In this document: positions 1 through 64,000 of the stretch, in pieces
Layout: the number at the start of each line of letters is the position of its first letter
Numbering within the stretch: position 1 is the first letter of the stretch
NCBI GenBank assembly: GCA_025544715.1
Contig: GCA_025544715.1_4109.2
Direction: 5' to 3' (one strand)
Source: Escherichia coli
Lineage (GTDB): Bacteria > Pseudomonadota > Gammaproteobacteria > Enterobacterales > Enterobacteriaceae
DNA length: 64,000 nucleotides
Notes under the pieces: generated by a model
Database searches by the model: none
What the model saw: the letters and a program-made list of their open reading frames with translations, nothing else
Told to the model about the DNA's origin: nothing
Translations under genes and position numbers: made by a program

Positions 1-243
1 TCACCAGTTTTGATTTTTTCCAAAAGTACATCTAAATCAGATTTTACATTTTGTTTTTGACTTACTTCACCATTAAGAATTGAATTCAATTCTTTAGCAC
101 CTTCAACTGCTTCTTCATGTGTTTTAAATTCAACTGGTACATCAACACCATCCAGTACAATATTAAGCACTTTACCATCAACGTAGGCGTAGGAGTAAGA
201 TGCTTTTTTGAAAGAAATAGTTTTGAAGAAAATGTTGCTCATA
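1..243 (-). CDS. hypothetical protein, 3' end beyond window start
   Basis: Minus-strand ORF with ATG at 241-243 preceded by GGAG; runs off the window edge; not in the ORF track. Confidence 0.4.
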
Positions 244-255
244 TTGATATACTCC

Positions 256-597
256 TTAGTGCCCACTAGCTGGGAAGGTTTTAAACATATAGTGACATTG
301 TACTAAATCATCGAACTTCAATCCGAAATCTTTAGTACCCATCAGTGTGTGGTAAAAATAATGCGAAATTGTATTAGTTTCAGCGTCTTTAACATAGATA
401 CCAAATTCGGTACAGCAAAACTGAACAACTTCATTATAACTTTCTAACTTGGAAATTACAAGTACTTGATCATAAGAATTTTTATCAAATCCAATGATGT
501 ACATTTCCTCTGTTTCTGGGTGTACAATCATCCCACCGCGAGAAATAATTTTCTCGAAGTTACTGCTCAAGTACTGAATTGTTGAACTTAAGTTCAT
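256..597 (-). CDS. hypothetical protein
   Basis: 113-aa ORF in a co-directional minus-strand array; no recognisable motif. Confidence 0.45.
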   Translation of the reverse strand: MNLSSTIQYLSSNFEKIISRGGMIVHPETEEMYIIGFDKNSYDQVLVISKLESYNEVVQFCCTEFGIYVKDAETNTISHYFYHTLMGTKDFGLKFDDLVQCHYMFKTFPASGH

Positions 598-807
598 TTA
601 CAACTCCTTACGTATTACTCGTCCGGTAAGATGTTCATCTGTACAGAACTTCATTATAAATGCTTTTAGATGGAAGTCTTCTAAAATTCTATATGCTTGC
701 TTTTTCATAACGACTTCCTTCTTCTCCACATCAACAATTATATCATGTTTCTCGTGAAGTTCCTGGATCATTTGATATGAATTCAAACTTAGTACGCTCA
801 TAACCAC
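598..807 (-). CDS. hypothetical protein
   Basis: 69-aa ORF abutting the upstream gene. Confidence 0.35.
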   Translation of the reverse strand: MVMSVLSLNSYQMIQELHEKHDIIVDVEKKEVVMKKQAYRILEDFHLKAFIMKFCTDEHLTGRVIRKEL

Positions 808-1117
808 CTATGTCCTCCATCTCCCACAAAATTTGAACTGCCACTTCTAATTCGTGGTGAATTTGAAAATAACCATTACTTGCAGTGTAGATGTAGCCAT
901 TTTTAGTAATTGCATAACCCCACTTTTTACTTTGAGAATGCATCTCACGTTTCAACCCATAAGGGGAAGGTGGCTTCTTGACTGGTTCTGGTTCTCGGTT
1001 TTCGTTGTAAATCTCTTGTTCGATTCGCAACGCTTTATGATATGAGTATACATGAATCAGGCGACAAAGTACAATAGTAATGCAACAAATAATTGTAAAT
1101 GTGATCAAGCTCATCAA
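743..1117 (-). CDS. hypothetical protein, hydrophobic N-terminus
   Basis: 124-aa ORF; N-terminal hydrophobic stretch (LITFTIICCITIVLC); overlaps the 598-807 ORF so one start is probably wrong. Confidence 0.4.
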   Translation of the reverse strand: MMSLITFTIICCITIVLCRLIHVYSYHKALRIEQEIYNENREPEPVKKPPSPYGLKREMHSQSKKWGYAITKNGYIYTASNGYFQIHHELEVAVQILWEMEDIGGYERTKFEFISNDPGTSRET

Positions 1118-1533
1118 TTTGCCCTCTGCCTAGATACATATTCATTAATTGCATCTTCCAAATCATACCCTGACATTTTTACATTATCAATAGAAACATG
1201 ATATTTTTTCAGCACTTTTTGTCCAGCAGTGTTCTCCCATATCGACCCATCAGGTTCAATATGAACTTTATGGTTCAGGATGAAATCGAACATTTCTTCT
1301 TTTGATAAGTTTGCTTTACGGGTTTCAATGTGATTAGTATTAAGTAATTCACGAGTATGTTTAATGCCATATTCAGTGTGCTCACCAACACTACGATGCA
1401 AAACTTTTAACTGCTCGGCAGCAGTTTCTTCATCATAAACATGAATAGTTTCAGTACTATATAAAATATCCTGAATATTACCAGTACTTACTTCTGTCCA
1501 AGTGTCTTTGAAATGAATTTTGATTGTTTTCAT
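1114..1533 (-). CDS. hypothetical protein
   Basis: 139-aa ORF, 4-nt overlap with downstream gene. Confidence 0.45.
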   Translation of the reverse strand: MKTIKIHFKDTWTEVSTGNIQDILYSTETIHVYDEETAAEQLKVLHRSVGEHTEYGIKHTRELLNTNHIETRKANLSKEEMFDFILNHKVHIEPDGSIWENTAGQKVLKKYHVSIDNVKMSGYDLEDAINEYVSRQRAN

Positions 1534-1544
1534 AGAAGCTCGTA

Positions 1545-1991
1545 TTAGTTATATGCTGTGAATAGATCAATGTTTTTATCATCTACACTGATTAATTTGC
1601 CAGTTGAACTAACAAACACAATATTTCCACCTGGCGTTAGTTGAACACGCTGGTTTACTGAATATTGCCCATTAAGGTTGTAATCAGCCCATTCGACTAC
1701 ATAACGTTGAATAACACCGTTAGTATCATAAAGATAAACGTGTGTCACGTCACGCATTTTCAAACGTTCCAACAATGTAGAGTTATCCATGAAATCAGAT
1801 GGTGTATTGCTGCGTAAAGCAATACCAAACTCACCGATACCAGTACTAATTGTCAGTCCGTTTGAAAAACGGCTACAAAGAGTCTTCTCATCAGCAATAT
1901 GCATCCATAAAACATTCTTTACATCAATATCAACAAATTCACAGTTTTCAAAAACCAAACCTACTTTGGAAACTTTACCATTAAATTGCAT
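1545..1991 (-). CDS. hypothetical protein
   Basis: 148-aa ORF. Confidence 0.45.
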   Translation of the reverse strand: MQFNGKVSKVGLVFENCEFVDIDVKNVLWMHIADEKTLCSRFSNGLTISTGIGEFGIALRSNTPSDFMDNSTLLERLKMRDVTHVYLYDTNGVIQRYVVEWADYNLNGQYSVNQRVQLTPGGNIVFVSSTGKLISVDDKNIDLFTAYN

Positions 1992-2436
1992 TAGTAACTC
2001 CTATTTTTTTATATTTTAAAATTAAATCACTCACGGCTTTCATTAGATTATATGGAATAGCTAACTCTTTAACAGTACTATCCATAAAATGTTCTTCTTC
2101 GGTATCATAAAATGTTGAACTATAGTGTTCACAATCATTTATACTATCATAAAAAGAAGACGTAAGTTTATCGACAATGACAGTGATTTGTTTACCAGTT
2201 TTGGTATATCCTACCTGAACGGTTAATCCAATATCCTCAGCCTCTACACGAATTATAAACGAATTATTAGTATAGTTCAGCCAACAATCTTCACCAAAGT
2301 ATACAACACTGTGTTTCTTCTGAAATGAAGTAGCGGTGTTAAGAACACCAATAGCAACATCAACTGTTTTTTCATTTAAAATATTAGACATTTGTGTTCC
2401 TGCTTCGTATGTTTCGTGAAATCTCAAAAATACCAT
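1981..2436 (-). CDS. EE-FQ-S C-terminal-module family protein
   Basis: C-terminus TEEEHFMDSTVKEL...; shared motif with >=19 other ORFs in the window. Confidence 0.5.
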   Translation of the reverse strand: MVFLRFHETYEAGTQMSNILNEKTVDVAIGVLNTATSFQKKHSVVYFGEDCWLNYTNNSFIIRVEAEDIGLTVQVGYTKTGKQITVIVDKLTSSFYDSINDCEHYSSTFYDTEEEHFMDSTVKELAIPYNLMKAVSDLILKYKKIGVTNAI

Positions 2437-2812
2437 TCAACTGTTCAACAGTTAAACCCTGTAAATCATAAACAGTTGATAGTTGAAAGAAAAGTTCTGA
2501 ATCTATAGTATCATGTTCAATTGGAAGATTCAAGAGGTCTTTGTTAATAAAATAATCATATGTTCGAATTGTCAAAGAATCACCAAAGATATCAATGTAA
2601 AATTTCGGAACATTATGTAACGAAACATCTATTAATATGTTTTCAGCCTCTCTACAAGAAATTTTAGAATTATTTTTATAAGATTGGAATGAAAAATTAT
2701 AAGGTTCATCGACCGATGTGTATGATGAGGTATCACCTTCGGAAAATATTACACCACATTCAATAAGATGTGTTAACGACTTAGGTGGAATTTTTAACAT
2801 TTCACTTCCCAT
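2384..2812 (-). CDS. EE-FQ-S C-terminal-module family protein
   Basis: C-terminus DSELFFQLSTVYDLQGLTVEQLNGIF. Confidence 0.5.
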   Translation of the reverse strand: MGSEMLKIPPKSLTHLIECGVIFSEGDTSSYTSVDEPYNFSFQSYKNNSKISCREAENILIDVSLHNVPKFYIDIFGDSLTIRTYDYFINKDLLNLPIEHDTIDSELFFQLSTVYDLQGLTVEQLNGIFEISRNIRSRNTNV

Positions 2813-3221
2813 CCTTACTCATATTACTACGAATCACCCCACTAAGAAAACATATTTTCCTTAATGTATCATAACTGATATTTGTAAGATCATGTACAAA
2901 ATTCAACTGCAAGTACATTTCTTCAGTTAATTGATTAAATGTATCATCAACACAAATGTTAGTATGTTCCGTTATGTCTATTTCTATATTATTTTCCCAA
3001 ATATCAATGCTAACAGCATAGTCTGATGTATGCCTGGATTGAACTGAAATAAAAATATTATTACTGTTGTATAATGTCTCGGTGTACCCATTCAAAAATG
3101 ATCCAACGACAACATCAAAAATGCCATCTCTAATTGGGTTTTTTGTTTCAAACGTATCACTACAAACTTGACGGTATACAATGTCAACATACTTATCAAT
3201 TAAAGTAAACAAATAACTCAT
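2802..3221 (-). CDS. EE-FQ-S C-terminal-module family protein
   Basis: C-terminus TEEMYLQLNFVHDLTNISYDTL; start moved to ATG at 3219-3221 (GGTGA RBS) because the track start at 3230 is GTG. Confidence 0.5.
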   Translation of the reverse strand: MSYLFTLIDKYVDIVYRQVCSDTFETKNPIRDGIFDVVVGSFLNGYTETLYNSNNIFISVQSRHTSDYAVSIDIWENNIEIDITEHTNICVDDTFNQLTEEMYLQLNFVHDLTNISYDTLRKICFLSGVIRSNMSKDGK

Positions 3222-3239
3222 TACATTCACCTATATAAG

Positions 3240-3275
3240 AAAAAAGGCCGATTCATTGAATCAGCCTTAAGTATA
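3240..3275 (-). terminator. rho-independent terminator (hairpin + U-run)
   Basis: Minus-strand GGCTGATTCA-atg-AATCGGCC followed by TTTTTT. Confidence 0.45.
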
Positions 3276-3454
3276 ACATGTAAGAAGTTAAAATGTCAAC
3301 TTCTAAATTACAGCATCCAAGAGGAATAAAAAGATACTGTTAGAGGGTAACGAATATAATGAATTTGAGGGTAATATCATTATACGTAAAAAGTGATAGC
3401 TTCTATACATAAGGAGGAATCAGTACTGACTAGAAGCTATCGGGTTAAACGATT

Positions 3455-3739
3455 TCAGTACTGAGTGTTTAGTTTAGGATGAGTATTTCCATCTTCGATT
3501 TGTTTTAGAATCGAGTCACGAATTTCTACTGCCCCTTGATAACTATATTTATCTTTTGGGATCACCCATGTATATTCACCATCAGTGGTTTTAAAATCAA
3601 TACATGGATTATCCCTGTATTCAGATGCAATGATTGAAATAACATGTAATGAATTCAATGAATGATTTGTATAAGGATAATTGTTATTGTCTCTGAACGT
3701 GAATGTTTTTAGTTCATCAGGTGCAACAATGAATTCCAT
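3455..3739 (-). CDS. hypothetical protein
   Basis: 94-aa ORF. Confidence 0.45.
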   Translation of the reverse strand: MEFIVAPDELKTFTFRDNNNYPYTNHSLNSLHVISIIASEYRDNPCIDFKTTDGEYTWVIPKDKYSYQGAVEIRDSILKQIEDGNTHPKLNTQY

Positions 3740-3930
3740 TATTCATCCTCGTACTTCTTGAATGGTGGAACATCTACCTTGAAGTCTTTGCACATCTTAG
3801 TTGTACGAACTTCAGTATTGTTGTGATAATTTTTCTTAAATTCATAAGAAACATAATTACGAATACCAGGTGTATGAATAATAGCAAGAACCAATGTACG
3901 ACCAAACAAGCATAATAAATTCCAGAACAT
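3739..3930 (-). CDS. hypothetical small protein
   Basis: 63-aa ORF, 1-nt overlap with neighbour. Confidence 0.35.
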   Translation of the reverse strand: MFWNLLCLFGRTLVLAIIHTPGIRNYVSYEFKKNYHNNTEVRTTKMCKDFKVDVPPFKKYEDE

Positions 3931-3939
3931 ATGAATCTC

Positions 3940-4305
3940 CTAATTGTGGGTTTTAACTAAACGTGAGACAGCTAGTATAGCATTAACCTCATCCAATGTC
4001 AACCCACCAATGTCATTAATCATTGAGTACTGAAATAGTGATTCTTCAGTGTAATGGTAATCATGAGAAGCAATAAAGATTGCTGGTTTAGATGCATCCA
4101 AAATTATCTTTGTCATTGTACTATATATATCAAATTGATACAATAGATTTTCACTTGTATATGCTATGTAGATATTATTTGAATAGGCTGGATGTACCAT
4201 TGTAAAACCATCATAACATAATATTTTTATGTTCGGATCGTCAAAATTGCCTGTATAAAGGTTATTACAAACATCTTGCATTATACGTACTATTAGACTA
4301 GTCAT
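3940..4305 (-). CDS. EE-FQ-S C-terminal-module family protein
   Basis: C-terminus TEESLFQYSMINDIGGLTLDEVNAILAVSRLV. Confidence 0.5.
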   Translation of the reverse strand: MTSLIVRIMQDVCNNLYTGNFDDPNIKILCYDGFTMVHPAYSNNIYIAYTSENLLYQFDIYSTMTKIILDASKPAIFIASHDYHYTEESLFQYSMINDIGGLTLDEVNAILAVSRLVKTHN

Positions 4306-4729
4306 TTAATGGATTTAGTACCTCTTCTGGAATCAACTTTTGAACTTTAAGTATAGCTTTAATGTCATCAAATGTCAATCCACGTAGGTCGTTTAGGAGG
4401 CAGTACTGGAAGAATTTTTCTTCAGTATTTATATCGTCAATATTCATTTGGATTGATTCGTTATCATCATCATAATCATAATCTTCATTATCACAATAAT
4501 AACTTCTGAATATAACTCGTTCAAAATACACATCAAATGAATAAAAATGATTATCGATTTCATATCCAAGAAAAATATTAAAACATGTATTTAAATCTGT
4601 TGTTTCATTTAAATTTGTGTCAAAACAAAAAACTCGCACTTCACCAATATCATCTATATATTCATCTTTGAGTGACCATGTGTTGTTTTTTAATACATAG
4701 TTCACAAGTTCAACGATGTTGTATTTCAT
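4298..4729 (-). CDS. EE-FQ-S C-terminal-module family protein
   Basis: C-terminus TEEKFFQYCLLNDLRGLTFDDIKAILKVQKLI. Confidence 0.5.
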   Translation of the reverse strand: MKYNIVELVNYVLKNNTWSLKDEYIDDIGEVRVFCFDTNLNETTDLNTCFNIFLGYEIDNHFYSFDVYFERVIFRSYYCDNEDYDYDDDNESIQMNIDDINTEEKFFQYCLLNDLRGLTFDDIKAILKVQKLIPEEVLNPLND

Positions 4730-4741
4730 AGTGTACCTTTA

Positions 4742-4791
<50 letters not shown>

Positions 4792-4848
4792 TAATTGAGA
4801 AGTAAGATAACCAACAAGTCTCCATACTCTTTCGCATTGAGGGGAGGC

Positions 4849-4930
<82 letters not shown>

Positions 4931-4934
4931 AGCA

Positions 4935-4981
<47 letters not shown>

Positions 4982-5024
4982 ATTGGCCTCTTTATGTTAA
5001 AAACCCCAGTTTTCTTCTTGAACC

Positions 5025-5122
<98 letters not shown>

Positions 5123-5141
5123 GCATACTCGAAGTACCTCT

Positions 5142-5290
<149 letters not shown>

Positions 5291-5291
5291 G

Positions 5292-5765
<474 letters not shown>

Positions 5766-5777
5766 TTAAATACTCTC

Positions 5778-6457
<680 letters not shown>

Positions 6458-6463
6458 AACTTA

Positions 6464-7003
6464 TTAACGTTCATCATCATGAATCTCACGATGACAATTA
6501 GCACAAACCATAATACATTTATCTAGTTCTATTTTGATTTTTTCAAAAGAACGAGTTGAACCTTCTTGACTAATTGAAAAATCTTTCTGTGAAGGGTCAA
6601 TATGGTGAAATTCTAATGCCGCAATGCATTTATTATAACCACACTTTTCGCAGCAACCACCTTTGTATTCAACAGCTAATATTTTTAATTTTCTACGTCT
6701 ATCCGAAACACGTTGACTGTCACATTTTGAGCATTTCCATTTACCTTGTGAATTTAAATCATAATTCTTATTGTGTATTTCACAAAATCTCATTTCATTC
6801 GTTGACTTTGGTCGTTTAACACCATGTGATTCAATAATGTTATTGATTCTTGATCTATTACACTTATATTCTTTGGCTAAACCGTAAATTGGCATACCAT
6901 TTAAATACTTCTGAATTATTTCATTCTCTGGTAATTTAGAACTTTTCGCCTTTATTGCTTCGGCTATTTTGTTGCGTGTTTCTTCTGATTGTTTTCGTCC
7001 CAT
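6464..7003 (-). mobile_element. HNH homing endonuclease
   Basis: N-terminal EETRNKIAEAIK (NUMOD3-like), helix-turn-helix-like segment, Cys pairs, C-terminal EFHHID...CANCHREIH HNH motif; sits next to a tRNA cluster. Confidence 0.7.
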
Positions 7004-7069
7004 GAACCTTAGACCTCATAATATCCATTATGATATTATTTATTGTTCCAAGGTTCATAGTTAATTTGC

Positions 7070-7152
7070 TGGTAGTACTGGAGTCGAACCAGTCTTGTCA
7101 TTTCTGACACGGATTAACAGTCCGTTGCATAAGGCCGATATGCTAACTACCA
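7070..7152 (-). tRNA. type II tRNA (long variable arm), anticodon read as GTT
   Basis: 7-bp acceptor TGGTAGT/ACTACCA, D-stem GCAT/ATGC, anticodon stem ACGGA/TCCGT with loop CTGTTAA, variable hairpin GTCAGAAATGAC, T-arm ACTGG-TTCGACT-CCAGT; tRNA-Tyr-like body with an Asn anticodon. Confidence 0.55.
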
Positions 7153-7164
7153 TTTGTTTTAAAT

Positions 7165-7244
<80 letters not shown>

Positions 7245-7247
7245 GTA

Positions 7248-7741
<494 letters not shown>

Positions 7742-8103
7742 ATCACCAACTTTAATTAAAAAAATGGATGGTGACGCGTTTAAACGCCGCTGTTAATTCA
7801 GCTTTATAACCACCCGTTTTAACTTACCTTTCGGCTACCTTGACGTGGGGCGTACAGGCTACTAAAAGCAACTTCTGTAAACATATTTCCACGCCTTACC
7901 ATTTTAAATAAAAGTCCATCCGGTTTTCCAGTTTGGTGAAGGACTGTCACCTCTAGTTTCAACCTGCTAGTCAAGTAATAATTGCCTATCGTCCAATTAT
8001 CAAACCCGTCTAGGTTAACATTCACCACTTCCTAGAGTACCAGAGATCTTGTTCTGGATAGCATCGACGTAACTTACACCATATACGTCTGATTGTGGAA
8101 TTC

Positions 8104-8128
8104 ATTATATCAGTACTGAACTATTTAG

Positions 8129-8132
<4 letters not shown>
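8104..8132 (-). promoter_or_regulatory. early-type sigma70 promoter (TTGACT-17-TATAAT)
   Basis: Same architecture and spacer as 7345-7373 (TTGACTaaatagttcagtactgaTATAAT). Confidence 0.6.
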
Positions 8133-8541
<409 letters not shown>

Positions 8542-8554
8542 GCTTTTTTTTTAA

Positions 8555-8715
<161 letters not shown>

Positions 8716-8719
<4 letters not shown>

Positions 8720-8876
8720 ATTCGTACCAGTAGTTCAATTAAGTACATTTCATATGCTGGATCGTTGATAAGTTTATCATACAGATGTGGCTCTGAAATG
8801 AATTCCCAATGATACTCTAACCACTTACCAAAACCTGCATATCTAAAATTAATGTCATTCATCCATTCTTCATGTG

Positions 8877-8880
<4 letters not shown>
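8716..8880 (-). CDS. MTHEEW-family small protein (54 aa)
   Basis: Hand-translated MTHEEWMNDINFRYAGFGKW...; ATGA stop/start overlap on both sides. Confidence 0.55.
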
Positions 8881-9140
<260 letters not shown>

Positions 9141-9145
9141 TATTT

Positions 9146-9273
<128 letters not shown>

Positions 9274-9277
9274 TTAT

Positions 9278-9496
9278 TTATGCAAGTGCTTTAGATACAC
9301 CGACACCAATAATTCCAGTGATAGCGATATGGATATTGACAAGTTGATTACTATCATATGGGTTTGTTTCTGTAATAACCAATGTTGTATCATTGACTAA
9401 AACCACAGTGCCTTTTACACGATACCCATGTAGTAGTACTTGAACCTCATCTTCAGGTTTTAATGATTGAATAACTTCAAATAAAGTTGTTTCCAT
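9278..9496 (-). CDS. hypothetical small protein
   Basis: 72-aa ORF. Confidence 0.4.
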   Translation of the reverse strand: METTLFEVIQSLKPEDEVQVLLHGYRVKGTVVLVNDTTLVITETNPYDSNQLVNIHIAITGIIGVGVSKALA

Positions 9497-9512
9497 TTTT
9501 TATATTCCTTGT

Positions 9513-9695
9513 TTAGTTTTGATTATTTGATTTTCTAAATGCCAGTTCGCATATAAACCAAGGTTTTCTGGTATCCAAAACATATGACCTGAAAAGATTT
9601 TCATCTCTTAAGATATCATAATGTACCTGACGAATGCCATTTCCAAAGCAATCATGTTCTTTATGCTGTTTGGACATCCATTCTTCGTGTGTCAT
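9513..9695 (-). CDS. MTHEEW-family small protein (60 aa)
   Basis: Track ORF 9513-9713 contains MTHEEWMSKQHKEHDCFGNGIRQVHYD; start moved to the conserved MTHEEW ATG at 9695. Confidence 0.5.
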   Translation of the reverse strand: MTHEEWMSKQHKEHDCFGNGIRQVHYDILRDENLFRSYVLDTRKPWFICELAFRKSNNQN

Positions 9696-9696
9696 T

Positions 9697-10032
<336 letters not shown>

Positions 10033-10037
10033 TCTTA

Positions 10038-10214
10038 CTATTTTTTGTCTCTAATTGCAAGCTCATAGATGAACCAGTGGTTGCTATCCCCATCCAATAC
10101 AAATGATTTGAAAAGTTGTTTATCTTTTAACACATCATAATGACCTTGGCGTATACCAAAACCAAAAGGATTATGTTTGAATTTTAGTTCATCTAACCAT
10201 TCTTCATGTGTCAT
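10038..10214 (-). CDS. MTHEEW-family small protein (~58 aa)
   Basis: Hand-translated MTHEEWLDELKFKHNPFGFGIRQGHYDVLKD...; same conserved 5' nucleotide block. Confidence 0.45.
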   Translation of the reverse strand: MTHEEWLDELKFKHNPFGFGIRQGHYDVLKDKQLFKSFVLDGDSNHWFIYELAIRDKK

Positions 10215-10444
10215 CTCTTAATATCCATAACGGCTATACTAAAATATGTACTAAAATCATCACAGTGAATGATATTGTTATAGTACGATTCGGGATCATT
10301 TAACAATAAAAACAACTCCAACTTAAAAAAGTATACATCACCTGCATTTATATTGTAATGCATTTGATACCACTCGTCAAATGTTTTAGGCTGCACTGTA
10401 TTTACCTTTATAAAAATCCATAATTTTAGATAACAGTACTGCAA
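10211..10444 (-). CDS. possible degenerate MTHEEW-like paralogue
   Basis: Track ORF contains KTFDEWYQMHYNINAGD resembling MTHEEWMNDINFRYAGFG; track start is TTG and it overlaps the neighbour's 3' end, so it may be a decayed copy. Confidence 0.3.
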   Translation of the reverse strand: MQYCYLKLWIFIKVNTVQPKTFDEWYQMHYNINAGDVYFFKLELFLLLNDPESYYNNIIHCDDFSTYFSIAVMDIKR

Positions 10445-10790
10445 TAGTATAATCTAAATCTGGATAAAGTAAATTGTACTGAAATTCTTCCTCTACACTG
10501 TAGTTAGTGGTGCAGTACTGGTAGTCTTTATAACCTATTGAAAAATAATTCGGATACAATGTACAACGAAAACGATATGCTTCATCTGTCATATAATCAT
10601 TGTATTCAACACAGAAGTATAGTGATTTGGCATTTAATTCAATAAGCTCAACGAAACCATCTGGTAATGAATGGTTATAAATGACTGAATCTTCATTAAA
10701 CCATTCATAGTATTTTTCCAAAAAATCACTAATGGACACATCCAGACTTTGTATAGGTGGAGTTATGATAATTTGAACTTCGTTATTCAT
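10386..10790 (-). CDS. EE-FQ-S C-terminal-module family protein
   Basis: C-terminal region YSVEEEFQYNLLYPDLDYTIAVLL. Confidence 0.45.
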   Translation of the reverse strand: MNNEVQIIITPPIQSLDVSISDFLEKYYEWFNEDSVIYNHSLPDGFVELIELNAKSLYFCVEYNDYMTDEAYRFRCTLYPNYFSIGYKDYQYCTTNYSVEEEFQYNLLYPDLDYTIAVLLSKIMDFYKGKYSAA

Positions 10791-11335
10791 TTCGACCCCT
10801 TACTATATTTCACGTATGGGCTATCATACAGATCATAACTTTTTTGTGCACGTTCTTTTCGGCGTTCATACATGATTCTATCATACTCTTTAGCTTTCTG
10901 ATTTGCTTCATTATACAATTTTAAAATTAGCAAAAATGCATCAAGATCGGGATAGTTTGCTGGATTGATAGTACTCAGCATAAATCGTTCTTCTTCAGTT
11001 CTAGCTAAGTCAAATTCATACTTAATAGTTTTATACCCACTCCATTTATATATATGCGTTACTTTATTAGTAAGTACATTATATTCAACGAAGTCAGTAC
11101 TACCATCAAGTACACGAGTAATCTTAATAGATGTACCAATGACAATCTGTACAGAACTCATTTCTGAAGTTTTAAAGTAATAAATGTTATTACGGCGAAG
11201 ATTAACTTCTCGATCTCCAATGCGAACATGCTTAATAACTTCCATTAATGGTTCTGGTACACCACGAATTGGCATGTTAATGCTCCTTTTTAATTCTATA
11301 CATTTTAACAGCACTGGTTTCCCAAAAGTCACCAT
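10787..11335 (-). CDS. EE-FQ-S module family protein with C-terminal extension
   Basis: ARTEEERFMLSTINPANYPDLDAFLLILKLY followed by ~45 more residues. Confidence 0.45.
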   Translation of the reverse strand: MVTFGKPVLLKCIELKRSINMPIRGVPEPLMEVIKHVRIGDREVNLRRNNIYYFKTSEMSSVQIVIGTSIKITRVLDGSTDFVEYNVLTNKVTHIYKWSGYKTIKYEFDLARTEEERFMLSTINPANYPDLDAFLLILKLYNEANQKAKEYDRIMYERRKERAQKSYDLYDSPYVKYSKGSK

Positions 11336-11513
11336 CTAAGTTGCTGAATTTATATATAGTTTCGAGATTTTCACCATCAAACGAAAACAACACAACATCT
11401 TCTTGTACAGTGCCGTTATGTAACATGATATCATAAACTTCATTTCTTACAAATAATTCTTTGGCCTTAGAAATATCAAAATCAATAAATTTCATATATC
11501 CTCCTATTATCAT
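11277..11513 (-). CDS. hypothetical small protein
   Basis: 78-aa ORF. Confidence 0.35.
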   Translation of the reverse strand: MIIGGYMKFIDFDISKAKELFVRNEVYDIMLHNGTVQEDVVLFSFDGENLETIYKFSNLDGDFWETSAVKMYRIKKEH

Positions 11514-11543
11514 TATTTGTATTATATCAGAGTTTCATTGCAC

Positions 11544-11936
11544 TTACCAGCATGTTTTCATAACTTCTGTGATGTAAATCATTTTATCTTTTAGTGTGTA
11601 AGGGATGCAAATTTCACTAGGGCTTAACGTTGTGTTCTTTTGAAACTCATCTTCTTCGGAATCAGCCAGGTAAAATGGGTGCGTCACAAAGTTATCATCA
11701 ACAGGACGATTATGTGGTTTCATTAATGCATCATGATTTACAAAATAATATGCATCAATATCAGGACGGAAATATAAACAATCAACCTTTAAGCACGGGT
11801 GTAACCATAAGGACAAAGAATATGTTATTTGGTTACCAATTTGTCTTGGGCCTGATGCAATTGTATTGATGTTATTTTTATCTTGTACCATTTCATAAAT
11901 GAAATCTATCATTTCGTGTAGTTCTGATTCAGTCAT
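11544..11936 (-). CDS. EE-FQ-S C-terminal-module family protein (divergent)
   Basis: C-terminal region ADSEEDEFQKNTTLSPSEI. Confidence 0.45.
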   Translation of the reverse strand: MTESELHEMIDFIYEMVQDKNNINTIASGPRQIGNQITYSLSLWLHPCLKVDCLYFRPDIDAYYFVNHDALMKPHNRPVDDNFVTHPFYLADSEEDEFQKNTTLSPSEICIPYTLKDKMIYITEVMKTCW

Positions 11937-11946
11937 TTTATTTCCT

Positions 11947-11976
11947 TAAAAAAATACCCAGTACTTGACTGGGTAT
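11947..11976 (-). terminator. rho-independent terminator
   Basis: Perfect 9-bp stem ATACCCAGT/ACTGGGTAT, 5-nt loop, followed on the minus strand by a 7-nt U-run. Confidence 0.6.
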
Positions 11977-11990
11977 TTACAAAGTAACGT

Positions 11991-12140
11991 TTAATCAGAT
12001 TTCTTTTCGTAATCTGTAAAAACAGTCAGGATTGTTGCACATAGTGAATCAACTACTGATGCACGTGTGTTATCAAGGTCTTTAGCTAGTGCTTGAATCT
12101 CTTGAAGTTTTACTACTAAGTCGATTTTTTGATTACTCAT
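11991..12140 (-). CDS. hypothetical small protein (49 aa)
   Basis: Translated codon by codon: MSNQKIDLVVKLQEIQALAKDLDNTRASVVDSLCATILTVFTDYEKKSD; AGGAG RBS 5 nt upstream; not in the track. Confidence 0.45.
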   Translation of the reverse strand: MSNQKIDLVVKLQEIQALAKDLDNTRASVVDSLCATILTVFTDYEKKSD

Positions 12141-12162
12141 TACTTCTCCTATTGGATGTTTT

Positions 12163-12453
12163 TTAGATATTAATTTTTATACCACTAAGGTCTAGAACTT
12201 TTTTATTAGATACTGTTTCTGATTCTAATTTAGTTTCTTTTACCTCAGTGTTAATATTTACGTCATCTTTGAGAATATCAGGGATAATACCATGTTGAAT
12301 ATCATCGTACATAGAAACAACGGTTTCGGCACAAGATAACATTTCACGAACTTTGTACTGATAACCCTGTGGTAACTCATTGATGATTTCCATAATATCT
12401 AGTAATTTAGTTTGGACATCAATAAGAATTTTTCTTGATTTTTCTGGTTCCAT
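12163..12453 (-). CDS. hypothetical protein
   Basis: 96-aa ORF, 1-nt overlap with upstream gene. Confidence 0.45.
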   Translation of the reverse strand: MEPEKSRKILIDVQTKLLDIMEIINELPQGYQYKVREMLSCAETVVSMYDDIQHGIIPDILKDDVNINTEVKETKLESETVSNKKVLDLSGIKINI

Positions 12454-12959
12454 TACTCCAACTCCACAACATTACTTTTTTTGGATTTAATCACTGATGG
12501 TGGCTCATTAACGCTTGTTTGACCACGAAGTGATTTTTCCAACGCAATGATGCGTTTTAAAGTTTTTATTGATGGTCGCTTCTTCGTCAACTCAGCTTTT
12601 GCTTCTGAATAATATTTTCTTACATATCCATAGGCATAATATTTTGAACCAATGAAAATTTCAGCAACTACTGGATTTGAGTATTGTGTATCAATCCCAT
12701 TCTGTTCTGTCTCTACAGTGTAAAATGAAATATTTGTATCACATGCTGAAATTTTAGCCACCAAAAGATTTGCATCGAACTTATCTAAAATTAGAGAAAT
12801 TGTTTTTTCGGCATCAGCACTATATGGCATAGCAGACATTAAAAGTTGGAATGTCTTAAAGTACTTACTTCCACTAATCATGGTATTGAAAATCAATCCA
12901 ATGGTGATTAATGCAAGTGTACCAATACACACAAACAAAAACCAATATTCAACACTCAT
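12453..12959 (-). CDS. hypothetical membrane protein
   Basis: 168-aa ORF; N-terminal hydrophobic helix (WFLFVCIGTLALITIGLIF). Confidence 0.5.
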   Translation of the reverse strand: MSVEYWFLFVCIGTLALITIGLIFNTMISGSKYFKTFQLLMSAMPYSADAEKTISLILDKFDANLLVAKISACDTNISFYTVETEQNGIDTQYSNPVVAEIFIGSKYYAYGYVRKYYSEAKAELTKKRPSIKTLKRIIALEKSLRGQTSVNEPPSVIKSKKSNVVELE

Positions 12960-13024
12960 TTATAAATCCTCTTACTTTATATGATTAAAATGCCCCATCA
13001 AAAATGATGAGGCGGTAAGATAAA

Positions 13025-13234
13025 TTACTTACGATTTGCTTTACGCAGTTCAGATAGTTCTTCTTGAAGACTTTTCTTCCATGCAATCAAGTGAGCAAAA
13101 CGGATTGGCCTTGCACCAGTACCGTGGAATACTGCTAGAGCTTCTTCTGCTTGATGAATCTGGAATTGAATGTAGTTCACAGTGCGGTCGAAGTCGGTGA
13201 TATCTAGTACTTGTGCGTTAGTTTCTTTAGCCAT
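13025..13234 (-). CDS. hypothetical small protein
   Basis: 69-aa ORF downstream of the promoter-like element at 13318-13346. Confidence 0.45.
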   Translation of the reverse strand: MAKETNAQVLDITDFDRTVNYIQFQIHQAEEALAVFHGTGARPIRFAHLIAWKKSLQEELSELRKANRK

Positions 13235-13317
13235 TTTAATACCCTTTTATTTCTTTTTTATGAAAAACCCTCATCATTGAGGAATGGTTTGCATTTTAAT
13301 ATCTGCCGATAACAAAC

Positions 13318-13346
13318 ATTATATCACAATATCTGTTCTTGTCCAA
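13318..13346 (-). promoter_or_regulatory. promoter-like element (TTGGAC-17-TATAAT)
   Basis: Minus-strand TATAAT at 13323-13318, 17-nt spacer, TTGGAC at 13346-13341. Confidence 0.4.
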
Positions 13347-13349
13347 TTT

Positions 13350-13646
13350 TTAATTATTAGAAAGAACAATTTTTGAAACTGGTAAATCTGTATTATTTAC
13401 ACGTTGTTCATTATATCCATTCTGTACAAGAATGTCAATAACTTTAGACTTATCAATTGTAAATGATTCTAACATATCATATCGGTAATAACCAATAGTC
13501 TGACTGAACTCATATTTTCCTGGCTGTTGACGACAACACGTATTTGTTTCAGCCATAATCTTATTGATTAGGTAATATGTTTCAGTACTATCAATATTTG
13601 GAATATAGATCTTATCATCAAAATGAATTACTTCATGTTTATTCAT
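13350..13646 (-). CDS. hypothetical protein
   Basis: Track ORF 13350-13709 shortened to an internal ATG (MNKHEVIHF) to avoid a 70-nt overlap with the upstream gene. Confidence 0.4.
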   Translation of the reverse strand: MNKHEVIHFDDKIYIPNIDSTETYYLINKIMAETNTCCRQQPGKYEFSQTIGYYRYDMLESFTIDKSKVIDILVQNGYNEQRVNNTDLPVSKIVLSNN

Positions 13647-13908
13647 AGAGTGATTCAATCTCCGCTTTAAGAATGGAAATGATCTCTTTCTGAAGGCCAG
13701 TAATTTCACTGTTCAAAGATGATAGTCGCTTCGATAATGCCATGAATTGCTTTGCATCTTCTTTAGAACGGTCATTTCGTACTTTATCAGAACTCCAGTT
13801 AGCATATGATTGCTCATCTTTCCTGTTAAGGATATCCCAGTCTAAACGTACTAGTTTACGTTCTTTCTTCAGTTCGCTTAAGCGAGATTTCATTTCTTCT
13901 TTAGTCAT
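13639..13908 (-). CDS. hypothetical protein, charged and helical
   Basis: 89-aa ORF rich in K/E/R. Confidence 0.45.
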   Translation of the reverse strand: MTKEEMKSRLSELKKERKLVRLDWDILNRKDEQSYANWSSDKVRNDRSKEDAKQFMALSKRLSSLNSEITGLQKEIISILKAEIESLYE

Positions 13909-14198
13909 TAGATTGTTCCTTTCATGAAGTCTGGAATAACGATTACGATAGGAGGATTATACTCTACATAACCATTTTTTGTCAATAGACTTTTAATATC
14001 TGAAATCACATTATCATGCTGTTCAATATCTTTATCACAAAAGATTTCCAATTCTTTCTGAAACGGTTTTTTAACCGAGATGTTTTGAGTCAGTGTTTGG
14101 ATTCTCTGTAACATATCAATTGGATCTGGACTGAACTCATTACCAACATAAAGAGTACCAGATGCATCTTTTTCTAGCAAGACTTCTAAAATTTTCAT
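13908..14198 (-). CDS. hypothetical protein
   Basis: 96-aa ORF. Confidence 0.45.
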   Translation of the reverse strand: MKILEVLLEKDASGTLYVGNEFSPDPIDMLQRIQTLTQNISVKKPFQKELEIFCDKDIEQHDNVISDIKSLLTKNGYVEYNPPIVIVIPDFMKGTI

Positions 14199-15031
14199 TT
14201 CTTATCCTTCAATTTACTAAAGTTTTCTCGTGTAAATCCAGGAACTGGAAAATATACATCACAGTCAACATCAGGATTAATAATTACCATGTCATTACAT
14301 ATTATATCACGAATTTTACTACCGTCCACGATTTTTTGCATTAAATCATTCCATTTTTTACGAGAAATGACGAATGTACTAATTATACATAAATCATGTC
14401 CACGTTTTGAAATATATCCTAATACTTCATTATCGTAAACAACACGTATAGTAACTTTTCCAATTGTTACCCCTCTTACTGGATTAATACTAGTATCTTC
14501 AAAAATTAATTCTAATTTAAGTTTACCATTTGAAATAAGTGATGAAGTATATTTAGAAACCATTTTATCAATTTCTTGAGTCAAATCATCTCTACCTAGA
14601 TATTCAAATACCGAATAAGTTAATTCGTCTGCACATAACTGTTGGATAGTTGGAAGCTGGGCAACCATATCTAAAGATACAGGTTCGATATATATTCTTT
14701 CAATATCAGACGATTGTACAAATAGACAACCATCAGGTGTCGTATCTCTAACAATTTCGGCATAATATGTATAAAGATAAAAAACATTAGACTCTGATGA
14801 GTCAGTTTCTACCCAAATCTCAGATTGTTTCATTTCATCTTTATGAAGAATTCGTTGAGTAAATCCTATGTAAAAACCAAGATATAAATCATCATCAGTT
14901 TCAAACGGATTAAACATCAAATACGGATATTTGTCAAGGTACTCATTGAACTTACGCTGCACATCTCTATCACAATCCATGATATACTTTCGGAATTCAG
15001 AAATGATTATTTTTTCTAATGACATAATCAA
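14195..15031 (-). CDS. hypothetical protein
   Basis: 278-aa ORF; no recognisable motif. Confidence 0.55.
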   Translation of the reverse strand: MIMSLEKIIISEFRKYIMDCDRDVQRKFNEYLDKYPYLMFNPFETDDDLYLGFYIGFTQRILHKDEMKQSEIWVETDSSESNVFYLYTYYAEIVRDTTPDGCLFVQSSDIERIYIEPVSLDMVAQLPTIQQLCADELTYSVFEYLGRDDLTQEIDKMVSKYTSSLISNGKLKLELIFEDTSINPVRGVTIGKVTIRVVYDNEVLGYISKRGHDLCIISTFVISRKKWNDLMQKIVDGSKIRDIICNDMVIINPDVDCDVYFPVPGFTRENFSKLKDKK

Positions 15032-15225
15032 TCCTCAAGATGCATGTAGTACATAAACATCGCCAACCATATAAAAAAGCCGAAACAACGAAGTAAAATA
15101 TCAATTGTTGGATCTGTCCCACCATTAACTTGGTAAACAATTACTGGGATTAAAGCAATAGTAAGAGACACAGCACATAAGATGAATGCAACAAACACCT
15201 CAAATATAAACTTAATTGTTTCCAT
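15028..15225 (-). CDS. hypothetical small membrane protein
   Basis: 65-aa ORF with two hydrophobic segments. Confidence 0.45.
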   Translation of the reverse strand: METIKFIFEVFVAFILCAVSLTIALIPVIVYQVNGGTDPTIDILLRCFGFFIWLAMFMYYMHLED

Positions 15226-15784
15226 TATTATCCTTCAGTGTGTAGTGTAGTACATCTAAAAAGTTATACATTGATTCATTACGCATAACCTTGATTGTTA
15301 AATTACGACAACCCAACATACGTTTGAGGCGACGCTTCACCGCAGTTAAATCATGTGTACTATTCGTATACAGACCATTAACCTGACCTGGAACAGTTGG
15401 CACATGAAGAATGTAATCATAATTCATTAGTAAGCGTTGATTATATTTCTTTAATGCTTGCTTGTATTCTGAAATATTTTCAAAGAATGTACAATAACGG
15501 TCGTAACGATTCATTTTATTCAAAATTGAAATACGAAAAGCGTTACCACTATTCCAATCATCTTCAGTTGGGTTTGGGTTGATATGTGCCATGTTAGCTG
15601 TACTGTACCCACCACTTGTGAAAACTTCAGAATATCCATTCTCAAAAACATACAATGTTGCTTTGTGGCCTCGGAATTCTTTACGGTACTTTGACAGTAC
15701 TTGAATGTGATTACGCTTGGACTTGTACATCTCGTAACCTTCATAATCTGAACTGAATTCACAAATTTTATCAACACCAGCCAT
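15212..15784 (-). CDS. hypothetical protein
   Basis: 190-aa ORF. Confidence 0.5.
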   Translation of the reverse strand: MAGVDKICEFSSDYEGYEMYKSKRNHIQVLSKYRKEFRGHKATLYVFENGYSEVFTSGGYSTANMAHINPNPTEDDWNSGNAFRISILNKMNRYDRYCTFFENISEYKQALKKYNQRLLMNYDYILHVPTVPGQVNGLYTNSTHDLTAVKRRLKRMLGCRNLTIKVMRNESMYNFLDVLHYTLKDNNGNN

Positions 15785-16317
15785 TTCGTATATCCTCGTT
15801 TAATTAATATAGGAGTATTATATATACTCCATTTTCATTTGTCAAGCTTTATAATACGGAAGACTTTTTACTAAAGATTCAGACGTATTATTTTTTACCC
15901 ATGTACTACCGTTGTCATTAGATACGTATCCAGTACCATTAATAAATTTACGCATAATACCAGTAAAAATGTTAGTGTATACCATTATTCAGAATCCTTC
16001 GGTTTAGAATGCAAACCATACTTTTCATCATAACGATCATAGGTAGTGCCATTAGTACTGGCTTTGATGCTTTCGGTTCGATTGATTTTTTCAATCTTAA
16101 CACCACGATAACCAATCTCTTCTTTAAATTGTTCCCATGATTCACGTAGACTCATTTTTAGTCCCCTTTTGTTATTTCATACACTCACGTAGGTCAATCT
16201 TTTCTACTGACCCACCGAGTACTAGATAGTAAAAATTGGAATCTTTGTTAGCCATATTCAAAAGATCTGCTTTCTGTTGAAGCGTAAAGCGTGAAGTACT
16301 GTTACGTACTGGCATAG

Positions 16318-16761
16318 TTACTCCTTAAAGTAGATATCACGAATTTGCTTAATCATCTCTAACTCTTGAAGTCCTATCATACCAAAGTTTTCTTGTACTG
16401 TCAACTGTTGGAAGTACATTTCCTCTAAATTATTATAAGGAATATCCACTAATGATAAAGGAACACTTTCACCACGGTATAGCAGATCTTCAACGAAAAG
16501 TTTTAAAATCATGATAGAAAATGAATCTTTTTGGATATGAAATTTGTAAAATGTTTGGTTAGTACTGAACATTGTATTTGATGGATTGAAACCCATTTCA
16601 ACAAATACTGTATCTTTATCATTATGTTTGAAATATGTACATCTTGAATTCGCAAGAACTTTAGATTTTGGGAAATAAAAATCACCCATCAACTTCTGTC
16701 GTTTCCAATCCTCGTATACAACTGGATGCTTAACCTTCTTCAATTGGTGCAGTACTGTCAT
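16318..16761 (-). CDS. EE-FQ-S C-terminal-module family protein
   Basis: C-terminal region NNLEEMYFQQLTVQENFGMIGLQELEMIKQI. Confidence 0.5.
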   Translation of the reverse strand: MTVLHQLKKVKHPVVYEDWKRQKLMGDFYFPKSKVLANSRCTYFKHNDKDTVFVEMGFNPSNTMFSTNQTFYKFHIQKDSFSIMILKLFVEDLLYRGESVPLSLVDIPYNNLEEMYFQQLTVQENFGMIGLQELEMIKQIRDIYFKE

Positions 16762-17141
16762 AGTTTTTTCCAGTCCAATGAATCGAAATCGATTTGCTCA
16801 GGATTATCAACAGCGACAACTCGTGCATTATGAAGAGTTTCAAAGTAGCCGTTCCACGGTGTTCGTAATGGAACTGTCACATCGCCAACTTTAACCAAGA
16901 ATGAATATTCTGGTGATATTGGGTCAAACCACTCTTTTTGTTTAGCATTTTCAACGATAGTTTCGTGTTCTTTAGTATAGCAATTATCTTGCTTCATATA
17001 AAACACCCAATGCTCTTTTAGGCACTGTAAAGCAGCAACTGCTTCCTCTTTAGAAGACCATTGAATATCAATTGTATCAAGAACGTCATAACAATTTTCA
17101 GTGTCCCCTGTAGTGTAATGTACTTCAATGCTGTATTTCAT
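16758..17141 (-). CDS. hypothetical protein
   Basis: 127-aa ORF inside the family cluster but lacking the motif. Confidence 0.45.
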   Translation of the reverse strand: MKYSIEVHYTTGDTENCYDVLDTIDIQWSSKEEAVAALQCLKEHWVFYMKQDNCYTKEHETIVENAKQKEWFDPISPEYSFLVKVGDVTVPLRTPWNGYFETLHNARVVAVDNPEQIDFDSLDWKKL

Positions 17142-17596
17142 TAATCATCGCCTTTTAGTAATTTACAAATTTCAATCATATGATAATAACATGTATTCCA
17201 AAATTGTCCATTAGTACTTCCAACATCATGCACTGTACTTTGCTGGAACACATATTCATCGTTGAACATCATTTTAATATCATCAATGTAAAATTCTGGT
17301 TTTGAATCATTATTGTATTCAATACTCGTTTCACCATCTGGATCAAGTGAAATTGATGATATGTCGTGAATTCCTCTCGGATTTGTTGGATAAATTCTCA
17401 ACGTAAGAGGATAGAAGTCTGGATCGGTTTCATAAGTATATTCGATTATGTAATAACCATCACCAGTAATTGATTGATATTTAAATGTAGTTTCAATTGA
17501 ATTTGAGATGTTAAATCCCAGTTTCTTTATCTCATGTAGATGTGATAATATTTTATGTAAAGATCCTAAAACATGAATCAAATTATCAATTTTCAT
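17141..17596 (-). CDS. EE-FQ-S C-terminal-module family protein
   Basis: C-terminal region FNDEYVFQQSTVHDVGST. Confidence 0.5.
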   Translation of the reverse strand: MKIDNLIHVLGSLHKILSHLHEIKKLGFNISNSIETTFKYQSITGDGYYIIEYTYETDPDFYPLTLRIYPTNPRGIHDISSISLDPDGETSIEYNNDSKPEFYIDDIKMMFNDEYVFQQSTVHDVGSTNGQFWNTCYYHMIEICKLLKGDD

Positions 17597-18108
17597 TTAC
17601 GATCCTTTGAAAAGTTCAGTTTAAAAGTTTTACCAAATTCCATTGTAGCTTTACCCAGATTGTTAATATTTTCTTTCAACATTTCTTGCATCTTCCTAAT
17701 ACTTTCAATCCAGGTTTCTTCTTCGATACGAAGAATTGGTCGCAATCGTTCCTGAATATCGTTAAAACGTGTATTGAGTTCAACCAATGATTCATATGTG
17801 AAATCTTTCATATCGATAATAGTACTTCTTTGAAAGAATTCTTCTTCAGACAAATTACTTAAAATGATTTTATCACGACCAATAGATAATGTCAATTCAT
17901 CATCTTTATTTTTTTTAATTACAATACTAACAGGTGTTTTTAATGTAATGCAAATATCATGATTATTAAATGTTTCAGTTTGGTTTGACATTCTGAATTG
18001 AAGTTTCCCAGATAAAGCATGTACTGGTGATGGTTGCTTTTTACCAGTAATAACATCTTCCCATGAATCGAGAATATTATTAATAATTTTAACATAAGGA
18101 ATTGGCAT
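17593..18108 (-). CDS. EE-FQ-S module family protein with C-terminal extension
   Basis: LSEEEFFQRSTIIDMKDFTYESL...; start moved to ATG at 18106-18108 (AGGTG RBS), below the terminator hairpin. Confidence 0.5.
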   Translation of the reverse strand: MPIPYVKIINNILDSWEDVITGKKQPSPVHALSGKLQFRMSNQTETFNNHDICITLKTPVSIVIKKNKDDELTLSIGRDKIILSNLSEEEFFQRSTIIDMKDFTYESLVELNTRFNDIQERLRPILRIEEETWIESIRKMQEMLKENINNLGKATMEFGKTFKLNFSKDRK

Positions 18109-18120
18109 ATATGCACCTAT

Positions 18121-18147
18121 GAAAAATCCACGCAATGCGTGGATTTG
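18121..18147 (-). terminator. rho-independent terminator
   Basis: Stem AATCCACGC/GCGTGGATT followed on the minus strand by TTTT. Confidence 0.5.
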
Positions 18148-18150
18148 TAA

Positions 18151-18681
18151 TTATTCAAGTATAGTAATTTCAATTAAACGAATTTCGATAAACTCGTTTT
18201 CAGTTTCCCATGACGTGCCAAATTTCTTTTCAAGTTCAGATTTCACATCACTTTTAAATTTTCCCATAGTATTAGGAATAATTTGTTTGGTTAATTTGTC
18301 GTAACCACAATAAAACATAGGTTTCTCCCTTCGAGATATTAGCTGAACAAAATCTTTTGGATATGCAGGTATGTTATGCATCACTTCATGAATACACTCA
18401 GTACTTGAATCTTGTACTTTGTAGATTACATTAAGTTTACCTCTGAAATTTGCGGTCATATCAACAATAGTTCCTTTACCCGATTTAAGTAAAGTTCCAT
18501 TCTTTGAATGAGAGCAATAAAATACCTCATCACCAATATTAGGATAATACAAATTAAATTCTAATTCAGATTTTACAGCCAGCCGTTTGAAACTTTCTGT
18601 ACGTTTTATATAAGTTTGGTATTTGTTTATGTTCAAAAGAATATCTCTCTTAGTAAATGTGATATAACTGGCATAGTCCAT
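18151..18681 (-). CDS. hypothetical protein
   Basis: 176-aa ORF immediately downstream of the methyltransferase gene. Confidence 0.45.
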   Translation of the reverse strand: MDYASYITFTKRDILLNINKYQTYIKRTESFKRLAVKSELEFNLYYPNIGDEVFYCSHSKNGTLLKSGKGTIVDMTANFRGKLNVIYKVQDSSTECIHEVMHNIPAYPKDFVQLISRREKPMFYCGYDKLTKQIIPNTMGKFKSDVKSELEKKFGTSWETENEFIEIRLIEITILE

Positions 18682-19493
18682 CCATTCCCAAGCATTTTGT
18701 ATGCTTGTGTCTTACTAGACACTTTAAAGAAATCTTCAGGAACACCCTGTAATTTACAACATTCTACTACACTTAAGTGTCTATAGTCAATATTTCTTTT
18801 GCCATTCTCTAATAGATATTGACGATTAATCACTGGATCACGAAACACCAATTGTCGTCTGGATTTATTAAAGTACTGGTTACAATCACCACCTTTAAAA
18901 TAGTTAGCATCTATACAGTACGAAGCGGTTCTGTCAGTGTACCAACCATCTTCAATAATATCTTGAAGTTTAGGTGCATTGGATAATGCAGGTGGTATAA
19001 AAAGCTTATCAGTACTGTACCAGTAATATCTCTGCCTGAAGTGAGGCGTATAATGCTGGGAGTTTATCAGTACTGGCGTGATTCCTAAAATACTATTAAT
19101 GTATTCTTTGAAATCTTCCTTCATTTTGACATTTTCAAACAGAAATTTCAAGTTAGGATTGAGACTTTTGATATGATCAAAAATTTCAACCATTACTAAA
19201 AATAACTGCCCACGTATATCATTTAAACCACCCTGTTTACCTGCAACTGACCAGGCTTGGCATGGGAAACCACCCATTAATAAATCTATTTTGTCCCACT
19301 CAATATCCCATTCTCTCCACTTAGTTACATCACCCAATTGGATAATATCAGGAAAGTTAGATTGAGATTCAGCTATTGCGTACTTATCAATTTCGGATGA
19401 ATAATATTTTTCAACTGGGATACCAGCATCTTGCAATGCCATATATCCCACACTCATTCCATTAAAAAGAGAAAGTACTCGGATAGGTTTCAT
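18633..19493 (-). CDS. DNA (cytosine-5)-methyltransferase, Dcm-like
   Basis: Motif I LFNGMSVG, motif IV GFPCQAWS (catalytic Cys), motif VI FENV. Confidence 0.85.
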   Translation of the reverse strand: MKPIRVLSLFNGMSVGYMALQDAGIPVEKYYSSEIDKYAIAESQSNFPDIIQLGDVTKWREWDIEWDKIDLLMGGFPCQAWSVAGKQGGLNDIRGQLFLVMVEIFDHIKSLNPNLKFLFENVKMKEDFKEYINSILGITPVLINSQHYTPHFRQRYYWYSTDKLFIPPALSNAPKLQDIIEDGWYTDRTASYCIDANYFKGGDCNQYFNKSRRQLVFRDPVINRQYLLENGKRNIDYRHLSVVECCKLQGVPEDFFKVSSKTQAYKMLGNGWTMPVISHLLREIFF

Positions 19494-19545
19494 ATAAAAT
19501 CCTTTTTATATTGTTAAGGTACTATAATATATTATAGCATCTTAT

Positions 19546-19836
19546 TTAGAAATCTTCCAAACTTTTTTCATCACACCATCGTGATGTACAGATGATTGCA
19601 GATGCCAGAATTGAAGAACTTGCACGTCCTCCACCGAGTAAGTACTGGCTAATTACGCCAATCATATTGAACACTTTATCATACTCGGTTAGTTGTTCAA
19701 AACCTTTCTTCCAATGCTGATATTCTTCTTCTGTGATATTAAACTCACCATCAAGTTCCTTTAAAATCTTTTTAAGCACAGCACTATGTTCACTCATCAT
19801 CATCTCCATATCGTTCGTCATAAAAATCATCATCAC
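19546..19836 (-). CDS. hypothetical protein
   Basis: 96-aa ORF with Met-rich N-terminus. Confidence 0.4.
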   Translation of the reverse strand: MMMIFMTNDMEMMMSEHSAVLKKILKELDGEFNITEEEYQHWKKGFEQLTEYDKVFNMIGVISQYLLGGGRASSSILASAIICTSRWCDEKSLEDF

Positions 19837-19875
19837 GATCTAATGGTTCTTTTGGCTTTTCAGACATATATTTCC

Positions 19876-20136
19876 TCACATGGTAAATGTATTATCACCA
19901 TCCATATCTTCATCAGTTGCTTCAGCTAATGTCTTGATTGTAAGTAATCCACGCTTCACGTACAACATGAAGACCTTTTCATAATTACCAAACATAATCT
20001 CAGGTGACATGTAATTCTCTGTTACAATGACGATTGGACGGCCCTGTGAAAGCATACGAAACATAGTACGATATTTGTCAAATGTGCGAAATTCATCCAT
20101 GTTCATCATGTGGCGTTTACGAACTACTTTAGTCAT
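19876..20136 (-). CDS. hypothetical protein
   Basis: 86-aa ORF. Confidence 0.4.
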   Translation of the reverse strand: MTKVVRKRHMMNMDEFRTFDKYRTMFRMLSQGRPIVIVTENYMSPEIMFGNYEKVFMLYVKRGLLTIKTLAEATDEDMDGDNTFTM

Positions 20137-20150
20137 CTTATTACCTTTAG

Positions 20151-20591
20151 TTAATTGAACTCTACTTCTGGATAATGATTATAGAACATCTCACGAACTG
20201 CGTCAAGATGTTCTTTAAATTTCTCAATGTCATCGAGTGTTAATATAGTGTCACATATAGTACTTAACTGAAAGAGTGATTCTTCAGTACTGTTTAACTC
20301 CAAATCAAATGTAGATGACGATTCATCTGAGATAATATTACCACATATTTCAAATGTGTCAATATGAACATCATTCAGTTTATTACCAATATAATCATTA
20401 TATATGAACACAAAAATGTATGATGATTTTTTAGTATAGGTTTTAACATCATATGTTATGTAACATTTAAAGTCAAATGTATCATATTCCAATGATACAA
20501 TTCCAACATCACGATATTCGTTTGTTTCACTTGTTAAATCCGGTATAGATGTAATACCTAATAAATCAAAAAACTTTATTGGATTTAGCAT
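20151..20591 (-). CDS. EE-FQ-S C-terminal-module family protein
   Basis: C-terminal region NSTEESLFQLSTICDTILTLDDIEKF. Confidence 0.5.
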   Translation of the reverse strand: MLNPIKFFDLLGITSIPDLTSETNEYRDVGIVSLEYDTFDFKCYITYDVKTYTKKSSYIFVFIYNDYIGNKLNDVHIDTFEICGNIISDESSSTFDLELNSTEESLFQLSTICDTILTLDDIEKFKEHLDAVREMFYNHYPEVEFN

Positions 20592-21037
20592 TTGATTACC
20601 TTTGGATTTTGTTCGATTATGTCAAATAATGACAAAACCATTTCATTTATTTTTTCAAAACTTAAGACTATATAACTTAAATCTTTATAATCATAATTAA
20701 AATTTTGAATAAGTGATTCCTGGAAATATCCTTCTTCTGTTATGCATGTACTTGCATTATATATAGTTGTACAAGTCACATCAGTATAAGTTGAAATAAT
20801 TTCAATAATGTCAGATATAGTATTGTATATTAACATAACTGTTGTTGTTCTGATAAGTGGGTTGTAAAAGGATAACTCAGTACGGTCATAGGTCTTTTCA
20901 ATATGAACTATACATGAATGTGAATAAGAACTACTAATATGTATATACTCTTTAGGTGATACTACACTTTTGGTATCGAAATTACAAGATAATGCAATTT
21001 CAAAATGTTTTTTTATTTCGTCAACATTCATCCTCAC
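20585..21037 (-). CDS. EE-FQ-S C-terminal-module family protein
   Basis: C-terminal region CITEEGYFQESLIQNFNYDYKDLSYIVL. Confidence 0.5.
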   Translation of the reverse strand: MRMNVDEIKKHFEIALSCNFDTKSVVSPKEYIHISSSYSHSCIVHIEKTYDRTELSFYNPLIRTTTVMLIYNTISDIIEIISTYTDVTCTTIYNASTCITEEGYFQESLIQNFNYDYKDLSYIVLSFEKINEMVLSLFDIIEQNPKVIKC

Positions 21038-21405
21038 TCACCATTAATTTTTATATTTGTATAGTCTAATGCTTTTTTAACAATATCGATTTCTGTAATT
21101 CCTATTACATTTTTCTCAATCACTGACAATTGGAATAGTTCCTCTTCGGAAATATCAATACTGTGGATTCTTGTACAATAATCGTTGAAGTCATATACAT
21201 ATCGTATTGTATAGTCGTTTATAGAAACTGATACAATTGCAATCCCATCATGGATATAAGTTAGTTCATTTGAGTATCTATTAAAAATTAACCTATCTGG
21301 TGAACCTAATGGTAGTTGAAATGTATTTCTAGTATCTTGAACAATAACAAAATCATCATCTATATTTTTACTCAGAACACCCAAAATATCATATATAGTA
21401 GTCAT
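21034..21405 (-). CDS. EE-FQ-S C-terminal-module family protein
   Basis: C-terminal region DISEEELFQLSVIEKNVIGITEIDIVKKAL. Confidence 0.5.
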   Translation of the reverse strand: MTTIYDILGVLSKNIDDDFVIVQDTRNTFQLPLGSPDRLIFNRYSNELTYIHDGIAIVSVSINDYTIRYVYDFNDYCTRIHSIDISEEELFQLSVIEKNVIGITEIDIVKKALDYTNIKINGE

Positions 21406-21406
21406 G

Positions 21407-21811
21407 TTATTCTTTACCTTCAGCAGTTCTGATAATTTTCATAACTTCTCTGGATAGTGCATATACTTTTTTATAGTGCTCATACGTTACTGAACCAACA
21501 TTATTAATAGTACTTTCCATGAAGAAAGTTTCTTCTGTATACAGTTCATTTGACAATGCAACCAGTTCTTGGTGAAATTTTGAGTCCTTCCAATAACGAA
21601 ATTCAAAAACAAATTGTCCGTCATGTCCGACTCTACAACATTCAGAACGATCACTGTCTACACAGCTAATAACAATATCACTTTCTGAATCATACCAGAT
21701 ATTTCCCATATTTGTTTCAATAACAGCATAATCAATTTTTGTAGAATTGGGAATTAAACCTTTTTTCACCAGCACTAAACTGGTATTGTCAATATCTAGT
21801 AAACTTACCAT
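21407..21811 (-). CDS. EE-FQ-S C-terminal-module family protein
   Basis: C-terminal region LYTEETFFMESTINNVGSVTYEHYKKVYAL. Confidence 0.5.
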   Translation of the reverse strand: MVSLLDIDNTSLVLVKKGLIPNSTKIDYAVIETNMGNIWYDSESDIVISCVDSDRSECCRVGHDGQFVFEFRYWKDSKFHQELVALSNELYTEETFFMESTINNVGSVTYEHYKKVYALSREVMKIIRTAEGKE

Positions 21812-21812
21812 A

Positions 21813-22223
21813 TCAATTCCTCATTACTAAAGTGTTTTTAATCTCTAACAATTTACTATAAATCTTCTTGAATTGTAATATATCTTCAAAAGTAATACCA
21901 CCAAGATCATCAACTAATGAACGTTGGAATAAAGATTCACTTGTTTGTAATGTATCTAAATCGGTGATTTTTAATAAAGAACTTGGATTAAGTGTTTCGA
22001 CTAGTAGTATGTTTTTGTATGGTACATATGTAATCTTGATGTTCTTTTTATAATTAATCTTATAAAATCGCATAATTGACGATTCATCACTTAGTTGGAT
22101 AATTGGGTCGTCTTGTTCATTAGACCACCATACAGTACTAGTCATATGATTGACGTGGTGGTTCAATTCTGATATGTTCAAATCTAAAAAATATTTTATT
22201 TCATTGTGTAAATCTAAACTCAT
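21813..22223 (-). CDS. EE-FQ-S C-terminal-module family protein
   Basis: C-terminal region LQTSESLFQRSLVDDLGGITFEDILQF. Confidence 0.5.
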   Translation of the reverse strand: MSLDLHNEIKYFLDLNISELNHHVNHMTSTVWWSNEQDDPIIQLSDESSIMRFYKINYKKNIKITYVPYKNILLVETLNPSSLLKITDLDTLQTSESLFQRSLVDDLGGITFEDILQFKKIYSKLLEIKNTLVMRN

Positions 22224-22278
22224 AAATTTATCCTCAATGCAGCATCATCATGTATTGTAGGATAAACCCACAATAATG

Positions 22279-22674
22279 TCAAGATGTAAAATAATTATAC
22301 CAGTAATATAGTTCTTTTAATTCTTCAGTACTGAATAATACTTCTTCTATTGTAGATTGTTGAAAGTGATATTCATCATTAAGATACATAGAAATATTAC
22401 TATATACTTTCCTATTGTATTGACATAAAAAAGAAGTTTTTTTATTAATGTATTCAGTAAATGTTAATTTATCTAACTCAATATCGAAAGATAATCTAAT
22501 AATATTAATATTATCATTTACATACATTAGTTTCTTTGAAAAATGATCAATTGTAATATATTCTTTGTGAGAGAACTGAAATATATTATTAAATTTTTTA
22601 CCATTTGTGCTTCTAAATTTTTCAAGGTAATAAGAAAGTGGTTTAATTATTGAAGTTCCAATATTATTTTTCAT
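22279..22674 (-). CDS. EE-FQ-S C-terminal-module family protein
   Basis: C-terminal region LNDEYHFQQSTIEEVLFSTEELKELY; start moved to ATG at 22672-22674 so the terminator hairpin is not inside the gene. Confidence 0.45.
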   Translation of the reverse strand: MKNNIGTSIIKPLSYYLEKFRSTNGKKFNNIFQFSHKEYITIDHFSKKLMYVNDNINIIRLSFDIELDKLTFTEYINKKTSFLCQYNRKVYSNISMYLNDEYHFQQSTIEEVLFSTEELKELYYWYNYFTS

Positions 22675-22690
22675 ATATACTCGAATTTTA

Positions 22691-22719
22691 GATAATAAAA
22701 ATGCCCCGAAGATCGGGGC
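22691..22719 (-). terminator. rho-independent terminator
   Basis: Stem GCCCCGA/TCGGGGC with 3-nt loop, followed on the minus strand by ATTTTTATT. Confidence 0.5.
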
Positions 22720-22836
22720 AGTACTAAAATGATTTTGTACCAAAAGGGGAATAAGAACAAAATGAAAATATAATAACGCATCATTATTATGTAAAGGGAG
22801 GAAAGTAACATGATATGTTAACCATTTCTGGTATAT

Positions 22837-23388
22837 TTATTTATCATTTAATTCTTTAAGTTGGGTTTGTATATCTTTAGTTATATTGCGAATTTTCTTA
22901 AAGCAATAAACACTATCATCCAATTCGATTTTAAGTTCATGTGTAAATGCATACAGAAGTTCAGCAAATACTAAATCTTGTCGCATCCAGTTTCCATCTT
23001 TATATAAAGTCATTACACAATATGGGCATTCACTATTAGAAGTTTGCTTTCCAATAAAAACACTTTGAATTGATTCATGCTTAAAGCCAATAAAACTTTC
23101 ATTTATTTTTTTAATTTCAGTACTGATATCGAATTTAGCACTGGTGTTGATTGCAAAAATTTTATTCCCACTTTCATCAGTATTGATATTGAGTTCAATA
23201 TCACTACCTAGTTTACGTACTGCTAGAGTATAAAGAAGTAATTCATACATGTCGTAACTTGTTACATTACCATTTGGTGCAATTACATCAACACTAACAC
23301 CGTGCATTTTTACTTCTGTATTAAATCCATCTTTATCAGAAAGAAAATCAGTGATTTGCTTTGTAAGGATTTTAATTTGGTCTATCAT
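22837..23388 (-). CDS. hypothetical protein
   Basis: 183-aa ORF. Confidence 0.5.
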   Translation of the reverse strand: MIDQIKILTKQITDFLSDKDGFNTEVKMHGVSVDVIAPNGNVTSYDMYELLLYTLAVRKLGSDIELNINTDESGNKIFAINTSAKFDISTEIKKINESFIGFKHESIQSVFIGKQTSNSECPYCVMTLYKDGNWMRQDLVFAELLYAFTHELKIELDDSVYCFKKIRNITKDIQTQLKELNDK

Positions 23389-23410
23389 ATTTCATTTCCT
23401 TATGTGATAA

Positions 23411-23440
23411 AAGCCTCCATTATGGAGGCTTTTGTATTTA
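23411..23440. terminator. hairpin terminator, possibly bidirectional
   Basis: Perfect 9-bp stem AAGCCTCCA/TGGAGGCTT with 3-nt loop, T-runs on both sides. Confidence 0.55.
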
Positions 23441-23441
23441 C

Positions 23442-23870
23442 TTAGAGAGATTCTTCGTATTCAGCAACAATCCCAACCATTTCATTAATGAACTTGATGT
23501 GAGAATGTGTCACTGTACGGAAGTCGTAAACAAGTGACTGTTGGAAAAATACATCTTCATCAAGAGAACCATCAAAGTTCAAATCAATGTTTTCATCGTC
23601 ATTGCTTGGTGCAACTTTAATATTCAGAAGATTTTCATCAACTGCAAGTTTTACAACACAACCCAGTGCAATGGCAAGAACATATGCTGGTTTCTTAGCT
23701 TTTTCATTACGGAATGGTGCACGTAGAGCACAAAAAGTACTGCTAATCTCATCATTTGGTTCTTTGTATTTAACATTGACCATTAGTTCTTCGATTTTGA
23801 CGCTCTCAATAACACGACCAGTTTCTGGAGCGAAGAAAGAATGTTCACGGATAGTTTGTTCGATATTCAT
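23442..23870 (-). CDS. EE-FQ-S C-terminal-module family protein
   Basis: C-terminal region GSLDEDVFFQQSLVYDFRTVTHSHIKFINEMV. Confidence 0.5.
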   Translation of the reverse strand: MNIEQTIREHSFFAPETGRVIESVKIEELMVNVKYKEPNDEISSTFCALRAPFRNEKAKKPAYVLAIALGCVVKLAVDENLLNIKVAPSNDDENIDLNFDGSLDEDVFFQQSLVYDFRTVTHSHIKFINEMVGIVAEYEESL

Positions 23871-23873
23871 ATA

Positions 23874-24068
23874 TTATTCCTTATTTAGATTGCTAAAAAT
23901 ACGAAGATTGCGGTTTGCTTTAAACTGTTTCAAATCACCAAATCTATCATCAACGATGAAAGTTGCTGATTTCTTTGACTGACATATTGTACAAATCAAC
24001 ATACCTTGTATTGTATACTCAGTTGAGCAATTTGTACAGTACTTTTTTTCATAAAGTTCAGTACTCAT
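23874..24068 (-). CDS. small zinc-ribbon protein
   Basis: 64 aa with CTNC...CTIC. Confidence 0.45.
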   Translation of the reverse strand: MSTELYEKKYCTNCSTEYTIQGMLICTICQSKKSATFIVDDRFGDLKQFKANRNLRIFSNLNKE

Positions 24069-24400
24069 AAAACCTTCACATCAGTACGTTTTTCTCTTTG
24101 TTCTTTTTTAACCTCATCAGTTCTAGTATCTTCTAATTGTAACACAACTTCTTTTAGAATGTCAACATCAATTGTTGCTTCTACATATTGATAGTCGTTT
24201 ACACCAAAAACATACTTTACTGCAACCCATACACGGTTATACCATTTTAAAAAAGGATTTAAACGCATACTTATCAGACATTGACCAAGTTTATCATCTC
24301 CATATTCCTCTGTCAAGTCAAATTGTGCAATGTGAACGCAATGCTCCATTTTATCGCCACAAGAACAACGTAAAATATACTCTTTACTATCTTCACTCAT
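24065..24400 (-). CDS. hypothetical protein
   Basis: 111-aa ORF. Confidence 0.45.
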   Translation of the reverse strand: MSEDSKEYILRCSCGDKMEHCVHIAQFDLTEEYGDDKLGQCLISMRLNPFLKWYNRVWVAVKYVFGVNDYQYVEATIDVDILKEVVLQLEDTRTDEVKKEQREKRTDVKVL

Positions 24401-24819
24401 ACTGGATAAGCCTTTAAAAATTGTTTAAGAACTCCAAACTTAGATGAATCGTAATCGTATTGATAGTTAAGCTCTCGCTTATCATTCATACGATACACCA
24501 TATGAAAATTTGGATAACCAATTCTAACAGGTTTTTTAGGATTAGCAAGTAAAATTGCCCATTCTTTTACAGGAAATACGTTTTCAGACAGCATTTTGAT
24601 ATTTGTTTCAAAATACTTCATGGCTTGCTTTCCGTGCTTGTAATCTTCTTCACTAATCTCTTGACAATCAATTCTATGTGTTTCGGTATCTAACACCCAT
24701 TGTTGATCTTCGGTATATAAATCAATTACATCATCAATAGTATAACTATCAGGTAAATCATAAAATACCCAATGAGATAAACCAGAACTTACACCAATTC
24801 GAATTTTAAAGAACTTCAT
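24397..24819 (-). CDS. hypothetical protein
   Basis: 140-aa ORF. Confidence 0.45.
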   Translation of the reverse strand: MKFFKIRIGVSSGLSHWVFYDLPDSYTIDDVIDLYTEDQQWVLDTETHRIDCQEISEEDYKHGKQAMKYFETNIKMLSENVFPVKEWAILLANPKKPVRIGYPNFHMVYRMNDKRELNYQYDYDSSKFGVLKQFLKAYPV

Positions 24820-24977
24820 TCTTTATCACCTTTTACATAATTATAACACACGACACAGTGAATTACAAGAAGAATTATTTCCACAATATTAAGAGACAAT
24901 ACATGACTCTGCGGTGTGAAAAGTGCCGATAACAACATTATAGCAGGTATTGTGAATATTTTCCAAGTTTTTTTCAT
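24816..24977 (-). CDS. hypothetical small membrane protein
   Basis: Track ORF 24816-25121 shortened to the internal ATG (MKKTWKIFTIPAIMLLSALF) to abut the upstream gene. Confidence 0.35.
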   Translation of the reverse strand: MKKTWKIFTIPAIMLLSALFTPQSHVLSLNIVEIILLVIHCVVCYNYVKGDKE

Positions 24978-24978
24978 T

Positions 24979-25209
24979 TTATTCCTTTGTATATGCGTAT
25001 GGTAAAAATAAAACCTCTGCATTAGGAATGCATTGTGCCAATCCTTCAACAATAGATTTGTTTTTATTACATTGCCAAACTTTAGTAATTTTATGTCTAA
25101 ATACTTTTTTATCAACGACAATCCAGTACATGTCCATTTTAACAGTACTGTTATCAGATGGTGTTAGTAAAGTATCGATGTCATATGTATCAAAGATTTT
25201 GTCGTTCAT
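24979..25209 (-). CDS. hypothetical small protein
   Basis: 76-aa ORF. Confidence 0.4.
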   Translation of the reverse strand: MNDKIFDTYDIDTLLTPSDNSTVKMDMYWIVVDKKVFRHKITKVWQCNKNKSIVEGLAQCIPNAEVLFLPYAYTKE

Positions 25210-25468
25210 ATAATCTCCTAATAAAGTATTCTCGATTCTCTCTTATATACCCAGATACACAGTTAGTTGTGGCTTGGTTAGTGAATGAAATCTCACTATT
25301 GGACACACCATTTGAATCACACAAAGGACATATTCCCATGTACATGGGGGTCGGGTAGGTGTCCAATTTGTATTTTTCATTACACACCATGTACTGCTGT
25401 GGTAATACATCTAATATTATTTCATATTCTTCATCAAACACCTTGACACATACCCAACATTTATTCAT
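25190..25468 (-). CDS. Cys-rich small protein (putative Zn finger)
   Basis: 92 aa with CWVC and CPLC pairs. Confidence 0.45.
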   Translation of the reverse strand: MNKCWVCVKVFDEEYEIILDVLPQQYMVCNEKYKLDTYPTPMYMGICPLCDSNGVSNSEISFTNQATTNCVSGYIRENREYFIRRLYERQNL

Positions 25469-25952
25469 TATTGTTTTCCTTTAACACCGTTCTTATGTCT
25501 TCGAATGTTTTAACAAACCAATCATGTTCGTCGGATACATCTACAACTTTACCACCATATACATAGTAATGGTAAAAAGGCAATTTGCTTTTTCTTAATC
25601 TTTCGGCTAACTCTGGATTTTGAATTATCTTAGCACAAATAGCATCTTGGATTATTGAGATACAATCATCTGTCATTTCAATTCGATCATGCATATATTT
25701 GTTAGCGGCGGCCTTTGCTGCTGCCCCATATACTTTTCTAAGGTCATCATGTTTTTGACCAGTTAAAAACCAAAAGTAAAATGTTTCAACTGATGGGAAC
25801 CATCCATATGGTTCAAGTTTGAAGCTGTGCGAAGAAAAGTTAGATAGATCTCTACCTAACTTCGTTCTGGCTTTACTATAAATGTTAATATGTCGGTATC
25901 CATCATCAGTAGGGTCAATGAAGTTAAATGACTCTTCTGGGAATTCAAACAT
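25461..25952 (-). CDS. NADAR-domain (YbiA-like) protein, putative
   Basis: LSNFSSHSF resembles the FSNF motif of YbiA/NADAR N-glycosidases; similarity recalled from memory only. Confidence 0.4.
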   Translation of the reverse strand: MFEFPEESFNFIDPTDDGYRHINIYSKARTKLGRDLSNFSSHSFKLEPYGWFPSVETFYFWFLTGQKHDDLRKVYGAAAKAAANKYMHDRIEMTDDCISIIQDAICAKIIQNPELAERLRKSKLPFYHYYVYGGKVVDVSDEHDWFVKTFEDIRTVLKENNNE

Positions 25953-25954
25953 AA

Positions 25955-26308
25955 TTATTCTTCTTCTCCTGAAGGAGTTCCACGTAGTTTATCAAAATCA
26001 ACCCAAATACCATGCTGGTTTTTAAATCGACATTTCTCATAGTACCAACTATAGTCTGTTTCAACACCTTGTGAAATAGAACGTACACTACAATCATACA
26101 TATTATATAAATGTTCCCTGACAATATATGTATTAATCAGTACAACGAATAATACAATAATACCACAGATTTTAGGATGATCCATAATCAAGTCAAGTAC
26201 TGATCTAGTTTCAGAACTATCAATCTTACTTCTACAAATAGCAACAATTTTAAGAACAGCGAATGATACCAGTAACGAAATTACAATAACACTTAAATAA
26301 ATTAGCAT
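25955..26308 (-). CDS. hypothetical membrane protein
   Basis: 117-aa ORF with two hydrophobic helices. Confidence 0.45.
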   Translation of the reverse strand: MLIYLSVIVISLLVSFAVLKIVAICRSKIDSSETRSVLDLIMDHPKICGIIVLFVVLINTYIVREHLYNMYDCSVRSISQGVETDYSWYYEKCRFKNQHGIWVDFDKLRGTPSGEEE

Positions 26309-26311
26309 AAA

Positions 26312-26893
26312 TTACACTCCTACACCAAAACGTAAAATAATATTATTAACAAACACTAAATCAAAAGGTGACTTTGGTTCAGATACTGAGTACTGAAATG
26401 ATTCTGCTGCGAAATTTTCTCTATTATACCATGTTTCAGAATTTATTAGCATTTTTTTATCACCAATCGTCACTGAATGTAATGGAACATTTGAAGAAGA
26501 ATTTATTGAATATGCATTAAGATTTCCGTTTTCATCTAATGTTATACTAAGATAATATTTTTTCTCAATATCAGGAATAAGTGCTTTTGTATACGAATAG
26601 ATTGAATCAACCCATTCATCATGTACATTTTCTGCACCAACCAGGTGTCCGAATGACAAATTACGTTTAACTGGCTTTGTTCCAGGACGAGTTAGAATGA
26701 ATTGTTTTGTTAAGTAAAAATTATTATGTTTTACTTCAATATTAACATTTTTAAAATTCACCACTTTATCATATACATTTCGAAAAACTGTTATATCCCA
26801 AGTACTAATTTCATCCATAATACTTATCACCAGTTCTTCTAGTTCTTGTATAAATGGCAAATCATCTTGATGAAATCTAGTCATGGTTTTCAT
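26312..26893 (-). CDS. hypothetical protein
   Basis: 193-aa ORF. Confidence 0.5.
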   Translation of the reverse strand: MKTMTRFHQDDLPFIQELEELVISIMDEISTWDITVFRNVYDKVVNFKNVNIEVKHNNFYLTKQFILTRPGTKPVKRNLSFGHLVGAENVHDEWVDSIYSYTKALIPDIEKKYYLSITLDENGNLNAYSINSSSNVPLHSVTIGDKKMLINSETWYNRENFAAESFQYSVSEPKSPFDLVFVNNIILRFGVGV

Positions 26894-27464
26894 ATACCTT
26901 TTTAAAATTCATAATTTCAAGAATACTGTATTCTTTATCACCAATCAAATCTTCAGTGAATGCTGTGGGGTCGGAATCGCTATACAACTTACCATTGATG
27001 ATAACACAACCATTACTAAGATACAATGCACTCATGATCTGTTGTCCTTCTTTCACATTTTGTGATGGACTTGGATTTGTAGTAACAAATCCATTAGATA
27101 CTACAAATCCATTTCCTGCTAATGATGATGTTAGTTCTGACCATTCTACTGATATTAAGTCACGATAGTCCTTAGATACTTTTATATTCACAATACAAGC
27201 AACTCGTTTAATAGGTGGAGTGCTAATCGTGTACATTTGTGGTGTTTGAACAGCAGTTCCTGAATTTTGAGTCGATTTGGTAATTACTGGTTCTACACTG
27301 GGAACTGTTGTTCTTAGTGATATAATACGTCCAGTTTCATCCAATTTAAGGACTAAACGATGAGTTTCATCCTCAGAGTAATAGGGAAACAATCCACCTG
27401 AATTCATATTTTGAAGCATTTTAATTAATTCATAAGTATTTTTTAAAAACATAGTACACCCCAT
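26877..27464 (-). CDS. hypothetical protein
   Basis: 195-aa ORF. Confidence 0.5.
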   Translation of the reverse strand: MGCTMFLKNTYELIKMLQNMNSGGLFPYYSEDETHRLVLKLDETGRIISLRTTVPSVEPVITKSTQNSGTAVQTPQMYTISTPPIKRVACIVNIKVSKDYRDLISVEWSELTSSLAGNGFVVSNGFVTTNPSPSQNVKEGQQIMSALYLSNGCVIINGKLYSDSDPTAFTEDLIGDKEYSILEIMNFKKVYENHD

Positions 27465-27499
27465 AGAAAAGGGGAGTACAAAGTACTCCCAACATTTAA

Positions 27500-28054
27500 T
27501 TATAGTTTAATTGATTCTTGAATACCAGTATCCATTGCTTTCTTGGTACGTGTATCAGATACTACTGTACAAAGGTGTTCAATATTTTCACTTGGAAACG
27601 TATTCGAATCAAGAATTTTGGAATTCCAGAAGCCTTTGCGGAACTTAGCATAATCAGTACACTGGTCAATTTTCATTTTCTGAAGATTGTTGAACTTTGT
27701 ACGTCCTGTTTCAATTGTCACCATCAATTCCTGATAAATTTTAGGATCAAGATTTGGAACCTGTTGTTGAATCTGTGACATTACAAACTTCTGGTCAACA
27801 CCTTCACGCCCTTTAAAGTATGATTCAATCGTTTCTTTCAACGCATCTTTATACTTATCGGCTACTTGAACCTTATCTTGAATAGTAAGAGTATAATTGC
27901 TAAGTTGACTTTCTGATGCATCATAATACTTTTTAATGTTTCCTTCAAACTCAACTGCACGATCATGTGCACCAACATACATACTAATAGAACCAAACAC
28001 CATTAGTACGATAACTACCAAAATACCAATTAACGCAAGGAGTTTACCATTCAT
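27500..28054 (-). CDS. hypothetical membrane-anchored protein
   Basis: 184 aa with N-terminal TM helix (LLALIGILVVIVLMVF). Confidence 0.5.
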   Translation of the reverse strand: MNGKLLALIGILVVIVLMVFGSISMYVGAHDRAVEFEGNIKKYYDASESQLSNYTLTIQDKVQVADKYKDALKETIESYFKGREGVDQKFVMSQIQQQVPNLDPKIYQELMVTIETGRTKFNNLQKMKIDQCTDYAKFRKGFWNSKILDSNTFPSENIEHLCTVVSDTRTKKAMDTGIQESIKL

Positions 28055-29145
28055 AAATCGTTATCCCTCATATAAAGGCCAATAAAAATAGACAGAATCA
28101 ACAACACAATGGAAGCACCGATAAGAACATCTTTTCTAGGTTCCATTTTAACTGACAAGTACTCAAACTCTTTATTAGAGAGTCTCTCAAAATGTTTGTC
28201 AATATTATGTACTTCTTTAACTAGTAAGTCAAGAGTTAATTTTTCATTTAATGCATCAATACGCATCTTTGCATGTAACTCTTCATTCTTCATTCCTTGT
28301 GCAAATGATGTACTGTAAAATTTGACAACGTTACCATCATTGTCAATACCAAAGAACATAATAACATCATTCTTCTTACCACCACGCCACGATGCAAGGG
28401 TAGCATCAACAAAATCAACATCTTTGTAATCATAAACTAGTACTTGGATGTTTACCTGCTTACGTGCACCCATCGTTTTTAGCTCATTACGAAGGTATTC
28501 ATCGTAACCATCAACGTTGTAATTTGTAGTGTTAATTACGTGATGTGTTTTGTAATAATCAACTACACTTGGGTATTCTGGAATAGTACTAAGATACTTT
28601 TCATCATACATGTTGTGTAGTTCTTCAGGACTAAACAATGAGTTCTTATCAGCAAATAGATAGTTGATATATGAACTCTCTGCTGCGGCATAGTCACCAA
28701 TAATAACTTGCTGCCAACGTGGTGGTGTCATTGTACCTTGACGGTTCACACGTTCAATCTCAAACTCACCTACTGTACTTTTCACATACCAATCAACTTC
28801 ATATGAGTAATCAAAAACCTTATATGATTCACACTCACGATGTGATTTACCTTTACTATCATATCGCGTATGGCACTTCTCATGCCATGTATAGTGCTTA
28901 CATGAACTAGATTGTGTGCAATATTCTTTGTGGCTGTATTTTGAAGTTACTTGACCATTCAGAATCTCAACATCATAAAGCTGGCTATAGTTGATTGCGT
29001 ATGAAATACCAAGAACAAGAGCCGCACCAACTAGACAACAACCAATATGAATCAATAGTTCTTTAGTACTGATATGCTTATCGTACATGTATTTCATAAC
29101 GAATACAACGATAAGAGCAGGTATTAACAGAATAATGAAATTCAT
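28051..29145 (-). CDS. hypothetical membrane protein (N- and C-terminal TM, Cys-rich segment)
   Basis: 364 aa; TM helices at both ends; Cys/His-rich stretch CTQSSSCKHYTWHEKCH. Confidence 0.55.
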   Translation of the reverse strand: MNFIILLIPALIVVFVMKYMYDKHISTKELLIHIGCCLVGAALVLGISYAINYSQLYDVEILNGQVTSKYSHKEYCTQSSSCKHYTWHEKCHTRYDSKGKSHRECESYKVFDYSYEVDWYVKSTVGEFEIERVNRQGTMTPPRWQQVIIGDYAAAESSYINYLFADKNSLFSPEELHNMYDEKYLSTIPEYPSVVDYYKTHHVINTTNYNVDGYDEYLRNELKTMGARKQVNIQVLVYDYKDVDFVDATLASWRGGKKNDVIMFFGIDNDGNVVKFYSTSFAQGMKNEELHAKMRIDALNEKLTLDLLVKEVHNIDKHFERLSNKEFEYLSVKMEPRKDVLIGASIVLLILSIFIGLYMRDNDL

Positions 29146-29148
29146 GTA

Positions 29149-29910
29149 TTAATCCATTTTAAGCTTGTTTAGACAGAATGAAATCTGGATTGCTTCACGT
29201 GCTGCATCAAACAGTGGGTGATGTAACTCCAACCCATTAATCCCACACGTATTTGCATATGTGATAAATTTATCCAACTGTACCGAAACGATTTCATCCA
29301 TTTCAATACGAGCTTCTTCATTCAATAAACGTTTCAATGTGCGTGCATTTTCAGGTGCATCATACTTCCACAACTCACCAGCGTTCATTAGTTTTAAATG
29401 GTTTGCTTGTAAAATACTACAATCGAAGTTACATCCGTTGCCCCAGACTGAATGAGGAACTTCTTCACCATAATCATTGTAACGTAATTCTTTCCAGAAA
29501 TCAACAATACTACTGTATGCAAAAAATCGTCGTGATTGACCATTCGGTCCATACAGTTCAGGTGCTTTGAGTTTCATAGTACTGGAAACTTCACTATATG
29601 CATTAGGATATTCTTTCTGGCAGGTATTCATCCAAAAATCCATTGCACCTGCGTCTGATTTTAAACCAGCAGCAACTTGATCCTGGTATGGTAATTTAAT
29701 ATATAAGAACTGACGAATGTCATTTTCAGGTTTACTTGGAACTACTACTGCTGCGTAATTTGGGATAATAATATCATAACCTGAAAGTTCAGGTGTTCCA
29801 AGAGCTTCAATATCAACACTAATATGACGACGTTTCATAAGTTCGTTCCTTATCTGTACATTAAAAAGAGTGCGTTTCAATAATATTATTATATTAAAAA
29901 ACGCACTCAT
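29149..29910 (-). CDS. dexA: DexA-like 3'-5' exonuclease (DEDD family)
   Basis: ISVDIEALGT (Exo I D-x-E), WGNGCNFDCSIL and HHPLFDAAREA match the T4 DexA motifs as recalled; true start is probably the internal Met near 29838. Confidence 0.55.
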   Translation of the reverse strand: MSAFFNIIILLKRTLFNVQIRNELMKRRHISVDIEALGTPELSGYDIIIPNYAAVVVPSKPENDIRQFLYIKLPYQDQVAAGLKSDAGAMDFWMNTCQKEYPNAYSEVSSTMKLKAPELYGPNGQSRRFFAYSSIVDFWKELRYNDYGEEVPHSVWGNGCNFDCSILQANHLKLMNAGELWKYDAPENARTLKRLLNEEARIEMDEIVSVQLDKFITYANTCGINGLELHHPLFDAAREAIQISFCLNKLKMD

Positions 29911-29920
29911 ATGTCAACTA

Positions 29921-31057
29921 TTACTTGTTAGCTTTTTCGGCAATTTCACGAAGAGTGTCTTCCAGTTCATAGGAAAGTTGTGCAATTTCCTGTTTAGCAC
30001 GTTCACGTTCCAATTTACCTTTTTTCTCTTCCTCAATAACTGCTTCAATACTGTCAATCATCGTTTTATGTACATTACGCAAGGTTTTAATATCCACAAT
30101 ACCACGGTTGTTTGCCTTTGCTGCATCCAACATATTTGCTGCAACCATTTTAGAGTTAGTTTCCAAAAGACGGTTTGTCTCGTTGTCAATAAGATTACCC
30201 AGTTCATTATCCTTACGTTGACGCTCGGAAATCAACTGTTCAGCCAATTGAGACTTCCATGCTGGAATAACAACGGATTTTAAATCTTCAAACTTAGAAA
30301 CAGTGTTCAAGTTTACTTTTTTCATACTCATCAAGCGTGGACCACTTAGTTCGCACATCATGATAAGACGACGAATCTTATCTTCTTGTTTAGAAAGTGC
30401 TTCACAAATCATCTTTTGCTCTTGAATAGCAAAAGAGTCTACATTTTTGTCTGCTTGCATTTCTACTAGTAATGCATCTTGTGTTTTAGTTACTTCTTCT
30501 AAACCAACTAATGTATCACGTAATTCAAACAAATATTCTTTGTTTTCATTATATGCTTTATCAAGCCATTCACATTCTCCGTGCTGGCGATTAATACCAG
30601 TTTGAAGAGTTTTCATAATTTCATCAATTTGCTCTTTACTGTTTTTGTACTGATCACCGACTTTCTGTTGAGCATTAACAAAGAATTTCTTAATACGACC
30701 AACAATTGATTTATCTTCTTGAAGACTGTCAATATCAACTGCACGAGTCAACGTAAGAATTGTGGTGATTGATTTACCAAACTCGGTATTGTCATCTGTT
30801 ACATTAACTTTAGACATAATTTCATCAGCCAGACGCCCAACAGCAGCACCAGCAGTTGTACCAACAGTATTGATGTTTTGAACTGTTAGAGACATAGTAT
30901 TTCCCTTAACATCTTTCAGTACTGGTAGTGATTTTGTAGTTTGGTTAAAAATATCACTTGCATCAATTGTATGACCTTTAGTCGCAGTTTTAGTAGTACG
31001 TTTTGCTGATTTAGCTGCGGTGGATGCTTTTTTAGGATTGATTTCTTTCTCGGACAT
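29921..31057 (-). CDS. hypothetical protein, Lys/Thr-rich N-terminus, helical
   Basis: 378 aa; first gene downstream of the promoter at 31106-31134. Confidence 0.55.
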   Translation of the reverse strand: MSEKEINPKKASTAAKSAKRTTKTATKGHTIDASDIFNQTTKSLPVLKDVKGNTMSLTVQNINTVGTTAGAAVGRLADEIMSKVNVTDDNTEFGKSITTILTLTRAVDIDSLQEDKSIVGRIKKFFVNAQQKVGDQYKNSKEQIDEIMKTLQTGINRQHGECEWLDKAYNENKEYLFELRDTLVGLEEVTKTQDALLVEMQADKNVDSFAIQEQKMICEALSKQEDKIRRLIMMCELSGPRLMSMKKVNLNTVSKFEDLKSVVIPAWKSQLAEQLISERQRKDNELGNLIDNETNRLLETNSKMVAANMLDAAKANNRGIVDIKTLRNVHKTMIDSIEAVIEEEKKGKLERERAKQEIAQLSYELEDTLREIAEKANK

Positions 31058-31105
31058 TTAGTATTCCTCGTTTAATTTAATATGATGTGCTGCTCTGTGA
31101 TAAAC

Positions 31106-31134
31106 ATTATACGGGCAGCACGTATGATAGTCAA
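31106..31134 (-). promoter_or_regulatory. early-type sigma70 promoter (TTGACT-17-TATAAT)
   Basis: Minus-strand TTGACT at 31134-31129, 17-nt spacer, TATAAT at 31111-31106. Confidence 0.55.
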
Positions 31135-31145
31135 GTATTTTTTTT

Positions 31146-32273
31146 TTACTCTTTGTTACCATATGCCAGATTACGAATAATCTCTACAGTACTCTCATCT
31201 ACGGCTTTACCTGTCTGTGATTGTAAACGATTGATAATCAAAGGAATAGTAATAGTTTGAATATCTACCATACGATTCATATCAACTTGATATTGCTTAC
31301 TTGTTGCAATAATGCTCGTTTCAGTCATGGATGTGGTGATTCCCATTTTCATAATACGTTCTAATGTTAATTCATATTCAAACGCATCATCCACACAACG
31401 TAGTGCGTATTCACATCCCAACTTCCCATATTCAAGTTCATTTTTGATTTCATGAACTTCGTTTCTAAGTTCTGAAAACATCGTACTAAGACCACTAAAC
31501 TTATTAGTATCATACTTAACTGCTTCATTTAGTGCTTTCATCACTTTTGGCAAATCTGATGGTTGCACTTTGATATCGGTTTTACCAAACAATTTCTGCG
31601 TAAAGGTCGGCTTCAATGGGAACAACGTTTCCAACGCAACAGTAAGGTTATTCATAAGCATTCTAATATAATCACTATGCTGTTGTAATGCTGAGTTAAG
31701 ATCCAATTGACGTTCTGAAATTTGTTGAATCTTAGTTCCAATTTCTTGTGCACAAACTGGTAAGTTTACAAACCAGTCTAGTACTTTTACTGAATTCTTT
31801 TCAATAGTACTAGGGAATTCAACCCATCTTTCAATGTCATCAATTCTGCTATCGTCTGGGTTGATAGGTTTTTTCTTAAGAACAATAGGTGCAGGTACAT
31901 CTGGTGATGTTTGTACCAAGTCTAAACGTGGTTTAGCACGACCTTCTTTCCATTCACGATATTCACGCTCTAATGGCGGTACTGGCATGTTAGGATCAAT
32001 TCTAATATTACTAAAATGAATTTTATCCTTCATTAAATCAAGAACTTTCAGACGTTTATTATCAAAATAGATTTCATCCAATGACAGAGTTTTTACATCA
32101 AATAACGGATTACCCAATGAGTCATAGGTGCGGCGAACAATTACATTATAAATGTATTTTTTGTTTGATGAACGGTCATATTGTTTCAATAAAGAGTTCA
32201 GTACATAATTATAGTTAAATTCTTGAATCTCAACTTCTTTGCCATTTTCAATGAAAAAATATTTACCTTTCAT
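31146..32273 (-). CDS. hypothetical protein
   Basis: 375-aa ORF. Confidence 0.55.
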   Translation of the reverse strand: MKGKYFFIENGKEVEIQEFNYNYVLNSLLKQYDRSSNKKYIYNVIVRRTYDSLGNPLFDVKTLSLDEIYFDNKRLKVLDLMKDKIHFSNIRIDPNMPVPPLEREYREWKEGRAKPRLDLVQTSPDVPAPIVLKKKPINPDDSRIDDIERWVEFPSTIEKNSVKVLDWFVNLPVCAQEIGTKIQQISERQLDLNSALQQHSDYIRMLMNNLTVALETLFPLKPTFTQKLFGKTDIKVQPSDLPKVMKALNEAVKYDTNKFSGLSTMFSELRNEVHEIKNELEYGKLGCEYALRCVDDAFEYELTLERIMKMGITTSMTETSIIATSKQYQVDMNRMVDIQTITIPLIINRLQSQTGKAVDESTVEIIRNLAYGNKE

Positions 32274-32350
32274 TATAAAACCTCATAATCAATTAAAATT
32301 TACGCGATGGTGATATTGTACATACTTCGACTACACATGTCAACACCTGA

Positions 32351-32382
32351 AAAGAAAAAAGGACGCACCTTAGTGCATCCTT
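32351..32382 (-). terminator. rho-independent terminator
   Basis: Stem AAGGATGCAC/GTGCGTCCTT (one G-U), 5-nt loop, then TTTTTTCTTTTC on the minus strand; overlaps the stop of the upstream gene. Confidence 0.5.
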
Positions 32383-33188
32383 TTGTTACTTTTATCCTTG
32401 TACCATACAAATGTCTTGACAGGTGGATATTTTTCATTCTTTGGTGGTTCAGGCATGTCGTATACAGTTGCATTTCTAAACTTAAGAATGTATGTGTCCA
32501 TCAAACGGATTATACAATAGTTTAAACATTTTTGTGCTCTTTCTTTCCAAAAATGTTTATATGGTTCTGGACAACCAAGATAATCAAGTTTATACATACT
32601 CATTGCAACTTGCATAAATCTTTGGGCCGAGAATTTACGCTTGTCGATTTTACTTGCCCTATGTTGATCACAGGTCCAGCTTGATACTCCAGGTAAATGA
32701 CAAAACAAATCAAAACTAACCATACTATCAAAGTATTTGTTATGACCATGTAACTCACCATAAAATACTGCTTCAGATACTGTATCATATAATGAGAAAT
32801 TTGAATGTATATGCTCATTATCAAAAATACTTTTTAAATCTTTATAAGTTTCTGGAACTGGTGGTTCAGGTAATACTTCACCAAATACTTCAACACACCA
32901 TATCTTCCATAAACCTTTTGTAAATTTATTTTCTAAATCTCTATCACTATCTATATAAAAAGTTTTTTCATTTATGAAAACTTTTCTTGCCATGTATGCT
33001 TTAAAAATTGCATCTGGATCAATGTCTTCACGATTTACATCATCCCAGCCTTTACCAATTCTTGAAATTTCAAATCTACGCATATACATGCGACATGCTA
33101 AATCTTTAGTAAGGCTGCGACGATACTTTTCATCCTGATGTAATTTGGTTGTTTCATGAAGAGATTTAAGCATATTTAAAATTCTCAT
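32370..33188 (-). CDS. hypothetical protein
   Basis: 272-aa ORF. Confidence 0.55.
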   Translation of the reverse strand: MRILNMLKSLHETTKLHQDEKYRRSLTKDLACRMYMRRFEISRIGKGWDDVNREDIDPDAIFKAYMARKVFINEKTFYIDSDRDLENKFTKGLWKIWCVEVFGEVLPEPPVPETYKDLKSIFDNEHIHSNFSLYDTVSEAVFYGELHGHNKYFDSMVSFDLFCHLPGVSSWTCDQHRASKIDKRKFSAQRFMQVAMSMYKLDYLGCPEPYKHFWKERAQKCLNYCIIRLMDTYILKFRNATVYDMPEPPKNEKYPPVKTFVWYKDKSNKRMH

Positions 33189-33865
33189 CGCAACACCAAA
33201 TACTTCCCGTTTCTTCCAATTACATATTGATCACCACTTCGTAGTACTGTATAGCTTTCCCCTAGTATGGAACTAAGACGCGAAGTGTCTAATTGTGTAT
33301 CATTCTTTAATAACTTTTTCACATATGTTTCTGAAACAAAACCGCTTCCAGTACTGTAGTGTAATTTACCATATGCTGTTTTTAATGTCAACATGTTTCC
33401 TTCTTTGATTACTGAAACACCAGCATAATCAAGGAACTCACTAATTGAACTAGGAATGCCCAAATCAATTCTCTGCTGTATTTCTTCAAAATCAACATCG
33501 ATTGGGTCATTAACACCATATAGTTGTATTTTCCAACCTGGGTCTGGACAAATATTTTCAATAGTTTTAATTAAACGTAAAAGTTTTTCAGGGAATTCGG
33601 CATTTCGTTCCATTTCCACATAAACTTGATATCGACCATCTAAATTTGGTGTTTCTGCTGCTTCTGTATCAACTACATCAATAGGTGATTTTTCAATAAA
33701 AGAAGATAAATCATATGCTGCATCAAAATTGTTAAGAACCTGAAACATAATAACAATATTACTATCTTCAATTTTAGGAGTATATTCATCAACACTAATT
33801 ATAGGATGAATCAAATCTTTGAGAACTTGCGGACGTAAGCCTTGTTCATTTAATTTCTTTTTCAT
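33185..33865 (-). CDS. hypothetical protein
   Basis: 226-aa ORF. Confidence 0.5.
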   Translation of the reverse strand: MKKKLNEQGLRPQVLKDLIHPIISVDEYTPKIEDSNIVIMFQVLNNFDAAYDLSSFIEKSPIDVVDTEAAETPNLDGRYQVYVEMERNAEFPEKLLRLIKTIENICPDPGWKIQLYGVNDPIDVDFEEIQQRIDLGIPSSISEFLDYAGVSVIKEGNMLTLKTAYGKLHYSTGSGFVSETYVKKLLKNDTQLDTSRLSSILGESYTVLRSGDQYVIGRNGKYLVLR

Positions 33866-34428
33866 TACATTCCACCTTCTTGTGTCTCATCCGTTACTTC
33901 CACATCCAAATCTACATCATCACCAGTTACAGGTTCTTCAAAATTTTCTGGTGAATTCATTGGATTACTATTGAATTCTGCTGCCATTAGTTTATATTCA
34001 TCAAAACTTTCTGGATTAATTAAGTTTCGTGGAATCTGCACTCTAACCAATAGTACTGGGATTCTTTCATTTTTTGGTATACGTACCGACCCTGATTGTG
34101 TAGCAACACTTTTCATATCAGCTTGTCGATTAGGATCTTTGATAGGAGTTATTTCATAATCAGCTTTAACATACACTTTAGTACCATGCTTCTCCAAAAT
34201 AGAGAATGCTGTAGGATCAGGGAAATTTTCACGATAGTATTTGAATGTTACAGTACACCAATACTTACTTACAATTGGTCCCTCTACCAACTCACCCTCA
34301 ATAATTCCTTTATACGCATACAAATCATTATCATCGAAATATTTTTCTACAGCAAGAAGTATATCTAACATACCACTGTTATCATACAACTGCTGAATAG
34401 CATTATCTGTATAATCTAAATCGTCCAT
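33865..34428 (-). CDS. hypothetical acidic protein
   Basis: 187-aa ORF with acidic C-terminus. Confidence 0.5.
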   Translation of the reverse strand: MDDLDYTDNAIQQLYDNSGMLDILLAVEKYFDDNDLYAYKGIIEGELVEGPIVSKYWCTVTFKYYRENFPDPTAFSILEKHGTKVYVKADYEITPIKDPNRQADMKSVATQSGSVRIPKNERIPVLLVRVQIPRNLINPESFDEYKLMAAEFNSNPMNSPENFEEPVTGDDVDLDVEVTDETQEGGM

Positions 34429-34526
34429 ATTTTATATTATCCTTAAAAACTAGCACATATAATACTATTTACTACTTTTAAAAAACAACAAAAGGGGTTT
34501 GAATCAAACCCCCCAATTTAAAAGTT

Positions 34527-35171
34527 TTATTTGTAATATTTACCTAGTACTGAATAAATTTTCAATCTAAGATCTGTCCAATTCTCAATGTATTCAAAAT
34601 TACCAGTGTTCTTATACATTGAATTATGAGAACATCCCATCATAACTGACGGAATACCAAGTCCCATTGCAGTTTCAATATTATTGATATAATCATCAAT
34701 CATAAGTTTTACATCATATCTAGACTGTAAATCCTCTAGTGCTTGTTTCTTTGATTCGTTCATTTCGATAATAATAATCTCATCAAAACAGTTTTCACCA
34801 AATTCACGCATTAGGTTTACATTACGTAAAACTTCTCCATAACCTTTTTTGCCACATTTTGTTAGTACTACAAATTTTTCTTTATGAAAACGATCACGTA
34901 GCTCTTGTACAATATCAACTGTATTAGGTTCGACTGGTTTTAACAACCCAAACAAATATGATTGTTGGTTGAATTGTTCAAGAATTTTTTTAACTTCTTG
35001 TTGGGGGACACCCAACCAATCGGATAAATCATATTCTAATGGGTATGGTGTTGATGGTGTGATATTATAAGTTTGTTTTACGAACTCAGAAAGCATACCC
35101 ATATGGTCCAATAGAACTTCATCACAATCAAAAACTATACAACGTGGTTTCATTACATGTTCCCCGAACAA
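34527..35171 (-). CDS. HAD-superfamily hydrolase, putative 5'-nucleotidase
   Basis: N-terminal FDCDEVLLD (DxDx[TV] motif I) and later MIDDY aspartate motif. Confidence 0.55.
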   Translation of the reverse strand: MFGEHVMKPRCIVFDCDEVLLDHMGMLSEFVKQTYNITPSTPYPLEYDLSDWLGVPQQEVKKILEQFNQQSYLFGLLKPVEPNTVDIVQELRDRFHKEKFVVLTKCGKKGYGEVLRNVNLMREFGENCFDEIIIIEMNESKKQALEDLQSRYDVKLMIDDYINNIETAMGLGIPSVMMGCSHNSMYKNTGNFEYIENWTDLRLKIYSVLGKYYK

Positions 35172-36142
35172 ATTAGGTCAATCTCGCACAGAAGTGCACT
35201 GAGATTCATTTCACGGTCAGATACAGTTGCTTGTTTTACAACAGCATCACGAATCTTAACCTTGATTTTCATAAGAGTAATTTCATCAGTACTGAACATT
35301 TCAGCATTACGATACAGATAAGAAAAGAATGCATCCATCTCATCATCAGGGATATTTTGTACAATTTGTTCACGCATTTGGCGAATGTTTCCTGCCTTTA
35401 ATGCTTCAACAATTGCAGTACGATACCCTGCTGAATTTTCAATACTATCTTCAAGTTTTACTAGCTTACCATCAACAACTGAACTTTGCAATACGTTTAG
35501 TGTTTTACGGAAATCAGGATAGGAAGCATTGATATACTTTTGAACTTGTTCAACACTATCATCACTACTCAAATCAACACCTTCTGCTAGAAGAATATTA
35601 TAAATTCGAGTCATGAATTGTTCCATATCATGCTTTTCAATTGTAATAACTTGAACACGAGAAATGATAGGTTTTTGAATTTTATGTGGTTCGTTACTTG
35701 TTAAAATAAAGCGAGCGTTTTCATGGTAGTCTTCCATTACACGTTTCAAACTACCTTGTGCTTTATGGTTCATCTGCTCCATTTCTTCAAGAACAAAGAT
35801 ACGATACCTACCAAAACATGATAACTTTGCTGCGGCATCGATTTTATCACGAACTGCATCAATACCCTCATCTGACATGTTAAGTGTAGTTACATCACTT
35901 GGGTCAAGGTGTCCATTCTGTACCAATCCATTAATGAGAACTTTGATCGCAGATGTTTTACCAGTTCCTGCTGGGCCAAAAAACCCAATATGTGGAATGT
36001 CACCAGTTTTAATCCATTCTTCCATTTTCTGGCGTAGTGCATCATTTTTTGATACATAATCTTCCATTGATTGTGGGCGATATTTTTCAGTCCATAGTGT
36101 GGTCATTTTTATTTCCTTATGTGTACGTGTTATAGAATCCAA
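35153..36142 (-). CDS. 44: sliding-clamp loader large subunit (T4 gp44 / RFC-like AAA+ ATPase)
   Basis: RFC box WTEKYRP, Walker A GPAGTGKTS, overall collinear with T4 gp44 as recalled. Confidence 0.85.
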   Translation of the reverse strand: MDSITRTHKEIKMTTLWTEKYRPQSMEDYVSKNDALRQKMEEWIKTGDIPHIGFFGPAGTGKTSAIKVLINGLVQNGHLDPSDVTTLNMSDEGIDAVRDKIDAAAKLSCFGRYRIFVLEEMEQMNHKAQGSLKRVMEDYHENARFILTSNEPHKIQKPIISRVQVITIEKHDMEQFMTRIYNILLAEGVDLSSDDSVEQVQKYINASYPDFRKTLNVLQSSVVDGKLVKLEDSIENSAGYRTAIVEALKAGNIRQMREQIVQNIPDDEMDAFFSYLYRNAEMFSTDEITLMKIKVKIRDAVVKQATVSDREMNLSALLCEIDLICSGNM

Positions 36143-36402
36143 TCGGCTGAATTATATAATAAAGCCGTGAAAAGTTCTTCTGTCATTTCCAATTGATTTA
36201 ATAAAAAATTAAAAGAATTTGCCTTATTTTTAATCCCAGTACTTTCAGCTTGGGCCGATGCAACTAATAAAACTTTAAACATATCATGTGAAACTTCATA
36301 TACATATTTTGTATTTTTTCTATCTTCAAACATGAATCTTCCGTTTTTTGATACTAATGTTACATCTTTGAAACTAAATTTTCCATCATCCGTTATCATC
36401 AA
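36130..36402 (-). CDS. hypothetical protein
   Basis: 90-aa ORF overlapping the start of the clamp-loader gene. Confidence 0.4.
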   Translation of the reverse strand: MMITDDGKFSFKDVTLVSKNGRFMFEDRKNTKYVYEVSHDMFKVLLVASAQAESTGIKNKANSFNFLLNQLEMTEELFTALLYNSADWIL

Positions 36403-36455
36403 AATGTGTCCAAATAAAAAGCCCAGATATTAATCCGAGCTTTAATTATATTTTA

Positions 36456-36782
36456 TCAACGTCCAAAGGTTAGCATTTTAGTGCGTGGGTCTTCATCAGA
36501 TACTAAACTAACAGCGGCAGGGTAATCAACTAGGTTTAGTTCAATACCATCAACCTCAATCGTTCTTGACCAACGACCATGATCAATTAAAATCCATTGA
36601 CCTTCTTTAATATCAGTAATGTCTTCGCCTACTGAATATACTTTAGCCCAGCGAGAACGAATACCTCTAATTTTACCGTCATCGTTTGTTAAAACGATTC
36701 CACCTGCTGTTTTGCGTTCACCATGTTCCAGTTCAGTGACTAGTACTTTACCTTTACATGCAGTCATTACTTTATTAGACAT
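36456..36782 (-). CDS. GroES-like co-chaperonin (Cpn10)
   Basis: GKVLVTELEHGERKTAGGIVLT parallels GroES [21 protein letters not shown]; 108 aa. Confidence 0.7.
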   Translation of the reverse strand: MSNKVMTACKGKVLVTELEHGERKTAGGIVLTNDDGKIRGIRSRWAKVYSVGEDITDIKEGQWILIDHGRWSRTIEVDGIELNLVDYPAAVSLVSDEDPRTKMLTFGR

Positions 36783-36790
36783 TTAATACA

Positions 36791-37135
36791 TTACTCCTGA
36801 TCTTTAGTTTTTGCTCGACGTGGGGCTTTCTTCTCTTCAGAAACCTCAGCTTCTTGTGATTCGGGCTTAACTTCAAAACTTTCATCATCCCATACTTCCT
36901 CAGAACTATGTTCAGTACTATGAAGTTGGTGTTCAGGGATATAATCAGGAATTTGCATTTCTCTTTCTTTTTCTTGTATCAACTCTTCACGAGTTTTGAT
37001 AATTGTTCCACCTGAACCAATTTTATCACCACGTGCGTTTAGATTAGCATTACCCAATGCTACCTGATGTTGATTTTGGTACTTGAGCATATCCATGTCA
37101 ATTGTTGTACCACGATAAGTTGTATGTTTAGACAT
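36791..37135 (-). CDS. hypothetical protein, acidic C-terminus
   Basis: 114-aa ORF. Confidence 0.45.
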   Translation of the reverse strand: MSKHTTYRGTTIDMDMLKYQNQHQVALGNANLNARGDKIGSGGTIIKTREELIQEKEREMQIPDYIPEHQLHSTEHSSEEVWDDESFEVKPESQEAEVSEEKKAPRRAKTKDQE

Positions 37136-37198
37136 ATCAAAATCCTTTTATTGTATGTGTGATATAAGCCTACAATAAACATTATATCACATGTTTTG

Positions 37199-37741
37199 CT
37201 ACCATTTCAAAAATTCATTAACATCGAGTTCGTATTTCAATGAATCTACCATGTGTAGACCAATCAAAAACAAACAGTATGATGCAACCGAGCTTCCACG
37301 CCCTAGACCCCAAAAGATCTCATTTTCTTCCATATAATCAACAAGCCATATCATACATCTTAATAGCTTTGTCATATTATAATATTCATATAAATCTAGT
37401 TCATACTCAACACGCTTTCGTGCTTCATCTGATGTACATTTTTGTAAGAAAAAGTCACGTAGATTTATATTGTCGTATACTGGATCATAACGCCAAAGTT
37501 CATGATTTTTATCATGCTCGATAGTATAATCCAGCATACGTTGTTCTAAGCCAAATTTTTTACAGTTATCATTGAATTTCAACCTTTCAGGTTCATCAAT
37601 TTCCTGCAATTGTAAGTACTGGATATCCGCACCGCAATTGATTGCATAAACTACTGCGTTAAGATTACATTTTACATCACCATTGGGACTTATAAATCTG
37701 TTTCCTTGTACTTTCATTTTTCTTTTTCTGGGCCTCTTCAT
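37199..37741 (-). CDS. hypothetical protein with a DnaE-palm-like GxGRGS segment
   Basis: C-terminal FWGLGRGSSVASYCLFLIGLHMVDSLKYELDVNEFL resembles E. coli DnaE [35 protein letters not shown] (from memory); ORF ends before the catalytic aspartates. Confidence 0.45.
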   Translation of the reverse strand: MKRPRKRKMKVQGNRFISPNGDVKCNLNAVVYAINCGADIQYLQLQEIDEPERLKFNDNCKKFGLEQRMLDYTIEHDKNHELWRYDPVYDNINLRDFFLQKCTSDEARKRVEYELDLYEYYNMTKLLRCMIWLVDYMEENEIFWGLGRGSSVASYCLFLIGLHMVDSLKYELDVNEFLKW

Positions 37742-37988
37742 TGTCAGTTAGATAAGAATCCATGTCGAAGATACATGAGTCTTCTTCATCATAAACAGAT
37801 TTTTCTTTTTGTCCTTGACGAAGTTCTAGTTCAGCATAACATTGATTTAACACAGTTTGCATATTACCAATAATCATATCACTCATACCAGCGGCACGGG
37901 CTGAAGTTATACGCATTGACTGTTCATTAATTTTCAACTGTAGTTCTTTCTCCGTCATCCCAGACGGGTCAAAAAACGGATTAAACAT
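37677..37988 (-). CDS. hypothetical protein
   Basis: 103-aa ORF. Confidence 0.4.
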   Translation of the reverse strand: MFNPFFDPSGMTEKELQLKINEQSMRITSARAAGMSDMIIGNMQTVLNQCYAELELRQGQKEKSVYDEEDSCIFDMDSYLTDNEEAQKKKNESTRKQIYKSQW

Positions 37989-37989
37989 A

Positions 37990-40383
37990 TTAACCTCCTA
38001 TGTTATTGTTTTGCAATGTAATCACAAATGTATCTGGTACATAATTTACTGATTCATGTGAAAAGTACCCGAATTCGACAGATGTGATTTCAAACTCTAG
38101 ACCTACCATTGTACCATGTTCATTATTCTGAAGTAAAGTGTTGAAAAATGCTTCACCTTTACCTGGCTGACAAAATGCGACTGGGATAATAGGCATGAAT
38201 TTTTTCTGTATACCATCTTCAATGTATGGGTGATTCATAAATCTTGGAACGGTATCAAGCATTTCATCGCTGATACTTGGTATAGCATCAACGTATAGAC
38301 CACGATTTTGTAAATCAGTTGGATCTTTTACCAAGTTTGTTGTGTCTTCACCAATAGCTTGAAAGATATTTTGACGTAGACCAAACAGTTCACCAAGCTG
38401 ACCATTATCTATTTGAGTATACATACGAGGATTTTTGGATACAGATACTAAAGAACCTTCAGGTAAAACTTCTCTATATAATAAATCATATTGCAAATTG
38501 CCTTGATTGTCAAGTGCTGATATCAATTTATAATTACCCATTACCATTTTAAATTTTCCATTTGGTATAGTAGAGCCATTTGGATTAATGATACTATTTC
38601 GTAATACTTTTTTGATATCCGAAAGATTAGTATATGGGTACGTTTGACTTAGAAAGTTTTCTTTCAATAACATCCTAGGAACTTTCTGAAGACCATACCT
38701 ATTATCAGATTGACGGAAAAAAAGTTGATTAGTAAATGATGAAGTACTGATACATTTAAACCACTCTCGCTCAAATGCAACAGACGGTAGTACATGTGCA
38801 CTCAAATAATTCTGACCGAACCCTCTTACAATCTTAAGGTTAAATATTTTCCTTGCTTCGCCACCTTCAGTACTAAATGCTTTAACATAAAACGATAGTT
38901 TAATGTCATCGTTTTCACTAAAGTCAATACTTTTGGCATATGCAGTTCCAACAAGATATCCGTCAGGTGTCAAATCTATTCCATACTTCCTAATATCATC
39001 ACCACCATCTAAAACATACGAAACCTGATTTGAACTATCAGTTTCTATTCTAGGATAGGTACTGTCTCCAAAATATTCACCAACATGTATAGTTCCTAAA
39101 TCACTATCAGTAACAAAGTTTATATTATTACCTTCTTCAGCGTTAATCAAAACCCTGAACATTTTCTGCATACCAATGATATTATCACCAAGAGTAGAGT
39201 CATAATATCCCAAATCAATCCAATCACTACTATCATAAACTGGTTTAATTGACCCATTGTCGTACTCACCACTAATCACATAGGGATATACAACGTTATC
39301 TTTTAATTGATATAAATGATTCGGTAGTGGTTTGTCTGCTATAGAATATATAGTGTCAATATCTTCAGGACAAACCCACATTTGATATGCCTTATATCTT
39401 TGATTGATAGCAAACCTTTCGCTTTCTTCTGTGTATGTACTTAATATATCAACAATTTCAACTTTGAAATATGCATCACACGCATCTGAATCATATAAAA
39501 ATGTTTGTAGTAATTGTCCATTAGGGTTAAAAACCATACCTGAATCAATTAAATTACCATTTCTATTTTGAATATTAACTTTTACTTCTTTGTTTATGCC
39601 AGAAATAGGCCATGTTGGTTGTGCTGGTTTAAATACGGCATAATCATTAGTAATATGTTTATCTGGAACTTCAGATATATCCATGTCAATCAAACGATAT
39701 GCAGGAAAGAATACACGAGGGGTAATATCGGTAGTCATGTCAGTACCGAGTATAAAAGGTCTTCTTCTCCCAAACCCTTGAACAAACAATGTACTGTTCG
39801 AACCATACTCAACATCACCAATACAATAAAGTTTTTTGTCATCACCAATCTCAACTCCAGGTGTAACCCAAACTTCCTGACTATCATATGTTATTGAAGT
39901 ATCTGTTAATCCTAAAACTCCACTTGGTGAAATATTCCCAAAATACATAACATTTACTGCTTGTAAATAAAAATTTATATTTTCAGTATTATTATATGTT
40001 CCGTCATTTTTACAATGAATTTTTATAAAATAAACATCTTCAGTATTAGTACTTGAGGATAAGTTAAATTCTGTTTTGCTAATCTTACACTTATGCTTAC
40101 CATTTACTAGTTTATTTCCAGTTGTTCCATCTGAAATAGGAATAAAACTATTTTCGTCATTACCAACATAAAAAGTATAATGTGGTTCTGGATCAAATAC
40201 AGCACCTGAACTATCCAAGCATTGTATATTAAGAATCATCTCTAAGTATTCATCTTCGTTTAATACATAGCTATCATCCGTTGTGCTTTCTTTATTGATA
40301 CTCAAACGCACAAGAATGTCTTGTCCTTCTTGTATATATCGAGCATCGGCTTTTATATCCCAACGTGGGGTAAAAGTTGTCAT
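37990..40383 (-). CDS. late-expressed large protein, probable virion component
   Basis: Track ORF 37990-40410; start moved to ATG at 40381-40383 with GGAG RBS; T4-type late promoter TATAAATA ~40 nt upstream; no enzymatic motif recognised. Confidence 0.6.
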   Translation of the reverse strand: MTTFTPRWDIKADARYIQEGQDILVRLSINKESTTDDSYVLNEDEYLEMILNIQCLDSSGAVFDPEPHYTFYVGNDENSFIPISDGTTGNKLVNGKHKCKISKTEFNLSSSTNTEDVYFIKIHCKNDGTYNNTENINFYLQAVNVMYFGNISPSGVLGLTDTSITYDSQEVWVTPGVEIGDDKKLYCIGDVEYGSNSTLFVQGFGRRRPFILGTDMTTDITPRVFFPAYRLIDMDISEVPDKHITNDYAVFKPAQPTWPISGINKEVKVNIQNRNGNLIDSGMVFNPNGQLLQTFLYDSDACDAYFKVEIVDILSTYTEESERFAINQRYKAYQMWVCPEDIDTIYSIADKPLPNHLYQLKDNVVYPYVISGEYDNGSIKPVYDSSDWIDLGYYDSTLGDNIIGMQKMFRVLINAEEGNNINFVTDSDLGTIHVGEYFGDSTYPRIETDSSNQVSYVLDGGDDIRKYGIDLTPDGYLVGTAYAKSIDFSENDDIKLSFYVKAFSTEGGEARKIFNLKIVRGFGQNYLSAHVLPSVAFEREWFKCISTSSFTNQLFFRQSDNRYGLQKVPRMLLKENFLSQTYPYTNLSDIKKVLRNSIINPNGSTIPNGKFKMVMGNYKLISALDNQGNLQYDLLYREVLPEGSLVSVSKNPRMYTQIDNGQLGELFGLRQNIFQAIGEDTTNLVKDPTDLQNRGLYVDAIPSISDEMLDTVPRFMNHPYIEDGIQKKFMPIIPVAFCQPGKGEAFFNTLLQNNEHGTMVGLEFEITSVEFGYFSHESVNYVPDTFVITLQNNNIGG

Positions 40384-40422
40384 TATAATTCTCCATAGCC
40401 AAGCTGCCATTATCTATAGATT

Positions 40423-40430
40423 ATTTATAT
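40423..40430 (-). promoter_or_regulatory. T4-type late promoter TATAAATA
   Basis: Only exact minus-strand TATAAATA in the window, directly upstream of the 797-aa gene and downstream of a terminator hairpin. Confidence 0.55.
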
Positions 40431-40447
40431 AAAGGACAAGGAAGACC

Positions 40448-40469
40448 CAGTAAGGTCTTCCATAAAATA
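40448..40469 (-). terminator. terminator hairpin
   Basis: Perfect 8-bp stem GGAAGACC/GGTCTTCC with 6-nt loop, immediately after the gp52-like gene. Confidence 0.45.
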
Positions 40470-40471
40470 TA

Positions 40472-41884
40472 TCAATTGTCTGATTTAGGAGTAAAATCAA
40501 TCTTTCTTAGTTCTTTAAGTTCAGATTTATAAATGTCCCAAATTAGGTCATGATTAGATAATAGTTCATTATACTTATCCATCAAATCAAGATTATCTTG
40601 AATATCTTGTAGTACTGATTGATAATTATCTTGTGTCCAGCGATATGATGGGAAGTTTACAATGCTTTGAATATTCTCGTCAGTTGCTTCAATTTCTGCA
40701 TTTAATGATTTAACAAATTCCACCATTTCTGCACGGTTTGCAAACCCTTTCACCTTAGCAATCATATCATTATCAAAGCATTCCTTGATTAGAATTTTGT
40801 ATCGAACCTCAGCGGCACAATCATCAAGTTTCTTTTCATAACGCTTGATGTAATACTTGAAACGAAAATCAACGAAGTCTTTAATCAAATCCATTGTTGT
40901 ATCGTAAACTTTTACTTTACCATTTTCACCAAGAACCGTTAAATGTTGAGTCATTTTTTTGTTAATACCAAAATACTCAATAACATCCATTTCTGACCAT
41001 TTAGCTGATGTACCACGAGGAAGTTTAATGGTGATATCAATTATATCAGTACTGTCATTGTCATAGTCACGAATCTCACCATCATCACTCATTTTAATGA
41101 GTTTTTCGATGAATTTCTCAATACTATAATTAGGTGGTAAACCTGTCACCTTAACCGTACTTGCATCGATTACTTCAGCTTTACCATAAAACTCATACTT
41201 ATTTTCATCCAGTTTTGTTACTACATCACTTGCCCCACATGATACATAATATGGTGTCATTTCTTTTAGTGGTTTTTTATCAATAGCACGAATACAATTA
41301 TCAATAATATCTTCAATTTTATGTGGTAGAATTGTACTCTTATACCCTACTGACATACTATCATTACCAAATAATGACAGTGGGATAATAGGTAAAAAGT
41401 GAACAGGTTCAAATGTGGTCCCGTCATAGTTCTCTTTCATTGGGATAATGTCAGCATCACGTAAAACGAGCATTTCAGTACTCTTATTCTTTTTAACATA
41501 AGTGTAACGAGCAGATGCTGGGGTACTGTTTACTTGTGTACCAAAACCACCACGTTTTCCAATAAGAGGATAGTTGTTGGCTACTGGAGATGCTAGATTC
41601 TGAAGTGTTCCAGATGCTGACGTGTCCCCATGAAGATAGATACCATCACTAATCATTTTTCCAGCACATGATACTGTTTTAATTTCCCCACTAATTTTAG
41701 ATAATGTGAAGATTGCTTTACGTTGTGAACTCTTTAGACCATCAATTCCAGGAATAGCACGGTCTAGTGTATACATCGAATATTCTAGTGATGTTGTATT
41801 CACATAATCAGAACTGTTATAATCTAGTAGAGTTAGTGTTTGGTTATCGATATTATGATTTTCTGTTTTTTTACTTTTAGCCAT
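40472..41884 (-). CDS. 52: DNA topoisomerase II medium subunit (T4 gp52-like, GyrA N-terminal homologue)
   Basis: YSMYTLDRAIPGIDGLKSSQRKAIF parallels the T4 gp52 / GyrA active-site region; 470 aa. Confidence 0.8.
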   Translation of the reverse strand: MAKSKKTENHNIDNQTLTLLDYNSSDYVNTTSLEYSMYTLDRAIPGIDGLKSSQRKAIFTLSKISGEIKTVSCAGKMISDGIYLHGDTSASGTLQNLASPVANNYPLIGKRGGFGTQVNSTPASARYTYVKKNKSTEMLVLRDADIIPMKENYDGTTFEPVHFLPIIPLSLFGNDSMSVGYKSTILPHKIEDIIDNCIRAIDKKPLKEMTPYYVSCGASDVVTKLDENKYEFYGKAEVIDASTVKVTGLPPNYSIEKFIEKLIKMSDDGEIRDYDNDSTDIIDITIKLPRGTSAKWSEMDVIEYFGINKKMTQHLTVLGENGKVKVYDTTMDLIKDFVDFRFKYYIKRYEKKLDDCAAEVRYKILIKECFDNDMIAKVKGFANRAEMVEFVKSLNAEIEATDENIQSIVNFPSYRWTQDNYQSVLQDIQDNLDLMDKYNELLSNHDLIWDIYKSELKELRKIDFTPKSDN

Positions 41885-41934
41885 TCCATTGTCTCTTGGT
41901 AAAAGGGGAACACCATGTTCCCCATTAGTCTATA

Positions 41935-43899
41935 TTATTCCATCCAGTTCTTACGATCATCTGCACGTTTCTTGTTGAAAATCAAATCAAGAGTTTCACC
42001 AAGACGTCCATCATCGGTGATCGCTACTGCAACACTGTTAGTGAATGCATCACGGAAGTTTGCTTTTTCTAACGTACCCAATCCTTTAGCACGGGTTGCT
42101 TTCCAGCCTTTCCAATCATCTGGGTTATATTCATGCACATTATGACCATAGTAGTATTTTGATTCTTTACCTTTCTCAAGAATGATAAATGGTGTTTTGA
42201 ATACATACACAAATGGATTTTCTGGGTCTTGAAACAATTCAGGCCAGAATTTAAATAAGAAGTTACACACTAGAGCACCAATGTTCTTCCCATCTTCATC
42301 TTCATCAGCACAGATGTAAAGCTTACCATAGTTTAGTTCTGAACGTTCTGCTTTAACACCTGGAACTAAGTTGATACTAGCCATTATATCATGCAACGCC
42401 ATTGAATCCATTAATTCTTTGGTTTTCTCAGTACCACTGACGTTCATAATTTTCCCACGCAATGGTAGAATACCATGAATACTTGGTATACGAGCACTAG
42501 CCATGTTGGAAATTGCAGAGTCACCTTCTGCAATCAATAGAATACACTGTGAACGGTCTGTTCCAGTACTATCCAATAGTTTTGCAACTTTACCTTTCAG
42601 TAGTTTCTTTGCTAGACGGCGGTCTTCTTCTGCATCTTTCTTATTTGTACGGGCAGCACAACGTTCAAAGATTTCATCAACCCATTCCTTGTTCTTCTTA
42701 ACTAATTCATCAAACCATTCGGTATTCATAGCTTGTTGAATAGGACGGATTACGTTTTCATTAGTTAGTTTAGATTTAATCTGTGAGTTGAATGAAGGTG
42801 CTTTCATAGTTGTGACATTATAAATCAACAAACCTTCTTCAATATCAGAACGATTAGGTTTCATCCTACGTTTCTTAGATTCTTTCTCTAGTGCAGTTCC
42901 TACACCGAGTGAGAAGAATTTCTTGAATGTATCAAGATGTGTACCACCATCAAATGCAGGAGCATTGTTAACCAACCCATGCATATGGAAATTTGTGTTC
43001 ATGCCAGCTACTGCATTAGGAACAATATAAAAAGTACTGTTAAAATTGAATGAATCATCTTTAACATTCAACTGCATTAATTTAGATGCATTGAAGAGTG
43101 CTTTTTCAGTGTTCCCTTTAATAGCAATACGTTTCCCGTTCAGAAAGATTTTATAAGTTGGGTTAGCTGCTGCCATTTCTTTAAGAATACTATAAAGTAA
43201 TTCGGTTGGTAGTTTTCTGTTTGGAAAAACTTCTTTACTCAAAGTAAAACGAATTGTTGTTCCAGTTTTATCGGTTTGTACCTTTCTAATAGTAGGTTCA
43301 TGTACATGAAGCTCAGGGAACATAATAGTTCCTTCCTCAAACTTCTGATTGAACTTATAAAACCCATCATAACCATCATTACTACTTTGTGTTTTATACG
43401 GACGACCTTGGCGATGAATTTCCAACTCTGCCTTAGAACTGACAATCATTGCAACAGAACCACCTAAACCATTCTGACCAATCGTTTCATCACGTTTTGA
43501 ATCGTCAAAGTTACGGCCTGTTTTTGTTTCAGTCATTACCATAGTACACAAGTTTTTCTGATACTCTGGAACATAATCAATTGGAATACCACGTCCATTG
43601 TCACTAATTTCAAATGATAGTTCTTCTTCATTGAAATCAACTTTCAAAACAGGTTCTTTGGTTCCAGCTTTTTTAAATTCATCTAAGCTGTTATCAATAA
43701 TTTCACGTGTAGCAGTAAGAATTGCAGGAACCCATTCTACGTTCTTAACCTCATATCCTGATTCGCCAAAAATCAGTACTTGACTTTCATGTACTGAACG
43801 AGAACCAAGGTACATCTCGGTACGTAAACGAGCATGTTGATAATCATTTAGTCGTTGAACATCATGTTCCTGTAGAACAGCACTTTCTTTTTTAGCCAT
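41935..43899 (-). CDS. 39: DNA topoisomerase II large subunit (fused T4 gp39+gp60-like, GyrB homologue)
   Basis: GHKL ATPase motifs (EIIDNSLDE, GLGGS) and Toprim EGDSA; 654 aa is consistent with an unsplit gp39/gp60. Confidence 0.85.
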   Translation of the reverse strand: MAKKESAVLQEHDVQRLNDYQHARLRTEMYLGSRSVHESQVLIFGESGYEVKNVEWVPAILTATREIIDNSLDEFKKAGTKEPVLKVDFNEEELSFEISDNGRGIPIDYVPEYQKNLCTMVMTETKTGRNFDDSKRDETIGQNGLGGSVAMIVSSKAELEIHRQGRPYKTQSSNDGYDGFYKFNQKFEEGTIMFPELHVHEPTIRKVQTDKTGTTIRFTLSKEVFPNRKLPTELLYSILKEMAAANPTYKIFLNGKRIAIKGNTEKALFNASKLMQLNVKDDSFNFNSTFYIVPNAVAGMNTNFHMHGLVNNAPAFDGGTHLDTFKKFFSLGVGTALEKESKKRRMKPNRSDIEEGLLIYNVTTMKAPSFNSQIKSKLTNENVIRPIQQAMNTEWFDELVKKNKEWVDEIFERCAARTNKKDAEEDRRLAKKLLKGKVAKLLDSTGTDRSQCILLIAEGDSAISNMASARIPSIHGILPLRGKIMNVSGTEKTKELMDSMALHDIMASINLVPGVKAERSELNYGKLYICADEDEDGKNIGALVCNFLFKFWPELFQDPENPFVYVFKTPFIILEKGKESKYYYGHNVHEYNPDDWKGWKATRAKGLGTLEKANFRDAFTNSVAVAITDDGRLGETLDLIFNKKRADDRKNWME

Positions 43900-43961
43900 T
43901 TGAATTCCTTATCATGTCTCTTTGTCATAAAACATTGTATCACCAATGTTTTGTTTGTCTC

Positions 43962-43994
43962 AAAAAAAAATATCGGAACGATTTGTCCCGATAT
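43962..43994 (-). terminator. rho-independent terminator
   Basis: Stem ATATCGG/CCGATAT with 11-nt loop followed on the minus strand by an 8-nt U-run. Confidence 0.5.
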
Positions 43995-43998
43995 ATTA

Positions 43999-44789
43999 TT
44001 ATTTTACTAACATAAGTTGAAGTTCAGCACTCGGACTTGATTCATCATCACTCCAGTACTTATGAACTTTATCTGGACTCGCCTTAGCAAGAACTTCACC
44101 ACCACCAACAATATAAACTTGGTGTGAACCAATTAAACGGGTCCAGAATTTAATTGCATCATCAGTATGAAGACTATCACTAAGCACTTTAATACCATGT
44201 GATACCATATCCATAAAGATATTATAAATTATACCTTTAGTGCCTGTTTTAGAGGCAGTAGCAGCAATCTCGAAGACGTTTTGAACTCCAAGTACTGCAT
44301 CATTAGATAAATGCCCACTGACGATAGCAAGCTGTTTACCAGCCTTATCGTAAGCAATAAAACCAGTACCATTTTTATTCATATACACATCATAATCTTT
44401 GTGTTCAGCGAACTTAACCATATTGTGTTTACCAGTCATTTCAGCAGTTTTATCAACAAACTCATCTCTATTTTGACCTTGAAAACTATCGAAACGTTGT
44501 GGCATTTCATTCAATTTATCTTTATCGTCTTCACATGAATCCATTATATCACAAGTTCGGTCTTCAGTATCAGCTAATTCTGCATCTTGAACAATATCAA
44601 CTAAACTACGCATACTTGCTTCTTTTACTTTATTAGGAAGTTTAGAACTTTTTTTAAGATTACCTTCCTTTTCATCAGCGGCATTCCACTCTTTCGCTGC
44701 ACTTTGGGAAATTCCAGCTTTTTTTGCAAATTCTGGATTATGTGCTGCTGCGGCAAAGAATTTGGCTTGACTTTTACTTTTACTTGGCA

Positions 44790-44790
<1 letters not shown>
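43999..44790 (-). CDS. hypothetical protein with DUF3008-like N-terminus
   Basis: N-terminal MPSKSKSQAKFFAAAAHNPEFAKKAGISQSAAKEWN. Confidence 0.5.
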
Positions 44791-46952
<2,162 letters not shown>

Positions 46953-46967
46953 TTTTAAGTCTATATT

Positions 46968-48030
<1,063 letters not shown>

Positions 48031-48099
48031 GTAATAAAAGCTCCAATATGATTTTAATGTTTTGTTCGATAGTAATTATAGGATAGAACATTAGTTCTG

Positions 48100-48294
48100 T
48101 CAAGCACTATCATTGTGTTTTTTAATTGCTTCACAGATTGCTTGAACTTGAACAAGATAAGTTTTTGCAAATTCTGCTTGGGTTCGCACACGTGGATTTG
48201 GTGCGTCTTTGATCATAAGTTCTAGGTCATAAACTACCTTATCAAAAACTCCCTTGTCTTCAATAATACGATCATAAAATGTTTTGTCAGTCAT
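48100..48294 (-). CDS. hypothetical small protein
   Basis: 64-aa ORF. Confidence 0.4.
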   Translation of the reverse strand: MTDKTFYDRIIEDKGVFDKVVYDLELMIKDAPNPRVRTQAEFAKTYLVQVQAICEAIKKHNDSA

Positions 48295-48317
48295 GTCAAG
48301 AACTCCATGTTATAAAA

Positions 48318-48908
48318 TTATAATTTAACGTAAGATACTACTGATGCATCAGTAACTGAAGGAACATTAAGATACACGTTCTCATATTCAATAAAATCAA
48401 CAGTACTTGTAGTAAGTGCGTTCTTGATTCTCTGAATGGTTTTTTGTACAGTTATTTCTTCATTTACGATAGCATTAGTACCGTCACCTTTCAATGAATC
48501 ATTGATTAGTTTTTGAATTATTTCAGCAGCTTTTGCAGTTTTCATATCTTCAGTAGTTAGTGCAGCTTGGTCAGCAACACTCAAAGTACTAAGAAAAGGT
48601 TGATAACTAATATATCCAACGGTGATTGTTGCACCAGTTGGAATCGTTTTTGCAGTTCCTGGTGTAGCAAATTCAACATTGCTATAAACTGGTACTGAAT
48701 AAGTTGAAAGCAAACGAGAAAGTTGTAGGTAACGCAAAAGTGCAATTGACTTATCAATAGTTTGCTGGTCAGTCGGTGCGGTTGTTGGGGAAGATGAATC
48801 ATAATCACCATACATATAATATGGGATATTATCTAGGTTCGTCCCTGCAACTTCAATTTTAAATACTTGTAGTAGATTGTTCATTGTATATTCTTCTCCA
48901 TAATACAA
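48318..48908 (-). CDS. hypothetical protein
   Basis: 196-aa ORF. Confidence 0.5.
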   Translation of the reverse strand: MYYGEEYTMNNLLQVFKIEVAGTNLDNIPYYMYGDYDSSSPTTAPTDQQTIDKSIALLRYLQLSRLLSTYSVPVYSNVEFATPGTAKTIPTGATITVGYISYQPFLSTLSVADQAALTTEDMKTAKAAEIIQKLINDSLKGDGTNAIVNEEITVQKTIQRIKNALTTSTVDFIEYENVYLNVPSVTDASVVSYVKL

Positions 48909-48967
48909 AACACTTTTGATTATTTATTATTAAAAATCAAAAATATTTACGTATAACATTTAGTCTT

Positions 48968-50311
48968 TTAGAATCGTGCATTTTGCCTCAACATAACACT
49001 ATAGCGTGGGCGTGTCATGGCAGTGTATAAAATTCTACACTTAGTATCATTTGTACCAATACGTTCAATAAAATCAGTATCAAACCAAATGTTATCAAAA
49101 GTACTTCCTTGTGATTTATGAACAGTGGTTGCATAAGGATAATTGATGATATGTAATTTGTTCTTAATTACATAGTAATCCTGCCACATATATGGTTTCT
49201 TTGTCAATGGATTTATTTCTTTTTTCTCAATATCCTTAACAAGTTTATCAAGTTTTTCGTCCATTGCAATTCTTGTTTCTGGTCCTACACCTAAAATATA
49301 ACTACCATTAGGTAAACGGAATTGCCAACAATCTATTCCCATGAAACTTTCACGTTTTACTTCAGGACATTGTATAATTTGTTGTACTACATATGGACTA
49401 TTCTCAGTTATGCTTTCAAAAACAATTGGCTCACCTTTAGTAAATTCATCTGGTACTTCAAATAGTTGACTTCTAATGTAGATATTAGCTAAATTAACTC
49501 TATAGTTAGTATATGCTAAGATTTTATTTTCATTTACGAAATCAAATATTTTTTTAGATGACCCCTTGTTTTCCATAATGAATTCACGATAAACATTCAA
49601 AAACAAATCTTCATCATCAATAGGTGTAATAGTGCTTAAACCATATGTTTGGTGCATAATATCAAATGGATTTTTACTAGTTCCAATACACTCACGAATA
49701 GCAGTTGCAACTGCCAGAATCGGATTATCTAATGCTTGTCGTAAAACCTCAGTTAACTCATATTGAACAGGTACATCAAACGTAGGAGACAATTTAGTCT
49801 CGCCCATTGTTCCTTCTGACTCAACTGGAGGCAATTGACAACGATCACCAATGAATAAAACTGCTCGACGGACACGCCACAATTGGTCTTGTATGTGCTG
49901 GAATAGTTCATCTGAAATCATACTACACTCATCAACAATAAGAATGTCAACGTTAGTATTACTAACTTTACTTTGTGGATCATGCTTCAGTACTTGACGA
50001 TTCTTTTCATATACTAATTTTAATCCTAAAAAAGAGTGTATTGTACTTACTTGTGCATCTTCCTTAGTAAGACCAGCATTATTGATTAGCATATTACGAA
50101 TAACAGCATTGGCTTTATGTGTAGGTGAAGTTACTGCAATATTATAGTTTTTACATAGTGCTTTTACAATCTCAGCAGTAGTGAATGTTTTTCCAGTTCC
50201 TGCTGGAGCAGATAAAACCGAAATTGTCTTACCTGCATAGTTGTAAACACGATCTATAAAATCATCAAAGATTTCTTGTTGCTTATCCGTAAGCTTAATT
50301 TTACTCATCAT
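48968..50311 (-). CDS. dda: Dda-like SF1B DNA helicase
   Basis: Walker A APAGTGKTF, DEC-type Walker B (VDECSM), C-terminal helicase motifs; collinear with T4 Dda as recalled. Confidence 0.8.
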   Translation of the reverse strand: MMSKIKLTDKQQEIFDDFIDRVYNYAGKTISVLSAPAGTGKTFTTAEIVKALCKNYNIAVTSPTHKANAVIRNMLINNAGLTKEDAQVSTIHSFLGLKLVYEKNRQVLKHDPQSKVSNTNVDILIVDECSMISDELFQHIQDQLWRVRRAVLFIGDRCQLPPVESEGTMGETKLSPTFDVPVQYELTEVLRQALDNPILAVATAIRECIGTSKNPFDIMHQTYGLSTITPIDDEDLFLNVYREFIMENKGSSKKIFDFVNENKILAYTNYRVNLANIYIRSQLFEVPDEFTKGEPIVFESITENSPYVVQQIIQCPEVKRESFMGIDCWQFRLPNGSYILGVGPETRIAMDEKLDKLVKDIEKKEINPLTKKPYMWQDYYVIKNKLHIINYPYATTVHKSQGSTFDNIWFDTDFIERIGTNDTKCRILYTAMTRPRYSVMLRQNARF

Positions 50312-50338
50312 TCCCTCGACTGATTTTTACATTTCAAG

Positions 50339-51641
<1,303 letters not shown>

Positions 51642-51726
51642 ATTACTTCTTTCTCCATATAAACTATGTAAAACGTAAAATTGGGTAAATACTTTATAAA
51701 AATAACAATAAGATTGGAGATTAACA

Positions 51727-53164
<1,438 letters not shown>

Positions 53165-53165
53165 A

Positions 53166-54641
<1,476 letters not shown>

Positions 54642-54777
54642 CTAGTACCATCACTTAAGATTATACCATTATCACAAACATCAATCACAGTACCAGTTAC
54701 CTTCACACCACCAGTAAGATAAAAATCATATATGACATTAGCATCTATCGTAAAAATATCTTTCATACATTATACCC

Positions 54778-54797
54778 ATAAGAAAAGGGATTCATAG
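54778..54797 (-). terminator. rho-independent terminator
   Basis: Perfect 7-bp stem GGGATTC/GAATCCC with 3-nt loop, followed on the minus strand by TTTTCTT; lies after nrdB. Confidence 0.5.
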
Positions 54798-54816
54798 AAT
54801 CCCTGATAGTTTGAAT

Positions 54817-55941
54817 TTATAGTTTGAATGGTGAGAATGTATCTACTTGGATATCATTCACAATACCACCAATGATGTAAGAACTTATTTCAGTTTCTTG
54901 TGGTGCAACTTGTACTGAACCACCACTAACCCAATGCTCAGTCCAAGGTAGTGGGTTACTCTTAGATACGGTATATGGACATTTAATTCCTAGTGCAGTC
55001 ATACGCTTAGAACCAATCCAACGAACATATTGTTTTAGAATTTCTGCATTCAGTCCAATGATTGAACCATCTTTAAAGAGGAAGTCTGCCCAAGCTTCTT
55101 CTTGACGGATAGCAGACATAAACATTTCCAGTACTTCATCATAACACTCTTCTGCTATTTTTACCATATCTGGATCTTCTTTTTTGAGAAGACGTAGAAT
55201 CATTTGGGTTGCTGCTAGGTGTAGGTTTTCATCACGACAGATTAGACGGATAATCTTAGCATTACCTTCCATTAGATTGTTTTCAGCAAACGCCCAAGAA
55301 CACGCAAAGCTTGCATAAAAACGAACACCTTCAAGAATGTTAATACTATTCAGACACAACCATAGTTTTTTCTTTAGTTCGTATAAACTAATTTCGACTG
55401 TTTCACCATTGATTGTATGTGTACCAACACCTAATGCACGGTATAGAGTACCTAGTACATCAAGATCATCATAGTATTTGGAAACATCAGCAGCACAATC
55501 AGTGATTTCTGGAATGTCCAACATAGTATCAAATACTTCAGAAGGATTAGGATAAATGTTACGAATAATATGAGTGTATGATTTACTATGAATCGCACCT
55601 TCGAAGAATGCCCATGTCTCAATGAAGTTCTCTAGTTCAGGTAGAGATGCATAGGGAAGTAGCATTAAGTTAGGACCACGACCTTGTACGGAATCAAGAA
55701 GAATTTGACGTTTCAAGTTAGAGGTAAAAATGTGCTTCTCGGAATCATTAAGGTTGGCAAAATCAATTTTATCTTTAGATACGTCAACTTCACCAGGAGT
55801 CCAGAAGAAACTTTTCTGTTGCTCTGTTAGTTTTTCAAGTGTAGAGTATTTGTTACTTTCAAAGCGTTGGATATCAACACTTTCATCAAAAAACATATTT
55901 TTTTCTAGGTGAGACTTCTCGTTAATTTTGAAAACTGACAT
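54817..55941 (-). CDS. nrdB: ribonucleotide reductase class Ia small (beta) subunit
   Basis: 374 aa, assigned as NrdB by overall resemblance to class Ia beta subunits (memory only); contiguous with no intron. Confidence 0.85.
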   Translation of the reverse strand: MSVFKINEKSHLEKNMFFDESVDIQRFESNKYSTLEKLTEQQKSFFWTPGEVDVSKDKIDFANLNDSEKHIFTSNLKRQILLDSVQGRGPNLMLLPYASLPELENFIETWAFFEGAIHSKSYTHIIRNIYPNPSEVFDTMLDIPEITDCAADVSKYYDDLDVLGTLYRALGVGTHTINGETVEISLYELKKKLWLCLNSINILEGVRFYASFACSWAFAENNLMEGNAKIIRLICRDENLHLAATQMILRLLKKEDPDMVKIAEECYDEVLEMFMSAIRQEEAWADFLFKDGSIIGLNAEILKQYVRWIGSKRMTALGIKCPYTVSKSNPLPWTEHWVSGGSVQVAPQETEISSYIIGGIVNDIQVDTFSPFKL

Positions 55942-55971
55942 ATATATTCCTTTATATATTTTGAAATAATA

Positions 55972-55989
55972 ATCCCGCCGAAGCGGGAT
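55972..55989 (-). promoter_or_regulatory. intercistronic hairpin between nrdA and nrdB
   Basis: Stem ATCCCGC/GCGGGAT with loop CGAA; weak U-run on the minus strand. Confidence 0.4.
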
Positions 55990-55995
55990 CTTAAA

Positions 55996-58314
55996 TTAGA
56001 TTTTACAACTATCACAATCACCTTCATCTAAATCAGGAAGTGATGGTAATACAAATTGTCCAGATTCTGGTTTGGCAGCTTCTTTCAGTACTTTTTCAAC
56101 GTCAACTTCATCAGAACCATCATTGGTATTATGATAATAAAGATTTTTCAAACCAACCTTATATGCATACATAAGTTCAGTTAGAAGAGTTGACATTGGC
56201 AACTTACCATCAGGGAAGTGTATTGGGTTATAGCTAGTATTAACACTGATACTTTGGTCAATGTATTTTTGTAGAACACCACAGATTTGTAGATAACCAA
56301 TGTTATCTTTCTGATCCCATAGTAAATCATATTTGTTTTTCAACTTATTGATTTCTGGAACTACTTGTTTAAGAATACCATCCTTAGATAGTTTCTTAGT
56401 TACAAGAGAACGTGGCTTTTCAATACCGTTAGTACTGTTACTGATTTGTGCACTTGTTTCTGCTGGCATTAATGCCATTGTTGTTGCGTTACGAATACCA
56501 TATTCTTTGATATCTGCACGTAAGGATTCCCAATCTTGTTTTAGTTCTTTAGTTACTAATTCATCAATGTCAGATTTATAAGTATCAATTGGAAGAATAC
56601 CTTTGGCATATTTTAGATTATCAAATCCTTCACACTTACCTTTCTCTTTAGCAAGCTGTACAGAAGATTTAATTAGATAGTACGACCATGCTTCAGCCCA
56701 CTCGTTAACTGTTTCTAGTGCTGCTTCATTATAACGTAAACCACGTTTAGCAAGGAAGTATGCAAAGTTAATAATACCAACACCTAGTGGACGATACATT
56801 TTTGTTGCTCGGTCCGCATGAACTACTGGGTAGTCTTGATAGTCCAATAGTGAATCAAGAGCACGAACAGAAAGATCACATGCAGTTTCCATATCTTCTG
56901 GTTTATCAAAGTTACCCCAGTTAATTGCACTCAACGTACATAGGCTAATCAAACCTTCACCAGTATTAATATCATCAAATGGAACAGATGGTAGTGCGAT
57001 TTCTTGACACAAGTTGGATTGTTCGATAGGAGCAATTGATTCAATAAATGTTGAGTGAGTGTTTGCATGGTCAATATTTTGAATATAGATACGACCAGTT
57101 TCTGCACGTTCAGTCATTAGAGTACTGAATACTTCAACAGCAGGTACGGATTTTTTACGGATGCTTTGGTCAGCTTCGTATTTTTTATATAGTTTTTCAA
57201 ATTCTTTTTGGTCAGAACAGAATGCTTCATATAGCCCAGGAACTTCATTAGGACTAAAGAATGTAATGTTCTTTCCATCAACCAAACGTTTATATAAAGT
57301 TTTGTTTACTTGGAAACAATAGTCTAGTTGACGTACACGGTTAAACTCTGTACCTTTGTTATTTTTAAGTACTACTAGGTTATCAAACTCCAAATGCCAC
57401 AATGGGAAGTGAACAGTTGCTGCACCACCACGCACACCACCCTGTGAGCAGCTTTTAACGGTCTTAGCAGTTGCTGCGATAAAAGGAATCAACCCAGTAT
57501 GTACTGCATCACCTGAACGAATCTCAGAGTCTAGAGCACGAATACGGCCCATATTAATACCTAGTCCAGCTTTACGTGAGATATAGCGTAGAATAGCGTG
57601 ATTTGATGAACCAATACTATCTAAACTATCACCAACGTTCAGTACTACACAAGAACTAAACTGACGTGTGTTAGTACGTAGACCTGCCATAATAGGTGTT
57701 GGAAGACTGATGTCAAAATTACTTACTGCGTCATAAAACTTTTTAACATATGACATACGTACAGAACGATCATACTCCATAAAGATGATTGCTGCAATAG
57801 TCATATATGCCATTTGTGGGGTTTCATAAATTTTCTTAGTGACTCGGTTTTTATAAAGATACTTTCCTTCCCACTGACGCATAGCAACATAAGTAAATTT
57901 GTCGTCACGCTTATGTTTGATATAACGCCCAAGCTCTTCTATTTCTTGAAGAGTATATTTCTCCAAAATTTCAGGATCATATATTTTAGTATCTACCATT
58001 TCTTGAAGATGAGCAGTATACTTAATTGGGTCATACTGTCCATATACTTGCTTACGAATACTATAGTTTAATAATCTTCCAGCAACGTATTGATAGTTTG
58101 GCGTATCTTCAGAAATAAGTTCTGCTGCTGCTTTTATTAGAATATCATGAATAGTACTGGTTTCAATACCTTCATAAAACTGAAGCTGTGCACGGATTTC
58201 AATTTCAGAAACGGAAATACCACTTAACCCTTCAGCAGCGAAAAATAAAATTTGATGGATCTTATCCAATGATAACGGCTCTTTCATTCCATTACGCTTG
58301 GTTACGTTAATCAT
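55996..58314 (-). CDS. nrdA: ribonucleotide reductase class Ia large (alpha) subunit
   Basis: 772 aa, assigned as NrdA by overall resemblance; C-terminal CDSCKI redox-cysteine tail like E. coli CESGACKI; no intein-sized insertion. Confidence 0.9.
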   Translation of the reverse strand: MINVTKRNGMKEPLSLDKIHQILFFAAEGLSGISVSEIEIRAQLQFYEGIETSTIHDILIKAAAELISEDTPNYQYVAGRLLNYSIRKQVYGQYDPIKYTAHLQEMVDTKIYDPEILEKYTLQEIEELGRYIKHKRDDKFTYVAMRQWEGKYLYKNRVTKKIYETPQMAYMTIAAIIFMEYDRSVRMSYVKKFYDAVSNFDISLPTPIMAGLRTNTRQFSSCVVLNVGDSLDSIGSSNHAILRYISRKAGLGINMGRIRALDSEIRSGDAVHTGLIPFIAATAKTVKSCSQGGVRGGAATVHFPLWHLEFDNLVVLKNNKGTEFNRVRQLDYCFQVNKTLYKRLVDGKNITFFSPNEVPGLYEAFCSDQKEFEKLYKKYEADQSIRKKSVPAVEVFSTLMTERAETGRIYIQNIDHANTHSTFIESIAPIEQSNLCQEIALPSVPFDDINTGEGLISLCTLSAINWGNFDKPEDMETACDLSVRALDSLLDYQDYPVVHADRATKMYRPLGVGIINFAYFLAKRGLRYNEAALETVNEWAEAWSYYLIKSSVQLAKEKGKCEGFDNLKYAKGILPIDTYKSDIDELVTKELKQDWESLRADIKEYGIRNATTMALMPAETSAQISNSTNGIEKPRSLVTKKLSKDGILKQVVPEINKLKNKYDLLWDQKDNIGYLQICGVLQKYIDQSISVNTSYNPIHFPDGKLPMSTLLTELMYAYKVGLKNLYYHNTNDGSDEVDVEKVLKEAAKPESGQFVLPSLPDLDEGDCDSCKI

Positions 58315-58354
58315 GTGTCATCCTTGTTTATTGATATAAATTTCTTTTTTTAGT

Positions 58355-58376
58355 GGAAGAAAAAGGCGGGACGCCT
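58355..58376 (-). terminator. rho-independent terminator
   Basis: Stem GGCG/CGCC with 3-nt loop followed on the minus strand by TTTTTCTT. Confidence 0.45.
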
Positions 58377-58377
58377 T

Positions 58378-58959
58378 TTAAGGTTTGTCCCACCCACGAT
58401 ATACAAATTCTATATGATATCCTGAATTTAAATAATCCGAGTTAACTATGTTAAATTGCATATTTCCAGTTATTGAATCATATGCAGGATCTTCAAATGA
58501 GATAGATATAATTGCATCAGTACGATTTGTGTTATTAGACTGTGCAATCATTGTGTTTGAACCAGCGGCTACTAGTTGAATAGTTCCTGATTCTAAAACC
58601 GTTTCTGTATCATCATATGCAATATAATCGATGAATACTCTGCTTTCACTTTCAAGAATAACTTCTATACTTTCTTGATTTTGTGGAAGATCAACTTTAA
58701 ACGGTCTATTAATTATTTTTGATACCGTTCTCCACGGTGAAAATTCTGTAATTATTTCTACGTTTTCTTTACCTGAATTTGGATCAGTAGTCCAAGTTCT
58801 TCCAGCGACTAAGCTGGCTGGGTCAGATGATGATGGAAGGCCAATAAAAACACGACCCACATCAGTACTGAATCCTATCTGACCTTTTTCTAATGCATCA
58901 GGTAAGTCTCTCTGTTTACCAGTTCTTACTTGTTGTAAAGCAATTTGTTGTTGTGCCAT
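58378..58959 (-). CDS. hypothetical protein
   Basis: 193-aa ORF. Confidence 0.5.
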   Translation of the reverse strand: MAQQQIALQQVRTGKQRDLPDALEKGQIGFSTDVGRVFIGLPSSSDPASLVAGRTWTTDPNSGKENVEIITEFSPWRTVSKIINRPFKVDLPQNQESIEVILESESRVFIDYIAYDDTETVLESGTIQLVAAGSNTMIAQSNNTNRTDAIISISFEDPAYDSITGNMQFNIVNSDYLNSGYHIEFVYRGWDKP

Positions 58960-58987
58960 AAAAACTATCTCCTATAGTATTATAGGA

Positions 58988-59560
58988 TTATTTAGCTTTT
59001 TCTTTAACTTCCGCAATACGCTCATTAATTAGTTGAGATACAACTGAGCTATCTACAGAAGATAGAATTTGTTCTGGTACTAAAGATTTTAAATGTTTAA
59101 CATAATTGGAAACACTTTTTAATTCTTTAGTTTGCAATGCTTCTTTGATAATGTCCAAATCTTCTTTAGATGAAACAACACGCTCAATAACAACTTCATC
59201 TTCTTCCAATTCAGGAGCAAGTTCTTCTGCAATAATTTCTACTTCTTCAGAAACTTTAACTTGTTCTTCACTATCAACAACATACTCTTGAATAACTTCT
59301 GGTGGTACATTGCGTGATACTTCATCAACACTAATATCTTGTGCAATTTGTTCTTTAATTTCTTCAACAGGTTTAGCACCACGTTGTTTATAATCTTTGA
59401 TATTTAGAATTAGCTTATTTGATAAATCCAGTTTATCAATCTCTTCTTCACTAAGTTTAATTACTTCTTCTAAATCATAACCTTTACTTACTAGTGCACG
59501 AATTGTATATAGATCTTGTTTCATTTTTTTATGCTGCTCCATTTGATTCAATTTCTCCAC
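58988..59560 (-). CDS. hypothetical acidic protein
   Basis: 190 aa, Glu/Val-rich, predicted helical. Confidence 0.5.
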   Translation of the reverse strand: MEKLNQMEQHKKMKQDLYTIRALVSKGYDLEEVIKLSEEEIDKLDLSNKLILNIKDYKQRGAKPVEEIKEQIAQDISVDEVSRNVPPEVIQEYVVDSEEQVKVSEEVEIIAEELAPELEEDEVVIERVVSSKEDLDIIKEALQTKELKSVSNYVKHLKSLVPEQILSSVDSSVVSQLINERIAEVKEKAK

Positions 59561-60248
59561 GTAAAATATAGTATTGTTCTACACGTTCAATCCACATATT
59601 GACTGCATCTTTGAAGTCTTGTCCTTCTATGACAAACTCTTGATATTGTAGATTGTTAGGATCTTTTCTTACACAGATGAAAATCACACCACGTTCTATA
59701 TTAGTTCCAAACATTTGATTATGGGCTAATGCATATGCTGCAATTTGCATACGATAATTTTCGATTTGTCCCCACTTCTTAACTTTACGGGAATTTTTAT
59801 AATCCATAATGGTTGGGATTCCATCATGAACACCTACTAAATCAGTTGTTCCGGCCCATAAACCTTCATAGTACAATGGGACTTCCTGTCCCCATACTTC
59901 ATTAATTTTAGGCCATGCTTCTTGCTGAATTTTGTCAGCCATTCTACGTGCAAGAACTCGAATTGGCATACCACCTTCATGATCTGGCTTTCCTTCCAAT
60001 CTAAATTCCAAGTTCTCATGCATAAAAGTACCAACTGTACATGCTTCTAATGTAATCTCATTAGCCTTTTCTTCACCAACAAATTCTCTCCATTTCTTTA
60101 AACCTTCGTCATTCGAGGTCGCACTTAGAATTGTTGTTACTGACGGCAGATTACCTGTTGGAGTTGAATAAAGGCGACCTTCTGGGCCGCCTTCAATTCT
60201 ATTGTAACCAACATATGTATATCTGCTAACAATTGGTGGTGTGTACAT
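59529..60248 (-). CDS. PD-(D/E)xK nuclease (lambda-Exo / RecB-like fold), putative
   Basis: TDLVG (D), MDYK (D/E-x-K) and QIAAY (QxxxY) arranged as in PD-(D/E)xK nucleases. Confidence 0.5.
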   Translation of the reverse strand: MYTPPIVSRYTYVGYNRIEGGPEGRLYSTPTGNLPSVTTILSATSNDEGLKKWREFVGEEKANEITLEACTVGTFMHENLEFRLEGKPDHEGGMPIRVLARRMADKIQQEAWPKINEVWGQEVPLYYEGLWAGTTDLVGVHDGIPTIMDYKNSRKVKKWGQIENYRMQIAAYALAHNQMFGTNIERGVIFICVRKDPNNLQYQEFVIEGQDFKDAVNMWIERVEQYYILRGEIESNGAA

Positions 60249-60287
60249 CCGTGTACTCCTAATTATAGCATTATATTTTAATTTGTC

Positions 60288-60623
60288 TCAGTTTTTTTGT
60301 TTATTTGCTGTCACAGCAGCTTTTGTGGCCCAATCTTCAACTTGCTCTTCAGAATCTTGCTCGACTTCTTCTGAACCTTCTGCTGAATTTCCTGCAAAAG
60401 TTACAACATCAGAATTAGCATCCTGTACAAAAGGAAGGGAATTCAAAATGTCCATCATTACATTGTATGGAACATCGATGTTGGTTCTCTTTTTAATTTC
60501 AGAAATCAAAGATTGAACATTTACTTCTTCTCGACCCGTGGACACTAAAGACAACGCAATAGTAGTAATCATATTGCGTATATCTTTACCAGGAGCCTCT
60601 TCAGTAAGATCACGAAATCTCAT
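60288..60623 (-). CDS. hypothetical acidic protein
   Basis: 111-aa ORF. Confidence 0.45.
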   Translation of the reverse strand: MRFRDLTEEAPGKDIRNMITTIALSLVSTGREEVNVQSLISEIKKRTNIDVPYNVMMDILNSLPFVQDANSDVVTFAGNSAEGSEEVEQDSEEQVEDWATKAAVTANKQKN

Positions 60624-60639
60624 GTAGAATTGTCCTTAA

Positions 60640-61296
60640 TTATTTTTTAACGTATCCTAGAACACGTTTAACTTTCTTTTCATTCTCAGAAAGCCATGTT
60701 TTCATTTCTTCTTTTGAACTAAAGTATTTAGTACCCACAGTTCCGCGAATACTTTCCATTTTTACACCAACTTTACTTGGTTTAACAGATTCTTTCATTT
60801 CACGTTCAGTTGGTACGGGTTCAGAGATAATGTCTTCTTCAAAGTCTGCGTCTGCATCCATATCAAAAGTTGGGGTATCTGCTGCAATATCAATATCAAC
60901 ATCTTCACTTCCAATATCAGAAACATCTGGACCGTCAGTGATATCACCAGTTAGTTTAAGTGTTTCAGTACTGATTTTGTCTTTTACATCCATTAAGGTA
61001 GTAACTGCATGTTGTAGTAGATGGCGAACATTATCACTAAAATTTTGTGCAGCATCTAGACCTTGCTCGGCTTTAATACGGTCAAGTAGTGGGCCTAGTA
61101 CGTCAACACCCATGTTGTTAATAACCTCAGATTGACGTTGGAGTTTATCAACAATCTCACCTTTCACTGAAAGAACAATTTCTGCTTTTTCAATATTAGA
61201 TTCATTTAATTGAATAAACTTCATAGCTTCTGCACGAGAAGCTGCTTCCATTAGTTTTTTATATTTTGACATTTGTATTTCCTTATAAAATATCAC
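60640..61296 (-). CDS. hypothetical acidic protein
   Basis: 218 aa with D/E-rich segment. Confidence 0.5.
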   Translation of the reverse strand: MIFYKEIQMSKYKKLMEAASRAEAMKFIQLNESNIEKAEIVLSVKGEIVDKLQRQSEVINNMGVDVLGPLLDRIKAEQGLDAAQNFSDNVRHLLQHAVTTLMDVKDKISTETLKLTGDITDGPDVSDIGSEDVDIDIAADTPTFDMDADADFEEDIISEPVPTEREMKESVKPSKVGVKMESIRGTVGTKYFSSKEEMKTWLSENEKKVKRVLGYVKK

Positions 61297-61305
61297 TCAT
61301 TTTAT

Positions 61306-61983
61306 TTACTTTATATAACCTTCGCCTTTTAGAAAGTTTAATACACGCTCTTTTAATTTATACGCTTCAGCTTTCTTTTCTGCAATAATTATATCTAAAT
61401 CTTTTGCTTCATCATACTTAGATTCATTAAGTACGCGTTGACGTTTCTGGGCTGCTTTCAATGCTTCACTAATCACATTCGTATATTGAAGACCCGAACT
61501 GATTATACCAAGTACTTTTGCATCTGTCAACATTCTTCCTTCATTGAGAAGGTTAACTAATGTAAGTGCTGCTTCATACATCATAATATTATTCATAATA
61601 ATTTGTGAACTATGATTACACTTAATGCTATAAACTTTAGTAGATTTAGTACCTTGTACTTTTTCTTCCACTAAACTCCAATTAGTTTTTGGTTTAGCTG
61701 GAGTTCGTTGAACCACAGGTTGTACTGATTGATGTCCAAGCATATGTTCGTTGTATGGTGCATAGTATGGAACAACTTGTGGGTGTTGTTGCTCTGGGTC
61801 AACCCCATAATCCATACCTGCTTCATTTAATGAAGTTAAAATAGAAGCCATAGCACCGATATCACCACCAGTTTTATATGGAACCCCTGATGCGTTATGT
61901 GTTTCACCAGCTTCAATGTCATTCAATCCACTTAACAAATCAGCCATCTGATTAACTGATTGTTGATCATATTCGTAATTCAT
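61306..61983 (-). CDS. hypothetical protein
   Basis: 225-aa ORF. Confidence 0.5.
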   Translation of the reverse strand: MNYEYDQQSVNQMADLLSGLNDIEAGETHNASGVPYKTGGDIGAMASILTSLNEAGMDYGVDPEQQHPQVVPYYAPYNEHMLGHQSVQPVVQRTPAKPKTNWSLVEEKVQGTKSTKVYSIKCNHSSQIIMNNIMMYEAALTLVNLLNEGRMLTDAKVLGIISSGLQYTNVISEALKAAQKRQRVLNESKYDEAKDLDIIIAEKKAEAYKLKERVLNFLKGEGYIK

Positions 61984-62198
61984 TTACTACTCCTAACTGT
62001 TTGGTAAGATTCAGTACCGTCATCATTTTCTATTTTATTTAGAACACCACGTGATACCATTTTATCAGCTAATTCCTGATAATATTCATTTACCTTTTCA
62101 ACTGGAACAGTACCGCGTGCTTTTATCTTTTGTAATAGTTTATATTCTTCATTAGAAACCATTGTATTGTGACCATGCACATTTAGTACTGTTCTCAT
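61980..62198 (-). CDS. hypothetical small protein
   Basis: 72-aa ORF with 4-nt overlaps on both sides. Confidence 0.45.
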   Translation of the reverse strand: MRTVLNVHGHNTMVSNEEYKLLQKIKARGTVPVEKVNEYYQELADKMVSRGVLNKIENDDGTESYQTVRSSK

Positions 62199-63196
62199 TA
62201 ACGACCTCGCATACGATGACAGAAATCGATAATTTGATCTACCATGTCATCATTATCAGATTGTGATGTGTTTGCCATAACACTTTCATCACCATAGATA
62301 TCATCTTCTTTTTCAATATCAGAAATTGCATGTATCATTTCACCCATACCAGGTGCATGATGTGACAATGGTGATGGTGTATCAGGATTACTATCAGGCT
62401 CTAAACTGGAATTAGCCATAAGTTCACTGTTAATTTCTTGCGGAGATTTTTCTTCACGAATTGGATTATTTTGATTATCAATAGGATTAACATCACTCAA
62501 AGGAAAAACGTTCAACTCATTTGGCTTGGTCCCACTTTTAGTAATAACTAATGACTGCTCCGGTGTTTGTCCTGGGTCAACACCAACTACAGGTTCAACC
62601 GAATCGGTCCCGCTTTGTGTACCTGGAACACTAACTTTCATATTATTAGCATTTCTTTGCAACTCAGCTTGTTTCATTTTAGCTTGAGTTTGTGGATTGA
62701 CTTGTTGTTGACCCTGAGAAACATTCATTTTAGCAATTTGTTTTGCTTGTATTTGTGTGGCTTGATTTTGTAAATCTTCAAATACAATTGCTTTTAATTC
62801 TTGTGTGGTTAGTTTTGTTATATCTGAATATGTATAGTTTTTATGATACTCTTCTGCTAATTGCGTTAGTGACATTGAATCAACAATACTATGAAGTTCA
62901 GTGCTTTCATTAATATGTTTGTTAATATTTTTAGTACTAAAATAATTATAACATTCACTCATCTGTGCTTTGTATTTTTGTAAAATTTGGAATATTTCAC
63001 GATTGTCAGAATTATCAATCGCAGAATTTAAAGTGATAAAATCACCTGCATCCATATTATCAAGAATAACAGAAACATCAACATTCAAATTATGTGCATC
63101 TGCGAACTTTTGAAGTTCAGTTGCTGTTTGGTTTATATCCATAATTTCTCCATATAAAATAAAAAGACCTCTGTCTTGCTTTATGATATTTATCAC
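62198..63196 (-). CDS. hypothetical protein, Q/N/S-rich
   Basis: 332-aa ORF. Confidence 0.5.
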   Translation of the reverse strand: MINIIKQDRGLFILYGEIMDINQTATELQKFADAHNLNVDVSVILDNMDAGDFITLNSAIDNSDNREIFQILQKYKAQMSECYNYFSTKNINKHINESTELHSIVDSMSLTQLAEEYHKNYTYSDITKLTTQELKAIVFEDLQNQATQIQAKQIAKMNVSQGQQQVNPQTQAKMKQAELQRNANNMKVSVPGTQSGTDSVEPVVGVDPGQTPEQSLVITKSGTKPNELNVFPLSDVNPIDNQNNPIREEKSPQEINSELMANSSLEPDSNPDTPSPLSHHAPGMGEMIHAISDIEKEDDIYGDESVMANTSQSDNDDMVDQIIDFCHRMRGR

Positions 63197-63198
63197 AA

Positions 63199-63591
63199 TT
63201 AAGAAAAGGTCTGTTTGCTGATGCTAATGTTAATATCATCACCAGATGTGATAAATTTTGTTATTCGTTTTCCATTTAATTCGGTTGGTAGAACCAATGG
63301 TATACCATTCAAACGGAGTTCGACATCCATTGGTAATGCGAATTTGAATGTGCTTATGGTACATTTTCCCCAAGAAATTGGCATGTTATAAAAAGATGAA
63401 TTATTATCTTTATATAAATCGACTTCATTTTTAACAACGCTTACCATCATTGGATAGTCATATACCATAATAGCTTCCAACAACCTAGACAAGTTCATAG
63501 CACCAGTGAACTTAGAATCTATGATTGTTGGGGTTTTACCATCACCAATATCTACTACAGTATGAATTGTGTAGAATGTATATGGTTTCAT
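63199..63591 (-). CDS. hypothetical protein
   Basis: 130-aa ORF. Confidence 0.45.
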   Translation of the reverse strand: MKPYTFYTIHTVVDIGDGKTPTIIDSKFTGAMNLSRLLEAIMVYDYPMMVSVVKNEVDLYKDNNSSFYNMPISWGKCTISTFKFALPMDVELRLNGIPLVLPTELNGKRITKFITSGDDINISISKQTFS

Positions 63592-63782
63592 TCTTTGTCC
63601 TTATCTTTTTTCTCTACGACTTTGTATCCAAAGAAGTTAGTAGGAGGCAATCTACGATGTAATGGATAATGTAAACCAGTACTGACTGATGCAATAGCAC
63701 CTGCGGAAGTAGCTCCAGAAGATGCATTTTCTTTGATATTCTTTTTCTTCATATTAATTTCCTTTATTACGTTTTTCATCAA
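63588..63782 (-). CDS. hypothetical small protein
   Basis: 64-aa ORF. Confidence 0.4.
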   Translation of the reverse strand: MMKNVIKEINMKKKNIKENASSGATSAGAIASVSTGLHYPLHRRLPPTNFFGYKVVEKKDKDKE

Positions 63783-63783
63783 G

Positions 63784-64000
63784 TGCTATATTCTCTAACC
63801 CTTTTTGAAACTTTTTATAATCTCGGTTTTTTATACTTAGAAATAAGCGTTTTTTTAAATCTTCAGCATCAGTTTGGTTAAACTCATCTTCAATGCTCTC
63901 CAATAAATGAATCACAGAGTTTATTGCGTGGTCAGCACGATTACTAAAACTCTGTAATGTATCTTTCTCTGGCGTATAGTCAACTATACTATCAAGTAGA
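63784..64000 (-). CDS. hypothetical protein, 5' end beyond window
   Basis: Open minus-strand frame from the window end to TAA at 63784-63786, read by hand; not in the track. Confidence 0.4.

Follow-up and report, generated by a model that had tools for sequence, protein, structure and literature searches.

A gp44-type clamp-loader locus in a 121Q-like jumbo phage and the virion-associated 187-aa protein encoded beside it

It is very likely that the gp44-type clamp-loader locus analysed here is made of two unrelated neighbouring units, that the 187-aa protein encoded beside the clamp-loader ATPase is virion-associated and is not the clamp-loader small subunit, and that the sliding clamp and the small subunit (the clasp) are probably encoded outside the 64,000-nucleotide stretch of DNA under study (hereafter, the window). 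The window has 99.2% identity to the RaK2-like jumbo myovirus 121Q, a coliphage. The gp44-type gene, a HAD-family gene and the 187-aa ORF lie there in succession, all on the minus strand. In the first unit, an RFC/gp44-type AAA+ gene with intact catalytic motifs would be translationally coupled to an NT5C-type HAD gene, and its transcription is predicted to end at a conserved intrinsic terminator. The second unit would start at a late-type promoter motif and encode an overlapping pair of 187-aa and 226-aa proteins which, as the proteomics of orthologues shows, are built into the virion or packaged with it.

Genes 44 and 62 are adjacent in T4. A sequence-only reading of the window had noted a gp44 homologue, an overlapping HAD gene with a DxDxV motif, and an acidic 187-aa ORF of the same length as T4 gp62, with no recognisable gp62 at the locus. 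All of these observations held up, the last of them in a Pfam scan and in searches with custom gp62 HMMs. On the other hand, the suggestion that the 187-aa ORF might point to gp62 was not supported. That RaK2-like phages have no recognisable gp62 or gp45 is not a new observation. It has been in print since 2013 and was published again in 2017; homologues of the two proteins are described as undetectable in these phages by the papers on RaK2 (PMC3622015) and on CBB (PMC5259590). The outcome is largely ordinary, since the 187-aa gene encodes a virion protein and the candidate for the small subunit lies elsewhere. The suspected gp62 gene belongs to a known virion protein family, and little is changed by this.

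The clamp-loader ATPase gene and the HAD gene

The gp44-type gene was located at 35153-36106 on the minus strand and encodes 317 aa from an ATG codon. The mechanical ORF is slightly longer (35153-36142, TTG start, 329 aa), and the ATG at 36106 is the start in all annotated relatives. The ORF aligned over its full length with phrog_168, 'clamp loader of DNA polymerase', at an E-value of 1e-78. The alignment joins residues 12-326 of the 329-aa TTG-start ORF to profile positions 6-312 of 314 and takes in the C-terminal collar region. Matches in the PDB included RFC3 (1.5e-31), T4 gp44 (3.4e-19) and DnaX (about 1e-11), so that the protein is nearer to the RFC small subunits than to T4 gp44. The AAA+ motifs are Walker A (GPAGTGKT), Walker B (IFVLEE) and sensor-1 (ILTSN), with SRV at the position of SRC, while the Pfam Gp44_lid model gave 21 bits, under its cutoff of 27. 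Thus, by its motifs and its full-length profile alignment, the gene is an RFC/gp44-type clamp-loader AAA+ ATPase gene. A phmmer search of the 121Q genome revealed no paralogue and no other RFC-like AAA+ gene. Positions B to E of the clamp loader are presumably all filled by the product of this one gene. When the protein was used as a query for related loci, only close relatives were returned.

Compared with T4 gp44 and the archaeo-eukaryotic RFC small subunits, the protein has the same AAA+ module, Walker A and B motifs, sensor-1 and SRC-type arginine finger, together with the full-length clamp-loader HMM alignment. In contrast to theirs, its gene has no adjacent clamp or clasp gene, and its apparent coupling partner is a HAD nucleotidase gene. 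This HAD gene occupies 34527-35153 on the minus strand (208 aa, ATG start; 34527-35171 with a TTG start). The stop codon of the gp44-type gene and the ATG of the HAD gene have one base in common (TAATG), and this overlap is likely to couple the translation of the two genes. The adjacency of the two genes is also found in RaK2, CBB and Turkey5.

The HAD protein has the DxDxV nucleophile motif as FDCDEV and a DD motif further on. It scored 31.0 bits with Pfam NT5C (PF06941), above the cutoff of 24.8, and matched phrog_420 with an E-value of 2.7e-42. On the motif and the curated cutoff, the product of 34527-35153 is predicted to be a HAD-superfamily phosphatase of the NT5C, or 5'(3')-deoxyribonucleotidase, type. 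However, its similarity to the NT5C-type deoxyribonucleotidases is weak (31 bits), and phrog_420 carries no annotated function.

A terminator-like hairpin with a T-run lies directly 3′ of the HAD stop codon (34492-34514, minus strand). The scan gave a stem of 10 pairs, 5 of them G-C, closed by a loop of 3 and followed by a T-rich tail. The position of the hairpin is kept in four related phage loci while the stem sequences differ. For CBB, just the 3′ arm and the T-run of the hairpin fall within the stretch that was read. A GTAAATA motif resembling a late promoter follows at 34466-34472 on the minus strand, 38 nt before the 187-aa ORF begins. GTAAATA(A/G) is conserved in the related loci L013-L016 and in CBB, and RaK2 retains the TAAATA core. 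The motif is close to the ATAAATA consensus that has been reported for CBB and GAP32 in front of structural genes (PMC5259590). On the gene strand of the window, 14 of the 27 [AGT]TAAATA sites are intergenic, while intergenic DNA makes up 8.9% of the window. Five sites were mapped to 121Q genes; four of them precede genes annotated as structural, and the fifth lies before gene 49, at the head of the structural genes 50-51. These signals suggest that the 187-aa ORF lies in a transcription unit separate from the gp44-HAD unit.

The 187-aa ORF and its 226-aa partner

The 187-aa ORF (33865-34428, minus strand; 121Q gene 62) encodes an acidic protein with a pI of 4.26. It was found that its residues 3-187 match phrog_12928, 'virion structural protein', with an E-value of 2.4e-89. 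It is a member of this family, with 98.9-99.5% identity to phAPEC6 gp150c and to the product of 121Q gene 62 and with the same neighbours. The family has no solved structure, and members have been detected in virions by mass spectrometry (MS). In purified virions of phAPEC6, gp150c (98.9% identical) was represented by 5 peptides with 34.8% coverage, and in those of CBB, CBB_334 (52.9% identical) was represented by 7 peptides with 40% coverage. On the other side, the RaK2 orthologues, ORF168 and ORF169, go unmentioned in the RaK2 proteomics, and neither the RaK2 paper nor that of Hua et al. 2017 has proteomic data on the orthologues.

The 187-aa ORF is followed by a 226-aa ORF (33185-33865, minus strand; 121Q gene 63), and the stop codon of the first overlaps the start codon of the second, again as TAATG. 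The product of the 226-aa ORF matched phrog_13138 with an E-value of 2.5e-121. The phAPEC6 counterpart, gp149c (99.6% identical), was also detected in virions by MS, with 4 peptides and 29.2% coverage, and the CBB counterpart, CBB_335, is annotated as a structural protein. The pair is adjacent in Agrobacterium phage Atu_ph07 as well, as homologues of 177 and 240 aa (HMM E-value of 6e-30). The 187-aa protein is a virion-associated, probably late protein of the phrog_12928 family. As to the MS data in general, detection in virions is no proof of a structural role, and the phAPEC6 virions also gave a topoisomerase subunit.

The AlphaFold model of the 187-aa protein (mean pLDDT 76; blocks over residues ~21-130 average at least 87) has a confident alpha/beta core and consists of two N-terminal helices followed by six beta strands and a disordered acidic tail. 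A Foldseek search of the PDB with this model gave nothing better than an E-value of 0.05 and a TM of 0.2. Neither gp62 chains nor clamp loaders were among the 50 best matches listed, all with E-values of 0.83 or less.

T4 gp62 (PF16790 Phage_clamp_A, phrog_225; PDB 3U5Z) also has 187 aa, is also acidic overall and is also encoded downstream of a gp44-type gene on the same strand. In contrast to T4 gp62, the 187-aa protein has no similarity to gp62 profiles and no matching fold, its core being a beta-sheet, and it is found in virions and would be expressed from a separate late unit. The Pfam search of the 187-aa ORF returned no family at E-values up to 0.1, and PF16790 was absent for the ORFs of the locus too; as a positive control, T4 gp62 matched PF16790 with an E-value of 3.5e-77. 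Two gp62 profiles were then compared with the 187-aa family by hhalign. The probability was 0.55% with the narrow profile (41 sequences) and 0.08% with the broad one (65 sequences), for whose HMM the 150 best were taken of the 1450 family members that a full-library profile search returned. The corresponding P values were 0.11-0.66, and 0.64 within the set of 18 control families. The family conserves a single tryptophan, W57, which is part of SKYW in a predicted strand, and no counterpart of the gp62 GKW (Trp111, YGKW) or of Trp17 was found in the ORF.

Besides 33865-34428, gp62 was sought in the whole 121Q genome. Against all ORFs of at least 40 aa in the window and in the assembled genome, the narrow and the broad HMM found nothing, with best E-values of 0.05-0.5. 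Precomputed Pfam hits for the genes within 10 kb of the gp44-type gene included no gp62 or clamp family, even a faint one. The agreement in length between the 187-aa ORF and T4 gp62 is a coincidence.

Candidates for the clasp and the clamp

From the biology of T4 and RFC, the clamp loader would be expected to need a clamp and a fifth, non-AAA+ clasp subunit. Both are most likely encoded outside the window, with gene 13 of 121Q as the candidate for the clasp and gene 613 as that for the clamp. The sequence-only reading had offered three explanations, namely a highly divergent gp62, a gp62 encoded elsewhere or a different small subunit. A gp62 that is both highly divergent and encoded elsewhere is now favoured, at the level of a candidate, gene 13. 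Half of the result that would have refuted that reading was obtained, in that the fold of the 187-aa protein proved to be unrelated to clamp loaders, while a clear gp62 homologue elsewhere in the genome was not demonstrated.

Gene 613 (phrog_12062; L011:3996-4727) lies outside the window and adjoins PolB. Its orthologues are annotated as 'sliding clamp' in three recent GenBank records, and the gene is located beside PolB both in 121Q and in Atu_ph07 (E-value of 4e-14). Sequence tests of gene 613 against gp45 and known clamps were all negative. The protein was also split into halves in a search for an internal duplication, which gave no signal; this test is uninformative, since the halves of T4 gp45 also fail to detect each other.

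Gene 13 (phrog_11758, 281 aa; L003:11442-12287) lies outside the window, about 34 kb from the gp44-type gene. It is flanked by the UvsW helicase gene and by PolIII-fragment and primase genes, in a recombination and replication module. The chance is not far from even that the clasp belongs to the gene 13 family and is a gp62 relative with an inserted ferredoxin/ACT-like domain. The Turkey5 orthologue XMR01863.1 is annotated as 'sliding-clamp-loader small subunit' in this one record, on which no paper was found in the literature. The gp62 HMM ranked gene 13 5th among 1799 ORFs, and hhalign of the gene 13 family with gp62 gave P values of 0.0012-0.007, compared with 0.043-0.78 for 18 control families. 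Gene 13 and gp62 align colinearly over three weak motifs, and an invariant FGKW falls on the YGKW of T4 gp62, whose Trp111 contacts the template strand (PMC8121543). The gene 13 protein begins with MFDFS and a disordered linker, a start similar to the MSLFEDD of gp62. Furthermore, Atu_ph07 has a 169-aa structural homologue of gene 13 that lacks the insert; when looked for beside the RFC gene of that phage, it was not found in 130 kb of sequence.

Several results argue against this relationship. PF16790 is absent from the families listed for 74 members of the gene 13 family. The gene 13 profile did not find gp62 among PDB sequences, the top matches being chance ones to antibodies. The structural model of gene 13 (pLDDT 81) is helical with an inserted ferredoxin-like domain, and gp62 was absent from the 50 best Foldseek matches listed in each of PDB and BFVD; the model was searched with the insert included, and the PDB list consists mostly of ACT/ferredoxin-like matches to the insert. 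When the gp62 profile was compared with 608 single-sequence ORFs by hhalign, gene 13 fell outside the top 15, where the top P of 0.005 represents background. A P of 0.0012 would be expected by chance about once among some 600 phage proteins. A reverse HMM search from gene 13 placed 24-31 gp62 members in the top 40, and control profiles placed 0 to 22; this enrichment was discounted as independent evidence, since the members share one motif. Two other sequences were considered in these comparisons. Gene 65 (31146-32273) gave the best P of the controls with gp62, 0.043 over 134 columns, which is not significant in 18 tests. AUZ95074 of Atu_ph07, with a gp62 HMM E-value of 0.04, was dropped after inspection of the alignment.

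It is unlikely that the phage has no dedicated clasp, with the gp44-like protein forming a homo-oligomer or with subunits or the beta clamp borrowed from the host. The single RFC-like gene in the genome and the failure of every library model to detect gp62 are consistent with such an arrangement, as are the split minimal PolIII-alpha fragments and the epsilon-like exonuclease encoded by the phage; the use of a host clamp is conceivable in view of these DnaE-like and DnaQ-like genes. However, each of the structurally characterised clamp loaders reviewed in PMC3331839 and PMC8121543 is a hetero-pentamer whose A subunit is distinct. Moreover, RFC and gp44, rather than DnaX, are the nearest matches of the ATPase, and a clamp candidate encoded by the phage is conserved beside PolB.

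It is less likely still that the small partner is the product of the 89-aa ORF immediately upstream of the gp44-type gene (36130-36399, minus strand; 121Q gene 59). This ORF sits, on the same strand and with a short gap, between the gp44-type gene and a terminator-like hairpin (36418-36443, minus strand) that separates it from a GroES-like gene, and it is conserved as RaK2 ORF165 and CBB_331. In contrast, its product has no similarity to gp62 (hhalign P of 0.2), matched only its own unannotated family, phrog_16539, in library scans, and falls short of the smallest full-length gp62 seen (~108-125 aa). Least credible of all is that the 187-aa ORF encodes an extremely divergent gp62-type clasp binding four gp44-like ATPases: it has the length of T4 gp62 and follows the gp44-type gene at a distance of 0.7 kb on the same strand, the two families are near each other in Atu_ph07 too (3.3 kb apart), and gp62 is fast-evolving and mutation-tolerant (PMC8121543), but the hhalign values, the beta-sheet core with no GKW, the conserved terminator and separate late-type promoter motif after the gp44-HAD pair, and the presence of the family in two independent virion proteomes all speak against it.

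For the clasp and clamp encoded outside the window, a fuller assignment can be proposed tentatively. The RaK2-like clasp may be the gene 13 family, a remote gp62 relative that standard libraries fail to recognise, with the GKW tryptophan and a ferredoxin/ACT-like insert, and the clamp may be the gene 613 family; the 45-44-62 cluster of T4 would then be dispersed into three loci. Confirmation of both would mean that these phages possess a complete T4-style clamp system, which is also required for gp55-type late transcription. A confirmed gene 13 clasp would also provide a very divergent clasp for comparing how clamp loaders recognise primer-template junctions. A useful by-product for annotators is a correction to phrog_12062 (the likely clamp) and phrog_11758 (the candidate clasp), which Pfam, PHROGs and the majority of the ~75 related GenBank records still give as hypothetical.

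Clamp-loader locus of a 121Q-like phage

Escherichia phage 121Q (KM507819/NC_025447, genus Asteriusvirus), a RaK2-like jumbo myovirus of 348.5 kb with 62 related records, shares 99.2% identity with the 6-kb stretch around the locus. Window position x lies at about 81975-x in 121Q, with the strands reversed; the minus strand of the window carries the genes discussed and 111 of the window's long ORFs. The full 121Q genome was assembled for the searches.

A gp44 homologue is indeed present at 35153-36142 (minus strand, TTG start; counted from the ATG at 36106, which the annotators chose, the protein has 317 aa). Over its full length it aligns with phrog_168, "clamp loader of DNA polymerase" (E 1e-78), and its nearest PDB entries are RFC small subunits (1.5e-31), followed by T4 gp44 (3.4e-19) and DnaX (about 1e-11). 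The AAA+ motifs are intact: Walker A GPAGTGKT, Walker B IFVLEE, sensor-1 ILTSN, and SRV at the SRC position. It is the only RFC-like AAA+ gene in the whole 121Q genome. The next gene was confirmed as an overlapping HAD-family hydrolase, an NT5C-type phosphatase with the motif FDCDEV and a PF06941 score of 31 bits (cutoff 24.8), whose ATG overlaps the stop codon of gp44 by a single base (TAATG).

The Pfam scan of the gp44, HAD and 187-aa ORFs gave no match to PF16790, the gp62 family, and no gp62 or clamp family was found among the precomputed Pfam matches of the neighbouring genes. Since the three ORFs were verified and a gp62 signal was absent, the observation that no gp62 is recognisable at this locus holds. 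It is correct but already published: homologues of gp45 and gp62 were undetectable in RaK2 (PMC3622015) and likewise in CBB (PMC5259590).

Upstream of gp44, a conserved 89-aa ORF (36130-36399, minus strand, phrog_16539) lies between gp44 and a terminator-like hairpin at 36418-36443. As this arrangement leaves no room for a promoter, the ORF may be co-expressed with gp44 and HAD. Two genes upstream of gp44 is a GroES/Cpn10-like gene (36456-36782, minus strand; Pfam E 2e-5; phrog_931 "head morphogenesis"). Further upstream, a fragment of 172-180 aa (37199-37988, minus strand; PF07733 E 2e-9) covers the NTPase domain of bacterial DNA polymerase III alpha only in part, and its start is overlapped by a 103-aa ORF by about 40-65 nt, depending on the start codon chosen. 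The fragment belongs to the split "minimal PolIII alpha" noted by Iyer et al. 2021, whose second half is encoded outside the window by 121Q gene 16.

The 187-aa ORF compared with gp62

The acidic ORF at 33865-34428 (minus strand, pI 4.26) was represented by an alignment of 68 homologues, all but one at least 46% identical; those on long contigs lie mostly on contigs of about 350 kb. The profile search of this ORF with gp62 models gave no match. In hhalign, the probability was 0.55% against a T4-type gp62 alignment and 0.08% against a broad alignment of 65 sequences, built from a full-library profile search that returned 1450 family members. As a control, 18 gene families of this neighbourhood were compared with the gp62 profile; the 187-aa family scored P 0.64. 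The best control score (P 0.043 over 134 columns) belongs to the family of 121Q gene 65, a 375-aa hypothetical protein (31146-32273, minus strand, phrog_13312), and is not significant among 18 tests.

The AlphaFold2 model built from the homologue alignment has a mean pLDDT of 76, with 10-residue blocks over residues 21-130 or so averaging at least 87. Its N-terminus forms two helices, the core has six beta strands and a further helix, and the acidic tail is disordered. A Foldseek search against the PDB, which includes T4 gp62 (3U5Z/8UH7), gave a best E of 0.05 with a TM of 0.2 and no clamp-loader chain among the matches listed; the predicted fold is thus unrelated to the clasp subunit.

A virion-associated protein pair

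The 187-aa ORF matches phrog_12928, "virion structural protein" (E 2.4e-89), and the overlapping downstream 226-aa ORF matches phrog_13138 (E 2.5e-121). The corresponding 121Q genes 62 and 63 are both annotated as structural proteins. In purified phAPEC6 virions (PMC7247149), gp150c (98.9% identical to the 187-aa ORF) was detected with 5 peptides and 34.8% coverage, and gp149c (99.6% identical to the 226-aa ORF) with 4 peptides and 29.2% coverage. CBB_334, which is 52.9% identical to the 187-aa ORF, was found in the CBB virion proteome with 7 peptides and 40% coverage (PMC5259590). Orthologues of the pair are not mentioned in the RaK2 proteomics. The two genes (33185-34428) are neighbours in Agrobacterium phage Atu_ph07 as well (L036:29247-30499, HMM E 6e-30), a distant phage in which the members of the pair are 26-30% identical to their counterparts.

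The sequence-only reading had allowed that 33865-34428 could be a divergent gp62. The null hhalign results, the unrelated beta-core model and the virion detection of orthologues lead me to reject this with high confidence; the equal length of T4 gp62, 187 aa, is a coincidence.

Between HAD and the 187-aa ORF, a terminator-like hairpin of 10 pairs with a T-run (34514-34492, minus strand) lies directly 3′ of the HAD stop codon. It is kept in place in four related IMG/VR loci with differing stem sequences, and its 3′ arm and T-run are present in the stretch of CBB that was read. On its 3′ side, 38 nt before the ATG of the 187-aa ORF, is a conserved GTAAATA(A/G) motif (34466-34472, minus strand). 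A similar consensus, ATAAATA, has been reported for CBB and GAP32, where it precedes structural genes. Of the 27 [AGT]TAAATA sites that the window carries on the gene strand, 14 are intergenic, a strong enrichment given that intergenic DNA makes up 8.9% of the sequence, and several sites of this intergenic type precede genes annotated as structural. The arrangement supports a putative transcription unit for the 187-aa ORF separate from gp44-HAD. The two proteins are best read as a late-expressed, translationally coupled, virion-associated pair.

The gene string of the pair also holds a TelA-like (toxic anion resistance) gene (29921-31057, minus strand); standalone TelA genes in gammaproteobacterial jumbo phages were mentioned by Iyer et al. 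2021. In Atu_ph07, an RFC-like gene is located just 3.3 kb from the pair.

Candidate clasp and clamp genes outside the window

Most likely, the small subunit is encoded elsewhere and is very divergent. A tentative candidate, with a little less than an even chance of being the gp62-like subunit, is 121Q gene 13 (L003:11442-12287; 281 aa; phrog_11758, unknown function), flanked by the UvsW gene on one side and by the PolIII-fragment and primase genes on the other. One GenBank record, that of Turkey5, names its orthologue "sliding-clamp-loader small subunit". The gp62 HMM ranked gene 13 fifth among 1799 ORFs, and hhalign against gp62 gave P 0.0012-0.007, compared with 0.043-0.78 for the 18 control families; however, P 0.0012 is about the chance level for one protein in about 600. 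The alignment is weak but colinear over three motifs, and the invariant FGKW of gene 13 is aligned to YGKW of T4 gp62, whose Trp111 supports the unpaired bases of the template and, with one other residue, is the most sensitive to mutation (PMC8121543). The N-terminus of gene 13 carries an MFDFS peptide, and its AlphaFold model (pLDDT 81) shows a helical protein into which a ferredoxin/ACT-like domain is predicted to be inserted. Substantial evidence nevertheless speaks against gene 13: PF16790 is absent from the families listed for its 74 family members, its profile gave only chance antibody matches against PDB sequences, and no gp62 is among the best 50 Foldseek matches listed for the PDB or BFVD, the PDB list being dominated by the inserted domain.

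No clamp or gp62 annotation exists in the full 121Q genome. A candidate for the gp45-type sliding clamp is gene 613 (L011:3996-4727; 243 aa; phrog_12062, "unknown function" in PHROGs), 0.55 kb downstream of PolB. Its orthologues are annotated "sliding clamp" in Turkey3, Turkey5 and fEgEco12, only 3 of about 75 related GenBank records; for fEgEco12, proteins were annotated by BLASTP and HHpred. All sequence tests of gene 613 against gp45 were negative. The family is 71-100% conserved, and a homologue adjoins PolB in Atu_ph07 too (E 4e-14). A second GroES-like gene, 121Q gene 615, adjoins gene 613.

Follow-up and report, generated by a model that had tools for sequence, protein, structure and literature searches.

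Gene 56 of the jumbo phage 121Q as a probable N-terminal subunit of a minimal DnaE-like nucleotidyltransferase divided between two distant genes

Results

The window analysed here, that is, the whole stretch of 64,000 nucleotides, corresponds in reverse complement to positions 17974-81973 of the Escherichia phage 121Q record (NC_025447/KM507819), with 99.9% identity to this record over 36000-39000 of the window. Escherichia phage 121Q is a 348.5-kb Rak2-like jumbo myovirus of the genus Asteriusvirus. An open reading frame of 180 aa on the minus strand (37199..37741) is 121Q gene 56 (YP_009101650), which the existing record annotates as 'DNA polymerase / DNA polymerase III alpha subunit'. The frame exists as delineated in the initial annotation, but its start has to be corrected. 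The first ATG (37741) is AAC in phage PBECO4 and is missing from RaK2, CBB and Yen9-04, and both the annotated orthologues from four other genera and the PHROG model start at the second methionine, from which it follows that the gene 56 CDS is 37199..37717 (minus strand) and encodes 172 aa plus the stop. The eight extra codons of the longest frame (37718..37741, minus strand) are probably not translated. PHROG 11127 is matched over its full length (E 3.5e-87), residues 9-179 of the 180-residue frame corresponding to profile positions 1-171 of 171. We refer to gene 56 and its homologues as the N-half.

The gene is embedded in a conserved neighbourhood. Gene 55 (103 aa, PHROG 15348, unknown function; 37677..37988, minus strand) overlaps the start of the N-half by 41 nt, and this overlap, together with the gene order, is kept in PBECO4, RaK2, CBB and Yersinia phage Yen9-04. 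Downstream lies gene 57 (114 aa, PHROG 14844, unknown function; 36791..37135, minus strand), a conserved neighbour whose homologues directly follow the N-half in two distant metagenomic contigs, L013 (E 1.2e-14) and L015, and occur nearby in L012. It is followed by gene 58, annotated as a GroES/gp31-like co-chaperonin (36456..36782, minus strand), with homologues at the same position in L013 (E 2.6e-23) and L015, and, about 1 kb downstream of the N-half, by gene 60, annotated as a clamp-loader AAA+ subunit of the T4 gp44 type (35153..36106, minus strand); in L013, a distant contig of 327 kb, the clamp loader is found about 2 kb downstream of the N-half (E 1.9e-58). The order typical for Rak2-like phages is thus structural gene 54, gene 55, N-half, gene 57, GroES-like gene 58, gene 59 and clamp-loader gene 60. 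Terminator-like hairpins upstream of gene 54 (40440..40461, minus strand) and after gene 58 (36418..36443, minus strand) are the likely 5' and 3' boundaries of a unit of genes 54 to 58, though they come from a consensus scan only, in which such sites were no more numerous than in shuffled sequence. The promoter scan was uninformative overall, with 31 sites against 31.3 expected. The unit that holds the N-half begins with a virion structural gene and has no obvious replication context in that respect.

According to our analysis, residues 100-172 of the gene 56 product (37202..37420, minus strand), ending in EFLKW, are homologous to the palm of E. coli DnaE (about 320-394) and carry its GxGRGS loop. 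The initial annotation had drawn this parallel for the C-terminal part, and it holds: the E. coli string given there agrees with the real dnaE translation, and about 73 residues align with positions 320-392. The GS loop, which binds the nucleotide triphosphate, runs from G137 to S143 (G137-L-G-R-G-S-S143; 37289..37309, minus strand) and corresponds to E. coli G359-P-G-R-G-S364. Pfam PF07733 (DNA_pol3_alpha) matches gene 56 with E 2.1e-9 (37.8 bits, gathering cut-off 23.9), and the best of the NCBIfam DnaE models with E 1.6e-8, residues 58-170 falling on model positions 280-389; the best NCBIfam score, 32.7 bits, is far under the equivalog cut-off of 1260. The NCBIfam alignment includes a weaker palm extension, residues 58-99 (37421..37546, minus strand; DnaE model positions about 280-320), which was recovered neither by Pfam nor by hhalign. 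An hhalign comparison of the gene 56 family with a DnaE alignment gave a probability of 96.1% (E 3.5e-9). A strict search of PDB sequences (E<=0.01) with the N-half alignment profile returned no match; under relaxed settings the nine best matches were all Pol III alpha (E about 0.013), and positions 100-172 of the N-half were paired with E. coli DnaE 320-392. The structure comparison proposed in the initial annotation led to the same family, as the nine top Foldseek matches of the AF2 model (pLDDT 84.6) were all DnaE or PolC. A merely coincidental GxGRGS likeness in an unrelated protein, which had also been considered, could appeal to the shortness of the matched region and to nothing else; the Pfam, NCBIfam and hhalign statistics given above exclude it, and we give it next to no credence.

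Upstream of the palm homology there remain only 57 residues (37547..37717, minus strand), a family-specific N-terminal region that stands in place of the PHP domain, for which neither Pfam nor NCBIfam gave a match in gene 56. This region has no detectable homologue and no Pfam or NCBIfam profile match, is little conserved in the family alignment, and is modelled by AF2 as two short strands and two helices (pLDDT 65-88). The loop, on the contrary, is strictly kept: G137, G139, R140, G141, S142, S143, V144 and S146 are invariant among 30 diverse homologues. The position of E. coli R390 is occupied in the gene 56 family by a conserved glutamate (E168). The protein stops before the catalytic aspartates, exactly as had been noticed at first reading: its C-terminus, ...NEFLKW*, corresponds to E. 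coli ...ERFLN(393), 7 residues before P400-D401-F-D403, and the three catalytic carboxylates (E. coli D401, D403 and D555) are absent from the polypeptide.

The counterparts of these carboxylates are encoded by gene 16 of 121Q (record NC_025447 13282-13920, 212 aa), annotated merely as 'DNA polymerase' and referred to here, with its homologues, as the C-half. It lies on the same strand as gene 56, 30.3 kb apart and about 4 kb past the right edge of the window, so that the initial annotation could not see the aspartate-bearing partner. A partner gene inside the window was considered and rejected, the large open reading frames there being RNR, Dda helicase and structural proteins. The gene 16 protein begins with MQDSTDSKHYRKARTDIDIDF and opens at the next DnaE element after the end of gene 56, TDIDIDF; many of its homologues begin M-DIDIDF. 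Its D16 and D18 correspond to E. coli D401 and D403, H48 to H511, and K80 and D82 to K553 and D555; hhalign pairs R149-P150, part of an RPGP motif, with R639-P640, and an NKSH..Y motif is also present (K188-H190-Y194). In an alignment of 30 diverse C-half homologues D16, D18, D20, H48, G51, K80 and D82 are invariant, as are R149, P150, K152, K187, H190 and Y194.

Profile searches with the C-half also lead to DnaE. All seven PDB matches at E<=10 are Pol III alpha (best E 0.019), and on M. tuberculosis DnaE1 the profile falls into four collinear pieces: 412-424 (SMPDIDIDFDDRR, with PDIDIDF included), 484-526 (very weak, 0.6 bits), 568-673 (GLLKMDFLGL ... ALYRPGP) and 766-787 (FNKSHAAGY). Alignment of the C-half with DnaE by hhalign gave 76.7% and E 2.1e-5. 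The AF2 model of gene 16 (pLDDT 92.8, pTM 0.80) has 13 best fold matches in the PDB that are all DnaE (Taq, M. tuberculosis, E. coli), with noise beyond; their probabilities range from 0.44 to 1.00 and are 0.9-1.0 for the best eleven. Pfam gives a sub-threshold finger-domain match only (E 0.045) and NCBIfam no match with the gene 16 protein, which is why the C-half is usually annotated as 'hypothetical' or 'putative membrane protein'. The C-half thus appears to comprise the DnaE palm with part of the fingers, an assignment for which the sequence scores by themselves give modest support and which leans on the collinear motifs and the predicted fold.

The two proteins meet at one point of the DnaE sequence. 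In every family member the N-half ends with EFLK, terminating 1-2 residues past it, and the C-half starts with the DxD strand, the short DnaE linker NPERxxxP being the sole junction sequence absent from both. Mapped onto the Pol-beta-like fold, the cut comes after the GS-loop helix and ahead of the strand with the first two carboxylates, which places the triphosphate loop on one polypeptide and the metal ligands on the other. The pattern of the Pol-beta-like superfamily is shared out accordingly, with the hG[GS] loop on gene 56 and DIDID and K-V-D on gene 16, all of them invariant. This bears on another early suggestion, that the gene 56 product might be a regulatory mimic, i.e. a non-catalytic decoy of the host DnaE palm which binds a replisome partner independently of gene 16. 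Such a role would agree with the lack of catalytic carboxylates of its own, and the family-specific first 57 residues could then be an interaction module. However, the protein lacks every DnaE region known to contact epsilon (PHP), beta or tau (C-terminus), its most invariant residues (G137, G139-S143) are those of the nucleotide-binding loop, needless for a mimic, and its co-occurring partner begins at the very next DnaE element; we consider a mimic very unlikely.

Both halves are single-copy and are found together in jumbo phages of the Rak2-like, PA5oct-like and other groups. A tblastn search of 50,697 phage genomes found the N-half in 120 records, about 25 of which represent the usual full-length DnaE genes carried by Streptomyces and Bacillus phages, and the C-half in 96. 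N-half and C-half records number 34 each for Escherichia, 11 each for Pseudomonas, 8 each for Salmonella and for Erwinia, 4 each for Xanthomonas and for Yersinia, and 10 and 11, respectively, for Klebsiella, where the extra record is a partial genome. Within genomes the halves are always far apart, from 14.7 to 182 kb (30 kb in 121Q, 34 kb in RaK2, 44 kb in PA5oct, 15 kb in Stenotrophomonas CM1 and 182 kb in Atu_ph07). The lengths are uniform: the best 120 of 176 N-half homologues have 171-187 aa, obvious fragments aside, and the best 120 of 796 C-half homologues 157-220 aa. By exhaustive profile search (E<=1e-30) the N-half family comprises at least 481 clusters at 50% identity, of which the top 150 all have 156-196 aa, the match in nearly all of them stopping at most a few residues short of the C-terminus. 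The longer intact homologue that might have been expected in related phages is therefore not found among these 150, and no fused or longer form occurs among the 120 and 150 N-half matches, the 120 C-half matches and 80 viral contigs. In the same 80 contigs no N-half was detected near the C-half within 995 kb of flanks, and the longest C-half frame has at most 246 codons from stop to stop; conversely, around the N-half of four distinct distant contigs (five loci) there is no C-half up to a distance of 10 kb. The uniform length, the constant break and the separation indicate that the split is ancient and stable rather than an accident of 121Q. Of the idea of a polymerase fragment, also put forward in the initial annotation, the polymerase part stands, but the gene is not a truncated one: it belongs to a conserved two-gene split.

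Selection was estimated by the Nei-Gojobori method on codon alignments from five genera. Between 121Q and PBECO4 the N-half has 20 synonymous and 0 nonsynonymous differences, and the C-half 20 synonymous and 1 nonsynonymous; between genera dN/dS is 0.05-0.15 in both halves, with similar dN values. These ratios and the synonymous excess mean strong purifying selection and rule out pseudogene remnants. One might still see in genes 56 and 16 the decaying, non-functional remains of a full-length phage dnaE broken by rearrangement, as most DnaE domains are lost and the two pieces are far apart. Apart from the selection data (40 synonymous differences against a single nonsynonymous one), the invariance of the catalytic motifs speaks against this, as do the hundreds of divergent clusters that agree in length and break at the same point, and we regard decay as highly improbable.

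The C-half belongs to a block made up of SSB, UvsX, UvsY, a DnaQ-like exonuclease, UvsW, genes 11-14, gene 15 and the C-half, past which come the convergent gene 17, gene 18, primase and a gp41-type helicase. The helicases, the primase and genes 12, 13, 14 and 17 of unknown function keep the same order in three distant contigs, in only some of which the SSB, RecA and exonuclease genes were seen. By annotation only, 121Q also has a gp43-like family B polymerase (gene 610), gp32, UvsX, UvsY, UvsW, gp41, gp44 and gp23, among others, as in a T4-like replication core. A search of both proteins against the PADLOC defence families gave no match. Taken together, the neighbourhoods of the N-half and the C-half point to DNA replication or recombination.

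Compared with DnaE the pair is strongly reduced. The thumb is missing, the stretch from the DxD strand to H48 of the C-half having about 25 residues where E. coli has about 105 (about 406-510), and so is the finger segment with RRAMGKK (R709/R710/K714/K715), where 34 residues stand against 114 (E. coli 643-756). The C-half finishes 18 residues after the KK.H..Y motif, without the beta-clamp motif, HhH, OB and tau-binding region, and both halves together total 384 aa versus 1160 aa of E. coli DnaE. In E. coli the RRAMGKK finger segment helps to bind the incoming dNTP, and with the thumb and this segment lost templated, processive synthesis is not assured. A six-frame scan of the 121Q open reading frames found exactly one N-half and one C-half, and a full-length DnaE profile built from three sequences detected no other DnaE-like piece there, PHP-like ones included; this profile finds the N-half and misses the C-half, and with such limited power its silence does not prove that the genome lacks further DnaE domains.

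It may be suggested, then, that the halves form an active nucleotidyltransferase which is not a templated DNA polymerase and instead performs untemplated addition, primer extension or primer making, modification of DNA ends or synthesis of a nucleotide-derived small molecule. Other minimal enzymes of the Pol-beta fold perform such non-replicase reactions. The deletion of the thumb and of the RRxxGKK segment, the small size of the pair, the failure of the weak profile to find PHP, clamp-binding, HhH and OB parts in the genome, and the presence in the phage of a complete T4-type family B replicase would all agree with this. Against it, the RP.K and KK.H..Y finger motifs, which in DnaE lie within the DNA- and dNTP-binding fingers, are invariant; the C-half sits in distant lineages inside a conserved block running from SSB, UvsX, DnaQ and UvsW to primase and helicase; the clamp loader is a neighbour of the N-half; and no defence family of PADLOC is matched. 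On this balance we judge an enzyme of this kind unlikely.

Discussion

From the above it would be reasonable to propose that the product of gene 56 is the N-terminal subunit of a minimal C-family (DnaE-like) nucleotidyltransferase made of two polypeptides, and we hold this to be the probable function of the gene. The products gp56 and gp16 would assemble by fragment complementation, so as to form one active site across the subunit interface, in which the N-half may position the triphosphate of the dNTP and the C-half would bind two Mg2+ ions and the primer/template. That the halves assemble into one enzyme is suggested indirectly, by their co-occurrence, their complementary motifs and the selection acting on both. 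Most likely the gp56/gp16 enzyme would work next to the T4-type family B polymerase (gene 610) as an auxiliary DNA polymerase that takes part in replication, recombination or repair, a role to which the gene context points, with the C-half in the SSB-to-helicase block and the N-half beside the clamp loader. The main uncertainty concerns the reaction itself, since the loss of the thumb and of RRxxGKK and the change of R390 to glutamate may leave room for a non-canonical activity.

We may also think, more tentatively, of an obligate gp56/gp16 heterodimer with an interface-spanning site that, having lost thumb and index finger, would be no conventional replicase but specialised in a particular nucleotidyl transfer, the separate regulation of the two halves gating its activity in time; this is a possibility of rather low probability. 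Candidate reactions would be non-templated addition, or else extension of primers or 3' ends in recombination-dependent replication, where the stand-alone DnaQ-like gp9 might do the proofreading.

Should the two-subunit enzyme proposed here prove active, its 384 aa in two chains would make it the smallest polymerase of the C family by a wide margin, and its active site, built from two polypeptides, would be something rarely seen among polymerases. Such a pair could serve as a minimal model for studying the fold of the bacterial replicase and how it evolved, and it would speak for a second polymerase, of the bacterial type, at work in T4-related jumbo phages beside their family B enzyme. On the practical side, the C-terminal partner is routinely mis-annotated or under-annotated under the labels mentioned above, and has no Pfam model.

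The closest reference is bacterial DnaE (E. coli b0184; PDB 2HNH, 5FKU), whose palm with the GxGRGS loop has its homologue in the phage N-half, while the catalytic elements PDxDxDF and K-x-D and the RPG and NKSH..Y finger motifs are supplied in trans by the C-half. In contrast to the bacterial enzyme, the phage pair has no PHP, thumb, beta-binding, HhH, OB or tau-binding parts, its fingers are truncated, and two polypeptides share the catalytic fold itself.

A DnaE encoded by two genes is familiar from the cyanobacterium Synechocystis, in which DnaE-N and DnaE-C come from two distant genes, carry intein fragments and are joined by protein trans-splicing into the full-length enzyme. The phage system is similar in that one DnaE is encoded by two distant genes, but the phage halves have no intein-like sequence and the break point differs; we reject intein-mediated trans-splicing for genes 56 and 16, as there is no surplus sequence at the junction in either half. 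In Bacillus phage Edson (PV796108) a phage dnaE is also interrupted beside the catalytic DxD motif. There, however, the break comes after PDVDTD and not before DxD, the pieces are contiguous with about 0.7 kb of unannotated DNA between them, probably a spliced intron, and the Edson gene otherwise encodes a full-length DnaE, PHP domain included. The same split had been suspected in other phages from PHROGs of about 460 aa and a 'PHP domain-containing protein' of Bacillus phage PK-3, and was rejected; PK-3 has a normal DnaE of 1120 aa, which is not split.

The phenomenon as such is already known, having been described by comparative genomics as a "minimal split DNA polymerase III alpha" of group 2.2 jumbo phages, 121Q among those discussed (Iyer, Anantharaman, Krishnan, Burroughs and Aravind 2021, Viruses 13:63, PMC7824862). 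In that description a stand-alone N-terminal NTP-binding unit is complemented by a C-terminal Mg2+/template-binding unit in a distant gene, and cooperation with the family B enzyme is suggested (PMC7824862). A literature search for experimental follow-up returned only this comparative paper. The CBB genome paper had already noted a 172-aa 'truncated' Pol III alpha, and some genome papers list the 172-aa protein as though it were a complete DnaE. The 121Q pair and the system of Iyer et al. are the same thing, a companion of the family B polymerase in T4-related jumbo phages, and what we add is incremental: the pair of genes 56 and 16 in 121Q, the break between EFLK and DIDIDF, the deleted thumb and index-finger segments, the size and uniform length of the family with no fused or adjacent forms, the dN/dS values and the conserved microsynteny.

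Gene neighbourhood of the N-half

The N-half of the split DnaE-type core, encoded by gene 56 of phage 121Q, is followed in Rak2-like phages by gene 57 (window 36791-37135), whose 114-aa product has no known function, and gene 58 (window 36456-36782), a GroES/gp31-like co-chaperonin, and the same succession is found in distant metagenomic phages (contigs L013 and L015). The N-half, gene 57 and gene 58 form a conserved trio.

Genes 56 and 57 are separated by a spacer of 63 nt (window 37147-37210), which contains two perfect inverted repeats nested with each other (37158-37167/37182-37191 and 37147-37155/37171-37179). On the minus strand at 37210-37181, a short distance upstream of gene 57, it also contains a promoter-like site with a near-consensus extended -10 (TTGAAA-18-TATAAT, with TG). 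Terminator-like hairpins from the consensus scan, at window 40440-40461 and 36418-36443 (both minus strand), bracket genes 54-58, which suggests that the N-half may share its transcript with the virion structural gene g54, and not with the adjacent topoisomerase or clamp-loader genes.

Elsewhere in 121Q, according to the annotation tables, genes 234-248 (region L002:35116-49282) comprise about 14 tandem paralogues, RCC1-like and labelled 'regulator of chromosome condensation', and another region, L003, contains long stretches of paralogue-sized ORFs of roughly 60-75 aa.

Annotation and gene neighbourhood of the C-half

Several genomes label the C-half, which carries the catalytic aspartates, 'putative membrane protein', for example CBB_287 of phage CBB (L023:568-1218) and its orthologues in GAP32 and Erwinia phages. 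Most genomes label it 'hypothetical protein', and neither Pfam nor NCBIfam has a model for it. The annotation gap is systematic.

In 121Q the C-half is flanked by ORFs without known function, genes 12, 13 and 14 (region L008:10940-12978) and gene 17 (L008:13907-14260), whose order is the same in three very distant contigs (L025-L027), where their homologues lie between a UvsW-type helicase and a primase/helicase. These four genes may be unrecognised replisome components, for instance analogues of the clamp, the clamp-loader small subunit or the helicase loader, which are described as missing in BLAST-based papers. Gene 9 (L008:8128-8946) encodes an exonuclease of the DnaQ/RNase_T type, 272 aa long and not fused to a polymerase; it adjoins UvsW in 121Q, and a Vibrio jumbo phage (L026) has the same arrangement. 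Since the family B polymerase has an exonuclease of its own, the gene 9 product is a candidate to proofread for the minimal Pol III.

Possible origin of the split

In Bacillus phage Edson (PV796108) the full-type reading frame of dnaE (L029:2960-5120) degenerates right past the catalytic PDVDTD motif, and about 735 nt of unannotated DNA lie 3' of the broken frame, followed by more CDSs. A group I intron, or some other mobile insertion, probably interrupts the gene at its active site, and such active-site insertions could be the origin of the DnaE split in jumbo phages.

Follow-up and report, generated by a model that had tools for sequence, protein, structure and literature searches.

A putative T4-type late promoter for a virion protein encoded in the replication module of a 121Q-like jumbo phage

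Phage T4 late promoters carry TATAAATA at -10 and are used by RNA polymerase together with gp55; gp33 and the gp45 sliding clamp activate them. Among the Rak2-like jumbo phages, Buttimer et al. 2017 (PMC5259590) described the sequence ATAAATA ("Promoter 3") in front of scattered structural genes of Pectobacterium phage CBB and Cronobacter phage GAP32. The published list of 35 CBB late promoters includes Porf_320, in the island orthologous to gp49-51 of 121Q, but omits the site in front of CBB_326, the orthologue of gp54, the gene considered here (PMC5259590). 121Q itself has no published promoter map, and the literature searched (121Q, RaK2, PA5oct, Sharanji, phAPEC6) held no transcriptome or promoter mapping for Asteriusvirus or Rak2-like phages.

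The gene, its start codon, its virion association and the ATAAATA late-promoter class of this phage group are already on record. What is added here is quantitative, genome-wide evidence that 121Q uses the T4 late-promoter octamer and otherwise avoids it, the conservation of the unlisted gp54 promoter across the whole lineage, and a first fold-level description, drawn from a predicted model, of a family conserved in all Rak2-like jumbo phages. The consequence for the field is small.

The octamer and the start of gp54

The window, that is, the whole 64,000-nt stretch that was analysed, is by its sequence a 121Q-like Asteriusvirus, a Rak2-like jumbo myovirus. Nucleotide identity to Escherichia phage 121Q is 99.7% over 4.5 kb; against the full record (NC_025447), positions 20979-64000 are 98.9% identical and positions 1-20600 less so, with gaps, which rules out an identical copy of that record. 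Genome-wide motif statistics refer to the 121Q record (348.5 kb), and window coordinates were computed from the window itself. The region in front of gp54 holds the following features, in the direction of transcription:

40472..41884, minus strand: topoisomerase II medium subunit, gp53-like, the upstream neighbour
40440..40461, minus strand: terminator-like hairpin GGAAGACC-TTAC(TG)-GGTCTTCC, 9 pairs, 5 of them G-C
40430..40439, minus strand: interrupted T-tract TTGTCCTTTA after the hairpin
40422..40429, minus strand: TATAAATA, exact match to the T4-type (gp55-type) late promoter core
40391..40394, minus strand: Shine-Dalgarno GGAG, 7 nt 5' of the ATG at 40383
37990..40383, minus strand: gp54-like coding sequence, 797 aa plus stop (PHROG 13911, RefSeq annotation)

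A single 8-mer in an AT-rich window proves nothing by itself, and the significance of TATAAATA derives from its depletion and its positional bias across the genome. With 17 copies in 121Q, it is the rarest of the 56 8-mers of composition A5T3 (mean of the others, 68). In 11 of these 17 copies, a gene in sense orientation starts 10-70 nt further on; among the other 55 permutations, such placement makes up 10.4% (binomial P ~1e-7). The octamer is both the most upstream-biased and the most avoided A5T3 8-mer in this genome. The genes 3' of it include those for the major capsid protein, the scaffold, the baseplate hub and other virion components. The 7-mer ATAAATA occurs 55 times, and 30 of these copies are intergenic, in sense and at most 160 nt upstream of a gene (28 within 80 nt); it precedes the tail sheath, tail tube, major capsid protein, scaffold, baseplate hub and tail fibre genes, along with many annotated simply as "virion structural protein". 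A putative late sigma factor for such sites is encoded outside the window: gp591 of 121Q is gp55-like, is annotated as "sigma factor for late transcription" and matches the profiles phrog_234 ("late sigma transcription factor", E = 8.4e-18) and phrog_12791 (E = 2.7e-154), with no match in Pfam.

The initial annotation had placed an exact octamer between a terminator hairpin and the large ORF, and it is indeed there, one base away from the 40423-40430 first given. It is not the sole minus-strand copy in the window, as had been thought, since a second lies at 4426-4433 (minus strand); a third is found at 51976-51983 (plus strand). Both of these fall within ORFs, leaving the copy at 40422 as the only intergenic, correctly oriented one. 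Sites with the shorter [N]TAAATA lie at 63187, 48921, 46926 and 34466. The octamer at 40422 stands 38 nt from the ATG of gp54, within the range seen at other late promoters, and the terminator directly before it leaves no space for a conserved -35 element. The assignment as a T4-type late promoter is backed by the rarity of the octamer, its upstream bias, its conservation and the gp55-like sigma factor. That TATAAATA acts as the late promoter of gp54, and that gp54 is a virion structural protein, most likely external, is the reading that we hold to be quite probable.

How well is the arrangement conserved? The order of terminator, [N]ATAAATA, GGAG and ATG is kept in eight named relatives (phAPEC6, RaK2, GAP32, CBB, Munch, Hallingskeid, fHe-Yen9-04 and BF), each with a GC-rich hairpin and T-run at the equivalent position. 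The motif, ribosome binding site and ATG are also kept in Vibrio phage 2.275.O and in one distant metagenomic contig, so that the promoter order is retained down to ~24% protein identity, in intergenic sequence that has otherwise diverged. At the orthologous sites the motif reads [T/C/A/G]ATAAATA, or GTAAATA in RaK2. (The site before CBB_326 carries CATAAATA, despite its absence from the published list.)

The hairpin, with its 9-bp stem, folds at -15.2 kcal/mol (z = -3.98; 0 of 200 shuffles fold equally well) and is followed by a T-rich tail, bearing out the terminator proposed initially. The tail TTGTCCTTTA holds enough T for a terminator scanner yet is interrupted, so the efficiency of termination is uncertain, and read-through from the topoisomerase genes may occur and might bring about earlier expression of gp54 as well. 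From there it is a short step to supposing that the octamer is a chance match and that gp54 is made mainly by read-through of a leaky terminator from the topoisomerase II promoter, and not specifically late. The AT richness of the window, in which three copies of the octamer are observed against 11.4 +/- 3.2 expected, and the omission of the orthologous site from the MEME-based list of the CBB authors could be brought to its support. Such an account, however, has to contend with the stability of the hairpin, with the genome-wide avoidance and upstream bias of this very 8-mer, with a motif that persists at the orthologous site while its surroundings diverge, and with the other virion-gene islands in the window, which carry the same motif; we regard it as unlikely.

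The start codon bears on the same geometry. The long form of the ORF (37990..40410, minus strand) gives 806 aa from its first ATG, and that ATG, as the initial annotation stated, has no purine-rich Shine-Dalgarno sequence before it. The ATG at 40383 is in frame and has GGAG at exactly the claimed spacing of 7 nt; GGAG is kept 7-9 nt before the ATG in all relatives compared. The match to the PHROG 13911 profile (E = 0, 1467.7 bits) likewise leaves out the first nine residues of the long ORF, pairing its residues 10-805 (of 806) with profile positions 1-788 (of 789). The reassignment to a 797-aa product was correct but not new, since gp54 of RefSeq NC_025447 already has 797 aa from this ATG, and the equivalent codon is annotated in the records of all eight relatives named above. 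The beginning M-[A/T]-N/T-F is common to 46 of 47 aligned homologues, the sole exception (P0044) starting at an in-frame ATG a little further upstream and being slightly longer. The window protein, of 90 kDa, is 100% identical to 121Q gp54, and nearly all of its 72 homologues measure ~775-816 aa.

Transcription units around gp54

The neighbouring units are delimited by these features:

43934-43963: TGAGAC-N17-TACAAT motif, at the start of the topoisomerase II transcription unit
37677..37988, minus strand: gp55-like ORF, 103 aa, PHROG 15348, with a start codon that overlaps the stop of gp54 (TAATATG)
37199..37741, minus strand: gp56-like DNA polymerase III alpha fragment, overlapping gp55
37181..37209, minus strand: TGAAATGG-N-TGATATAAT, a "middle"-type promoter-like motif that marks the next unit (gp57 and the GroES-like gp58)

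The last of these motifs is nearly identical to the published Porf_329 of CBB (PMC5259590 Table S6). In the scheme that we propose, the topoisomerase II genes gp52 and gp53 would be read from a sigma70-like "middle" promoter, in a unit that ends at the hairpin 40461-40440. Eleven bases past the hairpin, TATAAATA at 40429-40422 would serve as a -10-only element for host RNA polymerase carrying gp591. By T4 geometry, the transcript would probably begin near 40416, late in infection, with a leader of ~33 nt that includes GGAG, and translation would start at ATG 40383. The gp55-like ORF is probably co-transcribed with gp54, given the overlap of stop and start codons. No terminator was found between gp54 and gp56, and the late transcript would presumably run on into the overlapping gp55 and gp56.

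Gene order is kept among the relatives: the large and medium topoisomerase II subunits, the gp54 homologue, a small ORF (69-112 aa, present in every relative examined), the polymerase III alpha fragment, the GroES-like gene and the clamp loader. The downstream synteny holds even for a homologue detected at a profile E of ~1e-6. (The product of the gp55-like ORF is absent from the phAPEC6 virion list; PMC7247149.) Small virion-gene islands sit within the replication module, each with its own terminator and late-promoter cassette, and such cassettes would explain the late expression of structural genes that are scattered in this way.

Virion association and predicted architecture

Is gp54 a component of the particle? 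The initial annotation had suggested a virion or an injected protein. The first part is upheld by mass spectrometry of homologues, whereas injection is now the less likely option. Purified phAPEC6 virions yielded 9 unique peptides, at 17% coverage, of gp158c (97% amino acid identity; PMC7247149). Virion mass spectrometry likewise picked up the homologues of GAP32 and RaK2, but not the CBB orthologue (PMC5259590 Suppl. S5). These proteins (RaK2 gp375, or ORF160; GAP32_321; CBB_326; phAPEC6 gp158c) are full-length orthologues with 43-97% identity that share the length, start and genomic position of gp54. The literature searched assigns them no fold, location or function, and no solved virion structure with an assignment for the family was found; the phAPEC6 cryo-EM, at 10-25 A, makes none for gp158, which figures in the mass-spectrometry table only.

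A sceptic might deny gp54 a true structural role and take it for a contaminant that co-purifies, or for a protein associated with DNA, given that its gene lies among replication genes, that the CBB orthologue escaped detection, and that the topoisomerase II small subunit, a RecA-like protein, SSB and thymidylate synthase figure in the phAPEC6 virion list too. We find this very unlikely: phAPEC6, GAP32 and RaK2, which belong to three genera, each gave an independent detection, with 9 unique peptides in phAPEC6; the gene is preceded by a late promoter of its own, as genuine virion genes are; and the architecture includes no DNA-metabolism domain.

Structure prediction, which had been suggested at the outset as a check, yields an AF2 model (pLDDT 85.9) with tandem beta-sandwich domains followed by a C-terminal 2H-phosphoesterase-like fold:

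39871..40383, minus strand: residues 1-171, N-terminal Calx-beta-like beta-sandwich, with I-x-E-G...R-L
38827..39870, minus strand: residues 172-519, conserved core of tandem beta-sandwiches, pLDDT mostly >80
37993..38826, minus strand: residues 520-797, C-terminal alpha/beta domain, predicted 2H-phosphoesterase-like fold

The N-terminal domain is absent from the Vibrio-phage and distant metagenomic homologues. Foldseek matches of the core are to tandem sandwich arrays of cadherins, protocadherins and S-layer proteins, and its last sandwich (~440-519) corresponds to the He_PIG-type Ig domain of distant homologues. Distant orthologues that share the gp54 synteny match He_PIG (25.8-65.6 bits, aligning to gp54 residues ~467-517) and CBM_5_12 (33-42 bits), above the Pfam gathering thresholds. 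In gp54 and its close family, He_PIG stays below the Pfam threshold (best E = 0.13, in 1 of 48 members), and no CBM match in 121Q gp54 reaches it.

Other searches returned little. PDB phmmer and profile searches gave no relatives, and Pfam searches with gp54, the 48 family members and 22 C-terminal domains gave sub-threshold noise only; a match to DUF6656 (E = 0.0048) lies under its cut-off. The Pfam 2H families (LigT, 2_5_RNA_ligase2, CPDase, HVSL and the like) gave nothing at E<=1 with full-length gp54, nor at E<=10 with residues 520-797 from 22 members. The C-terminal profile matched only 33 of 1.84 billion representative proteins, mostly at or close to the C terminus of a longer protein; none of the 33 has an obvious HxT/S motif, and hence they provide no link to active cellular 2H enzymes.

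In the model, the bilobed alpha+beta 2H fold is the exclusive structural match for residues 520-797, and the matches include the phage anti-CBASS protein Acb1 and viral 2'-5' or cGAMP phosphodiesterases. The initial annotation had recognised no catalytic motif, and the fold prediction agrees, in that the two HxT/S motifs of such enzymes appear to be absent. The invariant histidines are H356 (HLY), H433 (HVG) and H718 (HPY, N in distant homologues), with H756 nearly invariant, and none of the four forms an HxT/S on the predicted central strands, which read LLKEN and IPVAF. The domain should therefore be treated as a 2H-like fold, as modelled, and not as a member enzyme. Its many invariant charged residues (e.g. 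K574-E575-N576, R637-E638, D710-T711 and R714) would be equally compatible with an active site, or a binding site, of non-canonical kind. A virion-borne, non-canonical enzyme or non-hydrolytic "sponge" for nucleotide second messengers or RNA ends, carried on or in the particle to act as infection begins, an anti-defence relative of the Acb1 type, would be one such use of the domain, though a highly improbable one.

The same residues, together with the Acb1 and phosphodiesterase matches, could be taken to indicate that gp54 is an internal head or ejected protein that delivers a working enzyme or ligand sponge along with the DNA, directed at cyclic-oligonucleotide or 2'-5' signals, as Acb1 is, or at RNA-end healing. 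The virions of 121Q and phAPEC6 do have an inner body whose component proteins are unidentified (PMC5646251, PMC7247149). The loss of both HxT/S motifs, with no conserved histidine on the predicted central strands, is hard to square with such a role, as are the ~520 residues of Ig/Calx-beta/cadherin-like sandwiches, typical of exposed adhesin-like proteins, and the He_PIG and CBM5/12 domains of orthologues, which would be atypical for packaged enzymes. The prohead protease of T4 cleaves at L/I-x-E. A capsid-targeting propeptide at I17-x-E19-G20 was considered and rejected: the site lies within the confidently folded first beta-sandwich, the pattern I-x-E-G...R-L is the one by which Calx-beta domains are usually recognised, and the entire N-terminal domain is missing from distant orthologues. 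With no T4-type cleavage site at residues 17-20, which belong to that Calx-beta-like fold, delivery with the DNA seems to us improbable.

Judged by its domain types only, gp54 looks like an exposed protein of the decoration or fibre type and unlike an injected enzyme. Its most likely position would be the particle exterior, as an adhesin-like component of decoration, whisker or fibre-associated type, with the non-catalytic C-terminal domain perhaps acting as an anchoring or binding module. The virions of 121Q and phAPEC6 bear unassigned hair-like fibres and decoration densities (PMC5646251, PMC7247149), and the combination of Ig/Calx-beta-like sandwiches with a degenerate 2H fold makes gp54 a candidate for such hair, whisker or decoration densities. 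One distant orthologue adjoins a gene resembling a baseplate-wedge/tail-fibre connector, so a location on the tail is equally possible.

Comparison with known systems

The promoter shares with T4 late promoters an identical 8-bp core, independence of a -35 element and avoidance of the core elsewhere in the genome. Like T4, 121Q encodes a gp55-like sigma factor. In 121Q the motif precedes the ATG of virion genes by 25-55 nt and, as in T4, is also found before an endonuclease VII gene. Unlike T4, the Rak2-like phages appear to have a shorter core, [A/C/G/T]-TAAATA. In CBB, no homologues of gp33 or gp45 were found by its authors (PMC5259590), and activation and the coupling to replication may therefore differ from T4.

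Compared with the 2H superfamily (Usb1, LigT/2'-5' RNA ligase, CPDase, the AKAP18 central domain and Acb1), the predicted 2H-like domain of gp54 is ~90 residues larger, lacks the H-x-T/S pair and is fused to a long array of beta-sandwiches. For the protein as a whole, a possible parallel is with virion decoration proteins that have Ig-like or carbohydrate-binding domains, of which T4 Hoc is an example. gp54 has no sequence or fold match to Hoc itself, but it would share with such proteins the build of a string of Ig-like sandwiches with one different terminal domain.

The octamer before gp54 as a probable late promoter

The region around gp54 (37000-41500) is best matched by Escherichia phage 121Q (NC_025447; 99.7% identity by megablast), an Asteriusvirus, or Rak2-like jumbo myovirus, of 348.5 kb; ~20 further Asteriusviruses match at ~93%. 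The window corresponds approximately to the reverse complement of 121Q 17979-82726, with 98.9% identity over 20979-64000. Since identity falls to 91-97%, with gaps, over 1-20600, where small hypothetical ORFs and tRNA genes lie, the source is a 121Q relative with a mosaic early/accessory region, not the deposited 121Q. The ORF under study is 121Q gene 54, annotated "virion structural protein", and its product is 100% identical to 121Q gp54. The following elements separate it from the upstream topoisomerase gene.

Elements between the topoisomerase II gene and gp54
40472, minus: stop codon of the topoisomerase II medium subunit gene, read from the sequence
40461-40440, minus: hairpin GGAAGACC/GGUCUUCC, then TTGTCCTTTA; terminator-like by scan
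40429-40422, minus: TATAAATA, exact match, 11 nt before the ATG at 40410
40410, minus: upstream ATG, start of the long ORF
40394-40391, minus: GGAG, 7 nt before the ATG at 40383
40383, minus: annotated gp54 ATG (RefSeq)

The hairpin has a folding energy of -15.2 kcal/mol (z = -3.98). The initial annotation, which had noticed a T4-type late promoter octamer at this site, was essentially right, apart from two slips: the octamer occupies 40422-40429, one base from where it had been placed, and it is not the only minus-strand copy. The window holds three, at 4426-4433 (minus), 40422-40429 (minus) and 51976-51983 (plus), the first and last within ORFs. As 11.4 +/- 3.2 copies would be expected, the motif is depleted, not enriched, in the window.

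Does the octamer behave as a promoter? Across the whole 121Q record, TATAAATA was compared with all 55 other 8-mers of composition A5T3. It is the rarest of the 56, with 17 copies (the others average 68 and reach at most 107), and most of the next-rarest contain TAAATA. This genome-wide scarcity is the avoidance signature of a late-promoter core. It also shows the strongest upstream bias of the A5T3 8-mers: 11 of its 17 occurrences are in sense and 10-70 nt ahead of a gene start, compared with 10.4% for the remaining permutations (binomial P ~1e-7). The genes that follow are gp54, gp199, gp201, gp499, gp586 (baseplate hub/lysozyme), gp590, gp594 (endonuclease VII, whose gene is late in T4), gp596 (baseplate hub), gp602 (scaffold), gp603 (major capsid protein) and gp614; a twelfth copy is found 145 nt before gp472/471. 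The 7-mer core ATAAATA occurs 55 times, 30 of these intergenic, in sense and at most 160 nt upstream of a gene (28 within 80 nt), and adds tail sheath, tail tube, gp569, gp574, gp575, gp582 (3323 aa), gp597, the tail fibre gp607 and gp618. Several of these sites are, like that of gp54, directly preceded by a hairpin and T-run. 121Q also encodes a gp55-like late sigma factor, gp591 (phrog_234, E = 8e-18).

Homologues of gp54 were found by tblastn in 73 phage records, from phages of Escherichia, Klebsiella, Salmonella, Erwinia, Yersinia, Cronobacter, Serratia, Xanthomonas and Pectobacterium, and from one Vibrio phage (23.5% identity). The gene order (topoisomerase II large and medium subunits, gp54 orthologue, small ORF, PolIII-alpha fragment, hypothetical, GroES-like gene, hypothetical, clamp loader) is identical in RaK2, GAP32, CBB, Munch, Hallingskeid, fHe-Yen9-04 and BF, and largely so in Vibrio phage 2.275.O. 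The intergenic sequence before the orthologues has diverged, with the GC hairpin, T-run and motif kept in each of eight relatives: TATAAATA in Munch, Hallingskeid and phAPEC6, CATAAATA in GAP32 and CBB, AATAAATA in fHe-Yen9-04 and BF, and GTAAATA in RaK2. In these relatives the motif is followed by 14-30 nt, GGAG, 7-10 nt and ATG. The Vibrio phage retains GATAAATA, an RBS and ATG, and a metagenomic homologue detected by profile search only (P0094, E ~1e-6) has TAATAAATA 24 nt before its ATG, with the small ORF, PolIII-alpha fragment, Cpn10-like gene and clamp loader kept downstream. Rarity, upstream bias, a late sigma factor and conservation all argue for a T4-type late promoter before gp54.

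The start at 40383, proposed as a reassignment, stands as the site; it is, however, already the RefSeq start (2394 nt, 797 aa), and the equivalent codon is used in every related record examined. The PHROG 13911 profile first aligns at residue 10 of the long ORF, and M-[A/T]-N/T-F opens 46 of the 47 homologues aligned; in the remaining one, the gene call runs on upstream across its own Shine-Dalgarno sequence. The annotated start lies 38 nt from the motif end, where 26-56 nt is typical of 121Q sites; the upstream ATG, at 11 nt, leaves no room for a leader or RBS.

A virion protein of predicted adhesin-like architecture

That gp54 is a virion protein, as had been suggested, is borne out by published proteomics of its homologues. 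phAPEC6 gp158c, 97% identical to gp54 and of confirmed locus, was detected in purified virions (9 unique peptides, 17.1% coverage; PMC7247149, Table 1), and GAP32_321 and RaK2 ORF160 are marked as detected in virions by mass spectrometry in the comparison table of the CBB paper, in which the CBB orthologue itself went undetected (PMC5259590). The published papers yielded no location or function for the family, and gp158 is mentioned in the phAPEC6 paper only in a table (PMC7247149). (The phAPEC6 list also includes gp159c, orthologue of the topoisomerase II medium subunit encoded at 40472-41884, minus, with 2 peptides, as well as a RecA-like protein, SSB and thymidylate synthase. These are either packaged or contaminants of virion preparations, and bear on the weight due to mass-spectrometric "virion" calls.)

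Sequence-based methods found no function for gp54. With 48 homologues as input, AlphaFold2 gives a confident model (mean pLDDT 85.9), its pTM of 0.49 being as expected for beads on a string, and Foldseek against the PDB retrieves tandem beta-sandwich arrays (protocadherins, cadherins, the S-layer protein SbsB and adhesins). The reported lack of a catalytic motif holds: the two H-x-T/S motifs, which define 2H catalysis, are absent from the 2H-like domain (residues 520-797), which argues for a 2H-like fold rather than a 2H enzyme. The only invariant histidines are H356 (HLY), H433 (HVG) and H718 (HPY), the last lost in distant homologues; the predicted central strands of the domain are LLKEN and IPVAF. 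Searched against 1.84 billion proteins, a profile of this domain retrieves 33 representatives only, mostly longer proteins with the domain at or close to the C-terminus.

In distant homologues, a Pfam He_PIG Ig domain immediately precedes the 2H-like domain, and some carry CBM_5_12 carbohydrate-binding repeats, in some cases several, inserted mid-region. The N-terminal Calx-beta-like domain is a lineage-specific addition, since distant homologues start only at the equivalent of W172; it is missing from the Vibrio phage 2.275.O orthologue (L017 2171-4908) and from P0079-P0090. In 2.275.O its position is taken by an unrelated 273-aa ORF, which the GATAAATA motif precedes. Serratia BF-type phages and Erwinia phages pEa_SNUABM_12/19/44/49 have insertion-bearing orthologues, that of BF (L016 2001-5030) reaching ~1009 aa through an in-frame insertion; the aligned 1023-aa metagenomic member P0070 gives it a length of 226 aa and places it behind the equivalent of residue 263.

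The modelled architecture points to an adhesin-like component exposed on the virion. Both capsid and tail of 121Q and phAPEC6 bear unassigned hair-like fibres and decoration densities (PMC5646251, PMC7247149), for which gp54 is a reasonable candidate. A tail or baseplate association is hinted at by metagenomic contig L018 (ERZ23491150 scaffold_4572), where a gene matching phrog_677, "baseplate wedge tail fiber protein connector" (1-1599, E = 1.8e-34), is directly followed by that of a 1143-aa distant homologue with He_PIG domains (1630-5061); the PolIII-alpha fragment, Cpn10-like gene and clamp loader neighbourhood is retained downstream.

Probable transcription units and comparison with CBB and GAP32

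Promoter-like motifs and genes around gp54
43963-43934, minus: TGAGAC-N17-TACAAT, after terminator 43994-43970, before topoisomerase II large subunit/topoisomerase genes
37677-37988, minus: gp55, 103 aa, PHROG 15348; ATG overlaps gp54 stop (TAATATG)
37199-37741, minus: gp56, "DNA polymerase III alpha" fragment-like, 172-180 aa; ~65 nt overlap with gp55
37209-37181, minus: TG[A/G]AA[C/T]-N17-TATAAT, near-copy of CBB "promoter 2" Porf_329, before gp57
54565-54593, minus: TG[A/G]AA[C/T]-N17-TATAAT, before another replication-module gene
63187-63193, 48921-48927, 46926-46932, 34466-34472, 7037-7043, minus: intergenic [A/G]TAAATA, late-promoter-like
51685-51691, plus: the same

Bounded upstream by a terminator with a late promoter and downstream by the next promoter of middle type, gp54 would form its own transcription unit, probably together with gp55 and the overlapping gp56, between which the terminator scan found no terminator. 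All relatives, even a very distant metagenomic one, have a small ORF and then a PolIII-alpha fragment after their gp54 orthologue. Since the phAPEC6 virion list lacks the 103-aa gp55-like protein, this may act as an assembly partner. The six further [A/G]TAAATA motifs lie 29-83 nt upstream of ORFs; those at 63187, 48921, 46926, 34466 and 51685 (plus) precede other virion-structural gene islands of the window (gp24/25-, gp45-, gp49-51-, gp62/63- and gp40/39-like genes), and that at 34466-34472 directly follows terminator 34514-34492, as at gp54.

The interpretation originally offered for gp54 is supported. Earlier work had already established the gene, its start codon and its association with virions, and had described the promoter class in sister phages; what is added is statistical and comparative evidence for the putative gp54 promoter and a fold-level description of the modelled protein.

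The TG[A/G]AA[C/T]-N17-TATAAT motifs correspond to "promoter 2" as published for CBB, with its extended -10 and unusual -35, and the TGAGAC-N17-TACAAT at 43963-43934 is related to them. For the late class, MEME analysis by Buttimer et al. (2017) found a T4-late-like ATAAATA ahead of structural genes in CBB (35 sites) and in GAP32, and a gp55-like sigma factor was reported in CBB, with no gp33 or gp45 homologues (PMC5259590). The motif of their Table S7 accepts A, C or G at the first position; the table includes the site before the gp49-51 orthologues and omits that before CBB_326, the gp54 orthologue (PMC5259590). The motif pattern in 121Q agrees with this description of ATAAATA late promoters in CBB and GAP32 (PMC5259590).
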